Shown here piece after piece: positions 1 through 64,000 of a stretch of 64,000 nt of DNA (position 1 is its first letter; each line of letters opens with the position of its first letter). The notes under the pieces are model-generated. The model saw nothing but the letters and a program-made list of their open reading frames with translations. It was not told the origin of the DNA and made no database searches. The position numbers and the translations under genes are program-made. Origin of the DNA: Negaprion brevirostris (taxonomy: Eukaryota); NCBI GenBank assembly GCA_030324005.1, contig JARDVH010000025.1, positions 76,208,729-76,272,728 on the forward strand, read 5' to 3'.

Positions 1-19
1 CTGGGGAGAGCACCAAGAA

Positions 20-670
20 TTTACCATAGTTTTGGCTCAGATGCAACTGTCTCACATCTGAGTCAGAAGATCATCATTTCAAGCCACATTCCAAAGAATT
101 GATCACATAATCCAGGCTAACACTTCACTGCAGCATTAAGGTAGTCTGGCCTCATTTGCTCCTCCTAGTAGATGTTAAAGAAGTGGCAGTATTTGAAGAA
201 AGGGAATATAGATTGTGAGTGTTTTTTTTAAGCCAAAACATATGACTAAAAGTCTCCACAAGCACTCTTAGTTAAGTAACCTTAACCAAGTTCTTCATGA
301 ACTGCTACTGGCAAAACTGCACCTTTTAAAACAATGATGCACATCCTTCAGGACAGATGGGAAAATAGAAATTTTGGAATTTAAAACAGGTCACTGCATA
401 CTATCATGCATCCATTATGTGGCTGATATAGGAGGGCAAATAATTTATCACCATTGAATTGTCCTGGCCAGCATTATTCTTGAATAATAGTTCTATAAGG
501 AGTGTCCTGGCCAATATTTATCCCTGAACCAATCTCACTAAAACTGATTATTTTATGATTATTTTATGATTAACCCCATCACTGTTTGTGTGACCTCACT
601 GTGCATAAATTGGCTGCCATCATTATCAACTTTACAACATGGTCCTTGAAATGCTTTGAGAGATATTGTA
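20..670 (+). mobile_element. Degenerate Deu-domain SINE (SacSINE1-like), interrupted
   Basis: tRNA-like head at about 30-100 and the block GTCCTGGCCAATATTTATCCCT...AAATTGGCTGCC at 504-620, shared with copies at 7.7k, 36.4k and 59.2k. Confidence 0.6.
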
Positions 671-3101
671 TTTCCTTCTTTACCTTCTTTCTGCCTTTTT
701 TGCTGCCCTTTCTTTAGCTCACATGCCAACATTTTATGATGTACATACTGGAGCAAGGGGAGCAGCAGAATATTTTAGGGGAACCGAATAACCAGGCAGC
801 ACCAAAGATAAGCTCCAGTGTGGAGGATCAATAGATTCAGACATAAGACCATACTGGGAAGCTTTGATTCATGAGGCTGTGCTTCAATCACAAAACTTTA
901 GAGGAGCTGTTTTTTGCTGCAGCCAGATCTGTAACCAGCATTCTTAGCTGTGACCCAGAAATGTAAAGAAGATGGAGTTCTTTCCTCAGCCACCTGAATC
1001 TCTTTAGCACCATTTCTTTTTAAGTTCCATCAGGGGGTGAGGGCACCATATGACAGGTCATGAGTAGGTTATTCAACTACTCCATCAGCTTTGGCATCAT
1101 ATCCAAGCAACAGAGAGTGGGAAAAAGAGCGAACCGAGGATTTGTGCTACATTGCTGGATTCTCCAGGATGGAGTCTGTGCATCCTACGAGCTTCTCACC
1201 TGAGCTAACAATTTGTGCATTTTCGAGAAGATTCTGGCCCATATTTTTTAATTTGCACCTTGATTCCACATAGTGACTAGAATTGACATCAGATCCCTCA
1301 TCTGCTACAAGTTCTAGGTCCCACCTAAAGACTAGATGGACAGATAAGTTGCTCGACACACTTTATAGTGGGGAACGTGACTGAGGCGGCCCTTAGCCTA
1401 TGGAAGCTGATACTTGACAGGAAGAAAATGCAGATGACATCTCAGGAAAGAGCTCTAGAAGGCCTGGACCAATCTGCCACCCTCCACACGAATTGTGCTT
1501 TGAGTTGACTTCCAGGTTCCTGCAGCTGTTCTCTCCTGAGAGATGACAGGATTAAGCAGATGGAATTTAGCTGCTACCATCCCCTGCACCTCTGGACCCA
1601 ATGGTTAGGGTGATGATTGATTTCATGACACCAGAGATCCTCCAATCTACGAGATGCACTATTGGTAACTGTATGGAAGCCATGGTCTATCTGTCGATCT
1701 GTATGATCTAAGAGCTGTTACAGTGTTTCCATGGAGGTGGAGATTCTCTTGAGCTGGCTATCATCTGCAGAACTGCTGGATGTCAATGCAGTTGCCTCTT
1801 ACTGAATTACCTCCTGGAAGGAAGTAAAGGTTTCTGTTGGTGCAACTGAGAGGTATGGACCTGACAATCACACCAGTCAACTTGATCCTAATAGATTATC
1901 TCTTGATCCTGTGTGATGTTCATTTGACATGCTTTTAAAAGGAGGAGTCTTATTGTCAACTTTCTCTTCTGCCTCTCCTGAAGAATAGACAAATCCTTTC
2001 CCAGCTCCCATGTTTTATATATTAGGGGAGATGTNNNNNNNNNNATGGGGTTAGTAAAGGCTGCTGAACGTTGATGTAAATCAGAGTGTAGGCTTCTTCA
2101 GGAGAGATAGATTGGATGAAATCACAATGCTGGTTCAATGCTCTAACTGTTTACCACTCTACCCCTCCTCCGGAACTTTGGTTTCCTGTGTGGGATCTTG
2201 ATTATTCTTTCCTCTCCCTTAGGAATCCTTTGCTCCCCTGGAAAGCCCCCTTGGCTATGGAATTCTGCAGGGAAGAATGACAGAAGGAGGGAGAAGTGAA
2301 TGTGACCACCTGGGTTGAAAGGGTGATGGAGAAGAGAATAGATATTGACATGGTTGCAGTTATGCCATGGGGCCGCTAGGGTATGGTGGTATGAGTTGAC
2401 ATATTCGCCTGGGCCAGAAGATCTTGGGCCAGAACTTCCCTGGAATGGCTGTGAGTGTCAGATTGCCACTCTATGCCAAATTACTGATGTGAGATTTCTT
2501 CCATTCCTGCCTCTCCTTACCTTCCAACTCAGGCCAGGTGAGTTCCAAGCAACATAGCTGTCCTCAAAGCCCAGTGTCGCAGTCCAGCTCCACCACAGCG
2601 AAACAGGACACACGCTTTTTTACCACACTCGCTGCTGTAAATCCCATTGAAATTCACAGGCCAGGGAGAATGTGAGTGTCCAAGGTAAGTGAAAAGGATG
2701 TGGAGGGTGACAGAGAATAAAGGCCAGGACTTTTGAAATGGGCTGGTTGAACATCAGGGGGTTTAGACATCCAGAAGGTTCAGATGTTGAGATGGGTCAG
2801 ACTTTGAGTGTGTTGGTGGGATTTTGGGGTGGATTCAGGTTGGGTCAGATCAGTGCTGCAATGGGGGTAGTGGTGAGGGCTGGTGTCAGAGGCAGGGGGC
2901 TGTTGGGTCAGTCCCTCAGGGGTGGTGGGGGGGGGGTGGTGTGGTGTTGGACCTGTAAGTTTGAGGGGGAGGAGTTAGTCCTGGCGTGTTGTGGGAGTCC
3001 CNNNNNNNNNNNNNNNNNNNNNNNNNNNNNNNNNNNNNNNNNNNNNNNNNNNNNNNNNNNNNNNNNNNNNNNNNNNNNNNNNNNNNNNNNNNNNNNNNNN
3101 N

Positions 3102-3960
3102 AGAAGGTAAGTGACACAGAGTCCTAAGAGGGATATAGACAGGTTAAGTATGTAGGCCAAAAACTTGGCAAATGGATTGTAATGCAGGACAATGTGAAGT
3201 AATGAATTTTGGTATGTAGAATAGAGGAGCTGAATATTACTTAAATGGAGAAAGACTGCAGAAAGCTGCAGCACAGAGATTTGGGAGTCCTCATGCATAA
3301 ATCACAGAAGTCAGCAAGTAATAGGGAAGGCAAATGGAATTTTGGCCTTTATTTCCAAGAGAATGGAGTATAAAAATAGGGAAGTCTGGCTAAAACTGTA
3401 CAAGGCAATAGACCACACCTGGAATACTAAACAATTTTGGTTCCTTTATCTAAGGACAGATAACTGGCATTGGAAGCAGTCCAAGGAATGCTCACTAGGC
3501 TGATTCTGTGTTTGGAGAAATTTTCTGATAAGAGGTCGAATGGTTTGGTCCTGTACTCAGTGGAGTTTAGCAAATGTGCGGTGAGCTTATTGAGACATAA
3601 ATATGATTCTTGGGGGGCTTGACAGGGTAGATGCTGAGAGGTTATTTCCCCACTTGTGGGAGTGTCTAGGACCAGATGGCATAATCTCAGAATAAGGCAT
3701 TGCCCATTTAAAAATAAATGAGGAGTTCCTTCTGTGAGGGTAGTGAATCTGTGGAATTCTTTACCACAAAGGGTTGCAGAGGTTGGGTCCTTGGGAATGT
3801 TCAAAGTTGAGATAGACATTTGTAATCAGTAAGGGAATCAAGGGTTATGTGTAAATAGTGGCAAAGTAGAGTTGAGGATTATATCAGAACAGTCATGATC
3901 TCATTGAATGGCAGAGCAGACTCGATGGCTGAATGGCCTTTTCTGCTCCTGTGTCCTTTG
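3102..3960 (+). mobile_element. CR1-clade LINE 3' fragment
   Basis: Decayed RT C-terminal region (AGACCACACCTGGAATAC; GTGAATCTGTGGAATTCTTTACCAC = VNLWNSLP) and the CR1-type tail GCAGACTCGATGGCTGAATGGCCT. Confidence 0.85.
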
Positions 3961-4284
3961 TTGATGCCTGCCATGAACTTGAGGTCATCCCAAACTTGAC
4001 AGCCTGTATCCTACCTTGCAACAAGCCCAGTACTCAGTGACCTATAATGGCTCCTATTCTGGCTTTTGAAAACCTCACCCCTCACTGTCTCTGTAAGCTC
4101 CTCCAGTTCCATTACCCTCCAAGATCTCAGCATTCCTCTAATTAGGCCTCTTGGGCACACCTGACACTGATCATTCTGCCATTGATGGCTATACCTTCAG
4201 CTGCCAAGGCTCCAGGCTCTGAAAGTACTCCCTCAATTTTGTCATCTTACCGCCCCTCATTCCTGCTTTTAACATTGGAATATG

Positions 4285-4630
4285 GGAAGGCAGTGGTATA
4301 ACAGTACTGCCACTGGACTAGTAATCCAGAGACCCAGAGTAATGCCCTGGGGACTTGGGTTTGAATCCCAGCGCAGGAGATGGTGAAATTTAAATTCAAT
4401 AAAAATCTGGAATAAAAATTTATTGATGACCATGAAACTATTGTTGATTGTTGTAAAAACTTGCCTGATTCAGTAATGTCCTTTTGGGGAAGGAAATCTG
4501 TCACTCTTACTTGGTCTGGCCCACATGTGACTCCAGATCCACAGCATCTGGATTGATGCTTCATTGCCCTCAGGATGAGCAATAAATATTGGCCCAGCCA
4601 ACCAGCCAGCGATGTCACATCCCAAGAATT
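4285..4630 (+). mobile_element. tRNA-derived SINE with LINE-derived tail
   Basis: Head GGCAGTGGTAT...GGACTAGTAATCCAGAG...GGTTTGAATCCC; full-length similarity to 58495-58830; tail matches the LINE ends at 44.2k and 34.6k. Confidence 0.75.
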
Positions 4631-5234
4631 AATTTTTTAAAAAGTAACCCAGAAGTCAGAAGTGGTTTTTACTCTTCTGACATTTTCATGGTAACTATTT
4701 GCATAACACAACAGAATCATCTGAAGTTTATGATTTAAATCGCATTTTCAGACGGTTCCGAGTGCAGGGCAATTGCCCAGGGGAAGTTCGTACTTCTGAG
4801 AGGGATTCCCCTTTGCACCTTTGGGGTAACCCCCAAATCAATATGAGCTGAGAAAATGGAACTGTGCATTTGCCATGGTCTTTCTTCTTGTGAGAGGCCA
4901 GAAACCTAGAGACAAAGTGCGCCCATTGGTGGTGAATTTTGCAAAGTGCCTCACACCAAATTCTTCTGCAACAAGATAAGTAAATGAAGGTTAGGCTTAT
5001 GAAGAATAAAGGGGAAAACTAAATTAAAAAGAAGAGTAAGTTTGAGCATGTAGAGTGGTGAAGGTTTTCTTGGTTATGTGTTAGGGAAGGTGCATGACCG
5101 TAGGAAAGAGGTAGAGGTGCAGATGCCTTTAAGCAAAATGTGAAAGGTTAACAATGCCAGTGTTACTTATAGAGGGTTTGAGATTGTGGGTGCTCAAAGG
5201 GAGCAAGGGAAAAGGAAACAAGTGCTTTGAATCC

Positions 5235-5443
5235 TACTTTATTTACCCTGGTCGAATTGTTGAGCTTCTTTCAGCATCGTTATGCAATTCTTGATGTGAG
5301 GAAACTGGCAGAGAGTGCCAGGGCCATCCCTCTCCATGCAGTAAGGTGGAGGGAGATTCCTAAATGACATGCTGCCTAGCAAACCATGGAATCTGTGCTT
5401 CCTGCCTTCCACTGATGTTCAGAGAGTTTGTAAATCTTCTTGC
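5235..5443 (-). pseudogene. Myb/SANT-like DNA-binding ORF remnant, probably from a PIF/Harbinger transposon
   Basis: Minus strand reads ARRFTNSL...AWRGMALALSASFLTSRIA*RC*KKLNNSTRVNKV, matching the AW..IA..VSA....RT..QCRKK.NDL pattern of Harbinger Myb/SANT proteins. Contains stops. Confidence 0.55.
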
Positions 5444-7379
5444 TAGAAATTAACAGCCTATTGTCAAGTTGCTGCCTTGTCATTTTGTCCCAAGGGAAGG
5501 GTTGGCCTGTGATCACTCATGGTTCTGGCAAAAGGCAATTCAGAAAATAATGGGAAATGCACTGAGTGGATGATATATAATGGCGTTAAAAAAAAAAATT
5601 AAAAGACTCCCCTCACTGTCCACAAATGCATTTAGGAAAGTTGGTACAGAGATTGCAGTGAAGTTTCCTGCACTTAAGTAACAGACTGCACTTTTAGGGC
5701 ATTTACACCAGAACACGCACCTCTTACAATGCAAACTTACTTACCCAGTACTCCCTCTGCTGATGAATTGTCTAATTTTCCAGTATAACAAACAGGAAAT
5801 TCAGGGCAATACTACATCCCATCCTGATTGCATCCTTGTAAAGCTAAAATGTCCAAAGGCTTCTTCATCCTTTCCTCATATCTTAGTGTGGGTGTTTAAA
5901 CTTGCTAGCTTCTTAAACTTCTTTCAGGGCCTCATGTTCTGATAACCATAATCACTTAGAGAACCGAGCAGAAGTTTCTCTGGCTTGTCCTTGTGAATTC
6001 TTCCGGAAATTCTGCGCATTAGTGGATAGCTGCAGCAGCAGTATAAAGCAGGTGGTATTGTATCAGCAGCCCCTTATACAGATTGTTCAATTTGTCTGAC
6101 TTCACAGCCTCCACTGATGTTAGAATTTCACCCAACATATGTACCTTTCTGTGTACTGAAGGCAGAATTGGCATGACTGTATGCAATGTTTAACAGGCTG
6201 CTGACATCCACTACTGCACTCAAATGTGACGAAAGACCACTTTGACAAGTCACTATAAGTGACCAGCATTCTCAGCATGCATTGTGTGACTTCAGGAAAG
6301 GACTGAAACTACTAGAGAATGAAAACCTTCTAAATAAAATCACTGGGAAATCACTGTGCACTAATGAATTGTGCCTGACATTTTCCACCAAATTAAAAAA
6401 AATATTCTATATCACCTTTCCAGTTCCTCGCTCTCAGAGTTACTGCAAAATTAATGTGTGAAGTAAACATTTTATTTTGTCACCAACTGTTTGCAATGTA
6501 GTACATGATTATTGAAAATAACTATGAAACTCACAAAACAGAATTTTCACTGGCTTATTATGTTAACTCCTCGCACTAAAGATTTGTATCTTTTTTCAAT
6601 TTATAACTTTTCTTCCCCCTCTCTGTCCCATCAACACTAATAAACAGAATGGCAGTGAAAAATAGTCCTCTTTTGAAACACTTGTACATATGGTTCAAAG
6701 CCAGAAAACAACATTGGAGCAAGAATATTAGGTGCAGAGTCAAGCTCATGCAACCCAAAACTATCCAAATGATTTTACAGCTAAACTTCAGAAATGACAA
6801 GCACAGGAGATAAATAGTAGCATTAAATAGATGCGCTCTCTGTTTTATGGAGCGTCCAGAACAAACAGTTCCGTGTTGGAATGAACTTGGCGCAAGCTGA
6901 AGATCTATGCAATGCAAAAGCATGCCATTCACAGTGTGGAGATTACTCATGTTGACAAGAGGGAATCTCCTCCATATCCTTATGTTTCATTTCAGTATTC
7001 ATTTCTTTATTAAAAATAACCTCCTGACAGGTTAATTTTCGATCACTGCAAAAGTTAATTGACTGCAAATGATAAAGTGATTTCTTCTACTTGAAGAACG
7101 CCAGAGCAAATGACATTGCTCAGTGCATGAAGGACAGCAGTGAAGTTGATCCAAGGCAGAGTGGTGTATGAGCTTTGGTTAAATTAAATGATGTACTATG
7201 TGCAGCATTTAATTTTTTAGCAGGTTCATCTTGTGTTAGAAAGGAGTTAACTTTTTTTCTGGTGTTCTTTCCTGAAACTTTGCAATCAAATAACCTGCTA
7301 TAAGAACAAATATTTAATTATTATGACCACAATAAGAGAAGTGAAAAATCTGAAGGCTACACTTGTACAGGCAAATTCA

Positions 7380-7970
7380 ATGTTGTTACCCCAGTACAGT
7401 ACTGAGGAAGCATTGCACTGTCTTTTAAATGAGACAATTAAATTGAGATTCCAATCCATCTGCTTGGATCATTATAAAAGATCCCATGGCACTATTTTGA
7501 AACCTTGATGTGGAGTTGCTGGCGTTGAACTGCGGTGGGGACAGTAAGAAGCCTCACAACACCAGGTTAAAGTCTAACAGGCTTATTTGGCATCATGAAC
7601 ATTCGGACTGCTGCTCCTTTATCAGGTGAGGTCTCACACGATGGAGGGGCAGCACTCCGAAAGCTCGTGATTCCAAATAAACCTGTTGGGCTTTAACCTG
7701 GTGTTGTGAGGCTTCTTACTATTTCAAAGAGCAGGGGAGCTTTTCCCTGTCTCCTGACCAATATTTATCCTTCCGTCAGCATCACAAAAAACAAATTATC
7801 TGGTCATTTTCACGTTGCACTTCATGTGAGTTTGCTCAGCGCAAATTACCTGCCATGTTTCTTACATTACAACAATGATTATACTTCAAAAAGTACCTCA
7901 TCAGCCATAAAGCACTTTGAGACATTCAGTAATTGTGACCAGCACCACATAAGTGCAAGTTGTTCTTTTT
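7380..7970 (+). mobile_element. Deu-domain SINE interrupted by a Penelope-derived palindrome
   Basis: GATCCCATGGCACTATTT [insert] AAAGAGCAGGGGAG...CCAATATTTATCC...CTTCAAAAAGTAC...AAGTGCAAGT, colinear with the 59.0k copy. Confidence 0.7.
7506..7720. mobile_element. Penelope-like pseudo-LTR inverted pair forming a hairpin of about 180 bp
   Basis: Arms 7543-7630 and 7633-7720 are reverse complements (outer 30 bp exact). The same sequence flanks the GIY-YIG ORF at 54.4-55.2k. Confidence 0.85.
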
Positions 7971-9865
7971 GGAATACAAATACCCAGCATTTATTACACT
8001 CTGTTTCAGCCAATAGTGGTTAAGTTTGCATTGCAACTGCAGTGCATTCAAATGTATGACTTATGTTCGCTTTTCCCTTCACTTATTTATGCAAAGAGGT
8101 TTATTCAAAGTTTCCTCTGCTGATTCTTTTCGGCTATAAAAAATGTAATGGAAACACTCAGTAAGCTCATCATTCTCATTATGCTTACCATGACAGCTTT
8201 GTATTAGTTGCAGATGCTGGGCTATGCAAAATCAGATCTTCCACAGGAGGCCTGCTTACAACTGGTCGCTTGTACTGGGATGGACCAGGGCAAGAAAGTC
8301 AATTAGAGCTCTGCAAATATATGAAGCTTGTCATCACCCCTGTTGTTTTGAGTTGCAAAACCTGCACACAAAGAATAAGAATTGTTAACTCATTTTGTAA
8401 GTTTCTTATCTATAATGTTTCAATTAGGCACAATTCAATATGGAAGAGGGTTGAGGATGCCTGCTTGTCATACTCCAATTGGCATGATGCATTTCTACTG
8501 CAAGGATATCACTTGAAATGACATTTTGGAGATATGACTGGAACTTTAAACAATTATGGTTTCACAAGGCAACAGTGGAACATGAAGGTATTTGGCAATA
8601 CAATGTTGTACTTATTGAAACGGGTTTTTATTTTCACCCTCCTTTCTCCACATAAGCACGATCAATTTGAACACTCTAATTCATTACAGGAGTATTGGAG
8701 GACAGCAGAAGCCAGGTCAATCTAGTATAACAGAGGACTTCCACAAGAACTATAGTGATGACAACTGATGGAACTACAGATGAAAATAAGTGCAAACGAT
8801 TCAAATATAGCCTTAGAATGAGATTTTCTTTGACAACTCTGAACCAAGAAATGTGACTCACTCTCTTCCATTTTTTCTGTTGCTCTCTCAGTATCTGACC
8901 TTCTGTGATGAACGTCATGAGTTGAAATTGCAGGTGCCAGGAATACAATTCAGCCATGGCATGAAAAAGATAGTTTGGAATTGAAGCACATGTATTTTAA
9001 CAGCTCAAAGTGCTAATGGAACTTGTGAGTACTTAACAACACAAGTAACTGCCAGGAAATAAGAAACTTTTGAGAGGAATATAGGGTGGAAATTTTACAT
9101 TAGGTTTTAAAAAGAATCTGAGTGATGATTTCTATTACTTATCAACAGTTGGATTTAATTTTCTATATCCATTATTGCAATCAGTCCTCTTTACAAATGT
9201 GGTTAGAAGCTGACTTGACTCAATGTTCACAATAAATATAATCATTTATTCAAAGTTCTCTGTGCCAACGTTCCTCCCTCAATCAACGCGACCTCAAAAT
9301 AGACTGATTCATCATTCAATTCATTCCTGTTTTGGGGAGGTTTATGGTGAAGATTGGCTGCCACATTTATCTTCTGAAGAAGTGGTCTTGAAAGTAATTC
9401 ATTTCTGAACATTTTTCAGACATTTATACGAGAAGAAATGAAACCGTATCTAAGTGGAAGACATTTTTTTCAAATAAGTGAAGTAGCAGTCCTGGATATT
9501 GCAAGATTTTGCATATCGTAGGCAGAAAGGTTCTCTTTACAAGATTGCTTCCTACACTGACAGGATTTCGTTGTGTAAAGATGATAGGAGGTACAATAAC
9601 CTGAGTCAGGAATTGGGGTGAAGTAGGTTATCATAACACATTATTATAAATATTCGATTTGACTATTCATCTGTTTTAGGTGGATAACTTTTATTTCTGG
9701 GATTGATTTTTTAAATACAAGATCGATAAAAGCACCTAGGTTGAGAAGTTGGTAAACAATGCAATTGCAAATCAAAAGACGGCCTATGTTTGTTTTAATA
9801 AGGTCAGAGGTGGAAGTGGGAAAACATTAAACAATGTGTTATCTTCTCTGGGCTTTATGAGACAG

Positions 9866-9990
9866 TGGGGTGACTTTTCCTGATCTGCCTGCCTCAGGGA
9901 TCGTAGCAGGTGAGGGACAGACTATGAAAAGGTCTGTTGATCTTGGGTGCAAACTTCCAGTTTCAGGATGAATGCGGCTGGAAAATCCCA
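9866..9990 (-). mobile_element. MITE-like repeat of about 125 bp
   Basis: Reverse-complement similarity to 36282-36405 and 51124-51266; imperfect terminal inverted repeats GGG..TTTTCC / GGAAAA..CC. Confidence 0.6.
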
Positions 9991-12164
9991 GTCAGAGAGT
10001 CTTCAACTGCTTCATTAAGTAGTTTAAATTATTCATATGGTCTTCCAGAACAAAGGAAGGCTTTAAGAATTGATGGTAACTTGTTTAAATCTCTATCTGC
10101 GACATCCCCACTGTGCCTTGTTGCCTTGAGGGTGGATTGGTGGGAGGATTATTTTGTTTCTTTTTCTGGGGTAATTTTCACAAAATCAGGGTCTCCAGTT
10201 AGAAGCACCTTTGAGAAAAGCAGCAAGATCTACCAGGAGCTGTATAACAGCTGGACCCAGGACCAGAGAGCTGTCAGAATTCAATGGTATTTTATGATTT
10301 GAAGTCACTAAACAAGGATGTAGGGAGGTCAATGCTAGAACTTGGCAATCCACAACTGTGAGGTATTGAAGGGGAGTTGGAGGGTTGGCCAATGCTTGTA
10401 GAAATTAATATTAATATCAAACATCAGATAACTGTAGCACACTGAGGAGAGTCAAAATAAATTCCAGAGAGCTGTGGCACACCTTGATTTGGCCATAGGA
10501 AAAGTGAAGGAACCCTCAGTAGAAGGGAACTCTTAGGTGAAAATATAAGTAGAATGGGTAGTGTTTATTTGAGAATTGCTCTTACAAAGTAAAGGCTTTT
10601 GTTTAAAACATGAAATGTTGTAATGTAATTCTTTCATTTAATAACTGAGTATTTGAATTTCTTTTTAAAATTTCGTGATTTCTACTGTGATCATAAACTT
10701 TGTAAATTATATATCGGTGGCTCTCTTTTCAAAGAATCTTACAGAAAGTTATTCTGTAAGGCCTGAAGCAGACAACAAGAAAGCAAAGATTCATTTGCGT
10801 ATATTAGAAAGACACAGAAGAGGGATTCAGTTGCAAACTATGAAAAAGGTTAGACAGAGGCTATAAATGATTCAGCTGTTAAGAAATGGATGCAGAGGGT
10901 TTTAGCTGTGAAACAGAAAAACAGAATATATTGTTGGCATTTTAAAGGACAGACAAGCAAGTATTCAGTCATGGGACACTAAAAACAAACGATCCAGAGG
11001 AAATGAAAGGAGAATAAATGCAAAGAGTTAAAATCTGGGTAGGTGAGACTGGAAGGAATCAATTGCTTCAGGTCTGGATCAGTATACAAAGGGATTCTGA
11101 CACAGTGAGTGAAAGGAGTCAGGACAGAAAGTATTCAGCTGATGGTAACCTAGTGATGTGCATCTAATTAGTTGATTCCTCATATTCTAAAGTGAGATAC
11201 TAGAGCAGGTTGTATTAGGCATCTTGATGATCCATTTAAACCTCCTGCTCCTAACCTGTTGAAGTTTGTGGTATAGTTGATTTTTTTAGTGGTGTGATAT
11301 TTACACAGATTAATATTCATATTCCTTAATGTGGCCAAAATCATGCTGTCAAACCATTGAGGTCAGCACACCATGGAGTGGCATTACTAATATTAAGGTC
11401 TGAATTTACAGTCCACTCTGGTGGGTTTTGAGGCGGGGCAGTGGGGGAGCATGAAATTGCATGGATAGGATTTCCTCTGGGATCCCACCCACAGGGCCTT
11501 GTGAGGTGAGGGGGAGGCTGTCAGTTGTTGCCCCAATTAAGGCCCTTCAGTGGGCATTATTTTTTTTCCACCCAGCCTCAATTTTAAAGCTGGCAGGTGC
11601 TTGACGGATTCAGGGGGAGTTGGGGTGGAAATAGAAAAATTTAAAAACCTACATCTCAGGTGGTAAATTGGGGATTCAGGTGTTGGGCGCCCTCTGGTGA
11701 AGGCTCAGAGACTTCAGGCAAAGCCCTGAACCTCAACTGTCCTTCTGGTGACCCTGCAGGTGTCACTTAACCCTTCCCTCAGTGGGATCCTAATCGCTTA
11801 CCTGGTTTCCATGTTCCGGCACTTAGTGCCTCTTCCGGTCACTGCAGCACTACGCCTGGAGAACAGGCTGGCAGCTCTCCAAGGTGGAACTTCCTCCCAA
11901 GTGGTGGCCGATCACCTGCCATCTGAAAAATGCAGGCCTAAATATGCAAATTAGTGTAGGAAACAGCTGACGGATGGTTCGTCATTTATGTGTCACATGT
12001 TCTTATGTAGCATTGAAAATAGATTTCCACCACAAAAACAGTTTGTTTCCATATGAAATAAAGACTGCAAATGAATAATGGTCCAAACTTTTAATGCCGA
12101 CCTTGGAAAAAATAAAGCTGAAGTTCATTTTGACTGTTCACTATAACAAATAACTTGGGATAAC

Positions 12165-12238
12165 ATAGAACATAGAACATAGAACACTACAGCACAAACA
12201 GGCCCTTCGGCCCACGAGTTGTACCGATCACATCAACA
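12165..12238 (-). mobile_element. CR1/HE1-type 3' tail with (ACATAGA)n
   Basis: Three ACATAGA units followed by ACAGGCCCTTCGGCCCAC, the reverse of the CR1 3' stem-loop; runs into a gap. Confidence 0.7.
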
Positions 12239-12528
12239 NNNNNNNNNNNNNNNNNNNNNNNNNNNNNNNNNNNNNNNNNNNNNNNNNNNNNNNNNNNNNN
12301 NNNNNNNNNNNNNNNNNNNNNNNNNNNNNNNNNNNNNNNNNNNNNNNNNNNNNNNNNNNNNNNNNNNNNNNNNNNNNNNNNNNNNNNNNNNNNNNNNNNN
12401 NNNNNNNNNNNNNNNNNNNNNNNNNNNNNNNNNNNNNNNNNNNNNNNNNNNNNNNNNNNNNNNNNNNNNNNNNNNNNNNNNNNNNNNNNNNNNNNNNNNN
12501 NNNNNNNNNNNNNNNNNNNNNNNNNNNG

Positions 12529-13745
12529 CTGGTTAATTTATTTAAATGCATGGAAATGCTGTTTTGCATCTGCTTAGCAAACCCGATGCCCAATCATCTA
12601 CGCTCACTGGGAGAGGTTCACTCCAGTGAGGAAAACACCTGCTCCTCATGAGCAGGGAACAGTTGTGTTGGCCTCACCAGTGGAACCAGAAGCCATTGAG
12701 CCCTCCTAGGGAATCTGTGTGCAAGTTAGAGGTGTCGTTTAGACAGTGCCAGACTGGCAGTGCACCTTGGCACAGCCAGCCTGGCACTTGGGCTATGCAT
12801 GCTGGGCACCTTGGCACCATCCACTGGGTAGTGCCTGACACCTGGATTTCCAGTGCAAGCAGCTTCTCACTGGAAATGGGTGAGAGGCTGATTAATTTAT
12901 TTAAATTTATTTAAATATTGATTGCAATATGCTTAGCAAGCTTGGTACTCAACTGGCTCGCTTACCTTTATGGCCTCACCGGGGGGAGGTTCTCTCTGGT
13001 GAGGGAAACACCTGCTCCCCATGAATAAGGAGCAATCATGTTGGCCTTGTCAATGGAACCAGAGGCTATTGAGGCTCCCCTGGAGAGGCCAAGTGCAAGG
13101 CAGCGGCGCCCCTTGGACAGTGCCAGACTGGCACCTGGGCAATGTCAGCCTGGCACTTATGCAATGTCCATTGGGCAGTTGGGCAATGCCCACTGGGCAG
13201 CGCTAGGGAGTGGGGCCTTTGGGGGCAGTGCCGGGACAGGGCCAATGGGGTGGGCTGAGGGTGTGGCCAATGAGGTTGGGCCAATGGAGGATGAGCCAAT
13301 TGGGGTGGGGGGGCCCACTGCCACTCTGCCTGCAATTGGTGGTGGGGGGAAAGAGGGCCGCCATTGGTCTGGGCAGTGGGGGACGGTGGTAGGGGCTGTA
13401 TCTCAGGCCATGGGCCCCATGATTGCAGGACAAAGGGTGCTGGTTGGATTGCCTGCTGTAACAGGGACCTGACTGCTCTATCCCTACCTGCCCGACCCTT
13501 ACTTCTGTTCATGCGCATATGCAGAATCAGAAGTCTGCACACGCACAATATTTCTCTTGACAGGCTGGCTGGCAAGTTAAGTCCCACCCACAGACTCTCT
13601 GGCTGGAAACTAACTAGCCCATCTTTACAGAAACAGAGTACATAAGATTTGACATGAAAACTCACCCAAAAAAATGGATCTGGAACTCTTCTGTTTTCAG
13701 ACCAGCTGGACACTTTGAAAAAATCTTGTAAAATCCCACCCTTAG
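12529..13745. repeat. GC-rich non-autonomous element with an internal tandem duplication of about 360 bp
   Basis: Units starting 12529 and 12887 align (GCTG.TTAATTTATTTAAAT...GAAACACCTGCTCC...TGGAACCAGA.GC.ATTGAG...ACAGTGCCAGACTGGCA). Related sequence at 57.85-58.03k and, inverted, at 40.84-41.1k. Confidence 0.65.
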
Positions 13746-15693
13746 AATCAATCTTCTAAAATTCTGTCCTTCCAGTTTGCAACTGCACAGCTCAGAAGGG
13801 ACATCAATAGGTGGTGCTGAACTATACAGTTCAAAAATACAGCATGTTCCATCTCTAGTATGTACTGCATAAACCATATCAGGGTATTAATTTCCAAGCT
13901 CTGGAATTACCACCCAAAACTTCTCCAATCCTTGACAATTTTCCTTCTTTAAAAGGTTCCAAAAACCACACCTCTTGGACCAAGCTTTTGGCTTTTGTCT
14001 TGTTGGGCCAGAACTTCCTTGCAGTAGCAGTTGCAGTCAAATTGCCACTCCAGTTCTACTGACTTGCACTGAAATGCAACTATGCCTTCCTCTCCTAACC
14101 TTCCAACTCAGGCCAGGTGAGAAAAGTTCAGTGCCTCTGCTTAGAAATCCTCCCTTTATTTACAGCACCAGTTGCCAATGAAACCTTTGACTCTACATTA
14201 ATGTATCCTCCATGGCAGTGCTTATCAAGCCAGTGCTCAAGCTGGGTTATTTTCCTCAGTGAACTGTACTCCAATCCTTTCCTGTCTTCCCAGTCCTGTC
14301 ACTGTGTGTACTCTTGCTCTCAATCCGCCCTTCTTTCTTCTGCTTTAAACAGCACCATCAATCACTATGACAGGATGCACCCCGATACTGAGGGCCGAGG
14401 CCTTTCATATTAAGATCAGTAATAAAACAGTAATTTAAATCAAGCGGATACAATGAGTTTTGGATTTACAAATATCTGCACTAATTATTGTCATTGCTAT
14501 ATATAAATGAAACATGCACATCTCCTGTTCTGCCTTTACTGTATTGGTTTAGAGTTCTATCAAAGAGCAATCAGGATGGTTATGTGATTATATTAGCTAA
14601 TGAGAATTATAGAAATTGACAGTCAAGAACAGAGATGTGAGTATTATAAAGTAATATGATTGTTAGAAAGTGGAAATAACTTTTGGATCAGATGATTATT
14701 GTTGATTGATAAGCTGGCTCCAAAATGAAACAGAATAATAAAATACATTTAAAAAAATATTTTTCAGGTCTCCTGATAAATGTTGCTCTGTACTGATAAC
14801 ATGTGTCTAATTCTATCAACTCAGTAATTTGAACTCAACCCATTTAACTGGTTTGGCACTAAAAGCACACAATGGATCAAATTATTGGGTAAAAGGGGAA
14901 ATGTAAAAGGAAAAGCCAATTGCTCAATAGTTAAAGAAAGGGCCAATTAAGCATTAAAGAATCTCCTCTTATAACTGTCATTGGCAAATTGGCAGCAATG
15001 ATAGGGATAACGAAATTCTCTGTTGTCATTCACCAGAAAACAAGTTGTGCTTCAAAGCTGTAAAGACAAAAGTTCAACAGGCAGATGTTCAAACTTCCCA
15101 ATGGTACAGTATATAATACCCAATATAGTATCAAGCCATACATATTCCACCTCTGATTCCCAATCTTTGCTCAGTTTACAGTCATGGTTCAGAGAGGACA
15201 GCAGAACTGGTGAACAAATGGGAATTTTCTCCTACAAGGATATATATATAGTGGACATGAGATCAGACTCAACTGTGGCAATTTCCACAGTATTGGCATG
15301 ATAATACTCAATAACAAAGTTCACAAATGAAAATGTCGGTAACCATGGAACTATACCATAGCAAGACGATCAACACATCAGGAAAAAAAACAGTGATGCA
15401 ATGGAGGAAATGGAAAATAAATGTAAGATCCTGGAAAAATAATACATTATTTAATGTAAAAAGCAGAATATGTTGTTGCTGATATTACAATGAGATGCAA
15501 TATGTGTACACAATATTTTAGGGCTCCCAGAACTGGAGACAAAACAGCAAAGTTACTACTCAAATCTTTGCTCTTACAGATGAGTCGGTAAAGAGAAACA
15601 TTCAAGACTCAGTTCCTAATTCTGCCCAGAGCATCAGGAATGCATAGCGTTACACTTTGGTGACAGGACAGGAGATAAAGGTAATTCCTTTGA

Positions 15694-16497
15694 CAAACTA
15701 CCCAGCCTTCAGGAGAACAGTGANNNNNNNNNNNNNNNNNNNNNNNNNNNNNNNNNNNNNNNNNNNNNNNNNNNNNNNNNNNNNNNNNNNNNNNNNNNNN
15801 NNNNNNNNNNNNNNNNNNNNNNNNNNNNNNNNNNNNNNNNNNNNNNNNNNNNNNNNNNNNNNNNNNNNNNNNNNNNNNNNNNNNNNNNNNNNNNNNNNNN
15901 NNNNNNNNNNNNNNNNNNNNNNNNNNNNNNNNNNNNNNNNNNNNNNNNNNNNNNNNNNNNNNNNNNNNNNNNNNNNNNNNNNNNNNNNNNNNNNNNNNNN
16001 NNNNNNNNNNNNNNNNNNNNNNNNNNNNNNNNNNNNNNNNNNNNNNNNNNNNNNNNNNNNNNNNNNNNNNNNNNNNNNNNNNNNNNNNNNNNNNNNNNNN
16101 NNNNNNNNNNNNNNNNNNNNNNNNNNNNNNNNATCTTGGGTTCATGTCACACTATCTGTAACCCTCCCGACTTGCCTGGGCTGCAAAACCTCACTAACTA
16201 TCCTGGCTGGAGACAATACACACCTCTTTAACCTGTGCTTAACCCTCTCTCCATTCACATTGTCTGTACCTTTAAGACTTAATTACCCGTTAAGACTTGC
16301 ATTCCAACATTATTTTGTAAATTGAGTTTGTCTCTTTATATACCGTGTTTGTGAACTGAAATCCCACTCACCTGATGAAGGAGCAGCGCTCCAAAAGCTA
16401 GTGGCTTACGCTACCAAATAAACCTGTTGGATTTTAACCTGGTGTTGTGAGACTTCTTACTATGTTTACCCCATTCTAATGCCGGCATCTCCACACC
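15694..16497 (+). mobile_element. Penelope-like element, 5'-truncated, with a gap in the middle
   Basis: 15694-15723 is the exact reverse complement of 55068-55097, next to the GIY-YIG ORF. 16365-16497 is the same pseudo-LTR as at 7.5k and 55.1k. Confidence 0.8.
16368..16403 (+). ncRNA. Minimal type I hammerhead ribozyme motif (mutated) in the Penelope pseudo-LTR
   Basis: CAC-CTGATGA-AGGAGC(AGC)GCTCC-AAA-AGCT-A-GTG: 3-bp stem I, CUGAUGA box, 5-bp stem II, palindromic AGCU stem III. GAAA is changed to AAAA here but intact in the 7659 copy. Confidence 0.7.
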
Positions 16498-17861
16498 ATT
16501 CTTTTGTTGCACACGGGGTTGGCAACTTTGTTCTAGAGAATCCAAGAACTGCTTTAGCAGGTTTGCACCTGACCTTACTATAATACTGCAGGAGAGTAAC
16601 CACTATCTTTGACAGAGGCATTATGAAATGCAGGAAACATATTGTTTACTGGAGGAATTGCTGAAAATGGACCTGGTCAAGTGACCTGGTCACTAAAATG
16701 AAGAAAGCAAGTAAAAGTACATCAAAGACTACGATTTCTCCGGTGACAAGAGAAACATTTCCTTCTAATCATTCATAATGTAAGATTAAACTACTGTTTC
16801 TAAAATGTGAAGCCATTTCTGTTGACATGCAGATAAGCTCAGCAAGTGCAACATTGTGATGGCAATTATAGTTTTACCAAACACTGGAGATGCTTCTCTA
16901 TTTATCACATGGACTGTATACCATATGGCTTGCAAAGATAAACAAGTTGCAAGTAAGCAATGATGCCGAATGGTAGACAGGAACTCCACAGTTCCAGTTG
17001 ATAAAAAAGGATTAGACTGTTCTTTAGTCTGCACATGCCAGTATTTGTCATAGTTCTCTCTCGACTGTTCCAATGCTCTTCATACAACAAATATTTTAGA
17101 TTAGTATCAATTGCAAATTTTAGTCTTTTTACTTATTTTCCCATGTCCACTACTCATGTTACACATCCCATTATAACAAGCTTGAAGTAGCATTTTAAAG
17201 TATATAGAAAAATGGTAAATGTTTTTATTTTAGAGTTAATTTCCCACTCTATTCTTTTGCCAGGGAACTATGTTAGGAAAAGAAAAAGCCCGTTTTGATT
17301 TCACTTGATGGTGCTGTCAATATTAATTATTCAAAACAAATGTTCCCATTACTGGTGTAAACATAACTGAAAAAAAAAGTTCTGTTAATTCAAATGTTGG
17401 TGGAATGTTGCTTTAATCTGATGGCTTAGTACATGTCTGTGGAGTTATTTGCCTGATGTATACTTTTTAAGTTTTTTAAAGGAAATTTTACTATACAGTG
17501 ATCATGAGCACGCACAGTATTATAGCAAGCAGAATTTCATTCTGCTCCTTATGACTGTTTTAATAAACTGGAAAGTATTTAATTTATGCTCTTTCTCATG
17601 TGTTCTCTGTTATGCTTTTTAAATGTAAATCAATGCAATGGTAGAGACACAGCAAACATTGATCTCTAGACCATAATGTAAACCACTGCCCTTGAGTTGC
17701 TAATGCTATTACATGTGAAAAAATGCTCTTGATCTTCAAATATAGAGAAAATTGTCACCCAAGTAGTGACTGCAAAACAATTGCATTATGAACAACACCT
17801 TCCATTTATATAACACCATAAACATAATGAAACATTCCAGGGCACTTCATAGTAGCATTAG

Positions 17862-18015
17862 TTCCAGAGAAGTGCTGGTTAGGTGCATTGGCCATGCTAA
17901 ATTCTCTCTCAATGTACCTGAACAGGTGCTGGTGTGTGGTGACTAGGGGATTGTCACAACAACTTCATTACAGTGTTAATGTAAGGCTACTTGTGACACT
18001 AATAAATAAACTTTA
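17862..18015 (+). mobile_element. V-SINE/HE1-related SINE, 3' half
   Basis: GGTGCATTGGCCATGCTAAATTCTC core and tail ...CTACTTGTGACACTAATAAATAAACTTT; reverse complement of the copies at 56.7k and 62.5k. Confidence 0.75.
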
Positions 18016-20037
18016 CCATTCCTTTTCCTTTTAAAGCTTTTAATGTAATTTTAAAAAAAGACAAAACGTTTGCCCAGAATGAGTGTAAGTGGCAGAATAA
18101 TAAATAGCTCTGAAACCAAAAACATGAAAAATAAGTCCCAAACTGCCACATGACAAAAAAAACCAAACTGGCAAACAGGGTCAATGGTCTGAAATCAATG
18201 TTGGCCATAAAGTGTCTGATCGAAAGATGAAGTGCTGTCAGTTGGGGACAGAAATAAATCTTTCCTCATTATTCCAATCAACAGTTGCAACTTCATAAAG
18301 TATATTTTAAAACAACCATAATTGGAGCTTTATTTCACATCAACTTTACAATTCATATTGATGGTACATTACACTTTGGTCATTTGCTGTACTTTGGTGA
18401 TGGCAAATTGTAAATAAAAGTATGAAATACCCTTTGTGTATTTACTGGTTCTTGTTACTTGCAACTGTGCCTGTAGGAGGAGTTCTTATCCTTCTCATGA
18501 ATTGATGCAATAATTTGATTAAACTCTGATCAAAGAAGTATCTTTTTTTTCAAGAAGCGAAACAGTTCCAAGGTTAAAAGCATATCAAAACCTTTGTATT
18601 TACTTAATGTTTTCTCTAATAAATATATGGGGGTTAGTAATTGCATCCTAAAATNNNNNNNNNNNNNNNNNNNNNNNNNNNNNNNNNNNNNNNNNNNNNN
18701 NNNNNNNNNNNNNNNNNNNNNNNNNNNNNNNNNNNNNNNNNNNNNNNNNNNNNNCGGGTTGGGAGCAATGCTCTAATGTTGTCGTTGTGTTTTATTTAAC
18801 TTTGCATATAGGAAAATTTTATGAGTTAGATGTTCCTGTGTTTGCAGTAAGCCGACAAAAATCGGGTAAGAGGCCAGAGAATGCAGCTCAAAAGGATTGC
18901 ACCTGATTTGCTGTCTTTAAGTTAACGGAGGGAAGAGAGTATAGGATGGAAGATTCAAATCCAACACAACGTGAAACAGCCTGTATTCAAATCCGCACCA
19001 ATATACCCGATCAAAATGTTCCGCCTGACAGCTAGGCGATCGGAAAACTGCTCGCACACCTCACTAAATGTACAAGTTGTGTCTGTTCGGCTTGAATTTT
19101 TTGGCTTGGTGTCTGGCCGGCAGAGTGCGCCGGTTGGTTTTTCATCCTGGTGGTGGCGATGCTAACTAAGGCTGAGCAAGTTACCAAATTGGCAACTCAG
19201 TCGATTCAAACTGGCCTGAATTGTCAACCATCGGCCAGCCATTGTAATAGCTGAAAACATTTGAGCGACATTTTCAGAATGTTAGTACGTGAAAATGATT
19301 ACTTTGATATTGCTACGCGGTTACAGGGGCCCGAGAAACTGCTATGAAAATGAATTCATTGTCATCTATTACACAAGAATTTTAAGTGCGTTGTTTATTG
19401 GCCAGGTAGTTGTCGTGGCCACTGAGTGTTTGTCACATAGGACCTTGATGGAAATTCAGAAATGTGGGAAAGCCACGGAATTGCTGGGATAATCGGCCCT
19501 GTAAGCTCAGTTTACTGTTATACTACCACTCACTGAATATTATCGTATCTTACTTTCCAATTGAATTATTTAGTGATTAACTTCCATTTCACAACTGCAG
19601 CTACACCGAATAAAGGCAAGCGTGCCAAAGGATGCACAAACCGATGTTTGTGTCTCGCCGTGTCTTAATGCAAAGCACATTGTGACTTGGAACCCATTCT
19701 TTGAATGCCTGTAACAGTTATTGTGTATTTTACACACGCGCGCACTGCAGTCTAGATTCACTCATGATTGGGCCATCCCATCATTTGCAATTAATAAATG
19801 CTCTTGCAGTGGAACTAATTCATACAAATGCGTGCCAGTACTCAACTGGCCATTTTGGCAGGTTATTATCAAGATATTTATTTATTTTTAACAATAATTT
19901 AGACAGACCAAGGGGTGATTAAATGTATTTAAAAGCCTACTAATGTTATCACGCACGGACGGTTCTGGATATTGAAACTTTCAGGTGAAGGCATTGGATG
20001 CTGAGATGGAGAAAAATCGGATGCGATGCTGTAACCG

Positions 20038-20068
20038 CTGCTGTTTCGCTTGGCCAGAGGGTGGCGCG
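20038..20068 (+). promoter_or_regulatory. Candidate CTCF site upstream of osr1
   Basis: TGGCCAGAGGGTGGCGC resembles the CCASYAGRKGGCRS core (2 mismatches), with CTGCTGTTTC at the position of the upstream motif. Confidence 0.45.
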
Positions 20069-22924
20069 TTTAGTTCGTGTTCCAGACGCTTTGGGTGACT
20101 TTGCACAGTTTTAGTTCCGCAAGCGATCAAAAGATACATTTTTCGGGATCGTTTCAAAAGATTTGGCCGTTGCAAAATATGCAACGAATTCCGTTATTGA
20201 GCACTCACCCATGTTGCATTCGACTGCATGAGCTGAGAACTGAGGAAGTGTCATTTTAATCTCAAACAAAACGTGTGTTCTAAAACAGTGAAAAAGTCCA
20301 ATGGGCCCAGTGATGTTTGGGAATGTTAAAATGGCATTGGTCCCGTAGAGTAGACAATATTACTGCCTTCGATGTATAATTTATTTATTGATATAATTTT
20401 TTATTTTTTTAAAGAAGAAGTGGTTGGTTGGTCTTAAAATGAAATTACTTTTGTGGATTTAAGTCAATTGGTTTTAGTGAATTTTGACAGGATGGCGAGA
20501 AAGGAAAGTTGTGGAGTGTTTATTGAAAAGAAACGAATGGGCCATGATAACGTGTATATTCCTGTGTTTTTCAGGACCTATATAATCACTGAGAAGCATG
20601 TATTAAAGAGTATTGTGTTAGAACCCGGGCTGCTCCGTCAAACGGCCAGATTATTGTATTATTCCCTCGCTGTTTATAATTCTAGATCTCATACGCGCCG
20701 CAAAACAAATTAATGAAAACATTCCGCGTCTTTCGTGTGACAGCGCGGTCTGAGTAATAATATTTAAACAAATAAAACCCAACATATAACTGTAGCTGTT
20801 TAATTTATCTTAATTGTAACTTGGATGACAAATTGAATAACCGTTAAAGGGGCTGTAACACCGTGCGGGCTGTTTGCTACGAGTTTCCAACTCGAGGTGA
20901 CGTTTGTATATTTGCGTTAATTATACAACATTTACCGCATTCTCGAGTGGTTTGTTTTGTATTATAACTAAAACAACAGGTTATTATGTTACAGGAAAAC
21001 AGAATGGGTCCTGATTGTGGAAAAAAATGTTTATGTAACGAGCGTTATATCATTTTTTTCAATTTCCGATGTTTAATAAATGTCAGAATAAAGTGCCCAC
21101 AAAAGACTGAACGAATAAGAGCATCATTCATAAAGGGGAGAGAATGTGGTTCTCCACGTGATGGTACCTCACGTGAAACCACTAGAAGAGCTCACACTGC
21201 AGCAAGCGCTCCTCAGCGAAAAGGGTGCATCTCGTGAAAAACAAATGTGTCCCCTTCACACTAACATACCATTAATACTTGTTACATTTCACCGGCCGCG
21301 TGCATTTCTCACCATTTCCTCTGCATAACGATGTTTTAAATAACCTCCCTTCTTTAGCCCCGTCTCCGGGGAGCTTTGGAAAAACAAACTTACATGCATT
21401 CGTACACGTTTTCATATTTCCTTTTGTAAATCTTACATCTCGGGCTGCAAGCTGGAAGCCCGATAACCCGGTGCGAGCGAGATCTATTCAGCAAGGATCT
21501 CGCTTGTCTTAGCAAGTGGTGACTTGGGTGGTGAGGGAAGTGTGGTTGGGGAAGTTTGAAAGTGGGCGATCCTCCTAAATATAAACTCTGCTCTCTGGAT
21601 GAGCCAGTCACACTCTCCTCAAGCCGTCGATTTATTTTGGATGGAAGAGAGCAGCTATCAAGGAACAAACGCCCTCATTTTATCTCCACGACTGCCATCA
21701 CTTTATTGATGGTCGCGGTTTCTTTTTTTAATATAAAAAACTTATTTTTAAAGGCACAAAACAAAGGTACAAAAAAAAAGGAATGGAGATGGGAAAATGG
21801 GTGAAAAAGATGAAACGAGGAAATAATAAACGAAAACGGGAAAAACAGCAGTGATTGTGTCTGAATGGTTGTGCGGGGACGGGAGAGTCAGCGGGGAAAT
21901 GTCTCCAAATGTCAGACTGAAAGCAGGACTGTGCTCCTTTAATTGTTGCATTGACCCTAACATTTTAAACGAATCTAAACGCATTAAAGAGCTTAGTGTG
22001 AAGCTTTCTGATAAGCTGGGTGCATCAATCATTATTAAAGAGCCCATCGTGCCTATAACAATACTCCCAGCACCCAAAGAACATATTGTGTGGCTTACAC
22101 CTCATCAACTGAAATGTTTTATTTCTAATCGGTTCTTTTTCTAACTGCACCGACCTTTGTTTTTTTATTTTTATTACACTTTTTGTCGACCGAAAGAAGT
22201 TTGGATTTGTTCTTTTTTTTTTGGGGGGGGGGAGAAAGTACACTACCCTGTGATCTGTCGAAACGGCGTTGGACGAGTAATATTTCTGACCCATTTATGG
22301 AGTTTTGCTTGGACTGGAACTGAACGTTTCAGGGTTAATTTTACCGAGGAACATGATGTTATCTTTCGATGTGTGCTTTTCATGTATTGCGCACTGCTTC
22401 CTTGATCTCTTAGGACCCCGTGAGTCTGACCACAATCAAAACAAAACCCAATTTTTGCATTCATTCTTCGCTGATCAAGTTGCTTTTAACAAACATGCCA
22501 ACCTATTTTGGTGTCTCAAAGTCCTTCTCCTCACATCACTTCTGGCTTGGTGCAAAAGATAAACTGGTGGTTTTAGCGGATGCTTAAAATAGCCCAGCTA
22601 TCGAGCATCTGTGCAACCACCAAGGTCGGAATCTACTGTCTAGTTCATTCCATTGGTGGCCTGGGCTATTTTTTCTCTCTCTCTGTGCAGAAAAAAAACG
22701 CTGCACATTTGCTTTGAATTAAGTTAACAAAAAAAAGGTACGAACGTCCCGTGGTCCAAAGAGTTAGGAAACACGCTGCTGGTGTTTTCCAGAGTTGTCT
22801 TTTGGGCTCTGGAGCCTGTAGCGGTTGTTGAGATGCCCCAGCCCATGCTCTCCCCCGGCCATGCTGTGAACTCTTCTTGAAAGTTTGTTGACTTTTGCTG
22901 TCAAAGAAGTTGGTGGGGCTGGCT

Positions 22925-23015
22925 GCGCAGTGCGCCTGCGCCGTGCGGGGATTTCTCGCAGGACTCGGTTGAAATAGGAGGTGGTTCCAGGGGTCTGGAG
23001 GAGTCAGTCAGTCTC
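22925..23015 (+). promoter_or_regulatory. osr1: Putative osr1 core promoter in CpG-rich DNA
   Basis: CpG-dense. NRF1-like TGCGCCTGCGCC at 22931-22942, weak TATA-like GAAATAG at 22971, and Inr-like TCAGTCAGTC at 23004-23013 about 30-35 nt downstream, ahead of the splice donor at 23297. TSS is inferred. Confidence 0.45.
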
Positions 23016-23296
23016 TGCTCGGCATCTCTCACCCAACAGCAGGCAACGCTGTGCCCGTGCAAGGAGCAGCTGAAACAGCCTCCCCCCCCCCCCCACCACC
23101 CCCGCCAGATCGCTGTCGCCTGCCACCACCTCACCCCAGACATTAGCCACCTTCGCCCCGCAGCGCCAACTCCGAGCTCAGAGCATGCCAACTTGGGTAT
23201 GCGCTTGTGCCACAACCGCCGCCTCCACCTCTTCTGCCACTAGCTCCAGCGAGAAAGCGGCGACACTCGCAGCGGCCGCGGAAATCCCCGGCACAG
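23005..23296 (+). other. osr1: Putative osr1 exon 1 (5' leader exon)
   Basis: GC/CpG-rich segment ending in a consensus donor CAG|GTAACC (GT at 23297). Vertebrate OSR1 has a leader exon several kb upstream of the ATG-bearing exon. The 5' end is uncertain. Confidence 0.6.
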
Positions 23297-26200
23297 GTAA
23301 CCACACCAACCTTTCTAACGCTGGCTTGACATAAAGGGCAAAGGGATGTACTGGGGAATTAACTTTGTCGGAGTTTCAGAGGGGGGGAAAAACTTTATGT
23401 CTCGTTTCATATTGTTAATTAGACAAAATCTCATCGGGTTTTCTATTTTATATTTTTTACATAATAAACGCGCCGGTTACAGTAGCGGTTCCGGGTATGG
23501 AGACCTCACTTTTGGTGACATTGTGCACTCTGTGTTAGGAGTTTGTGTGCAGTGAGTTGAATAATTCCAACTGCAAAGCCGGAGTGACTGTTTTTGGTGT
23601 GGGAGTGTTACTGTACACGAGCGGTGGGAATGGTTATTGGGAAACTGGTTCAACTTGAACTTAGCATAAGCAAACATTTGTGCTGACACTCGAACTCCTC
23701 CCAGCCGCCAGTTGTACAGCACACTGCAGCCCCCTCAGCAGCAGTGTATTCGGTGTAAACAGCGAGGAAGGTGTTTTATTTCCAACTTTTCAGCTTAACG
23801 GAATCTCTCCACACAACACCGAATCCAGCTCACCGCCCCTTCCTCTCCACCGGGCTGGTTTAGCTGGAAGTTTTCTCAGCACCTTTTGATCAGGATGCGA
23901 TCGGATTTTGACAGTGCTGGGACCCAACACGTGCAGTAATTCACAGGCTGCAGAGAAACATGTGAGCCACCTCCAGTCCACCTGAACCCACACTCTCTCT
24001 CCTTCCCACTGCCTGTGGTGTCGGGTACTATATACTCCAGCCGAATTATTGAAACATCCCCACCGCTTCCCATGCCCCCAGCCCATCGCTATTTGGAAGT
24101 GATGACTGTTGTTTCTTTTTCTTTCACTCGTTCAAATGCAAAGGCTAGTGTAGTCCGAATCCACACAGCCTCCAAAAGCAGGCTAGTTTCACTGCAAACT
24201 GAGTCAGGCTATTGTGTTGTTCCCAGCTGTTTCCGGCGCAGGCTATAGTTTGCTTCTATTAATTTTAATAGGATGCGTTTAATAAGAGGCTCCAGGGCGG
24301 TTAATGAGACTATTATTAACGGGGTTAAACACGCGGAGCACGATTTATTCCCAAACTGCCTTTTCCCTTATGTCCACAAAGTCACGGCATTTCGATCTAC
24401 GATTTCAGACGACCCGTTAATAAAAAGAATACATTTTCTAAAGAGCAGAGAAGCGAAATATTCTCGAAAATTATAAGTGATGTCCATGTTTTTAAATTTT
24501 CGTTTTTAATATACGCCGCTTATATAAGGCAGTGTACAAAAGCTCAGCCATATTCTATTGGTCAAACCGCAAATGGTGTTTTATTATTATACATTTCCAA
24601 AGTTAAATGATATTCTAATCCACAGGTGTTAGTACGGATAAGATGACAGATAACCTGCCAAAAATAACTACCATTTTATGAGGCTGATGTGATCTTTCAC
24701 TCTTTTTATGATGGAGATTAAAGATTGAATTTTATGAAAGGCCCCAAATATTTAATTTCTTTTTTAAAACAATAAATTAAACAGCCGAATGGTGAGTTTG
24801 TCGACTCTCAGTGTTCTCACACGCGGCTGATCCTTAAATCAGAAGCAAATTGCAATCCGTGATAAAGGAAATCTGTCTTTGCCCGACATTTGGACGGAAA
24901 ACAGCTAACTGTTGAAATCTGGCCAACTACTCCCCTTGGTCCTGTCCACAGTGGATTAAAACATTTCCCAAACGCATTCCCCCTCACTCTTACTTAAACT
25001 CCCAAGTCATCCATACTTTGGATGTTGAGACTGTTTGTTTGTCTTACTTGGTGTATTAATCAACAGTGCCAGGAGAAAAGGGCTCTGAGCCTCTCTCTTC
25101 TCCAAACAGTGCACTGATTGTGATATTGTGATAATCCAATGAATAATGATGCCCTCGAACTATATAGGAACTTGAGTTAAGAGCGAATATTGATTGATAT
25201 CTCGCAGCGTGCCCAATATTCCTGCCTTCAATTGACAAGTGCCTTTCTAGTGAGACTGCCGCTGCGGGGCCGACATTGCCCGAGTCTGATAGAGATCGGC
25301 AATATTAGAAAAGCGGGGCGGGCGGAATAAGGTGGGGGGGGGGGGGGCGNNNNNNNNNNGGAGATTGTAGACAGATGCATCTTTTCAAGTTTATGATCCG
25401 ATTTTGTAGAGTAAATTGATCTTGGCAGAATGAAGTTTGTTTCAATAGGATGTCAGGATACAAGTGGTCTGTTCTCAATTACTCAGCAACCAACCTTTGC
25501 AGTGGCTTTTTTTTAAAGGAAAGAACGGTGGTACTTTATTGCCATCAAGGAGAGATAACGTGCGCCACTGCCTGTTTTAACATGGAGATAATGATCTTTT
25601 TAGGTAAACCCAGGTCAGTCAGTCGGTGAGGTATAATCTGCAGACCTCGCCAACGAATTTTGCACCAAGGAACTAAGACAAGGCACTGCACCGTTTCCAG
25701 TTCTCTCGCAGGCCGAACATTGCAATCTGCCGCTGTAGTTGTTTGTGGGGGGTACAGACAGCAGAGGCGAAGTGTGTGAGACGACCCATAGCTTCGGAGT
25801 CATATTTTAACACGCCTCCCTTTTCTTTACCTCGTCCATATCCATGTTTCACCCCATTGATCACTCGGACAGCCATTTCCCCGGATTCGTTCAGCTTGCG
25901 AGTTACAAAGCCCTAGTCCTTCCTATCAATGTACATGTGTAGCATTCTTGCTAATTTTCTGAAAATTCAAGACAAGGTGGATCCCTCATTGCACGACATC
26001 GCCTGAATAGAAGTAAAAGTGAAATCAGATATATATAGGATCACGTTGATTAGATTTGCGACAGTAACTAGAAAATCCCAATGCCTTTTTTTTGACGAAT
26101 ACATTTATCAGAGCAGGTGCTGAACAAAACCATCCTTCCATCTTCTACCGAAAGGCCTAGTTTATTCAGCCTCATTGCCCGAACTCTCGCCACCATCTAG

Positions 26201-27769
26201 CTCTCGGCCTGCTACCTTTCTTTCGAAAACTCAATAAAAGCTATCTCGGCTATCTGAATTTTCAGGCCCAGCATTTTTGGAACTCAATCATATGAGTTAC
26301 ATTTGTTGTGGTTATTGAACCTTCTCAAATGTTTTGGACTGAGTAGCAATTGTTGAAGTTTAAGAAAATCCGTTTTGAGATTTGAACATAGAATGAGAAA
26401 TAGATCTGTTTTCTCGTGGTTTCAGAGTGCTGGAACCACGCGGATATTTATTTTGTGTGTGTCAGATGCAATTAATGTACAAACTCAATTCACCGTCCAG
26501 TAAAAAAGCGCGATTCACCTGAGCTCGCTGAAAGCACATTATTTTGGAGTTCTTCCCCCCCTCCCAAAAAAAATTGATTTTTTAAAAAAAGCTGTACCTT
26601 AATGAGAAGTTTCACTGAACGGTGTATTTACAGGATTGTAATGCATTAGGACCTGGATATCGTTCATTCAATGGGCAAGCAGTGCATTACGATCGTAGTT
26701 CTTCTATACAGTATAGGTATACAGTATAAATAATTTCTGGCTCGTTATGATGTGTTCCCCCAAGAGATTTAACTATTGCCTCTGGTGGTTTGGTTGCAAG
26801 AATAGCGACTGTCTTTCGGGTTGGTCACATTGTTCCTGTCATGAATTCGTGAAGTTGACAAGATATCTTCGCAGAAGCGCTGATAGAGATTCCATCCTAT
26901 CTCGGATCTTTGAATTATTTGCGCATTTTAAGATGTCCCCTTTCTAACGGACTGAACTTCACTTTCCCATTTAATCCCCATCCCTCTGATTCTGCCTCTC
27001 CATAGTTTCCTTGATCACTAGTTTTCTCATTTAGGGATTTTTTTTAAAAAACGTTCTATTTACCCTTAGGCATGTAATACATTAAAGTATATAATACACA
27101 CTCACACATACATACACACACCGTATATCTGGTTGCAGTGGGAATTACACTTCCGATTGTATTTGTTGATGCAGGAGATATGAGATGATATTCTTTCTAT
27201 TGGCCCCCAGAGACCATATACAAACGCTATTAAAAGCTAAGCCAATACACAATGTTCCCTGCTGCTTATATCACCGTTGCTACAAATGCCAGTACATTTG
27301 AATGAAGATAAATCAAACAGATTTCAGTTGCTTTGTAAAGAGTCGTCAGCATCTGTATTAAAGTGTAAAAAATCAGTTTGAAAATGCTCCAGTAAACGGG
27401 ACACTTAAAAGGTTAAGACTATTTAAGGGCCTGCGATTCATTTTCATGTCCTTGTACATACCCATTTTCACACACGGCTGTACTGTAACAGATACATGGA
27501 AGCTGAACATATATATATTTTTAAATCGTGTTTATATTCCAAGACACGGTAACAGAAAAGCTCTGCATCATTCCTTTTCCCCCAAGGTTCTGCTTGAAAT
27601 GTTATGACACTTTTGAAAGAAATTTGAGAGATAATGAAGTCCTTTGCCCTAATTACAACAGAGGATAGATATTTCTCACAATATTAAATTAAAAACCTAG
27701 AGCCAAGATACAGACTCGTATGGTTTACGTTTGTTTTTTTTTAAAACTGACCGTTAGATATCCACAGCA

Positions 27770-27935
27770 AAGATGTGTGGGTCAGGTGGATTGGCCATGC
27801 TAAACTGACCCTGGTGTCAGGGAGATTAGCAGTGTAAATGAGGGTTACGGGATAGGGCGTCGGTGGGATTGTGGTCGGTACAGACTCGATGGGCCGAATA
27901 GCCTCATTCTGCATTTTAGAGATTCTATAATTCTA
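27770..27935 (+). mobile_element. HE1-like SINE, 3' part, in osr1 intron 1
   Basis: AAAGATGTG...GGATTGGCCATGCTAAA core and CR1-type tail CAGACTCGATGGGCCGAATAGCCTC...ATTCTA. Confidence 0.75.
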
Positions 27936-29214
27936 ACAGCATTTGATAAAGTTAAATGTTCGTGACATGCTTTAAATATTTGATTTAGTCCATATGAATG
28001 ATTGATGTGATAGGCCTCAATCCTGTTAACAATTTCTATGCCAATTGTAATCACCAGCAGAGCACCTTCCTTAGTTTGCAAATGTTGCCATCTAAGTCAT
28101 GGAATCAAATTAGTTCCTTAATTTTCACCAATTACTATTACTGTAAAGTACCAATGACATCGGATTGGTTGCGAGACTGAAGGCTAGGTTAACATAATAG
28201 AACCTAATCAGCAGCTAATATGATTACACTTGCATAACCCGGCACTGGGACTTCTTTCATCGCGCACACGCTGACAAATTACCCGTGACTGGTTGCACTG
28301 AGCGTTATCTGCCATGACTGCTGAGAGTTAAAGGAGATTTCTGGTGTGACTTTTCTTACCAACGCTAATGGAAAGTCTCACTAATTAGCAAAGCCAATCT
28401 TAGAGGAATGTCAGTGTGTTTCATTCCGGGTCACTGCAGAGGAATTCCACATGATGTCAGTTCGCTTGGTTTGTCAATTGGTTCTAAATGATTTATACCC
28501 ATTTCTCTCCCGCTTCCCTGGCGTGCTTCTTTTCGGCTGTTTGTTTCGAGAGGTAAAATCAGAAGTGGTCGTTAAGTGGGAGAGCAAACTGGCCTTAATG
28601 GCTCTTTCAGAAATGTCCCGTTTCTTTCATAAAGAAGTGAATACTAACGGTTACCTCCCGAAAGCAAATCTCCAATAACTGACAGGGTCTTTCTAATGAT
28701 CCGAAGTAAGAGTCAATTACTTCTGCGCCATGACCATAAACCACTAAATCCTTGGTGATCCCAGGACCAGAAGATGCTAATTAGTTGCACCGCACCTTAT
28801 TTTCTCAAATATAACGGGAACCGATGATCTTTCACCGATTCACTTGCGACAAATTTTCGAAATCATCATTTGAACCTAAACAGAGGAATGGCATATTAGC
28901 GGCGGAAACACACTGCAGACCAGTTGATAATTCATTCCGGGTGTTGGCTGTGAATCGCCTATTCAATTTTTTATTCGCCCCTTCAAGAATATGAGGGGTA
29001 CATGGATATGGAATCAGGAATACAGCTCCGTAGTGGATGCGCTCGTTTTATACAAAATTTCCCGCTACAAAGCAACGGGATTTCGATAATGTTACGAACT
29101 GTTGGTCAAATAGAACCGCAGCGTTTATGTGCCTCCTCCGAGGTTGTTCCTGTGATGTGTAACGGAGGTTAAAGCTTATCAGAAATAGGCGACCCAATCC
29201 CCTCCCATGTGCTT

Positions 29215-29424
29215 AGAAAGAGAAAATAGAAGAAGAAGAAGCAGGCCATTCGGTCATTCCCGCCTGCTGCACCATTCATTATGATCATGGCTGATCATCC
29301 ACTCAAAAGTCTGATCTCACCTTTGATTCCCTTCGCTCCAAGAGCTATATCTAACTGGTTTTTTTTGAAAACATACAATATTTTGGTCTCAACTGCTTTC
29401 TGTGATAACGAATTCCACGGGCTT
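29215..29424 (-). mobile_element. CR1 LINE 3' end fragment in osr1 intron 1
   Basis: GCAGGCCATTCGG...CACCATTCATTATGATCATGGCTGATC...GAATTCCAC, the reverse of the CR1 tail seen at 3.75-3.95k. Confidence 0.75.
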
Positions 29425-30273
29425 NNNNNTCTACCCCTGTTGTGACGTTGCTGGGACTAGCTGCAGGGACTGGGGCTGAGTGATTAATAATATTACAAAA
29501 ATTATATTTTTTCTGCCTTTGTACGTGACAAGTTATGCACCCTTTATACTTGCAAAATTATTATGTTCCTTTTATAAGACAGAAGATTTTTTAAAATAGT
29601 ACAATCCACGCGCTATATCTAAGTAACTAAGGGACTTTCACGGTGATTTCATTTCAGTGTTAATGTAAGCCTACTTGTGATACTAATAAATAAACTTTAA
29701 ACTTAAAACATTGGGAGAGATCGAGTTATTCCCGCCAATTCTAAACGAGAAATGCATCATTCAATCTCATTGCCGAGAAACTTGCCCCAACATTTCCAAC
29801 TGTCGTCACGTTTATTAATAGCTCTCGTTAAGCTGAAGGTTGTACATTGATTAATTTGACCCAATTTTAAGGTCACAGCGAGCGGAGCATTTAGTTGCCT
29901 TCTACAGTTCTCCCACCAAGGGTTAACAAGCAATGTTGCGGGTGGCGGTGGGTTGAACTGCTCTTTTTACTGGTACGGATGCTTATCCCGTGAGATATGG
30001 AAACGGTAGCTCAGAAAGAAGAAACAGGTTTGTGTTTGGAAAATATGTTTACATTTAATTAATAAGACACTAGTCTGCTTAACTGTTGTATTGTACACGA
30101 ATGCCACATTCCCGAGGTATGTGTTTTCAAGTGAAACATCCCTTTGCCATATTTGAGAATCGGTTGAATTTTTGCTAAGAATGAACGTGGCGTCGTCACT
30201 CACTGCGTACCCTTTGCTTTTATACCAAGGTTTCTGCAAGTTGGCAAGAGCTCCTGCAACCCAAGTGAGCGCC

Positions 30274-31017
30274 ATGGGCAGTAAGACTATTCCAGCTCCA
30301 GTGCCTATCCATCCGTCGCTACAATTAGCCAACTATGCATTCCTCCAAGCTTCCAACGGCATCCCCACACCTTCCGAACAGTTGCACAACCTCTACGGCT
30401 TCAGCACCCTCCACACGGTCCATCTGCATCAGTGGACCCTGGGTTATCCTCCGATGCCTTTGCCCCGATCCTCCTTCTCCAAAGTACCCTCTGTTTCCGC
30501 ACTGGTGGACACTCGCTTCCAGCTCCCCACAATCCCCATCTTCCCCCACGTTTTTCAGCCCAAACAAGAGTCCAGCGGCATTCCGAACAAGACGAGGCCC
30601 AGGTTCGACTTCGCCAATTTGGCCATTGCGGCTACCCAGGAGGACCACCNNNNNNNNNNNNNNNNNNNNNNNNNNNNNNNNNNNNNNNNNNNNNNNNNNN
30701 NNNNNNNNNNNNNNNNNNNNNNNNNNNNNNNNNNNNNNNNNNNNNNNNNCTAAGCGCGGACAGATAGACGGACAGTGCTCTCCTTCAGCCATCGGTTCCC
30801 TGCTCGATGCCACCAAGTTATCGCCGGAGAGGAAACCCACAAGGGGAAGGCTGCCGTCCAAAACCAAAAAAGAATTTGTCTGTAAATTCTGCGGGAGGCA
30901 CTTTACCAAATCGTACAATCTCTTAATACACGAACGGACCCACACCGATGAACGCCCCTACACGTGTGACATTTGTCATAAAGCATTTAGGAGGCAAGAT
31001 CATCTCCGTGACCACAG
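30274..31017 (+). CDS. osr1: Protein odd-skipped-related 1, first coding exon (N-terminus plus zinc fingers 1-2); contains a 100-N gap at 30650-30749
   Basis: Translates [25 protein letters not shown]...[18 protein letters not shown] / KRGQ...[59 protein letters not shown], close to vertebrate OSR1. Kozak GCCATGG. Acceptor AG at 30228-29 or 30239-40; donor AG|GTAAGA at 31018. Confidence 0.97.
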
Positions 31018-31334
31018 GTAAGAGGATACTTCTTTACCTCCCAATCTCCTGTACTTACACACTTTGATCCCTTTCATTTCAACTTCGTTGCGTTAATGTT
31101 TGCTCACGACAGGATCTGGCTGCTTACAGTCTCGACTCTAACTGCAGGGAATCTGAATCAAATCCAGGAGAATGACAGTTGGTTCTCATGACTTCCAATG
31201 AGTCGAGACTGATATTTAAATCGTGCAAGAAGTTATTCATGAAAACATTCAGATGAATGGCTTGCCTAGTGAGTTTATGATATTGATTATAATGGTCCAT
31301 AGCAACAGTGGCTAAGAAACTCGGTTGCGTTTGA

Positions 31335-31514
<180 letters not shown>

Positions 31515-31854
31515 ACAAGAAATCGGCAAACAGGACTCAAAAGTGGAGCATTGAGGAAAGCCGAGAATGCGGACAGACCTTCACATTTAGCAACAGCACA
31601 GACTATATCCATTCCGCTGCTGTTTTTTTCTGTTATTTTATTCCAATACAGTTTTTTTTTCTGCGGGATTCTGCTATGGGGGAAGACCTGTGTCGTTTTC
31701 TAAGTCTGAGCAACAGCAAAACAAAAAAAAAATCCATGGTTTCGGTAGATTGCCTCTTGACTGGAGGGCGGTTTGAACTGTTGTCACCGTCCCTGATGTC
31801 CTCCGCCGTGAACTTGGAGTTGGAAGGTGATGCTCTGTCTTCTGTGTTTAATAG

Positions 31855-32003
31855 GCATCTTCGCAACCCGTGGCAAAATGTTTAATCAGAGGGACAACCT
31901 GAAAACTCGCCTCCTCACACACTGACAGGAAACCTCGCGTGCCCCTCAGCGTGCCAACCTTCTCCGGAGAAACGGTGACCTGAGGCGCCACAGCCTCACC
32001 CAC
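31855..32003 (+). pseudogene. Pseudo-exon encoding degenerate OSR-family zinc fingers 4 and 5, within the osr1 3' UTR
   Basis: After acceptor TCTGTCTTCTGTGTTTAATAG| the pieces read ASS, TRGKMFNQRDNLKTRLLTH (31866-31922), TDRKP (31921-31935) and [19 protein letters not shown] (31947-32003). These are colinear with OSR2 [54 protein letters not shown], with frameshifts and lost Cys/His ligands. Confidence 0.9.
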
Positions 32004-32643
32004 CATCTCAGAAACAACCCTGGTCTCCAAAGCGTTGCAGCATGCGGATGGAGACTTTTAGCTAAGTTTATTAGGTCTGATATTTTTTCCAAAACTTTAG
32101 AGTATGGGGTGGAATAATTACCAAATCGCAGCTAAAGGCCAAAGAAAGAGAGAGAGAAAAAATGAAGACTTTTGTAATATTTGAATGAATGAGGAACATC
32201 TCTGACTGAGAATTGAGGGCAGGTTTCACCTCTTGTGAATGGGGACTAGAAAGGCATGAGTAATATTACAGTCTGATCGGGAGCTGAGCCCCAACACTTC
32301 AGCTTCGTGAGGTGAAATTTTAGCATGGCAATTTTTTTTAAAAAGCGCATCAATAAACCGCGGCTAGATGGAAAACTGCACTCCAGGAGTAGCTTGTGAA
32401 CTGCATCGCCTGAAATACTGCAGTGGCCTGAACTGAGTGCTAAACCAATGTGGCAGATTGTCCGTTAAGAAACAAAAGCAGAACAAAGGACAAATACACA
32501 GTCATGCAATATAAAAACACTCCAAACTACATTCCAATCGGCGGGGGTTTTTAAACAAATAGTTCTCTGTAAATGTTTTGGCACTTTAAGCTGTTTTTTT
32601 TAACTATTTCCATGTATCACTGGATTTCTAATCTTTTTAAACG

Positions 32644-32649
32644 AATAAA
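32644..32649 (+). terminator. Likely osr1 polyadenylation signal (alternative AATAAA at 32352-32357)
   Basis: AATAAA preceded by U-rich sequence with TGTA elements, about 1.1 kb after the stop codon. Confidence 0.5.
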
Positions 32650-34554
32650 TTGCCATTTTTAGGCAGTGCGCTGACCATTCCTTTACTGCAACACAAATAA
32701 GTTTTCTTTTACTTGAGGCGAGAGCATGTTTCATTTCTGTCTTCATCAGAGGGACGAGCGATTTAATGAACGTATCAAATACGGCAAATATATTCACAAA
32801 TCTAAACCTACCCTCTTTACAAAGAGATCCAATACGACACCTGGACCGCTTTCTGACACCTCCCCTCACCCATTTCGACTATCTTTATATGTACAAAACA
32901 TCTAAAGATATTTATGGGTACTTTAAAATATCTCTTAGGCTTTACTGAAGGGTAGCTGGCCCTTCAGCAAAGGTATGTGGATTCGGCTCACTAGCTGAAA
33001 AGGGAAAGTGTTGTACTTCACATGAACGCGTTTGTGTTATCCCTGCGACAAATTTCCGGTCACCGATGGAACACTGGCTAGTCTAGGTGGGTCGGTCCGA
33101 ATGGCCATGGAAAGATCAGGGCGAGGCACTAAAGTCGACAGTTAGGAGACAGCTTTTGAAGTATTCCCTCACATCTATAAATGTACCTCATACACAGGCT
33201 TTGAGCACCGGCTGACTGGTACTGATCTGAGCTTTAGGAACCCGCAATGCACATTTGAAAAAAAAATGCCCCTTTGCTGCAATGTTTTATTTTGTACTTT
33301 AGCTTAGGTTTTAAAAACAGCTCCTGGCCGACTGTTCTTGTCTCCTTTCCATTCACATTAAAACTAAACCATTTCTTTTTTTGTTTACTAGAGCAATTCA
33401 ATGAAAGGAATCCAGGCGCGATGGATTATGTCTGTTGGAAATGTTTTGAAGTTATTTTCAAAGGGGATTTATTTGGTTTCTATATAATGGTGACGATCAC
33501 ATTATCATTGCAAGGTTAATTTGCTGTTATAAATAAAAAGAAAACAATCTTTAACCGCGTGCTCACATTGTAACATTCTGGATAAAGTGGAGTTTGTTCT
33601 TCGTTTGTACCTGCCCACTGCAGTGGCCGGGCGGGACCAATCTCTTCCAACAGGCAACCTCCCGGGAACCGGTTATCAGATTCTTGGGATCAGCGACAAG
33701 CCCATTCCGAAACTTCCTGACACATTCACAGAAACCACATGAACAAACCATATTGGGTCTTGCACATTTGAAAAAAAAATGCCCCGTTACTGCAATGTCT
33801 TATTTTGCAGAGCGTTTGCAGGAGCCCGGAATTGTTTTCTTCTGCTCCAACTACTGGACTAACATAGCCAGCTTCGAACCAATAGCTGGAGTGAGGGTTC
33901 CTTGAAGAGTTCACGCTCAAAACTCTTGACTTGTCTGGAATTTTATTTTTTGCACAGGTGTATGTTTCCAGCACCTGCTATTTTTGTTTCAGATTTCCAG
34001 CATCCACAGAACTTTCTAAATTTACTATGTAGGTTTTTATTCACACTGCCCGGCCGGAAATCCAGTTCCAAGGCTCTGCAGAGAACACATCCAGCAATAA
34101 ATCTATATTTAGAGTGGAATTAAGCCCGTTTTTTGTACGTTTAGACGGCCCGCGGGTGTAGGTTGAAAACCAAAAGAGGCGCGGGCATTCCTGTTAATTA
34201 CAGTTGACACGGCATTGCTGATGCCCTCTTACGTGACCTTATGCAATCAAAGTGATGAGATTATATGCTTTGGGGAACTTCGTATCAGATCACCCTAGAA
34301 TCCAGTCGGCGCTGCCTCCGGATTTATGGTCGAATGTTACCGAACGTTACCACTGGTACCCAGAGCATGACCCACTTTACAGTGACATTAAAGTTGCAGC
34401 ATAGACATACGCTTAGTTGGAGAGTCGAAGCTCTTGGATGCAGGATTACAGATGGTTGAAAAGATTAGTCAATTTATAAAGTGGAAATGTGCAATTAGAG
34501 CCTAAATGCTAAAAGTATATGGGGAAAATAGTCTAGCATTTTGGCATAGTTTTT

Positions 34555-34830
34555 GTTTCATTTAGGGGACGTAGGCTTTGTTGGCTAGGCCAGAATTCAT
34601 TGCCCATCCCTTAGTGCTCTTGAGAAGGTGGTGGTGAGCTACTTTCTTGAACCACTACATACAATCCATGGTGTAGGTATACCCACAGTGCAGGTAGGGA
34701 GAGAGCTCTAGGATTTAGAGCAATATATTTCTAAGTCAGGATGGTGTGTGGCTTGCAGGGGAATTTCCAAGTGGTGGTATTCCCATTTGTCTGCTGCCAT
34801 TGTCCTTCTAGATGGTAGTGGCAGAAGCTT
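34555..34830 (-). mobile_element. LINE 3' end fragment (same family as 44.2k)
   Basis: Colinear with 44210-44500 (GGCCAG.A.T.ATTG.CCAT.CC...GAAGGTG.TGGTGAGCT..CTTCTTGAA). Confidence 0.7.
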
Positions 34831-36179
34831 TGCTAGAACTGAAATGTTAACTTTATCTTTTAACTTTAAACTTGCTGATTGATTTGCTATGGATATCCAA
34901 CATTTTTTTCAGTTTGGGTTTTTAAAGTTTTTAGATTTTATAAGGTAATAGCAAAACTACCTTTAATTAAAATAATCAAGCTGTGCATTCTTTGGACTTA
35001 TCAAGGTGAAATATGTCAGCTGTAGGCAATGACATTTTTATTCCCAAACTGGACACTGGATGCTGACACTGAAAGTTCTTTGGTAACTGTAGTTGAGGCC
35101 AGATGCAGCTCAATGTGTATTCTCTCCTCTAAGCAATGATTGAAATCTTATAATGAGAAAAAACGTCTTCTGCTACACCCAGTACAATTTGTCTTTTTAT
35201 TCCATTAGCAATAATCTAAATACTATGTGTGAGATTACTAATTTATCTGGAAGGTTCCCTTTGATTATTATGTGTATCAATATCATGTAGTGTCTAGAGT
35301 ATCATCCCTAAATATTGCACAATTTTGTTCATCAGAATTAATTTGCAACAGAATAAATTGGATTCAAAAGGGAATTTACAGCTAGGAAAAATAAAACTTT
35401 CCTCATTTTGCTGTGGATATGGATTTGAGCACATAGATCCTTGAGATGAAAAGGTAACATTCTAACACATTGCACCACTCAACCCCATTTCAACCAACTG
35501 TCTGATTTTCAACTCACTTAATGCTAGCTTATATCAGCAATTTATTTAATAAAAGCTAGATTCTGATTGTGTGTCTTGGAGTAAATCAAGAGTTTCACCA
35601 ATTAATGGGATGCTATCCTTTTAATACCATCATCTCATGAGATGCTATTACAAGAGTATCAGTATATTCACACATATACAATTTAAGTTTAAGATTGATA
35701 TCATTGTATGGTGGTACGATTACTGTGTGCATGATGATATTGGTTCTGTACTCTGTGGTATGTTTGTGCATTATATTCTGTTCACTATTTGCTGTTATGT
35801 GCTGTGCCTTCTTTAAGTTGATCTCTATATTGATTCCTATTTATGACTTATGTGGATTACAGTTCACTCAGGGAATCCAAGTTGCTGTGGCTGCGGGCAC
35901 TTTTACCTGAATGTTGTAGCTTGGAGTTATGGATAATGATGGTACAGGCTCCAAGCTTTTACCATCTCCCATTGGCGTGTTGGAAGATTTGCAGGTTGAC
36001 ACGCAACCTTTTCGGCTGCATTGTGAACACACCTTCTTTGCCCATCAAGCCCTGAGGTAGTACAAAACTTCATCCATTTACTATTAAGTATGTGTCATAA
36101 ACTGCTTATCATATACTAACTTCTCTTACTGTGGGCGCTTTATATCATTCAGCATATGCAGACTTGCCTTACTATAAAA

Positions 36180-36605
36180 CTCTGCATTCTGTGTTAGATG
36201 GTGGTGGTTCAATCCTCACAATGAAGTTGACCATTTAACCTAGTCTTAAACTGAGCGTGTACCATATTGTTAGAAACATAATGGGCAAGATTTTCTGGCC
36301 ATGCTCGCCCCAAAACCAGAAAATCCTACCTGAGGTCAATAGACCTTTGCATGATCCTGTCCCACCCACTATGATTCTTATGGCAGGTGGGACAGGAATA
36401 TTTCAGGTGCATTATCTTGTTCAATATCCTTTAACCAGCTGCCCCAAAACAAATTAACTGATCATTCATCTCATTTGCTGATTGTGGAGCCTTGCAATGT
36501 GTAAATTAGCTGGATATTTCTCTACTTAACAACCATAATTACACATCAAAAGAAGCTTCTCCTCAGTCTGAGAACATGAAAGTTAGCATATAGTGTGTTC
36601 TTTTC
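36180..36605 (+). mobile_element. Old Deu-domain SINE remnant interrupted by a MITE-like repeat (36282-36405)
   Basis: GGTTCAATCC B-box-like motif, then the 125-bp repeat, then TATCCTTTAACCA...ATTTGCTGATTGTGGAGCCTTGC...AAATTAGCTG. Confidence 0.5.
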
Positions 36606-37539
36606 TACTATAGGTTGTTTGCTGTGCTGTGTACTGTTTGCTATATACATGTTCCTCTGTCATTAGCTGTCTGCTGTGCAGTGTAAACTACACATTTTAT
36701 TGTCTATTGTATATTATGTTCTGTGTGATGTTTGCATCGAACAGCATATGGTTGTCTGACTACTATATATTCCATGCTGCATGAAGTAATAAGGACCAAA
36801 CTGAATTAGTGTCTGAAACAAGGCATTATCCAAGCAGCTATGATATGCCAGAATTAAAAGTTTTTTGTGGCCTCATCTACATAAAATTGCAAGATTTCAT
36901 TTTAATCTTCTCTGTGAAAAGATTTCCAGTTTCTTTGGTTTTGCTTCAGTTTTCCTGCTATAATTTTAGAAAGGCTCATGCAACTTTTGCTTATCCATGG
37001 CACCTTTCCTGAAGAAGAAAACCATTCAAAGCTGGCTACAGTAGAGAGATTTTACACCTGTACACTCCTGATGCATACTCAGCATGCAGGCAGGAAATTG
37101 CACCACCTAGCCCAAGATTTTTCATTAATTAATTTTAATAGATAACAAATCTTTGACCAGAAATATAAAACCTTCCAATGTATTCTGCTCAAATGCAATA
37201 AAACCATGCAAATAAGATAGACAGATAAAGACCATCTGGTTCATCTCATTCAGATATGTTGCAACAAAGCAATATGACCCTCTCTGTGCCTCACCCATGA
37301 GCACCCAACTATTCTCTTTGGAGAGGAATAAAAACACAATAAAAAATCTAGGAAAATAAAAGATGCCTAATGTATAATAACCTGTCAACTAAAAAGTGCT
37401 GAGGCATAAAATCTCATTAATCCAATAGCAGCCTTATGTAGAGTCTCAATTTAGTATCATTTATTTGCTTTTGTGCTTATGTACATATTTATATAACCTG
37501 GCATCTCATATTTTAATAACATTATTAACTTGTTTTCCC

Positions 37540-39020
37540 CAGTAACTTTAAAATATTTGGGTATCTGAATGACAATGTCTTTCTATTTCTATATTCTTTT
37601 TAAAGTCTTGTCATTTAATTTATATTTTCAGCACTTACTCTTCATCCCAAAGTATATATCACTTCACATTTTCCTTATTTAATTTTGCCAAACAACTATC
37701 CGTCCAATCTATTAACCTGCTTAGCGGTATGTCGTCTTTACAGTTATCCACACTTTCTATTCGCATGGTCATTTGCAAAGTTAGATTTTGTGTTCCTTTC
37801 ACCTGTGTTCACATTATTTATATACTTATCGAGCAAACCAACATCACTTAATGCTGACTCTTAGGGCACCACTATTTTCATCCTTCAATTCAGTGACACT
37901 CAGTAACCATTGCTCTCTGTTTGCTGCCCTTTAACTAACCTCTTAAAAGATTTTTTACATTTTAATTCCATGACCTTATTTTTATAATGAGCTTCTGATG
38001 TGGTATTTTATCAAAGACTTCTTGAAAATACATAAATTTAGAATGTAAAATAAATTTATTATTGCATTCTGTTATTCCCTCCCATTAACAAAAGTTATTT
38101 GTTAACAACTTTGTTGGACTTGTTCTTTTCAAATTCACATGTGAATAATGGTTCAGTTCTGCATTGTGTCCATGTACATTTATTCACTAGAAATGTTAAG
38201 ATGGCTGTAGTTACCTAGCATATCCTTTTCTCTCTTCTAGAATAGAGGGGATACACTGACAACCCTTCAATCATTTGGCTGTTTCAAAAAATCATGATGA
38301 GAGCCTCAGCTATTTCTTTTCACAATTCCTTCAGTATTCTAGGAAACATGCCATCAGAGCCCAGTGCCTGTTCCACGTTGAGCTCTATCAATATTTTCAG
38401 TAGTAATTCTATATTTTCAGTTATTCTTTTTATGTGTTTCACCATCTCCTCTTGTACCCTTTCATTCTGCCCTATTGAAGTCTTATCACAAAGCTAATGT
38501 GACGTACAGATTTACTATCCTTGACATTATTGCATCCTTTATAAGAAACTTTATGCAACTGGTCAAGCAGATAATTAATTGTTTATTTTCTACATGTACA
38601 TAATTTTACCTCTTGTTTTAATCTTTTTATTGATCCAGGGAATGTCAAGTTAACTAAATCACTTTCACTTCTTGTATGAATATTCTGTCATAATAATTTC
38701 CTGTTTGAAAGTTTCCAATTATTTGCCTTTTCCATCCATTATTCTTTCCAATTTATTTGGGCTACCTTCCATTTTATCTTGTTGAACTTTGCTTTATCAC
38801 CAAGTTCTTTTATCTTTGACTGTTTCTTCTGTTCAATGTTTTTATTGAACCTCTTTATGTTCTTAGGACCACTGACTTGACATTCCCCAACCTTTAAATT
38901 ACCTACTTCATATTCTAGAATGAATTTCAACATTTCTTCCTTCTTTGTTGGACTAAACATATACTGATCTAGAAAGTAATTCTGCTTGTATAATTGTATA
39001 TTGCACCTTGTGTGCACTGT
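37540..39020 (-). mobile_element. Ancient CR1-clade LINE ORF2 relic
   Basis: Minus strand gives FQEVFDKIPH (about 37998-38027; compare DFQKAFDKVPH), a FAND motif (about 37767-37780; compare FADD) and a KCEV-like motif (about 37660-37672). Heavily decayed. Confidence 0.65.
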
Positions 39021-39349
39021 TGGATTTACTGTTTACTGTTCCTTTACTAATTTCTATGTTATTGATTACTTAACCGGTTTGTCATATGCTGCAAACTATT
39101 TACTGTGCCCTGAATGCTATTTTCTGTGTGCTATTCTCCGTTTAATCACTCCAAAAAGAAATTAAGAAAATCATTTAAAAGGTACCATATATCATTTGGA
39201 AATAATGCTATCAGACAACTGTGTTAGGTGTACTAAAGTATCAAAAACAATCAGCCATTGAGTGCTCCTATTCTTGCTTCCCTCATAAAGTGGTTATTGA
39301 TGCACCCTAAAATGTTATTTCTATATAAATCACAAACTNNNNNNNNNNT

Positions 39350-39990
39350 TCCTAAAAAACTGGCAGTGTCAGGTTCTGACTGATAACTGATGGGTTTCTG
39401 CCCAGAAACACAGCCAGGTTTCATTCACAATCTTCTGACACTTGGCCATAGAAAAAGCAGGGGGGCATGTTTTGTGTCATCATTCTTGAGGGGCACAGCC
39501 TAAACATGCTAGCCAGGCCAACTCCACAGAGATAGGGGCACCATTTTTAAAAGGCTCCTGAGTGTGAAGTGACATGACCCCTCCCACTGCATGTCAACAG
39601 ATATTGGGACACTATCCACCAACCCTCCATTGTCACTGGCAACCTTCACCGCCCACCCCCATTCATTCATTGTCTCCAGCAATCTCCCACCCATTGTTGC
39701 CCCAGTCCCTGCCTCCATCCCCAGTGCCCTGATCTCAAAATCAAGTTAAAGGCCCTCCTCTCCCCATTGCCTCCCCACAGGCATCAGGACCCTGACAAAT
39801 GGAAATGCCCCCAACCTTCAAACACAGAGGGTCAAGCTCCCTCCCCACCATTCAGACATCAGGGCATCAGTGCCCACCCCTCACCCGCAATGCAGGCACA
39901 ACCCTCCCACTCACCCCCACCATGACTGTCGTCCCCACATAACAGGAATACCCCAATGCAGTTTCCTAGAGGCCCTCCCCTTATTTTGTT
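39350..39990. repeat. GC-rich non-autonomous repeat related to the 40.2-41.3k insertion
   Basis: Starts TTCCTAAAAAA as at 40189, with a C-rich interior similar to 40.45-40.79k; bounded by gaps. Confidence 0.4.
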
Positions 39991-40178
39991 NNNNNNNNNN
40001 NNNNNNNNNNNNNNNNNNNNNNNNNNNNNNNNNNNNNNNNNNNNNNNNNNNNNNNNNNNNNNNNNNNNNNNNNNNNNNNNNNNNNNNNNNGGGAACATTG
40101 GGCAGAGTTAGCATGGATTTAAGAAAGGAAAATCATGCTTGACAAATTTACTGGAATTCTTCAAGGATATAACTAGTA

Positions 40179-41293
40179 GGCCAGGTTTCTCCTAAAAAAA
40201 TTCTAAACCCCAATTCATGTGAAAATGGGAGTAACGCCCTCTGTTTTTTTTTAAGCAGGACTTTTGGATTGAATCTCCCATATTCTGTGCACCACAGAAT
40301 GCCCCAGTGGTATTCCCTCTGAAAATCAATGGGTGGGCCCTCTTCTCACCTGAGAGACTGGAAGCATAGCACTGAGCAGGCCACTGTACTTGCACTGATC
40401 TGTCAGGGTGGAGATCGGCACATGTATAGTGCTAGCCTCCACATCAGTGGCCAGACCTGCAACCCCACCCCCATCGCTGCCCCTCCGGTTACCCAATTGC
40501 TGGCCTCCCAGACTTCCATGACCAGCCCCAATCTCCCTGACCCCTCACTGGGCCAGGCTCAGGCTCAAACTCCATTCCTCCCCACCAAGAGTCCCAACGC
40601 CCACGCCCCCCTCCCCGCCCACCTCCAGTAATCTCAACCCTCCACCTCCTGGCAGCCCCAACCCCTTGGCAACCCTGACGCTACCCCCCCAACTAAGATG
40701 GCCAGTCATGATCACCATCTTTCTTCTCTCTACCACCAAGCCACCAATCCCGAATGCAGAGTGGCAGCATGTCCCCCCAGCTGATTGCANNNNNNNNNNN
40801 NNNNNNNNNNNNNNNNNNNNNNNNNNNNNNNNNNNNNNTTGGCACTGTCTAATGACCTGTGGGCAGTGCCAGCAGACCAGGCTGGTATTGCCATACTGGC
40901 ATGGCATGGGGGCACCCCACTTATCCCTGACCTTCTGGAGGCCTTTATGACCTCTCTTCACTCCAGTGGGGTTGGACCACCTGTTCCCCTTTAGTGGGGA
41001 ACAGTCGTAAACCCTGATGAGGTGAACCACTCCTAAGGGGGGGGTGGGGTGCATGAGAGATGCTAGCAAGCCCGGAGACCTCAGTCCCATGTTCACATGG
41101 GAATCTGGGTTAGCACATTGTAATCAGCTCCACGCTGATCTCTGGTGTGGAGCTGATTACTCTGAAAATCTTTGCCATGGAGGCACACAGATGCTGTGGC
41201 GCCCAGAGGGAAGCCCACAAAATGGCCTCCGCTGATGTCTCCTGGCCTGTTGCACTTTTTGAGCAGAGCAGCAGGCTGGGAGAATCACCCCTG
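40179..41293. mobile_element. Non-autonomous DNA-transposon-like insertion within the CR1 RT
   Basis: Separates contiguous RT motifs; imperfect TIRs GGCCAGGTTTCTCC ... GGAGAATCACCC; interior related to the 12.5-13.7k and 57.9k repeats. Confidence 0.6.
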
Positions 41294-42164
41294 ACGAGTT
41301 AATGAGGGGTAGCTAGTGGATGTGCTTTATTTGGACATTCAGAAAGCTTTCAATAAAGTCCCACATAAGAGATTAGTGTAAAGTTAAAGCATATGGGATT
41401 GGGGGTCATGTACCCTCATGATTGGGAGTTACGAGATGGATAGAAAACCAGTTGGCAGACAGGAAACAAAGAGCAGGTATAAACTGACCTTTTTCTGAAT
41501 GGCAGGCAGTGACACGAGGGGTACTCCAGGGATTAGTGCTAGAACCCAAACTATTCACCGTATGTATAAATGATTTAGATGAGGGAACTAAATATAATAT
41601 CTCCAAAAACACAAAATTGGGTGGGACGGTGAGCTTTGAGGAGGATGCAGTGATGCTTCAGTGTGATTTGGACAAGCTGAGTGAGCAAGCATATGCATGG
41701 CAGATGCAGTATAATGTGGATAAATGTGAGGTTATCCACTTTGGTAGCAAAAATAGGAAGACAAATTATTATCTGAATGGCTATAAATTAAGAGATGAGA
41801 ATGTGCAATGAGACCTGGGTGTCCTTGTACACGTGTCTCTGATGGTAAGCATTCAGGTGCGGCAGGCGGCAAAGAACGCAAATGTTGTGTTGCCTTCATA
41901 GTGAGAGGATTTGGGTGCCTTGCTGAAATTATACAGCACCTTGGTGAGGCCACCCCAGGAATATCGCGTGCAGTTTTGGTTTCCTTATCTGAAGAAGAAT
42001 GTTCTTGCTATAGAGGGAATACAGCAAAAGATTTACTGATTCCTGGAATGGTGGGACTGATGGATGGAGAAATTGAGTCGCTTAGGGTTATATTTTCTGG
42101 AATTAAGACCATAAGATATCGGAGCAGAATAAGGCCATTCAACCCATCGAGTCTGCTCCACCAT

Positions 42165-42490
42165 TCATAGAATCGTAGAATCCCTACAGTGCAGAAACAG
42201 CCATTCAGCCCATCAAGTCCACATTGACAACAATCTCACCCAGGTGCTAAATGTGTGGCTGCAACCCCACACATTTATCCCACTAATCTACGGATCCCAG
42301 GACATTAAGGCGCAATTTAGCATGGCCAATGCACAGAACCTGCACACTTTTGGACTGTGGGAAGAAACCGGAGCACATGGAGGAAATCTACGCAGACACG
42401 GGGAGAATGTGCAAACTCTGCACAGATAGTGACCCAAGCCGGGAATCAAACCTGAGTTCCTGGAGCTGTGAGGCAGCACTGTGTCACCGT
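42165..42490 (-). mobile_element. HE1-like tRNA-derived SINE
   Basis: Reverse tRNA-like head, V-SINE core CAATTTAGCATGGCCAATGCAC and CR1-type tail (ATAGAATC)n. Confidence 0.85.
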
Positions 42491-44204
42491 ACTGATAAGT
42501 TTCTCAACCCCATTCTCTTGGTTTTTTTTCCCCATAATCCTTGATCCCTTTACCAAATAATAATCTACCTATTTCTGCCTTAATTGTACTCAGTGACCTG
42601 GCCTCTACAGCCTTCTGTGGCAATGAATTCCAGATGAATGAGGGAGAACCTCATAAAAACCTATAACATTTTAATAGGACTAGACTGAGTAGATGCAGGA
42701 AGGATGTTCCTGATAGTGGGTGTGTCCAGAAAAGGGGGTCACAGTCTAAGGACATGGGGTAAACCTTTCGGGACTGAGATGAGCAGAAATCGTTATACTC
42801 AGAGAGTGGTAAGCTTGTGGAATTCTCTACCACAGAAACAGTTGAGGCCAAAACATCGTATGTTTTCAAGAAGAAGTTAGATTTGTCTCCTGGGGCAAAA
42901 GGAATCAAAGGATATGGACAGAAGGTGGAATCATGCTACAGGCTGAACTCAATCACCTCGCCTGCTGCAGAATCAGGACAGGTGAGGGTCCGACAATGGA
43001 AATCTCCGTTGGCCTCAGGTGGAAATTTCCGGCCTTGCCTGAGCGTGGCCATAAAATCCTGTCCATTGAGTTAGATGATTAGTCATGATCATAATGAATG
43101 ACGGAGCAGGCTCAAAGGGCTGAATGGCCTACTCATCTTTTCTATATTTCTATGTTTTGCCTCTTTNNNNNNNNNNNNNNNNNNNNNNNNNNNNNNNNNN
43201 NNNNNNNNNNNNNNNNNNNNNNNNNNNNNNNNNNNNNNNNNNNNNNNNNNNNNNNNNNNNNNNNNNNNNNNNNNNNNNNNNNNNNNNNNNNNNNNNNNNN
43301 NNNNNNNNNNNNNNNNNNNNCAGGCTCAAAGGGCTGAATGGCCTACTCCTCTTTTCTATATTTCTATGTTTTGCCTCTTTTTGAAAACCGGTAGTGATAT
43401 TTAATTAGCTTTCTAAAGTAATACATTTAGTATTTTATATTTGCCTAATGCTCGGATGAGCTCTATTATTTCAAAGGCAATGTGAGAAGGGAAACAGTTT
43501 AGTGTTACACGATTGTATTGGCTGAGGAGCAGGGAGATGCAAAGCAAAGAGGCAACAGTGCCACCACTGATGGGAGGGTATAATCACAGCATGCTATGCT
43601 TAACTAAAGGTTCCCACGATAAATATAAAGATTTTGCGGATAGATTAACCTTTCTGGAGTAGACCAAAAAAAATCAGAGCAAAATGAAATTAAGAGAGTG
43701 TGTGTGCATAAAGAGAACAGGCATTGAAAAAAATATGAAAATCAACAAAAGGAAAGGAAGAAAGAACATGGTTGCAATCAGAAAGAAGTTGCAGATGCAG
43801 GAGATATGAAATGATAATTCTTACTCTGGGAAACACAGTGCAGCCTCACTTGTATCCAGCAAGAAGGAATAAAGTTACCTCTACTCGAACTGTAGATTCA
43901 ATGAGCCACACTGAAATGTCTTCATTTTGCTCCACCGCACACCAACTCCCAGAAACCAGCTAATCTATTTGTTTTCCCAGATTGAAAAAAAAGATGGTGT
44001 TGGGAGAGCTGGAGGGGTGGGGGGTGTTGATTGAAGGCTGCGAGAGGGTGCTTGAGATACCTAAGATCTGTTTCTAAGATCAATCACTCCATTTACTACT
44101 AATAATGATACGTTCTCTGTACCTATAAACACCAGTTGCTTCAAGGAATATCAGTTCACAAGGCCAACATATTACTGTTTTAATAGATACAATAAATCTG
44201 AATT

Positions 44205-44580
44205 TTTGTTATTCGTTTGTGGGACATGGGTGTTGCTGGCTGGCCAGCATTTATTGTCCATTCCTACTTGCCCTTTAGAAGGTGATGGTGAGCTGCCTTC
44301 TTGAATCGCTGCAGTCCATGTTCTGTGGGTTGATCCACAATGCCATTAGAGAGGGTATTCCAGGATTTTGACCCAGAAATTGTGAAGAAATGGCGATATA
44401 TTTCCAAGTCAAGATGATGACTGGTTTGGAGGGGAACTCGCAGGTGGTGGTGTTCCCATGTATTTGTTGCCCTTGTCCTTCTGGATGGAAGTGGTCATGA
44501 GTTTGGAAAGTGCTGTCTAAGGATTTTGGTGAATTGCTGCAGTGCATCTTGTAGATAGTAGACATTGCTGCTCCTGAGTG
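44205..44580 (-). mobile_element. LINE 3' end (CR1/L2 group)
   Basis: Minus strand encodes IYKMHCSNSP and, after frameshifts, GSKSWNTL...LQRFKKAAHHHLL, followed by the tail AATAAATGCTGGCCAGCCAGCAACACCCATGTCCCAC. Confidence 0.75.
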
Positions 44581-45839
44581 TGTACTATCTACGAGGTGCA
44601 CTGCAGCAATTCATCAAAGATGTATCACCATAATTTGTTGCTAGGAAATGCTGGAAAGTTGTGAACCAGGATTTTATCGGCCGCCCGCCCCAGAATTGCG
44701 GCAGACAAGGCTCGCAGAATAATATTCTCTGTTGGCCATGGGTGGAATCTTACAAGCCTCGGACAGGTGAGGTGGTAAAATTCTGGCAGTGGTGTGATTA
44801 CTGAGTACCTCCATAAGATATGTGAAGGGTCATTTATCCCCCCACCCCAGTTACTATTATTATTCCTTAATAGGCTTGATTCTGAAGATGATTGACTTGT
44901 TCATCTAACTGTCTGCTTGACCAGAAGTGTACTGGTCTGAGCATAATACTCATACAAACCACAGTGCCTCATGGCTATTTGTAGAATTATAAATTTTGAA
45001 TAAGATGAACAAGGGAGTTAAATACATCAGTGATTGCAGAGTATGAGCTTGCCTGTTGATGTATGGGAAGGACGTGATGTTGCGGGGTGCAATACTAGAC
45101 AGTAGTTTAAAGGGGCAGGCGTCACAGCTTGGCTAATTGGGAACACAACAACTAGTCAATTAAAAAGAAAGGGCTATATCTATTTACATTTATTCATTTA
45201 TGAAGACAGTGAATACAGCATTCCAGGAACACTTTCGGAATCTGTTTATACATTACCAGATTCAATGATAATTGATTCTATTGGGAAATTTTTCTTCTGC
45301 AGAATGGACTATCAGTGGAAGTTGAGCGGTAGCATTGAAAGGATAGTAATAAATTTGCTCTTGTTTTATCTTGGTTTGAATATGGAAGTTCAATTTTATA
45401 TCAAACTTTACATTAGGTGTGGTTTGTATTAGCGATACATATTTGTATGAGTTCAATATTACTTGCTTGCATAGATATTGTTAACTTTGTACTGTTTTAT
45501 GAATTCTTATATAATAAATGGCAGGTTCTTCAGGACTGCTGATCTTCGTGCTGGAATTCCCAATATGTGGTCTTGATGCCCTGGATATGTAAATTCACTA
45601 ATTAACGCCTATGGAGTATTCTGCAGCAAACTGCTTTACTCTCTGATCAAATTTACGCTCTTACCTAGCAGGAATAATATTGTAACACAGTTCAAAGGTT
45701 TTCCGTTTAAAATAAATTAGTAGCTTTAATACAATTGAAACAATATAAATTAACAGAAATTGTAGCTGTGGCAGTATATTTAAAGAGAAAAGCCAGATTA
45801 ATGTTCACAGTTTTGGCCGTGATATCGAACTGATCTTTT

Positions 45840-46225
45840 AAAATTCAATCAAGTCAAATCCAATTCAGAGTCCCAACAAGTGGGGACATTCTCGATCCAA
45901 GCTGACAAGACTAGGTACTCACCTCCTGTCTCAGGCTTGGTCTACGTGATCCAATCTAATTGGAGTTGGCATAGTCCCTCCTCCAAGGCTTGATCTTATN
46001 NNNNNNNNNNNNNNNNNNNNNNNNNNNNNNNNNNNNNNNNNNNNNNNNNNNNNNNNNNNNNNNNNNNNNNNNNNNNNNNNNNNNNNNNNNNNNNNNNNNT
46101 GCATCTTAGCCCAAAGGCCAATATGCCACTTTCAAAAATTCCTTCAAATGAAGTTAAAATGTAACCTAATGACTTCAACCAAGCGCAGCATGTCAATACT
46201 ACACTTGATCTTAGCCGAGAAGCAT
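45840..46225 (-). mobile_element. U2 snRNA-headed SINE-like element
   Basis: Minus strand starts ATGCTTCTCGGCTAAGATCAAGTGTAGTAT, which is U2 nt about 1-39 with an 8-nt deletion. Further U2-like pieces GGCCTTTGGGCTAAGAT (46103-46119) and TAAGATCAAG (45989-45998). The body is non-U2 with two hairpins. Confidence 0.7.
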
Positions 46226-46781
46226 ATCAATAACAATATTAATCAATATTAGACTGTTATTGCATGATATACATTGATTGCTTACCATGTTTGGGCACTG
46301 ATCTCATTAAAATGGATCTTGTGAGATGGGTGAATTATAGTAGCTCACCACACCAGTGTAAGTGGAGGGGAGAATATTGATAGAGACCCATTCATGTTCT
46401 CTGGCTTCTGCCAATTCTGTTCATATTGAGGTAATTTTCTGATTCAGTTTCCAGTCTATGCCCTGCTGTTATCTTAAATAAAACTATCTTTCTTCCAAAA
46501 GCCAATGATACACATTCAGGCAATGTTCATGGTAAGAGCAGACCTCAAGAAACCCATTCAAGTAACTTGATTTGATTTGATATATTATTATTACATATAT
46601 TAGTATGCAGTAAACATCATTGTTTCTTGTGCACTATNNNNNNNNNNNNNNNNNNNNNNNNNNNNNNNNNNNNNNNNNNNNNNNNNNNNNNNNNNNNNNN
46701 NNNNNNNNNNNNNNNNNNNNNNNNNNNNNNNNNNNNNNNNNNNNNNNNNNNNNNNNNNNNNNNNNNNNNNNNNNNNNNNNN

Positions 46782-46930
46782 AGATAGATTTCTGATAGAC
46801 AAGGGAATTAAGGGTTATGGGGAGAAAGCGGGAAAGTGGAACTGATTCACTTCAGATCTTATTGAATTGTGGGGCAGGCTCGAAAGGCTAGATGGCCTAC
46901 TCCTGCTCCTATTTCTTATATTTCTTATGT
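46782..46930 (+). mobile_element. CR1 LINE 3' tail
   Basis: AGATAGATTT...AAGGGAATTAAGGGTTATGGGGAG...ATGGCCTACTCCTGCTCCTATTTCTTAT. Confidence 0.8.
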
Positions 46931-46934
46931 TTCA

Positions 46935-47340
46935 ATGGGTGGGAGGCTGCTTTGAGTGATTTGGCTTCATTCACGGCCCTTTGTAGTTTATTGCAGATTT
47001 GAACAGAGCAGGAGTCATACCAAGCTGTGATGCAACCAGAAAAAATACTCTATGGTACATCTGTAAAAGTTGGTGAGATCATAGTGGACATGCCAACTTT
47101 CTTTAGTCTTTTGAGAAAGTGGAGGCATTGGTGGACTTTCTTAACTATAGTGTGGCATGGAGGGACCAGGACAGGTTGTTGGTGATCTGGACGCCTAAAA
47201 ACTTAGAACTCTCAACTATTTTTACTTTTCATCCCCATTGATATAGAGAGGGGGGTTCCTGAATTTGATGACTATCTCCTACATTTTGTTGACGTTGAGG
47301 GAGAGATTATTGTCATTGCACCAGTTCACCAGATTCTCTA
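46935..47340 (-). mobile_element. Rex1/Babar- or L2-like LINE RT C-terminal fragment
   Basis: Minus strand reads IVKKVHQCLHFLKRLKKVGMS...LTNFYRCTIES, matching the KKAQQRLYFLRKL...FYRC.IES pattern. Confidence 0.7.
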
Positions 47341-48964
47341 TGATCAATGAACATTAAGTATTGGAGGACAATTCAACATTGGAAATCTCAGAGTTAAGTT
47401 TAATCTTATTCATCCCTGAGTACACTTTCTGTTAGAGGTCATATCATGGAATTAGGAATTGATGGTTGACTTTTCTCTCCGAGCCTCGGGACAGTGAGGC
47501 GAAATGCAGAAAGGATTAGTTAACTTAGCATAAATAGGGATTCAGAACCAGGGCTTTCTTAACCTGCATGTTCATCTACATGATATGAGTACCATATCAC
47601 AGCATTTACCCTTCAAGCCATGTGTGCAGGAGCATTACATTCTTATTGTTAGATTGGAAGAAGAGTGAAACACCTTTCAGTTCAGGTGAGGCCAACCCAG
47701 ACAATGGACCATGACTTAGTTCCTTCAGGGTATCACACTATTTAGATCGGTCCTCCAAACCCCAGTCAGGGAGTCTATGTCCAGTTTTACAATACAACTC
47801 TCCCAGGCCAAATTTGGTGCAGATTATGGGGAGTTCTCAGACTAACCTAGAACTTATTCCTTTACACGTTTGAAAACCCTCTGCAGAAGATCTATAATAG
47901 AATAAGCCAATTAATCTCACAGGAGTACAGATATCTTCTCTGGTATTGAGTGGCTTCAAGGTGAACTAATAGCTACTGATAATAATTCTTCAGTTAGTTT
48001 CGTCATTTAGGTAATTTCAGGTGGAAGGGAAATGTAGCTATTCTTTATAGATAGTACTGTTTACTGAGTAGTTTTGATGTTGGTGATTAAACCATTCTCT
48101 AGTACTGTATATGAAAATGAAGTGAAGATATTAAGGATATAAAAGAACTCAACAGTTGGGCTGACAAATTATTGATCAACATTCACCTATGTGAGTTCTA
48201 ATTATCTAATCATTTTGGCTTGCAATTTTTTTTAGATCTACTCAAATCTTCACTGTTTGTGTTTTGCTTCTTTTTTTATTTGCTATATATCATCAAGAAT
48301 TGCTCAATTATTTAAACAAAATTGACATAAGACAAGATCCAGAAACCCAAAACACACACTTTTAATTCTTCATTTGTTTCTGTATTCACTCAAATAAAAT
48401 CTCTTGCATTTCTTCTTAAAGTCTAACTTGTAGTTTAGTAGCAATAAATGTAAGTATCCCAGTGTGTATCAGGCAGTAAATAACTTCTGTGTACTGAATA
48501 AACACAGGGACCAATGGTTGAAGTTTTTATTGGTGCTATAATGTTTGCACTATGCTTCAGACTCTGTGGCCTTCACTGTTTGTTGTTGGTTAAGTGTATG
48601 GGGCTGGAACTCACAAGTTTTATGAGCAAGGATCATAACCTTATGATCTTCAACTAACTTTTAGTATTATTTAGCATAACTCTTAAGAGCCAGACTCTTT
48701 TTTAGAAAAACAAAGCATTTTTATGATATCTTTTTTGCAACAATTTTTAGTTAATTTTCCAGAAATCAAAGTGACATGTTGAAATTGAGGAATGAAATAT
48801 ATTTTCCCAGAATTTGTATCCAGTGAGAACATCAAGCTCTCCAAGATCAGGTATAACCCAATAACTTTCTGGGGAAATCCTTTCCAGTGTGTTCCAATGT
48901 GCTGTAGCCCCAATTGCAATAATGTAAAAGGCAAAGATAGTCCCCGATGACCAAAAGATGCTCA

Positions 48965-49142
48965 CTCCTCAAAGAGGAGTGACTGGTGGTGATTTAATCT
49001 GAGACTCATACACCTCTGAGTATGGGCTAGGTCAAGAAAGCAGGGCATTCATGAATAACCTCAGCTGGTAGGGGAATTAAACCCACACTGTTAGCATCAC
49101 TCAGCATTACTAACTAGCCTTCAAGTCAACTGAGTTACTCAG
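48965..49142 (-). mobile_element. Short tRNA-derived SINE
   Basis: Reverse strand has A-box-like TAACTCAGTTGA and B-box-like GGTTTAATTCCC, followed by a body of about 100 nt. Confidence 0.55.
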
Positions 49143-50289
49143 CTCTAGTGCAGCACTCTGACTTTTTATTTTCCTATAAAATCCTGTGACAAAGATTGTT
49201 ACTTCAGCGGTAAATAATGCTCATTGATATATGTCATGGTTATATACCCTGAAGCACAAAGGGACCTTATGCATATTTTTAACTTATCTAGATAGGATTC
49301 TAATTAATGAAGGAGAGGTAGAAAAGTATCCTAATCCCCTGAGCCATAGTCTCCATTAAAATAATCAGCATCTGATGTCTTAAGTAACATTTATTACATC
49401 AATGTGAAGTCTTGGGCAGATTTTTGGCTGCAACAACTATTCTGAAAACTTTACTGTCACAAAATGTGTTGGTTCCTGCATCAGATGCTACAATGCTCAC
49501 TGTGAAAGATTGTTTTCCTATGGATGTAAGACAGCATAAATATGTTATCAATCTTTGTTCTCTCTTTGCCCTCTGTTTTTAGGTTGGCAAATTGCATTAC
49601 ACAATGCTTTGAAATACTAAAGAAGACAGGGGCAGAGATTGAATGCTGTAACTAAAGTGAGGGCTTAAAGTGCTACTTTTTTGTAGTGTAATCAATTGAA
49701 AAGTTTACTTTTAACCATAAGCCGTATGAATTAGTTTTAAAATTGCATCTACATATCATTTTTTAATTGAAATAATCAATACCAGGTCTTAGAGTGATTT
49801 TATTCTGGTCTGAGACAGTTTTGCTGCTGCTCGTGGTGTCACAGTTGATGACATGTATTGTTGGAATCACTATAAAAAAGTACAAAGTAATCAAAGTGTG
49901 ATGGTTATTGATAAATGGTAAACTCCAGGGCTGATACAGGATAATGGCCTAGATTTTGTTGTTAGGAGGAAGGTGAGGCTAATGGTGCATACTGTTACTT
50001 ACATGGCGATAGCAACATCAAGCAAGGGATGGATGTGCAGGACAGAACTCTCCCATTCTGGGGCTAGACCCCTTGGCAGGGTGGGAATGTGGAGTTTTTC
50101 TGCCACCGAGGCTGGTGGGAAACACAACATATTCTTTGGCTCTGACCTCTTGAATTATGCAACCAAATGTTTTGTCAAATTCCATGATGGAGCACACCTG
50201 CTGCCAAATACAAACTAGTTATATTGAAAGTGCGCCCAGTATTACTGACCCACTATGGAAGAAAGAAGTTGGACCTCCTGAAAAAGAAG

Positions 50290-50598
50290 GCCCGGTAGCA
50301 CAGTGGTTAGCACTGCTGCCTCACAGCACAAAGGACTGGGGTTCAATGCTGGCCTTGGATGACTGTCTTTGTGGAATTTGCACGTTCTCCCTGTGTCTGT
50401 GTGAATTTCCTCCAGATGCTTCAGTTTTCTTTCACAGTCCAAAGATGTGTAGGGTAGATGGATTAGCCATGGTTAATGGGTGGGTTACAGGGACAAGGTG
50501 GGGATTTGGGCCTAGGTAAGATACGCTTTCAGAGAGTTGATGCAGATCTGAAGGGCTGAATGGCCCCCTTCTGCACTGTAGGAATTCTATGGATTCTA
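50290..50598 (+). mobile_element. Full-length HE1-like SINE
   Basis: GGTAGCACAGTGGTTAGCACTGCTGCCTCACAGC...GGGTTCAAT head, TTTGCACGTTCTCCC core, CR1-type tail GGGCTGAATGGCCCCCTTCTGCACTGTAGGAATTCTATG. Confidence 0.85.
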
Positions 50599-51123
50599 AG
50601 TTGGATCTCCAGGAACCATTCTGAGGTTGATAGTGGACCAGCTCTAGGACACCGAAAAGATAAGCTCCGACTGCTGTAGTTTCTCAAATCCAGGTTTGCC
50701 AGTGCCCTCCATCCTAATCTTTGGAGGCAGCTCCAGACATTGTTCAGTTGAGTCCCAACATCTGCATGCCTCGTTGTTTCGAATGTGTTTTGCGCTGATG
50801 TGTTTTCCTGTTGGCATTATGGAGAATGGACGAGGATGGAAGATTCCCGTCAGACTTTCATCTCCGTCCTATTAATGGCATTCAAATTAGTTTCAGGCTG
50901 GCCTCCGGTGGGTTTTCCGATCCAACAGAAGATCCAGTGGGAAATTCATGCAGGTCTCCCACCATATTCTCCTCCCATGGAAATCATTAAACCTGCCAGA
51001 GGGGGTTTGGAAGAATTCTGCCCATAGTTAAACACAAATATCCAAAAATTGCTCTCTGCGTTGCTTCACTATAAGCTTTTTGAAACTCATTCTCTCCCTA
51101 ACCATTGAAATGCACTGAATGAT

Positions 51124-51266
51124 ATGGGGTGGGATTTTCCAGCAGCATCACCCCAATACTGGAAATTCCCACCTGATTTCAATGGACCTTTGCATTATCC
51201 ACGGTCCCTCCCCCGTCCCCCGCCTACTATGATTCCCGTAGCAGGCGAGATGGGAAAACTCCTCCC
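51124..51266 (+). mobile_element. MITE-like repeat
   Basis: Imperfect TIRs ATGGGGTGGGATTTTCC / GGAAAACTCCTCCCAT; homologous to copies at 9.9k, 36.3k, 43.0k, 44.7k and 52.6k. Confidence 0.65.
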
Positions 51267-52721
51267 ATGGTGCACAAAAGATTTGAACTGTACTTGCTGC
51301 AGAAAGTTAAATCTTGCCTATTCCCATTTAAATGTAGTTTTCAACATATCATATATGTGAATTTCAACTGAACCAACCTTTCAGGCATTTAAATAAACTT
51401 TAACAAGGTTGGATTCTCATTTCTGCAGTTTTTACTTGTGTAGGAGATTTTAAAGATATCAAGTTTTTTTCAAACTTTCCCTTTCTGATTTTTTTTCCCC
51501 CTTAACCATTCTCCATTTCCCACACTTCACTTTTTTTCCTGTACCTGATTTGGCACTGAGTTCACTCACTGTAATCTGTTGCCTTAATTCTCGCGTTGTT
51601 AATTTAAGGAACCTGACTGGTTAAGGATATTCACAGTTGCTTGCTCTGTTCATTACTAATCATGTTTCTCTTTATCAACTCATGCTTCCAGCAACTTGCC
51701 ACACACGAAAATGTGAAAAGCTAATCATGCAACAAGGAGTCTAATGGCAGATTTACACCTGCATCAAAATCTAGTCCATTATTTTAAATAACATCTCCTG
51801 CCTCGTTATAACTGTGTCCAGTTGAAAGACACAAGGATCATAATCTGTAATAACAAGAAGTGAACACATCTACAGAGCTAGTATGTTAGGTAATGAGTGA
51901 GATAGTCTATGTAAATCCATTTATTAATCCACATACAATGAATTTTAGTTGCTGATACATAAAACATAACTAAACCAACACTAGAAATGGAAGAACCAAC
52001 TACATTGATGCACGATATTGCGAAGGAATACATAAATTACAAGGCGAGTTGGATCAATCCATTCACAACATTCCAGATTTAANNNNNNNNNNNNNNNNNN
52101 NNNNNNNNNNNNNNNNNNNNNNNNNNNNNNNNNNNNNNNNNNNNNNNNNNNNNNNNNNNNNNNNNNNNNNNNNNNNNNNNNNNNNNNNNNNNNNNNNNNN
52201 NNNNNNNNNNNNNNNNNNNNNNNNNNNNNNNNNNNNNNNNNNNNNNNNNNNNNNNNNNNNNNNNNNNNNNNNNNNNNNNNNNNNNNNNNNNNNNNNNNNN
52301 NNNNNNNNNNNNNNNNNNNNNNNNNNNNNNNNNNNNNNNNNNNNNNNNNNNNNNNNNNNNNNNNNNNNNNNNNNNNNNNNNNNNNNNNNNNNNNNNNNNN
52401 NNNNNNNGAAGAAACTTGTAACACTTCATCTAAACTGTTCTGGGGCCACAGGTTCTAAACCTTACCCCTCCCGCTCTATGGAAGTTGTAACAATTACAAT
52501 CCCTGAAAAGGATCCAATAGTTCATTCCAGCGGGAAAAAAACCCTGATAAGTTAATTAGTCAATCAAAAAGATTGAGTGCAAAAAATAATCTTTTGAATT
52601 CTAAGGATTTAGAGTCATAATCCAGAATTTTGCCCCTTAATCAGGGTGGGCAAGGCTCGTAGAACGGAATTCTCCATTTGTCTTCCCTCACCCAAGCAAG
52701 TTCGTAAAACACCGGCAATAA

Positions 52722-53250
52722 AGTCATAGAGATTCAAAGCATGGAAGCAGGTCCTTTGACCCAACTTGTCTATGCTGCCCAGTTTGCCACCCAGTTTTTA
52801 CATCTAAGGCAGTCTAAATTGCCCACATTTAGTTCATATCCCTTTATATGAATCATACCCATGTAACTGTCTAAATGCTTTTAAAAAGACAAAATTGTAC
52901 CTGCCTCTACACTACCTCTGGCAACTCGTTCCAGACACTCACCACTCTCTGTGGGAGAAAATAAATGCCCCTCCGGACCCGTATCTCTCCCCTCTCACCT
53001 TAAACCTATGCAGACCCCCCTGTCTTTGGGAAAAGATGTTAACTATATACCTTATCTATGCCCCTCATTATTTTATAGACCTCTATAAGGTCACCCCTAA
53101 TCACGCCCCAGGGAAAAAAGTCCCAGTCTGTCCTGCCTCTTCTCTTAATCGATCTATCAAGTTCTGGTAGTATCCAAGTAAATATTTTATGCACTCTTTC
53201 TAGTTTAATAATATCCTTCGTATAATAGGATAACCAGAACTGTACACATG
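52722..53250 (-). mobile_element. CR1 LINE 3' fragment
   Basis: ORF 53039-53347(-) includes CVQFWLSYYTKDIIKLERVHKIFT...RGDLIEVYKIMRGIDKV, typical of the CR1 ORF2 C-terminus. Confidence 0.85.
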
Positions 53251-54083
53251 CTTGATATTTGTGCAAAATTTGGACATATAGCACTGGCATTATAGGTACC
53301 GCGAGTACCTTTAGAGATCCAAAATGGCATCCATTGTGCACACACATTTCAGGTGCAAGTCTTACTGAACATCAGATTGGTGAGGGCATAAGTGCATGTG
53401 CAGTGCACAACTACTAATATATTAAGTAGGCAAATTATGCCAATCATTGTGTAACATTAATATGTCACTAGCACTGCCATTTTGAAGTTCAGTGCTTCAG
53501 CTAATGGCCCCTCTTTCATCATATGCAGCAGGAAGAACTCCAGACCTGTGCTATTTAAAGAGATAATCAACTACTTGCTAGTTAGTTGCTTTTTTGTTTC
53601 ATGTCTTCACACACACATTTTGCCTGTGGGGAATAATAGCAGGCTGATTATAAACCAGTTTGAATCACATCATGACTGTTTATTCTGTGGCCTATGAGCT
53701 CTGGAGTAGGACTTGAAACCAGGATGACTGGCTTAGAGGCAGGGCTGATAACCTACTGAGTCTCAGGCGCTCTAGGTTCATTACTGATTGACTGGTTGCT
53801 GTTTCTGTTGTACAGATGTTTGGTGTTTTCTAAAGTTGCCTTAAGTTACGTATGTCTACAGCGAATGATGTGGCAGTTGTTGAAGGACTTTGTTCTGATT
53901 TCAAGTCTGTTACATAAATGAATGCTTCCAGACATGGGTAAAGTATCAGGAATTTCTCTTGGAATACAGCATGACTTGGAGGGCACACAGAACAATGTAA
54001 GCTTCCAGAAGAGAGAGGAAGAAATAAGGAATGGGCTTTTGGCAGGAAACTATATCAGTCCATTCTGCACATTTGGGGAGAAA

Positions 54084-55430
54084 TTTTCCTATCTGGCCAC
54101 CAGTGTGGAACAATTTGTGGGACATCTGCACTTAAATAAGATTCCATCACTGAAATCAACCACAACTGCAATCTCAAAGCATGGTAATGGTGACACATTG
54201 TCAATGGTGTAAAGGTGACTGTGGCCATGAATTTACATGTATCTGGCTCCTTCCAGGCTTGAACTGGAGTTATTGGCAACATCTTGCTGCTTGCTGGCCG
54301 TTGTTTCATAGAGGAGGTGACCAAGATATTCTATTCAAAGAAAGCTGGCAATATTTCATTTTCTGTCCTGCAACAGTCAGGAAAGACAGTAAGAAGTCTC
54401 ACAACACCAGGTTAAAGTCCAACAAGTTTATCAGGTGAGTGGAGAATTCTGTTCAGAAACAGGGCATATAAAGGCACACACAGTTTACAGAATACTGATT
54501 AGAATGCGAGTCTTTACAGCTAATCTGCTNNNNNNNNNNNNNNNNNNNNNNNNNNNNNNNNNNNNNNNNNNNNNNNNNNNNNNNNNNNNNNNNNNNNNNN
54601 NNNNNNNNNNNNNNNNNNNNNNNNNNNNNNNNNNNNNNNNNNNNNNNNNNNNNNNNNNNNNNNNNNNNNNNNNNNNNNNNNNNNNNNNNNNNNNNNNNNN
54701 NNNNNNNNNNNNNNNNNNNNNNNNNNNNNNNNNNNNNNNNNNNNNNNNNNNNNNNNNNNNNNNNNNNNNNNNNNNNNNNNNNNNNNNNNNNNNNNNNNNN
54801 NNNNNNNNNNNNNNNNNNNNNNNNNNNNNNNNNNNNNTCGAGCAGTGTTCATTCATCCGTTGTCGTAGCGTCTGCGTTGTCTCCCCAATGTACCATGCTT
54901 CGGGACATCCTTTTCTGCAGCGTATTAGGTAGACAATTTTGGCCGAGTTGCAAGAGTGTGCGCCATGTACCTGGTGGATGGTATTCTCACGTGAGATGAT
55001 GGCATCCATGTCGATGATCTGGCATGTCTTGCAGAGGTTGCTGTGGCACGGCTGTGTGGTGTTGTGGTCACTGTTCTCCTGAAGGCTGGGTAGTTTGACT
55101 TTATCCTGGTGTTGTGAGATTTCTTACTGTGTTTACCCCCGTCCAACGCCAGCATCTCCACATCATGACAGTCAGCAAAGAACAGACAGCGCCCAGTCTC
55201 ATGAAGATTACAGGCTACTCCATGTTCTAGTTTGCCACTGACTGCACACACATTGCTTCAGGGGTGTGGAATGTTAACTCTAAGAACGGAAAGAAGTTCC
55301 ACTCCTCAAAATCAAGCCAGTTTGTGACCAAAGGAAGAGAATCGTGCAGTATAGTGCCCTGTCTTCTTGGCACCAGTCATGTTACCTTCATTCTGCAGCA
55401 GTCCTTTGTGTCATTTGTATTTGAACCAAC
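54084..55430 (+). pseudogene. PIF/Harbinger (HARBI1-like) transposase fossil split by a Penelope insertion
   Basis: FSYLATSVEQF...VKVTVAMNLHVSGSFQA*TGVIGNI...CFIEEVTKIFY (54084-54345), then KITGYSMF*FATDCTHIA (DCTH at 55240-55251)...NGKKFHS...VCDQRKRI...GTSHVTFILQQS. Matches Harbinger motifs GSFQ, IDCTH, NRKGFHS, VCD and GSSHD in order. Confidence 0.85.
54387..55167 (-). mobile_element. Penelope-like retroelement with GIY-YIG endonuclease fragment, inverted pseudo-LTRs and 14-bp TSD
   Basis: ORF SCNSAKIVYLIRCRKGCPEAWYIGETTQTLRQRMNEH (GIY-YIG). Inverted repeats 54386-54419 and 55097-55130. Flanking direct repeat ACAGTCAGGAAAGA (54373-86) / ACAGTCAGCAAAGA (55168-81). Confidence 0.9.
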
Positions 55431-56697
55431 ATAGCGAAGCAAAACAGGAGTTCAAAGAGAAAGAAGGCAAACCAGCCAATCAGTTTCTGGCTAGGCTGTT
55501 CATGAACAACTTGTCTGACTGGATTAGCAGTTGATGTAACCCCATTTCCCTATTCACCAACAGTTATATATAATAATATATAATATTATAATATTAAATG
55601 TAATATTGTATACAGGAGTCAATATTCACCTTTATAAATTCCCTTAGTGCCTACTGCCATCTTTTTTCTCCTGTTCTAATGGCCCTACACAATGTTCTCC
55701 CAGTGGCTGCAGCATGGCTAGTCGAAGGCTGCTGATGTTCAGTGGGGGAGTCTGTACTTGGTACTATGGAATAACCTGAATTGGTTTGACAGTCATTGAA
55801 GGTTCTGCTGCAGTCTGCCACTACATTGCCATGGCTGGCTGACAGGCAATAACAAGATGTTATTGGTAGGAGAATGCATGCTCTTTTTCTGAGCGAGGAT
55901 ATTAGATTCATGCTACACAGAGCCACAGCCACTCCCTGTTGGAGTAAAGGAGTTTGTCACACTGGTATCCTGAACCCTGATGACAACAATCTGTATGAAT
56001 ATGCCGACTGTCAGATATTGGTCAGTTTCATTTTGTGCTGCATTGTCAGCTGAGACACCATCCATCAGAACCTATGTTATGGTTTGGTCCATATGTATAC
56101 AAATGAAGTTGGCCTCACTTCCATGCTGTAAAGAATGGCCTCTAAGCTCTGTGCAAATCCCTGTACAGAGGAGGTGCTGCTTTCCTCCGTGCTCACTGAC
56201 ATTGCATACATTCTTTTTAGCTGTCCTGTCAATGACACCCAGCAACCAACTTTTGTGGTCTACCCCATCAAAGTTATTATCAGAGTCCTCTGCAGTGGAA
56301 CTCATGTGTGATTTCACCCTCCAGTGAGTTAGNNNNNNNNNNNNNNNNNCCACTGTCCTGTCCGCAGACCATTCCTACCAGTGTCTCAATGTGTGCTAAT
56401 TCCATCTCTACTCTAGTCTCTAAATTGCAAGCAGTGTCAGTATGTGAGCTGTGAGTCTTCTGGTCCCCTGTGAATGCAACACTTTTCTCTCTTTCCCATG
56501 CATTTCCCCCACCAAGGTCTCAAACAGAGCATCTGAGAATCTTGGAGTCATCCATGCTGTGTCATTATCCAGTCTTATTTCATGTCAGAAGATTGGTCCA
56601 AGGATTTCCACCCACCAACTCCAGCTACAAAGATGTACCTTTAAAATCTATTGGATGGCTCTAGCTTTTGCTGGCTTTTTACTATTTTGGGTCCACT

Positions 56698-57005
56698 GCT
56701 TAAAGTTCATTTATTTATTAGTGTCACAAGTATACTTACATTAGCACTGTACTGAAGGTACTATGAAAATCCCCTATTCATCACACTCTGGCACATGTTC
56801 ACGTACACTGAGGGGAAATTTAGAATGGCCATTGCAGTTAACAAGCACATCTTTTGGACTGTGGGAGGAAAATGAGCACCCGGAGGAGGCCCACGTAGAC
56901 ACAGGAGAATGTGCAGGCTCTGCACAAACACTGACTCAAGTGGGGAATCAAACTCACGTCCCTGGTGCTGTGAGGCAGCAGTGCTAACCACTGTGCCACC
57001 ATGTG
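56698..57005 (-). mobile_element. V-SINE/HE1-related SINE, full length
   Basis: Reverse head GGTGGCACAGTGGTTAGCACTGCTGCCTCACAGC, conserved core, tail TAATAAATAAATGAACTTT. Confidence 0.85.
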
Positions 57006-57829
57006 CAGCCATTCAACAGTATAGTTAGCACAGGCTGCATGCAGCAATATGGTAATCAGCGGGCACCATGAAGATGACATGTTGCCTGCATTACATTAAA
57101 CACGTGTGGGGTGACCACATATCATGATTTTTGGGGGCTGTCCAATATAGTTTCCTTAATCATATAATGAAGGAGAACTGGATGCCCATTTCAGTAGATA
57201 TAATTAAAAGCACAGATCAAACTATGAATTAGGCATTGATAAAAGTTAAATGATTTTGGATTGAATTTCAATTTAAAAGCCCTGTGGAATCTGATTCCAC
57301 ACAAGAAAACTACTTTCAACTTGGCTTTGATCCATGAAAATAAACAGAATGAAGTGAAACAGGTTTAAAGAGCTGATCGTACAGGTATTTATTTTGCAAT
57401 TTGTGTAACTGCTGCCAATAATATCAAGCCAAACTGAATCAGGTTCTCTCTGTCTGAATGTCATATCAAGTGTTTATGTGGAGGCAAAGTGAATTCAACT
57501 GAAAGAAAATATAGCCCTGCGATCAGAGCTTTCTCTCTCCATATTAGCCTGTCAGTCCCATAAATTGAGTTCAGCATTTTGAATTTATTGGGCATGATCT
57601 TATCGGCTCCCCACATCGGTTGATCAGCCTGGCAAGCCAATAAGATAGGGCGAGGGGTAAAAAATTGGGTTNNNNNNNNNNNNNNNNNNNNNNNNNNNNN
57701 NNNNCAGCCCGGGAAACAGGCCCTTCAGCCCAACGAGCCCGCGCCGCCATCTCAACACCACCACTCCACCTCTCGACCCACAACCCCTGTCTAATGTTTT
57801 ATGGCCATCCAGATTGAGGGAATCACTTA

Positions 57830-58312
57830 CCTTTTCCCCCTTGCTGGTTGATGTTGTCACCAGCAAGGACCACAGATGGTCCCCGTCAATGGGGATCAGG
57901 TGTAATGGCCTTGTCAATGGGACCAGAAACCATTGAGGCCCCTGCATTGTCAGGGGCAAGGCCAGGCAGTGTCCATGTGGCAATGCCAACCTGGCACTGC
58001 CAGCCTGGCACTGGGCAGTGCCAAGGCGGTGGGACTAGAGGACAAAGAGCGTGATGGAGTGAGGCTTGAGGGGGCAGGACATGACAGGAAGGAGAGGCCG
58101 ATGATGGGGGAGGGTGATGTCCATGGAGGATGGTGACATAGTATACACAGTATACTAGATTGGGGCGCCTGTATGGGTGTGCTGAGAGTCAACCCACCAC
58201 CTACTGGTGAGATTCACATTATGATCTCTGTATTGCACAGAGTGCTGTACCTTACCATTAGTTACCTCACTAAAACAACTGGCGAAAAACACTTTTCTGA
58301 GAAAATTCCACC
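57830..58312. repeat. GC-rich non-autonomous repeat fragment
   Basis: TGGCCTTGTCAATGGGACCAGAAACCATTGAGGCCCC and TGGCACTG/CAGTGCCA arrays align with 13042-13200. Confidence 0.55.
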
Positions 58313-58494
58313 CATTGTCTTTTTGTTCTTATGATGGGGAATATGGTAAGGGAGAAGAAAACACTAGTATATCTGTTGGTGGGAGTTGGGACAGGGGATA
58401 TTCTGGAGATTTCCTTCCAGTTTTGATTGCCATGGGCTGGAATCTTCTTTTCCGATACATCCTAAACATTTATTTTCAGAGGCATTGGCTGTGG

Positions 58495-58830
58495 GAGGCT
58501 GTGGCCTAGTGGTATTGTTGCTGGACTAGTAATCCAGAGATACAGATTAACGCTGTCACATTTGAATCGGCAGATGTTGAAATCTGAATTCATTAAAAAC
58601 CTGGAATTAAAGGTCTAATAATGATCATGAAACCTTTGTCGATTGTTGTACAAATTCATCTTCTTCATTAATGTCCTTTACGGAAGGAAACCTATTGTCC
58701 TTACCTGGCCTGGCGTACATGTAACTCAAAATTTCCAGATCCACTGCAATGTGGTTGGCTCTTAAATGCTCTCAGGGATGGGTAGTAATTGCTGGCCCAG
58801 CCAATGATGCCCATATCCCATGAACAAACA
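58495..58830 (+). mobile_element. tRNA-derived SINE (same family as 4.3k)
   Basis: GTGGCCTAGTGGTATTG..GGACTAGTAATCCAGAG head; colinear with 4285-4630; tail GCTGGCCCAGCCAATGATGCCCATATCCCATG. Confidence 0.75.
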
Positions 58831-58994
58831 AAAAAAAAGGTGAATCAGATAATACTGGAGATTAATTTTATACAATTTCATTTAAATTATGCCTATATCT
58901 CAAGGCTTCCATTAGTTTAGACACCTTCCTAACACTTATTAATCACTAACTGCATGCAGATTTTCAATTAATCTGGCACAGTAAAATGGTAGGA

Positions 58995-59385
58995 GTAAGC
59001 TATGGTTCAGTTGGTAGCATGCTTGCCTCTGAGTCACAAGGTTCTGTGTTCAAGTTCCATTCCAAGGCTTGAGTACAAACATCAAAGCTGGTACCGTAGT
59101 GCAGTACAGAGGAAGTGCTGCACTGTTGGAGGGGGCTGTCTGATTGAGATCCCATCGCACATTTGCAAAGAAAGGGGGTGTTATCCTTTGTGTCCTGGCC
59201 AACATTTATCCCCCAATCAACATCACCGCTGATTATCTGGTTATTTTCAGGTAAACTGATCGTAGGAGCTTATTGGCTGCCATCTTTCCTACACTACAGC
59301 AATGGCTGCACATCAAAAAATACTTCATTGGTTTTGACATTGCTGGTGGCTGTGAAAGTTGCTATATAAATGTAAGTCTTTTCAA
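58995..59385 (+). mobile_element. Deu-domain SINE (SacSINE1-like)
   Basis: tRNA-like head GGTTCAGTTGGTAGC...GAGTCACAAGG...GTTCAAGT, central GTCCTGGCCAACATTTATCCC block, tail GCTATATAAATGTAAGTCTTT. Confidence 0.7.
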
Positions 59386-60211
59386 TAAACCAGTGATAAA
59401 TACCCCTTGCTGGACTGCAATGTTCCTTACATAATCAAAGATTAAGAAAAGCAGCAGATCAAGGAAAATAAAAACTTGCATTTATACAGCACCATTAACA
59501 AACTCAGAATGTCTCAAAACACTTTAGAACCAATGACTTATGAAACCATGGCATCCAATTTTCTTGCAGCAAAGTCCCACAAAGAACATGCTTTTGGGTC
59601 CAACTAGTCTGAATTTGTGTCCCTGCTTTGTCAACCTAAGATTCTAATAGGGAATCATAACAACATGTACAAATGATTTAGATCATTGGAAGAAACATGC
59701 AAATGATGCAATTATCTTGGAATATACATGGAAGGTACCAGCGAGGCATTGGTACACTTCAGGGCAGCGTTCCAATTAAACAAATCAAATTAATAGTCTG
59801 ATCAAAATTTTCATGATTTTTTTGTATTTTGTAATTGATTGACAATATCTCAAACTAACCAAGGGAGTGAACATGAATACAATTTTTTTGTGAAGGTAAG
59901 TTTCAAGGATATCATCAGATGAAGATGCATGCAAATGACTAAGGGAAAAAGTTCGAAGGAGTTCAGATGACATCATCAACCAGAGGACTTAAGTTTACAT
60001 GTTTGATTGCTTTCTGCGTGCTGAAGAACAATTGTGTTTATTCCAATTGATCCCAGCCACTGATTTGCATTTTGTGACACTGTATCATGCAATGTTACGT
60101 AAGACAACAAAAAATGAAGCTCTCTTTGTTGGTAATGTGTATTCCTATCTGCAAAAGGCAGTTTTTTCAATAGTAGAATTAATGCTCATTATCAATAACC
60201 AAGGGGTTGGA

Positions 60212-60344
60212 TATAAGCAAAAATCTGCAGATGTTGGGGATCTGAAATAACACAAAATGCTTGTAAAGTTCAACAGGTCCGGCAGTATCTGTGAAGAGAG
60301 AAACAGAGTTAATTTTGAGTGTAATAAGATTCTTCTTCAGAACC
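60212..60344 (-). mobile_element. Second Penelope-type terminal repeat with a decayed hammerhead motif
   Basis: Reverse strand GTT-CTGAAGA-AGAATC...ACTC-AAAA-TTAAC followed by TCTGTTTCTCTC...CAGATACTGCCGGACCTG; related fragments at 33.96-34.01k and 34.84-34.91k. Confidence 0.5.
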
Positions 60345-61061
60345 CTGGTTGGATTAAGTTGTTGGGTTATGATATTGATGTTGTAACATTACACTCGTGA
60401 TACAAACACACACAAATATTTTCCTATTTGGTAGATGAATGGGAAATCATGCTGCTTTCTGTATCCATCTATATATTTAAAACTCATGTTTTCACTGCAC
60501 ATAAATCAAACTCAGTATCCTCCTCATTGTTTCCAACATGGAAACTGGTAGTTGGTTCAAAAACAATTAACTCATTGTTAGCTGATTGCCTTTAACATGA
60601 CTACAGAATGCAAACAATAAAAAGCATAAAGGTTAGCAATCCACAAGTAACCAGTATCATAAAGGCATCAATTTCAGAATTCTAACTAAAACTACAAATC
60701 CTCAACCAAAATATCATAAGCCCAATTAGTTCAATATATTTTAAAAACTGATTTGATAGAACCATAGAAGTTTCCAGGACAGAAAGAGATCATTTGATCC
60801 ATTGAACCTATGCCCTTTGCAAAATAATCCAATAATCCCAATACCATGCTTGGTTCATTCACTACCTCTGTTCTTTCCTTATAGTAGTCTTTGACTCAAC
60901 AACTCCCCCTAGTGAAGTTTCACTGCTCAAAAGCTCCACAAAAATTAATTTTTGCTAACATCTCTCCTCAATCACTAAACAGATGAGGACTTCCCTTTCC
61001 AAAATGCCTTGGAAGTCTTATGTCACAGTGGAAAAACCATATCAAAAATGTCAACATTTAG

Positions 61062-61094
61062 CTGCAGTACCTGCTATGCCTACAGGTGGCACTA
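61062..61094 (+). promoter_or_regulatory. Candidate CTCF site with upstream motif
   Basis: CTGCAGTACC-N7-CCTACAGGTGGCACTA: core-like motif (2 mismatches) plus a well-placed CTGCAGT upstream module. Confidence 0.55.
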
Positions 61095-61274
61095 TCATAT
61101 ATTTTTTCAATGTTTAATAAGACGTAACATTAGCTGCTAAAACAACAGTGGCTAAGTACTATGTTGACAAGTAAAACCAACAACTCAGGTTGGACACACA
61201 GATGCACTTTGTTTTGGTCCACAGCTATGTGGGCATAGGTAAATAAACCAGGAAGGTTTTTAAGTTTATACCTG

Positions 61275-61465
61275 TGCTTCTCTATCCCTCTTCTCCCTGC
61301 ACACCTTTCAACCCTCTTTCCTCTGTTCACTATGCTCCATCTGTCTTGCCCTTCTATCTCCTCTCTCCCTCCATTGATACTATTTGCTCTCCCTCTCTCT
61401 TTCATCTGAGCTCCCTCCATCTCTCCTGTTTCCCTTTTTGATCCATCTGCTCCTCTCCCCTTCTG
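61275..61465. repeat. Pyrimidine-rich low-complexity tract
   Basis: About 190 bp that is mostly C/T on the + strand. Confidence 0.7.
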
Positions 61466-62532
61466 TTAGTTCAATAATTTGCCCATCTTCGCAGCTATTT
61501 GTCTCTTCAATTTCCCAGAACTAAATCAAACAGTGGTTCTTTCCTTCTCAGGCTGGCCACATAGGTGGCAGTGATCTTGGATGGTAACTTTACACATCTT
61601 TTCAAATTTTAGAAGCATCTAACGATTTATCGATACACACTTGAGAAATTAGGATCTTAACTGAGTTGTAATCCATTATATTCTAGGCCAGATTTTCAAT
61701 GCCTTGTTCTTGCTGGTGTATATAACTGTGCCTGGGAAAGAATCCAAAGGAAATATATCTGTTTCTCAAATAAGAGGAAAAAAACTGATAGATATCTGGG
61801 GGACAGTGGTGTGGATATATTGAATGCCAATATTGCAGGATAATAGTTGAAACTTCCTTGTGAGAAAGGTAGATCAATTTCCCACCCGTTGATTCACACA
61901 GTGAGTACTTAGTTGATGTACCAGCTAAGCTGAAAAAAATGTATCTCTTTTGAAACCAATGCTATTTGAAGGTAATTATAATTCACTATTTATAATTTCC
62001 AAAGGGTAGCTGTTTTTAATAGCCCCTGTTGAAAATTCTACCTAATCAATCTTAACAATAGTCTAAATAATACAGAGAATCCTTGCATTATTTTAAAGTT
62101 CTCTTTCTATTTTTACATGTGTTCCAAAGATGACAAGAAAGATAATTTCACATAACAGAATATTGTTTAGTTTTTTTGTTAGCATTTAGCACATCACAGT
62201 GAAGTTTATACATTCTTATCAAAATTTTGTAGGATAAGAAACTTACCTAGAGATTTTACATTGTGCCCTTAGATACACTTCATAATTCACCACATGGGCA
62301 TAATAATATTCTGGATCATTCGCTCCATATAGGTCTTAGTAAGGATTCAAAATGTTGCCACCAAGGCATAAACATGTGTTTAATACAAAGACTGAAGTAT
62401 ATATCTTCTGTTTGATGAACACTTATTATACCTGTTATAGCTACTTCTTTAGTCAGTTGTAAACCTGATGAGAAAATGTATCACTGAATGCACAAAATGG
62501 GAAAGTATTTTATTTCCCACTGGTAACATTTG

Positions 62533-62832
62533 TTTAAAGTTTATTTATTTGTGTCGCAAGAAGTCTTACATTAACATTGCAATGAAATTAATGTGAAAAT
62601 CCCTAGTTGCCGCACTCTGGTGTATGTTCAGGTGCACTGAGCGAGAATTTAGCATGACCAATGCATCTAATCAGCGCGTCTTTCAGAGTGTGGGAGGAAA
62701 CCAAAGCATCCAGAGGAAATACGTGCAAACACAGGTAGAATGTGCAGACTCCACACAGAAAGTGGCCCAAGCTGGAATCGAACCCAGGTCCCTGGCACTG
62801 TGAAGTAGCAGTGCCAACCACTGTGCCACTAT
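62533..62832 (-). mobile_element. V-SINE/HE1-related SINE, full length
   Basis: Colinear with 56698-57005; B-box GGTTCGATTCC on the minus strand; core GAATTTAGCATGACCAATGCA. Confidence 0.85.
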
Positions 62833-64000
62833 GCTGCAGTAGTTGATTACATTAGATTTTGGTTGATTACATTACAAAAAAGAAAATGCTGAACAATTAT
62901 CTGGTGATTCCTTAATCAATATGAAGGATTTAAAATAATAAAAGTTGTTTCCCATTTAGCTAGGCTGCACTTTATAAAAAAAAGGCCAACCATCTTCCAT
63001 CTTCCAAACTCTTCTAAAAGATGTTGCAAATTGCTCCATATAATTGAAAAGCGTTCTACGAGCTTTCAACTTTCCAAACTTATGAACAAGTGGGTGTCTG
63101 GTAAATCTGGTAGCAGCAAGTCTAATGTGTTGGACACTTCGTGAGAAAACTTGGAGGCTGAGGCCTGGCTTTTCCTGCTCTGTGTCTGCCAGTCCATGAT
63201 GTTCTGCTGATTAAAGTGAATGGGCAGAAAATTGCCTCCTGGCAAGCGCAAGAGTGGAAAATCCAGGCTGGATTCTTTCAGGACTGAATTTTCTATCAGG
63301 CATCCTTTGGTTTTGACTGTCTTAGTTAGATCATTAGTGTAAAAGAATGCAAGCTGTTAAGTGCTCTTTAGACTCACTACTAATGTCCACTTCCTGGTAG
63401 ATCAGCAAAGAACAGTGTCAGCGATACTCATNNNNNNNNNNNNNNNNNNNNNNNNNNNNNNNNNNNNNNNNNNNNNNNNNNNNNNNNNNNNNNNNNNNNN
63501 NNNNNNNNNNNNNNNNNNNNNNNNNNNNNNNTTAAAAGGCAGGCAGCACTCTGATTTGGTGTTTTGGGTAGAGTGTCTTGTTCCTGCCTTGCTCGCTGCC
63601 TACTGAATGACAAACTGTCAGCATTCACAAGACTAACGAATGGTGGAGATTATTGCAGAGATCAAGACTCAGTTATCCTTGTGTTTGTAACAGAACTCCC
63701 CTGGACATACAGGTGTGATTGCTGGCTGCAGGGTTCTGACCCTGGAACGGGATTTAGGAATCAGACTAGGGTTTTCTGCGTTATGTTAGTTATATTGTGC
63801 AGATATATAGGTGAAGGGCATTCTTTAATTAGGGGCCTAGAGTACTTGTAAAGAGAGACAGACGCCATTAAGGGGCTGCCTCTTAAATTAAAACTGTTCG
63901 TTACTTGCTTTATTCCCACTGAATCAGTGCTCACTCCCAAACAGCAGCAAGTGAGGCCGGTCCAGCCAATATGCAGCTGGGGATCCCCATCGTCTGACCT

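Follow-up and report, generated by a model that had tools for sequence, protein, structure and literature searches.

Retroposons headed by small nuclear RNA (snRNA) sequence, the SINEU families, have been described from crocodilians only, according to the available sections of Kojima 2015 (PMC4494074). The same sections tie SINEU to Tx1-Mar LINEs, a group clustering with Keno, and treat SINEU transcription as an open question, since snRNA promoters lie outside the RNA. In the available excerpts of two further papers, the 3′ flank of the LINEs Keno and Utopia is U2 nt 39 onward (PMC4640811; PMC6136364). No shark or ray case of such a family was found in a literature search of titles and abstract starts, which did not extend to the text of genome papers on sharks and rays, to most journals behind subscription, or to Repbase and Dfam, nor was a shark case present in the passages at hand of PMC5381603, PMC5786205, PMC5753468 and PMC7245038.

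The window analysed here, a stretch of 64,000 nucleotides from the shark Negaprion brevirostris to which all positions below refer unless a locus is named, contains a U2-headed retroposon copy at 45842–46225 on the minus strand. This copy is a decayed member of a non-coding retroposon family of about 307 bases put together from U2 and U4 pieces. It belongs to the young subfamily: 254 of its 282 called bases agree with the family consensus (approx. 90% identity to the ~307-base repeat), there is one 8-base deletion in addition, and the AATAAA-poly(A) tail found in most family copies has been lost. A sequence-only reading of the window had proposed a series of minus-strand parts, and this was recovered throughout: a head (46225–46196), a second U2 piece (46126–46103), two hairpin modules (module 1, 45995–45948; module 2, 45942–45895) and an AT-rich end. 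The head had been taken for U2 nt 1–39, and in the young consensus, whose bases 1–3 were taken from the genome's own U2 gene, it is indeed 39/39 identical to that gene (L061); the 8-base gap drawn within it, however, is absent from the consensus, and the window head is U2 nt 1–39 minus 8 bases. The reading had also placed the end of the head near the U2 site of Keno and Utopia. The published flank of these LINEs starts at U2 nt 39, the same point where the head ends, and the consensus head stops at their insertion site.

Behind the head lies a middle segment (46130–46195, minus strand) which descends from the 5′ part of U4 and was remodelled in the young subfamily, and head and middle segment together are predicted to form a 15-pair hairpin (46177–46210, minus strand) from U2 nt 25–39, a 4-base loop and a near-antisense strand. 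The second U2 piece corresponds to nt 4–27 (stem-loop I) and is 23/24 identical to U2 in the consensus. At the other end, the 3′ arm of module 2 opens the homology to U2 nt 39–105, and the 3′ part derived from approximately these nucleotides (45842–45914, minus strand) holds a stem IIb-like hairpin at 45887–45870, followed by decayed T-rich repeats. A 100-N assembly gap (46000–46099) separates two halves that are one base apart in most family loci; the gap is therefore an assembly artefact and, judged from other copies, hides about one base. An Rfam scan of the window yielded no match at gathering level. Its U2 match to the copy was weak (46092–46226, E 0.029), and at 25.4 bits, compared with a gathering score of 46 bits, falls below the level of a functional U2 snRNA gene. 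Across the window and two other family loci, L043 and L214, Rfam returned only sub-threshold U2 and chance matches, with no ribozyme, snoRNA, 5S or tRNA family among them.

Three further observations concern the surroundings of the copy. By eye, 46293–46310 and 45828–45843 (minus strand) share a loose 15-base similarity flanking it, which could be a decayed target-site duplication (TSD) together with a 70-base 5′ extension. Exon sequence of OSR1 (odd-skipped-related 1) lies approximately 15 kb away (30274–31021, plus strand) and is broken by a 100-N gap; its identity is 97–98% with proteins from sharks and rays and 89% with chimaera, which places the host among elasmobranchs. A palindromic stretch at 44528–44615 (plus strand) gave a sub-threshold Rfam mir-17 match (22.9 versus 49.5 bits) and is probably part of a repeat.

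To define the family, the two halves of the window copy were searched against the 2.69-Gb genome and 40 matches were scored per half. The halves drew at least 1,867 and 1,624 first-look candidates, counts that overlap between queries, and the 39 other scored matches per half were 86–94% and 85–88% identical to the window copy. A young consensus of 307 bases, up to the end of AATAAA, was built from 45 of 60 loci, leaving out two duplicates and 13 loci with N. Among 57 young loci, 39 junction matches were obtained: 37 leave U2 at nt 38/39 for the same body; of the other two, one stays in U2 and one enters unrelated sequence. The 5′ start falls within U2 nt 1–20 in 50 of the 57. An older sister family with a U1 head (1,633 candidates) was reached via a diverged sampled copy; its head is U1 nt 5–96 less nt 38–48 (0/1,000 shuffles) and it has the same 3′ 250 bases as the young family. 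Mean identity to the respective consensus was 93.2% for young, 89.5% for intermediate U2-headed and 88.2% for U1-headed copies. The three consensus sequences (307, ~300 and 386 bases) all end in A-rich tails, so that the unit is short (<500 bases), non-coding and poly(A)-tailed. Internal oligo-T runs in the young consensus (T4 at nt 15–18, T4 in the second U2 piece and T6 near nt 97) argue against transcription by Pol III. These features bear out the proposal that the window holds a chimeric non-autonomous element and not a simple U2 pseudogene, and we regard a genuine SINEU-like family as almost certain.

Abundance was estimated from 60 regions spaced regularly along large contigs, with 476,418 called bases in total. 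Three of these contained four family copies, one of them young, corresponding to approximately 18,000 copies including relatives, with a Poisson range of 4,900–46,000. First-look counts for the U2, U1 and U4 models (101,480, 41,350 and 157,836) are rough and do not represent copy numbers. An anchored TSD search gave scores of at least 8 in 5/44 young copies versus 5/1,892 mismatched pairs and in 2/22 old copies versus 0/462; it supersedes a weak unanchored search (10/43 versus 128/1,806). TSDs thus exceed mismatched pairs in a minority of copies, but none is clear in the window copy, and the 3′ flanks of copies showed no base consensus. Public runs from six organism codes in six studies, one of which may be the source, contain at least half of the words sampled from one copy; no RNA run was among them. 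Judging by these shared words, several species probably have the family in common. At some loci the family takes more elaborate forms. Extra U2 5′ pieces precede the head in L043 and L049, while L014, L044 and L041 hold head-to-tail tandem or nested copies, which the 5′ extensions reported for SINEU-2 resemble. L314, L326 and L199:4696–4810 represent another related family, which has a single hairpin module and an extended 3′ part; by eye, this part tracks U2 further, to about nt 130.

The sequence-only reading was right that the sequence leaves U2 nt 1–39 behind the head, but its label of 'non-U2' for what follows does not hold. When compared with the 5′ part of the genome's own U4 gene (L255), the segment behind the head was significant for the old consensus (0/1000 shuffles as good), for locus L125 (0/1000) and for the intermediate consensus (1/1000). 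The middle segment of the young consensus alone was not (823/1000), and that of the window copy is assigned to U4 through the alignments of young to older consensus sequences. For the 3′ part, the match to U2 nt ~39–105 was significant with the old consensus (0/1000) and with the young one (8/1000), and not significant with the intermediate one (386/1000). The two modules, noted earlier as similar hairpins, are duplicates of each other (module 1 versus module 2 of the old consensus, 0/1000), and module 1 compared directly with U2 was not significant (77/1000). These alignments indicate that the body is mostly degenerate U4 and U2, and not foreign DNA.

The predicted structure of the element centres on the U2 branch-point recognition sequence. 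A fold of −113.8 kcal/mol (z −4.2 against 100 shuffles) is predicted for the young consensus, with U2 nt 11–39 paired to the next 30 bases. In the window copy, the U2-sense strand of 46150–46226 is predicted at −25.7 kcal/mol (z −4.29, 0/200 shuffles as stable), versus a z of −0.17 for the opposite strand. We rejected a scaRNA-like reading in which the plus strand would serve as an antisense guide: the head is unfolded on that strand, and the poly(A) tail sits on the U2-sense strand. Across 49 young copies a mean of 14.5 of the 15 stem pairs can form, and the intermediate subfamily has an 11-pair version of the stem with a different loop. The strand opposite U2 departs from a perfect antisense at six positions, all six changes preserving pairing as G-U; changed sites make up 6/9 of the wobble-capable positions versus 0/6 of the others (Fisher p 0.028). 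Of the six changes, two fall at a CpG and four convert A to G, and the G-U-compatible changes could stem from CpG decay or A-to-I RNA editing and not from selection. As modelled, the hairpin would cover the branch-point recognition sequence, and hiding it would be expected to keep the element RNA from interfering with splicing.

Keno is a LINE of the Tx1 clade. For the suggestion that a U2-targeting LINE possibly mobilizes the element, the genome offers a candidate partner: an AP-endonuclease LINE at U2 nt 38/39 that abuts element copies. A pattern of poly(A) followed by U2 nt 39–52 gave 23 matches compared with five for a reversed control. By BLAST, the sequence upstream was an element-family copy in six and the LINE in four; the remainder comprised tails that matched by eye (two element, two LINE), one poly(A)-only insert in a U2 gene, one gap and seven unrelated sequences. 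In L315, L319, L323 and L149 the LINE is joined to U2 nt 39, and the flank starts with the published Keno target. The LINE carries a zf-RVT domain, and its relatives have AP endonuclease and reverse transcriptase (RT) domains and match L1 ORF2p. In L335, a gap separates the LINE at U2 nt 39 from AP-endonuclease sequence on its upstream side, and the PF03372 region of P0005/P0008 aligns to both L335 and L144. A second U2 unit in L335 was rejected as an element and not counted, as LINE pieces take over just ~6 bases after nt 39. The U2 site is the same as that of Utopia, whose specificity is relaxed in crocodilians; however, Utopia has a restriction-like endonuclease (both from the available excerpts of PMC4640811), and the AP endonuclease shows that the shark LINE is not Utopia-type. 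Its likeness to Keno consists of the AP endonuclease, RT-type relatives, zf-RVT and the U2 3′ flank; no named Keno protein appeared among the LINE protein matches or cluster members. The element itself, unlike Keno, encodes nothing.

Element and LINE are also found side by side. Three of 30 loci picked by zf-RVT alone hold an element, in all three within 22 bases and on the same strand, and the LINE adjoins 2/30 intermediate-subfamily loci. No LINE adjacency was seen in 57 young loci, 30 U1-headed loci or the 60 sampled regions (binomial p about 2e-6 for LINE–element adjacency versus the sampled regions). In L282 and L296 the end of the element passes directly into a truncated LINE, which fits the product of a template switch. 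The LINE is mostly dispersed, and most inspected 3′ junctions are not U2. One 5′-truncated LINE interrupts a U4 gene of a three-copy cluster (L268:3773–4367, minus strand), where it is flanked by repeats of U4 nt 41–55. Both the non-U2 junctions and the U4-gene copy indicate that the LINE, unlike Keno, is not strictly U2-specific, and the latter suggests that it hits several snRNA genes. The 5′ end of the LINE was not found, and L124 lacks a full-length LINE. In a U2 array in L149 (C54127), one unit has the LINE at nt 38/39 and the next has, at this position, an insert of poly(A) only, followed by U2 nt 39–58 and then another LINE.

Some element copies lie within U2 genes. In L125, L143/L144 and L282, DNA 78–89% identical to U2 upstream DNA is followed by the head and then the body; L125 is 18 kb from an intact U2 gene, and L282 belongs to a tandem array formed by a second type of U2. 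None of these three promoter-context loci provides an intact source copy. The promoter carries an insertion of ~280 bases or more in L125 and L144; L125 is also cut short by a gap, the LINE interrupts L144 after ~12 body bases, and L282 stops at a contig edge. Searches with U2 upstream DNA yielded only four, eight and two matches. Since two known loci escaped the first of them, the number of promoter-bearing copies is an undercount. Two side observations were made here. L125 (2833–3113) and L143 share an insertion ~90 bases upstream of U2 and have different bodies (intermediate versus young), which suggests separate element insertions or conversion. The U2 genes are of two types with unrelated upstream DNA, one in a 492-base tandem array (L066–L068, C157) and the other with long flanks (L061/L078); L062, L063 and L064, which score highly as U2 genes, have an additional A near nt 30, unrelated flanks and ~81% identity to the main U2, and may be contaminant DNA, with one of them on a large scaffold.

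The six element-family copies assigned by BLAST in the pattern search are dispersed ones whose tail is followed by U2 from nt 39 or 40 onward, and no U2 upstream match lies within 1.5 kb of any of them. The U2 piece is followed by a second A-rich run in five of the six, in three of them at nt 53. This arrangement fits 3′ transduction from putative sources inside U2 genes, although seamless insertion into older A-tailed U2 pseudogenes could produce it as well. Among copies picked by similarity, a U2-like 3′ flank was present in 0/59, 0/30 and 1/30, no more often than in controls, which argues against U2 as a general target.

The explanation we favour is a Keno-like LINE partner combined with source copies under a U2 promoter, and we assign this full mechanism a probability of roughly 0.6. 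The LINE would insert the element at U2 nt 38/39, where the U2 promoter, lying outside the RNA, would drive a transcript from U2 nt 1 through the body. The transcript would be cut near AATAAA, sometimes carrying U2 nt 39 onward, and the LINE reverse transcriptase, relaxed in its choice of target, would scatter promoter-less copies such as that in the window. In the RNA, the strand behind the head is predicted to pair with U2 nt 11–39 and so hide the branch-point sequence. Against this stand the many copies without a U2 target and the lack of an intact source copy, as well as a LINE whose 5′ end was not found and whose place in the Tx1 clade is putative. A U2 promoter also leaves the U1-headed family unexplained, and TSDs are visible in a minority of copies only, not clearly in that of the window.

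An alternative is that a SINEU-like family was read through from unrelated host or transposon promoters, the insertions at U2 nt 38/39 reflecting a residual preference of the LINE. Flanking read-through of this kind is proposed for SINEU-2 in the available sections of Kojima 2015 (PMC4494074), and it would suit a family with most copies outside U2 and only damaged ones in promoter context; that heads can be added by template switching is shown by the additional U2 5′ pieces of L043, L049 and L282. However, the flanks inspected have no evident 5′ extension of non-U2 sequence in common. The clustering of 5′ ends at U2 nt 1–20, and the five dispersed copies with U2 3′ sequence and a second A-run, also speak against such promoters, and we consider this account unlikely, if far from negligible.

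The exact stop of the head at the Keno site, and the AATAAA contained in both element and LINE tails, would also be expected of an internally deleted, non-autonomous Keno made of U2 5′ flank and the two LINE ends, comparable to the short deleted derivatives of other site-specific LINEs. This is improbable: the body aligns to U4 and U2, and BLAST matches of the consensus fall beside LINE pieces and never inside them, a comparison to which the LINE 5′ leader was external. U2 retropseudogenes do occur in the genome (48 scored U2 matches), but independent U2-chimeric retrocopies, or the chance truncated U2 pseudogene beside unrelated DNA that the sequence-only reading had named as its own refutation, are very improbable and already contradicted by a multicopy body with a constant head and junction, one common internal mosaic and three subfamilies of different age. 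Nor, despite its strong predicted structure, is the window locus at all likely to make a functional host RNA, whether a U2 variant or a regulator, as the copy is 10% diverged, has lost its tail and 8 bases of U2 stem-loop I, and is absent from the matches to U2 upstream DNA.

Set beside SINEU-1, known to us by description in the available sections of the SINEU paper, the shark family has much in common: U1- or U2-derived heads swapped on a common 3′ part, stacked U2 pieces, a poly(A) tail, a length below 500 bases, oligo-T runs, occasional TSDs and a link to a LINE, which for SINEU-1 is of Tx1 type and related to Keno. It differs in its elasmobranch host, its U4-derived middle, a 3′ part traceable to U2, a head that ends at the Keno site and a predicted hairpin over the branch-point sequence; some shark copies lie inside U2 genes, whereas those of SINEU-1 lie in Mariner-N4. 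SINEU-3, by the same partial description, likewise has a core resembling a rearranged U2 gene, with a 5′ piece, a middle U2 piece and a tail. The shark family is longer, with duplicated hairpin modules, a U4 segment and an added head, and as far as tested is not confined to one target transposon. On comparison by description, then, what is new relative to crocodilian SINEU is the host, the U4 content and the link to U2 genes. A broader proposal, which we advance tentatively and at somewhat less than an even chance, is that sharks hold a lineage independent of that of crocodilians, derived from U1, U2 and U4, in which a Keno-like LINE drops the element at U2 nt 38/39, the element takes over the promoter and the U4 segment has evolved into an antisense lock on the branch-point sequence.

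The family would extend snRNA-derived SINEs to cartilaginous fishes and add U4 as a source RNA. It would also carry a warning for annotation, in that thousands of 'U2', 'U1' and 'U4' matches in shark genomes are retroposon copies. The common U2 nt 38/39 site, the U2 upstream DNA and the U2 3′ sequence make a candidate route for SINEU transcription visible in DNA, so that promoter capture becomes directly testable. If this is truly a lineage of U2-gene parasites, it would answer how promoter-less snRNA-headed SINEs come to be transcribed, and a borrowed U2 promoter would explain how such elements spread.
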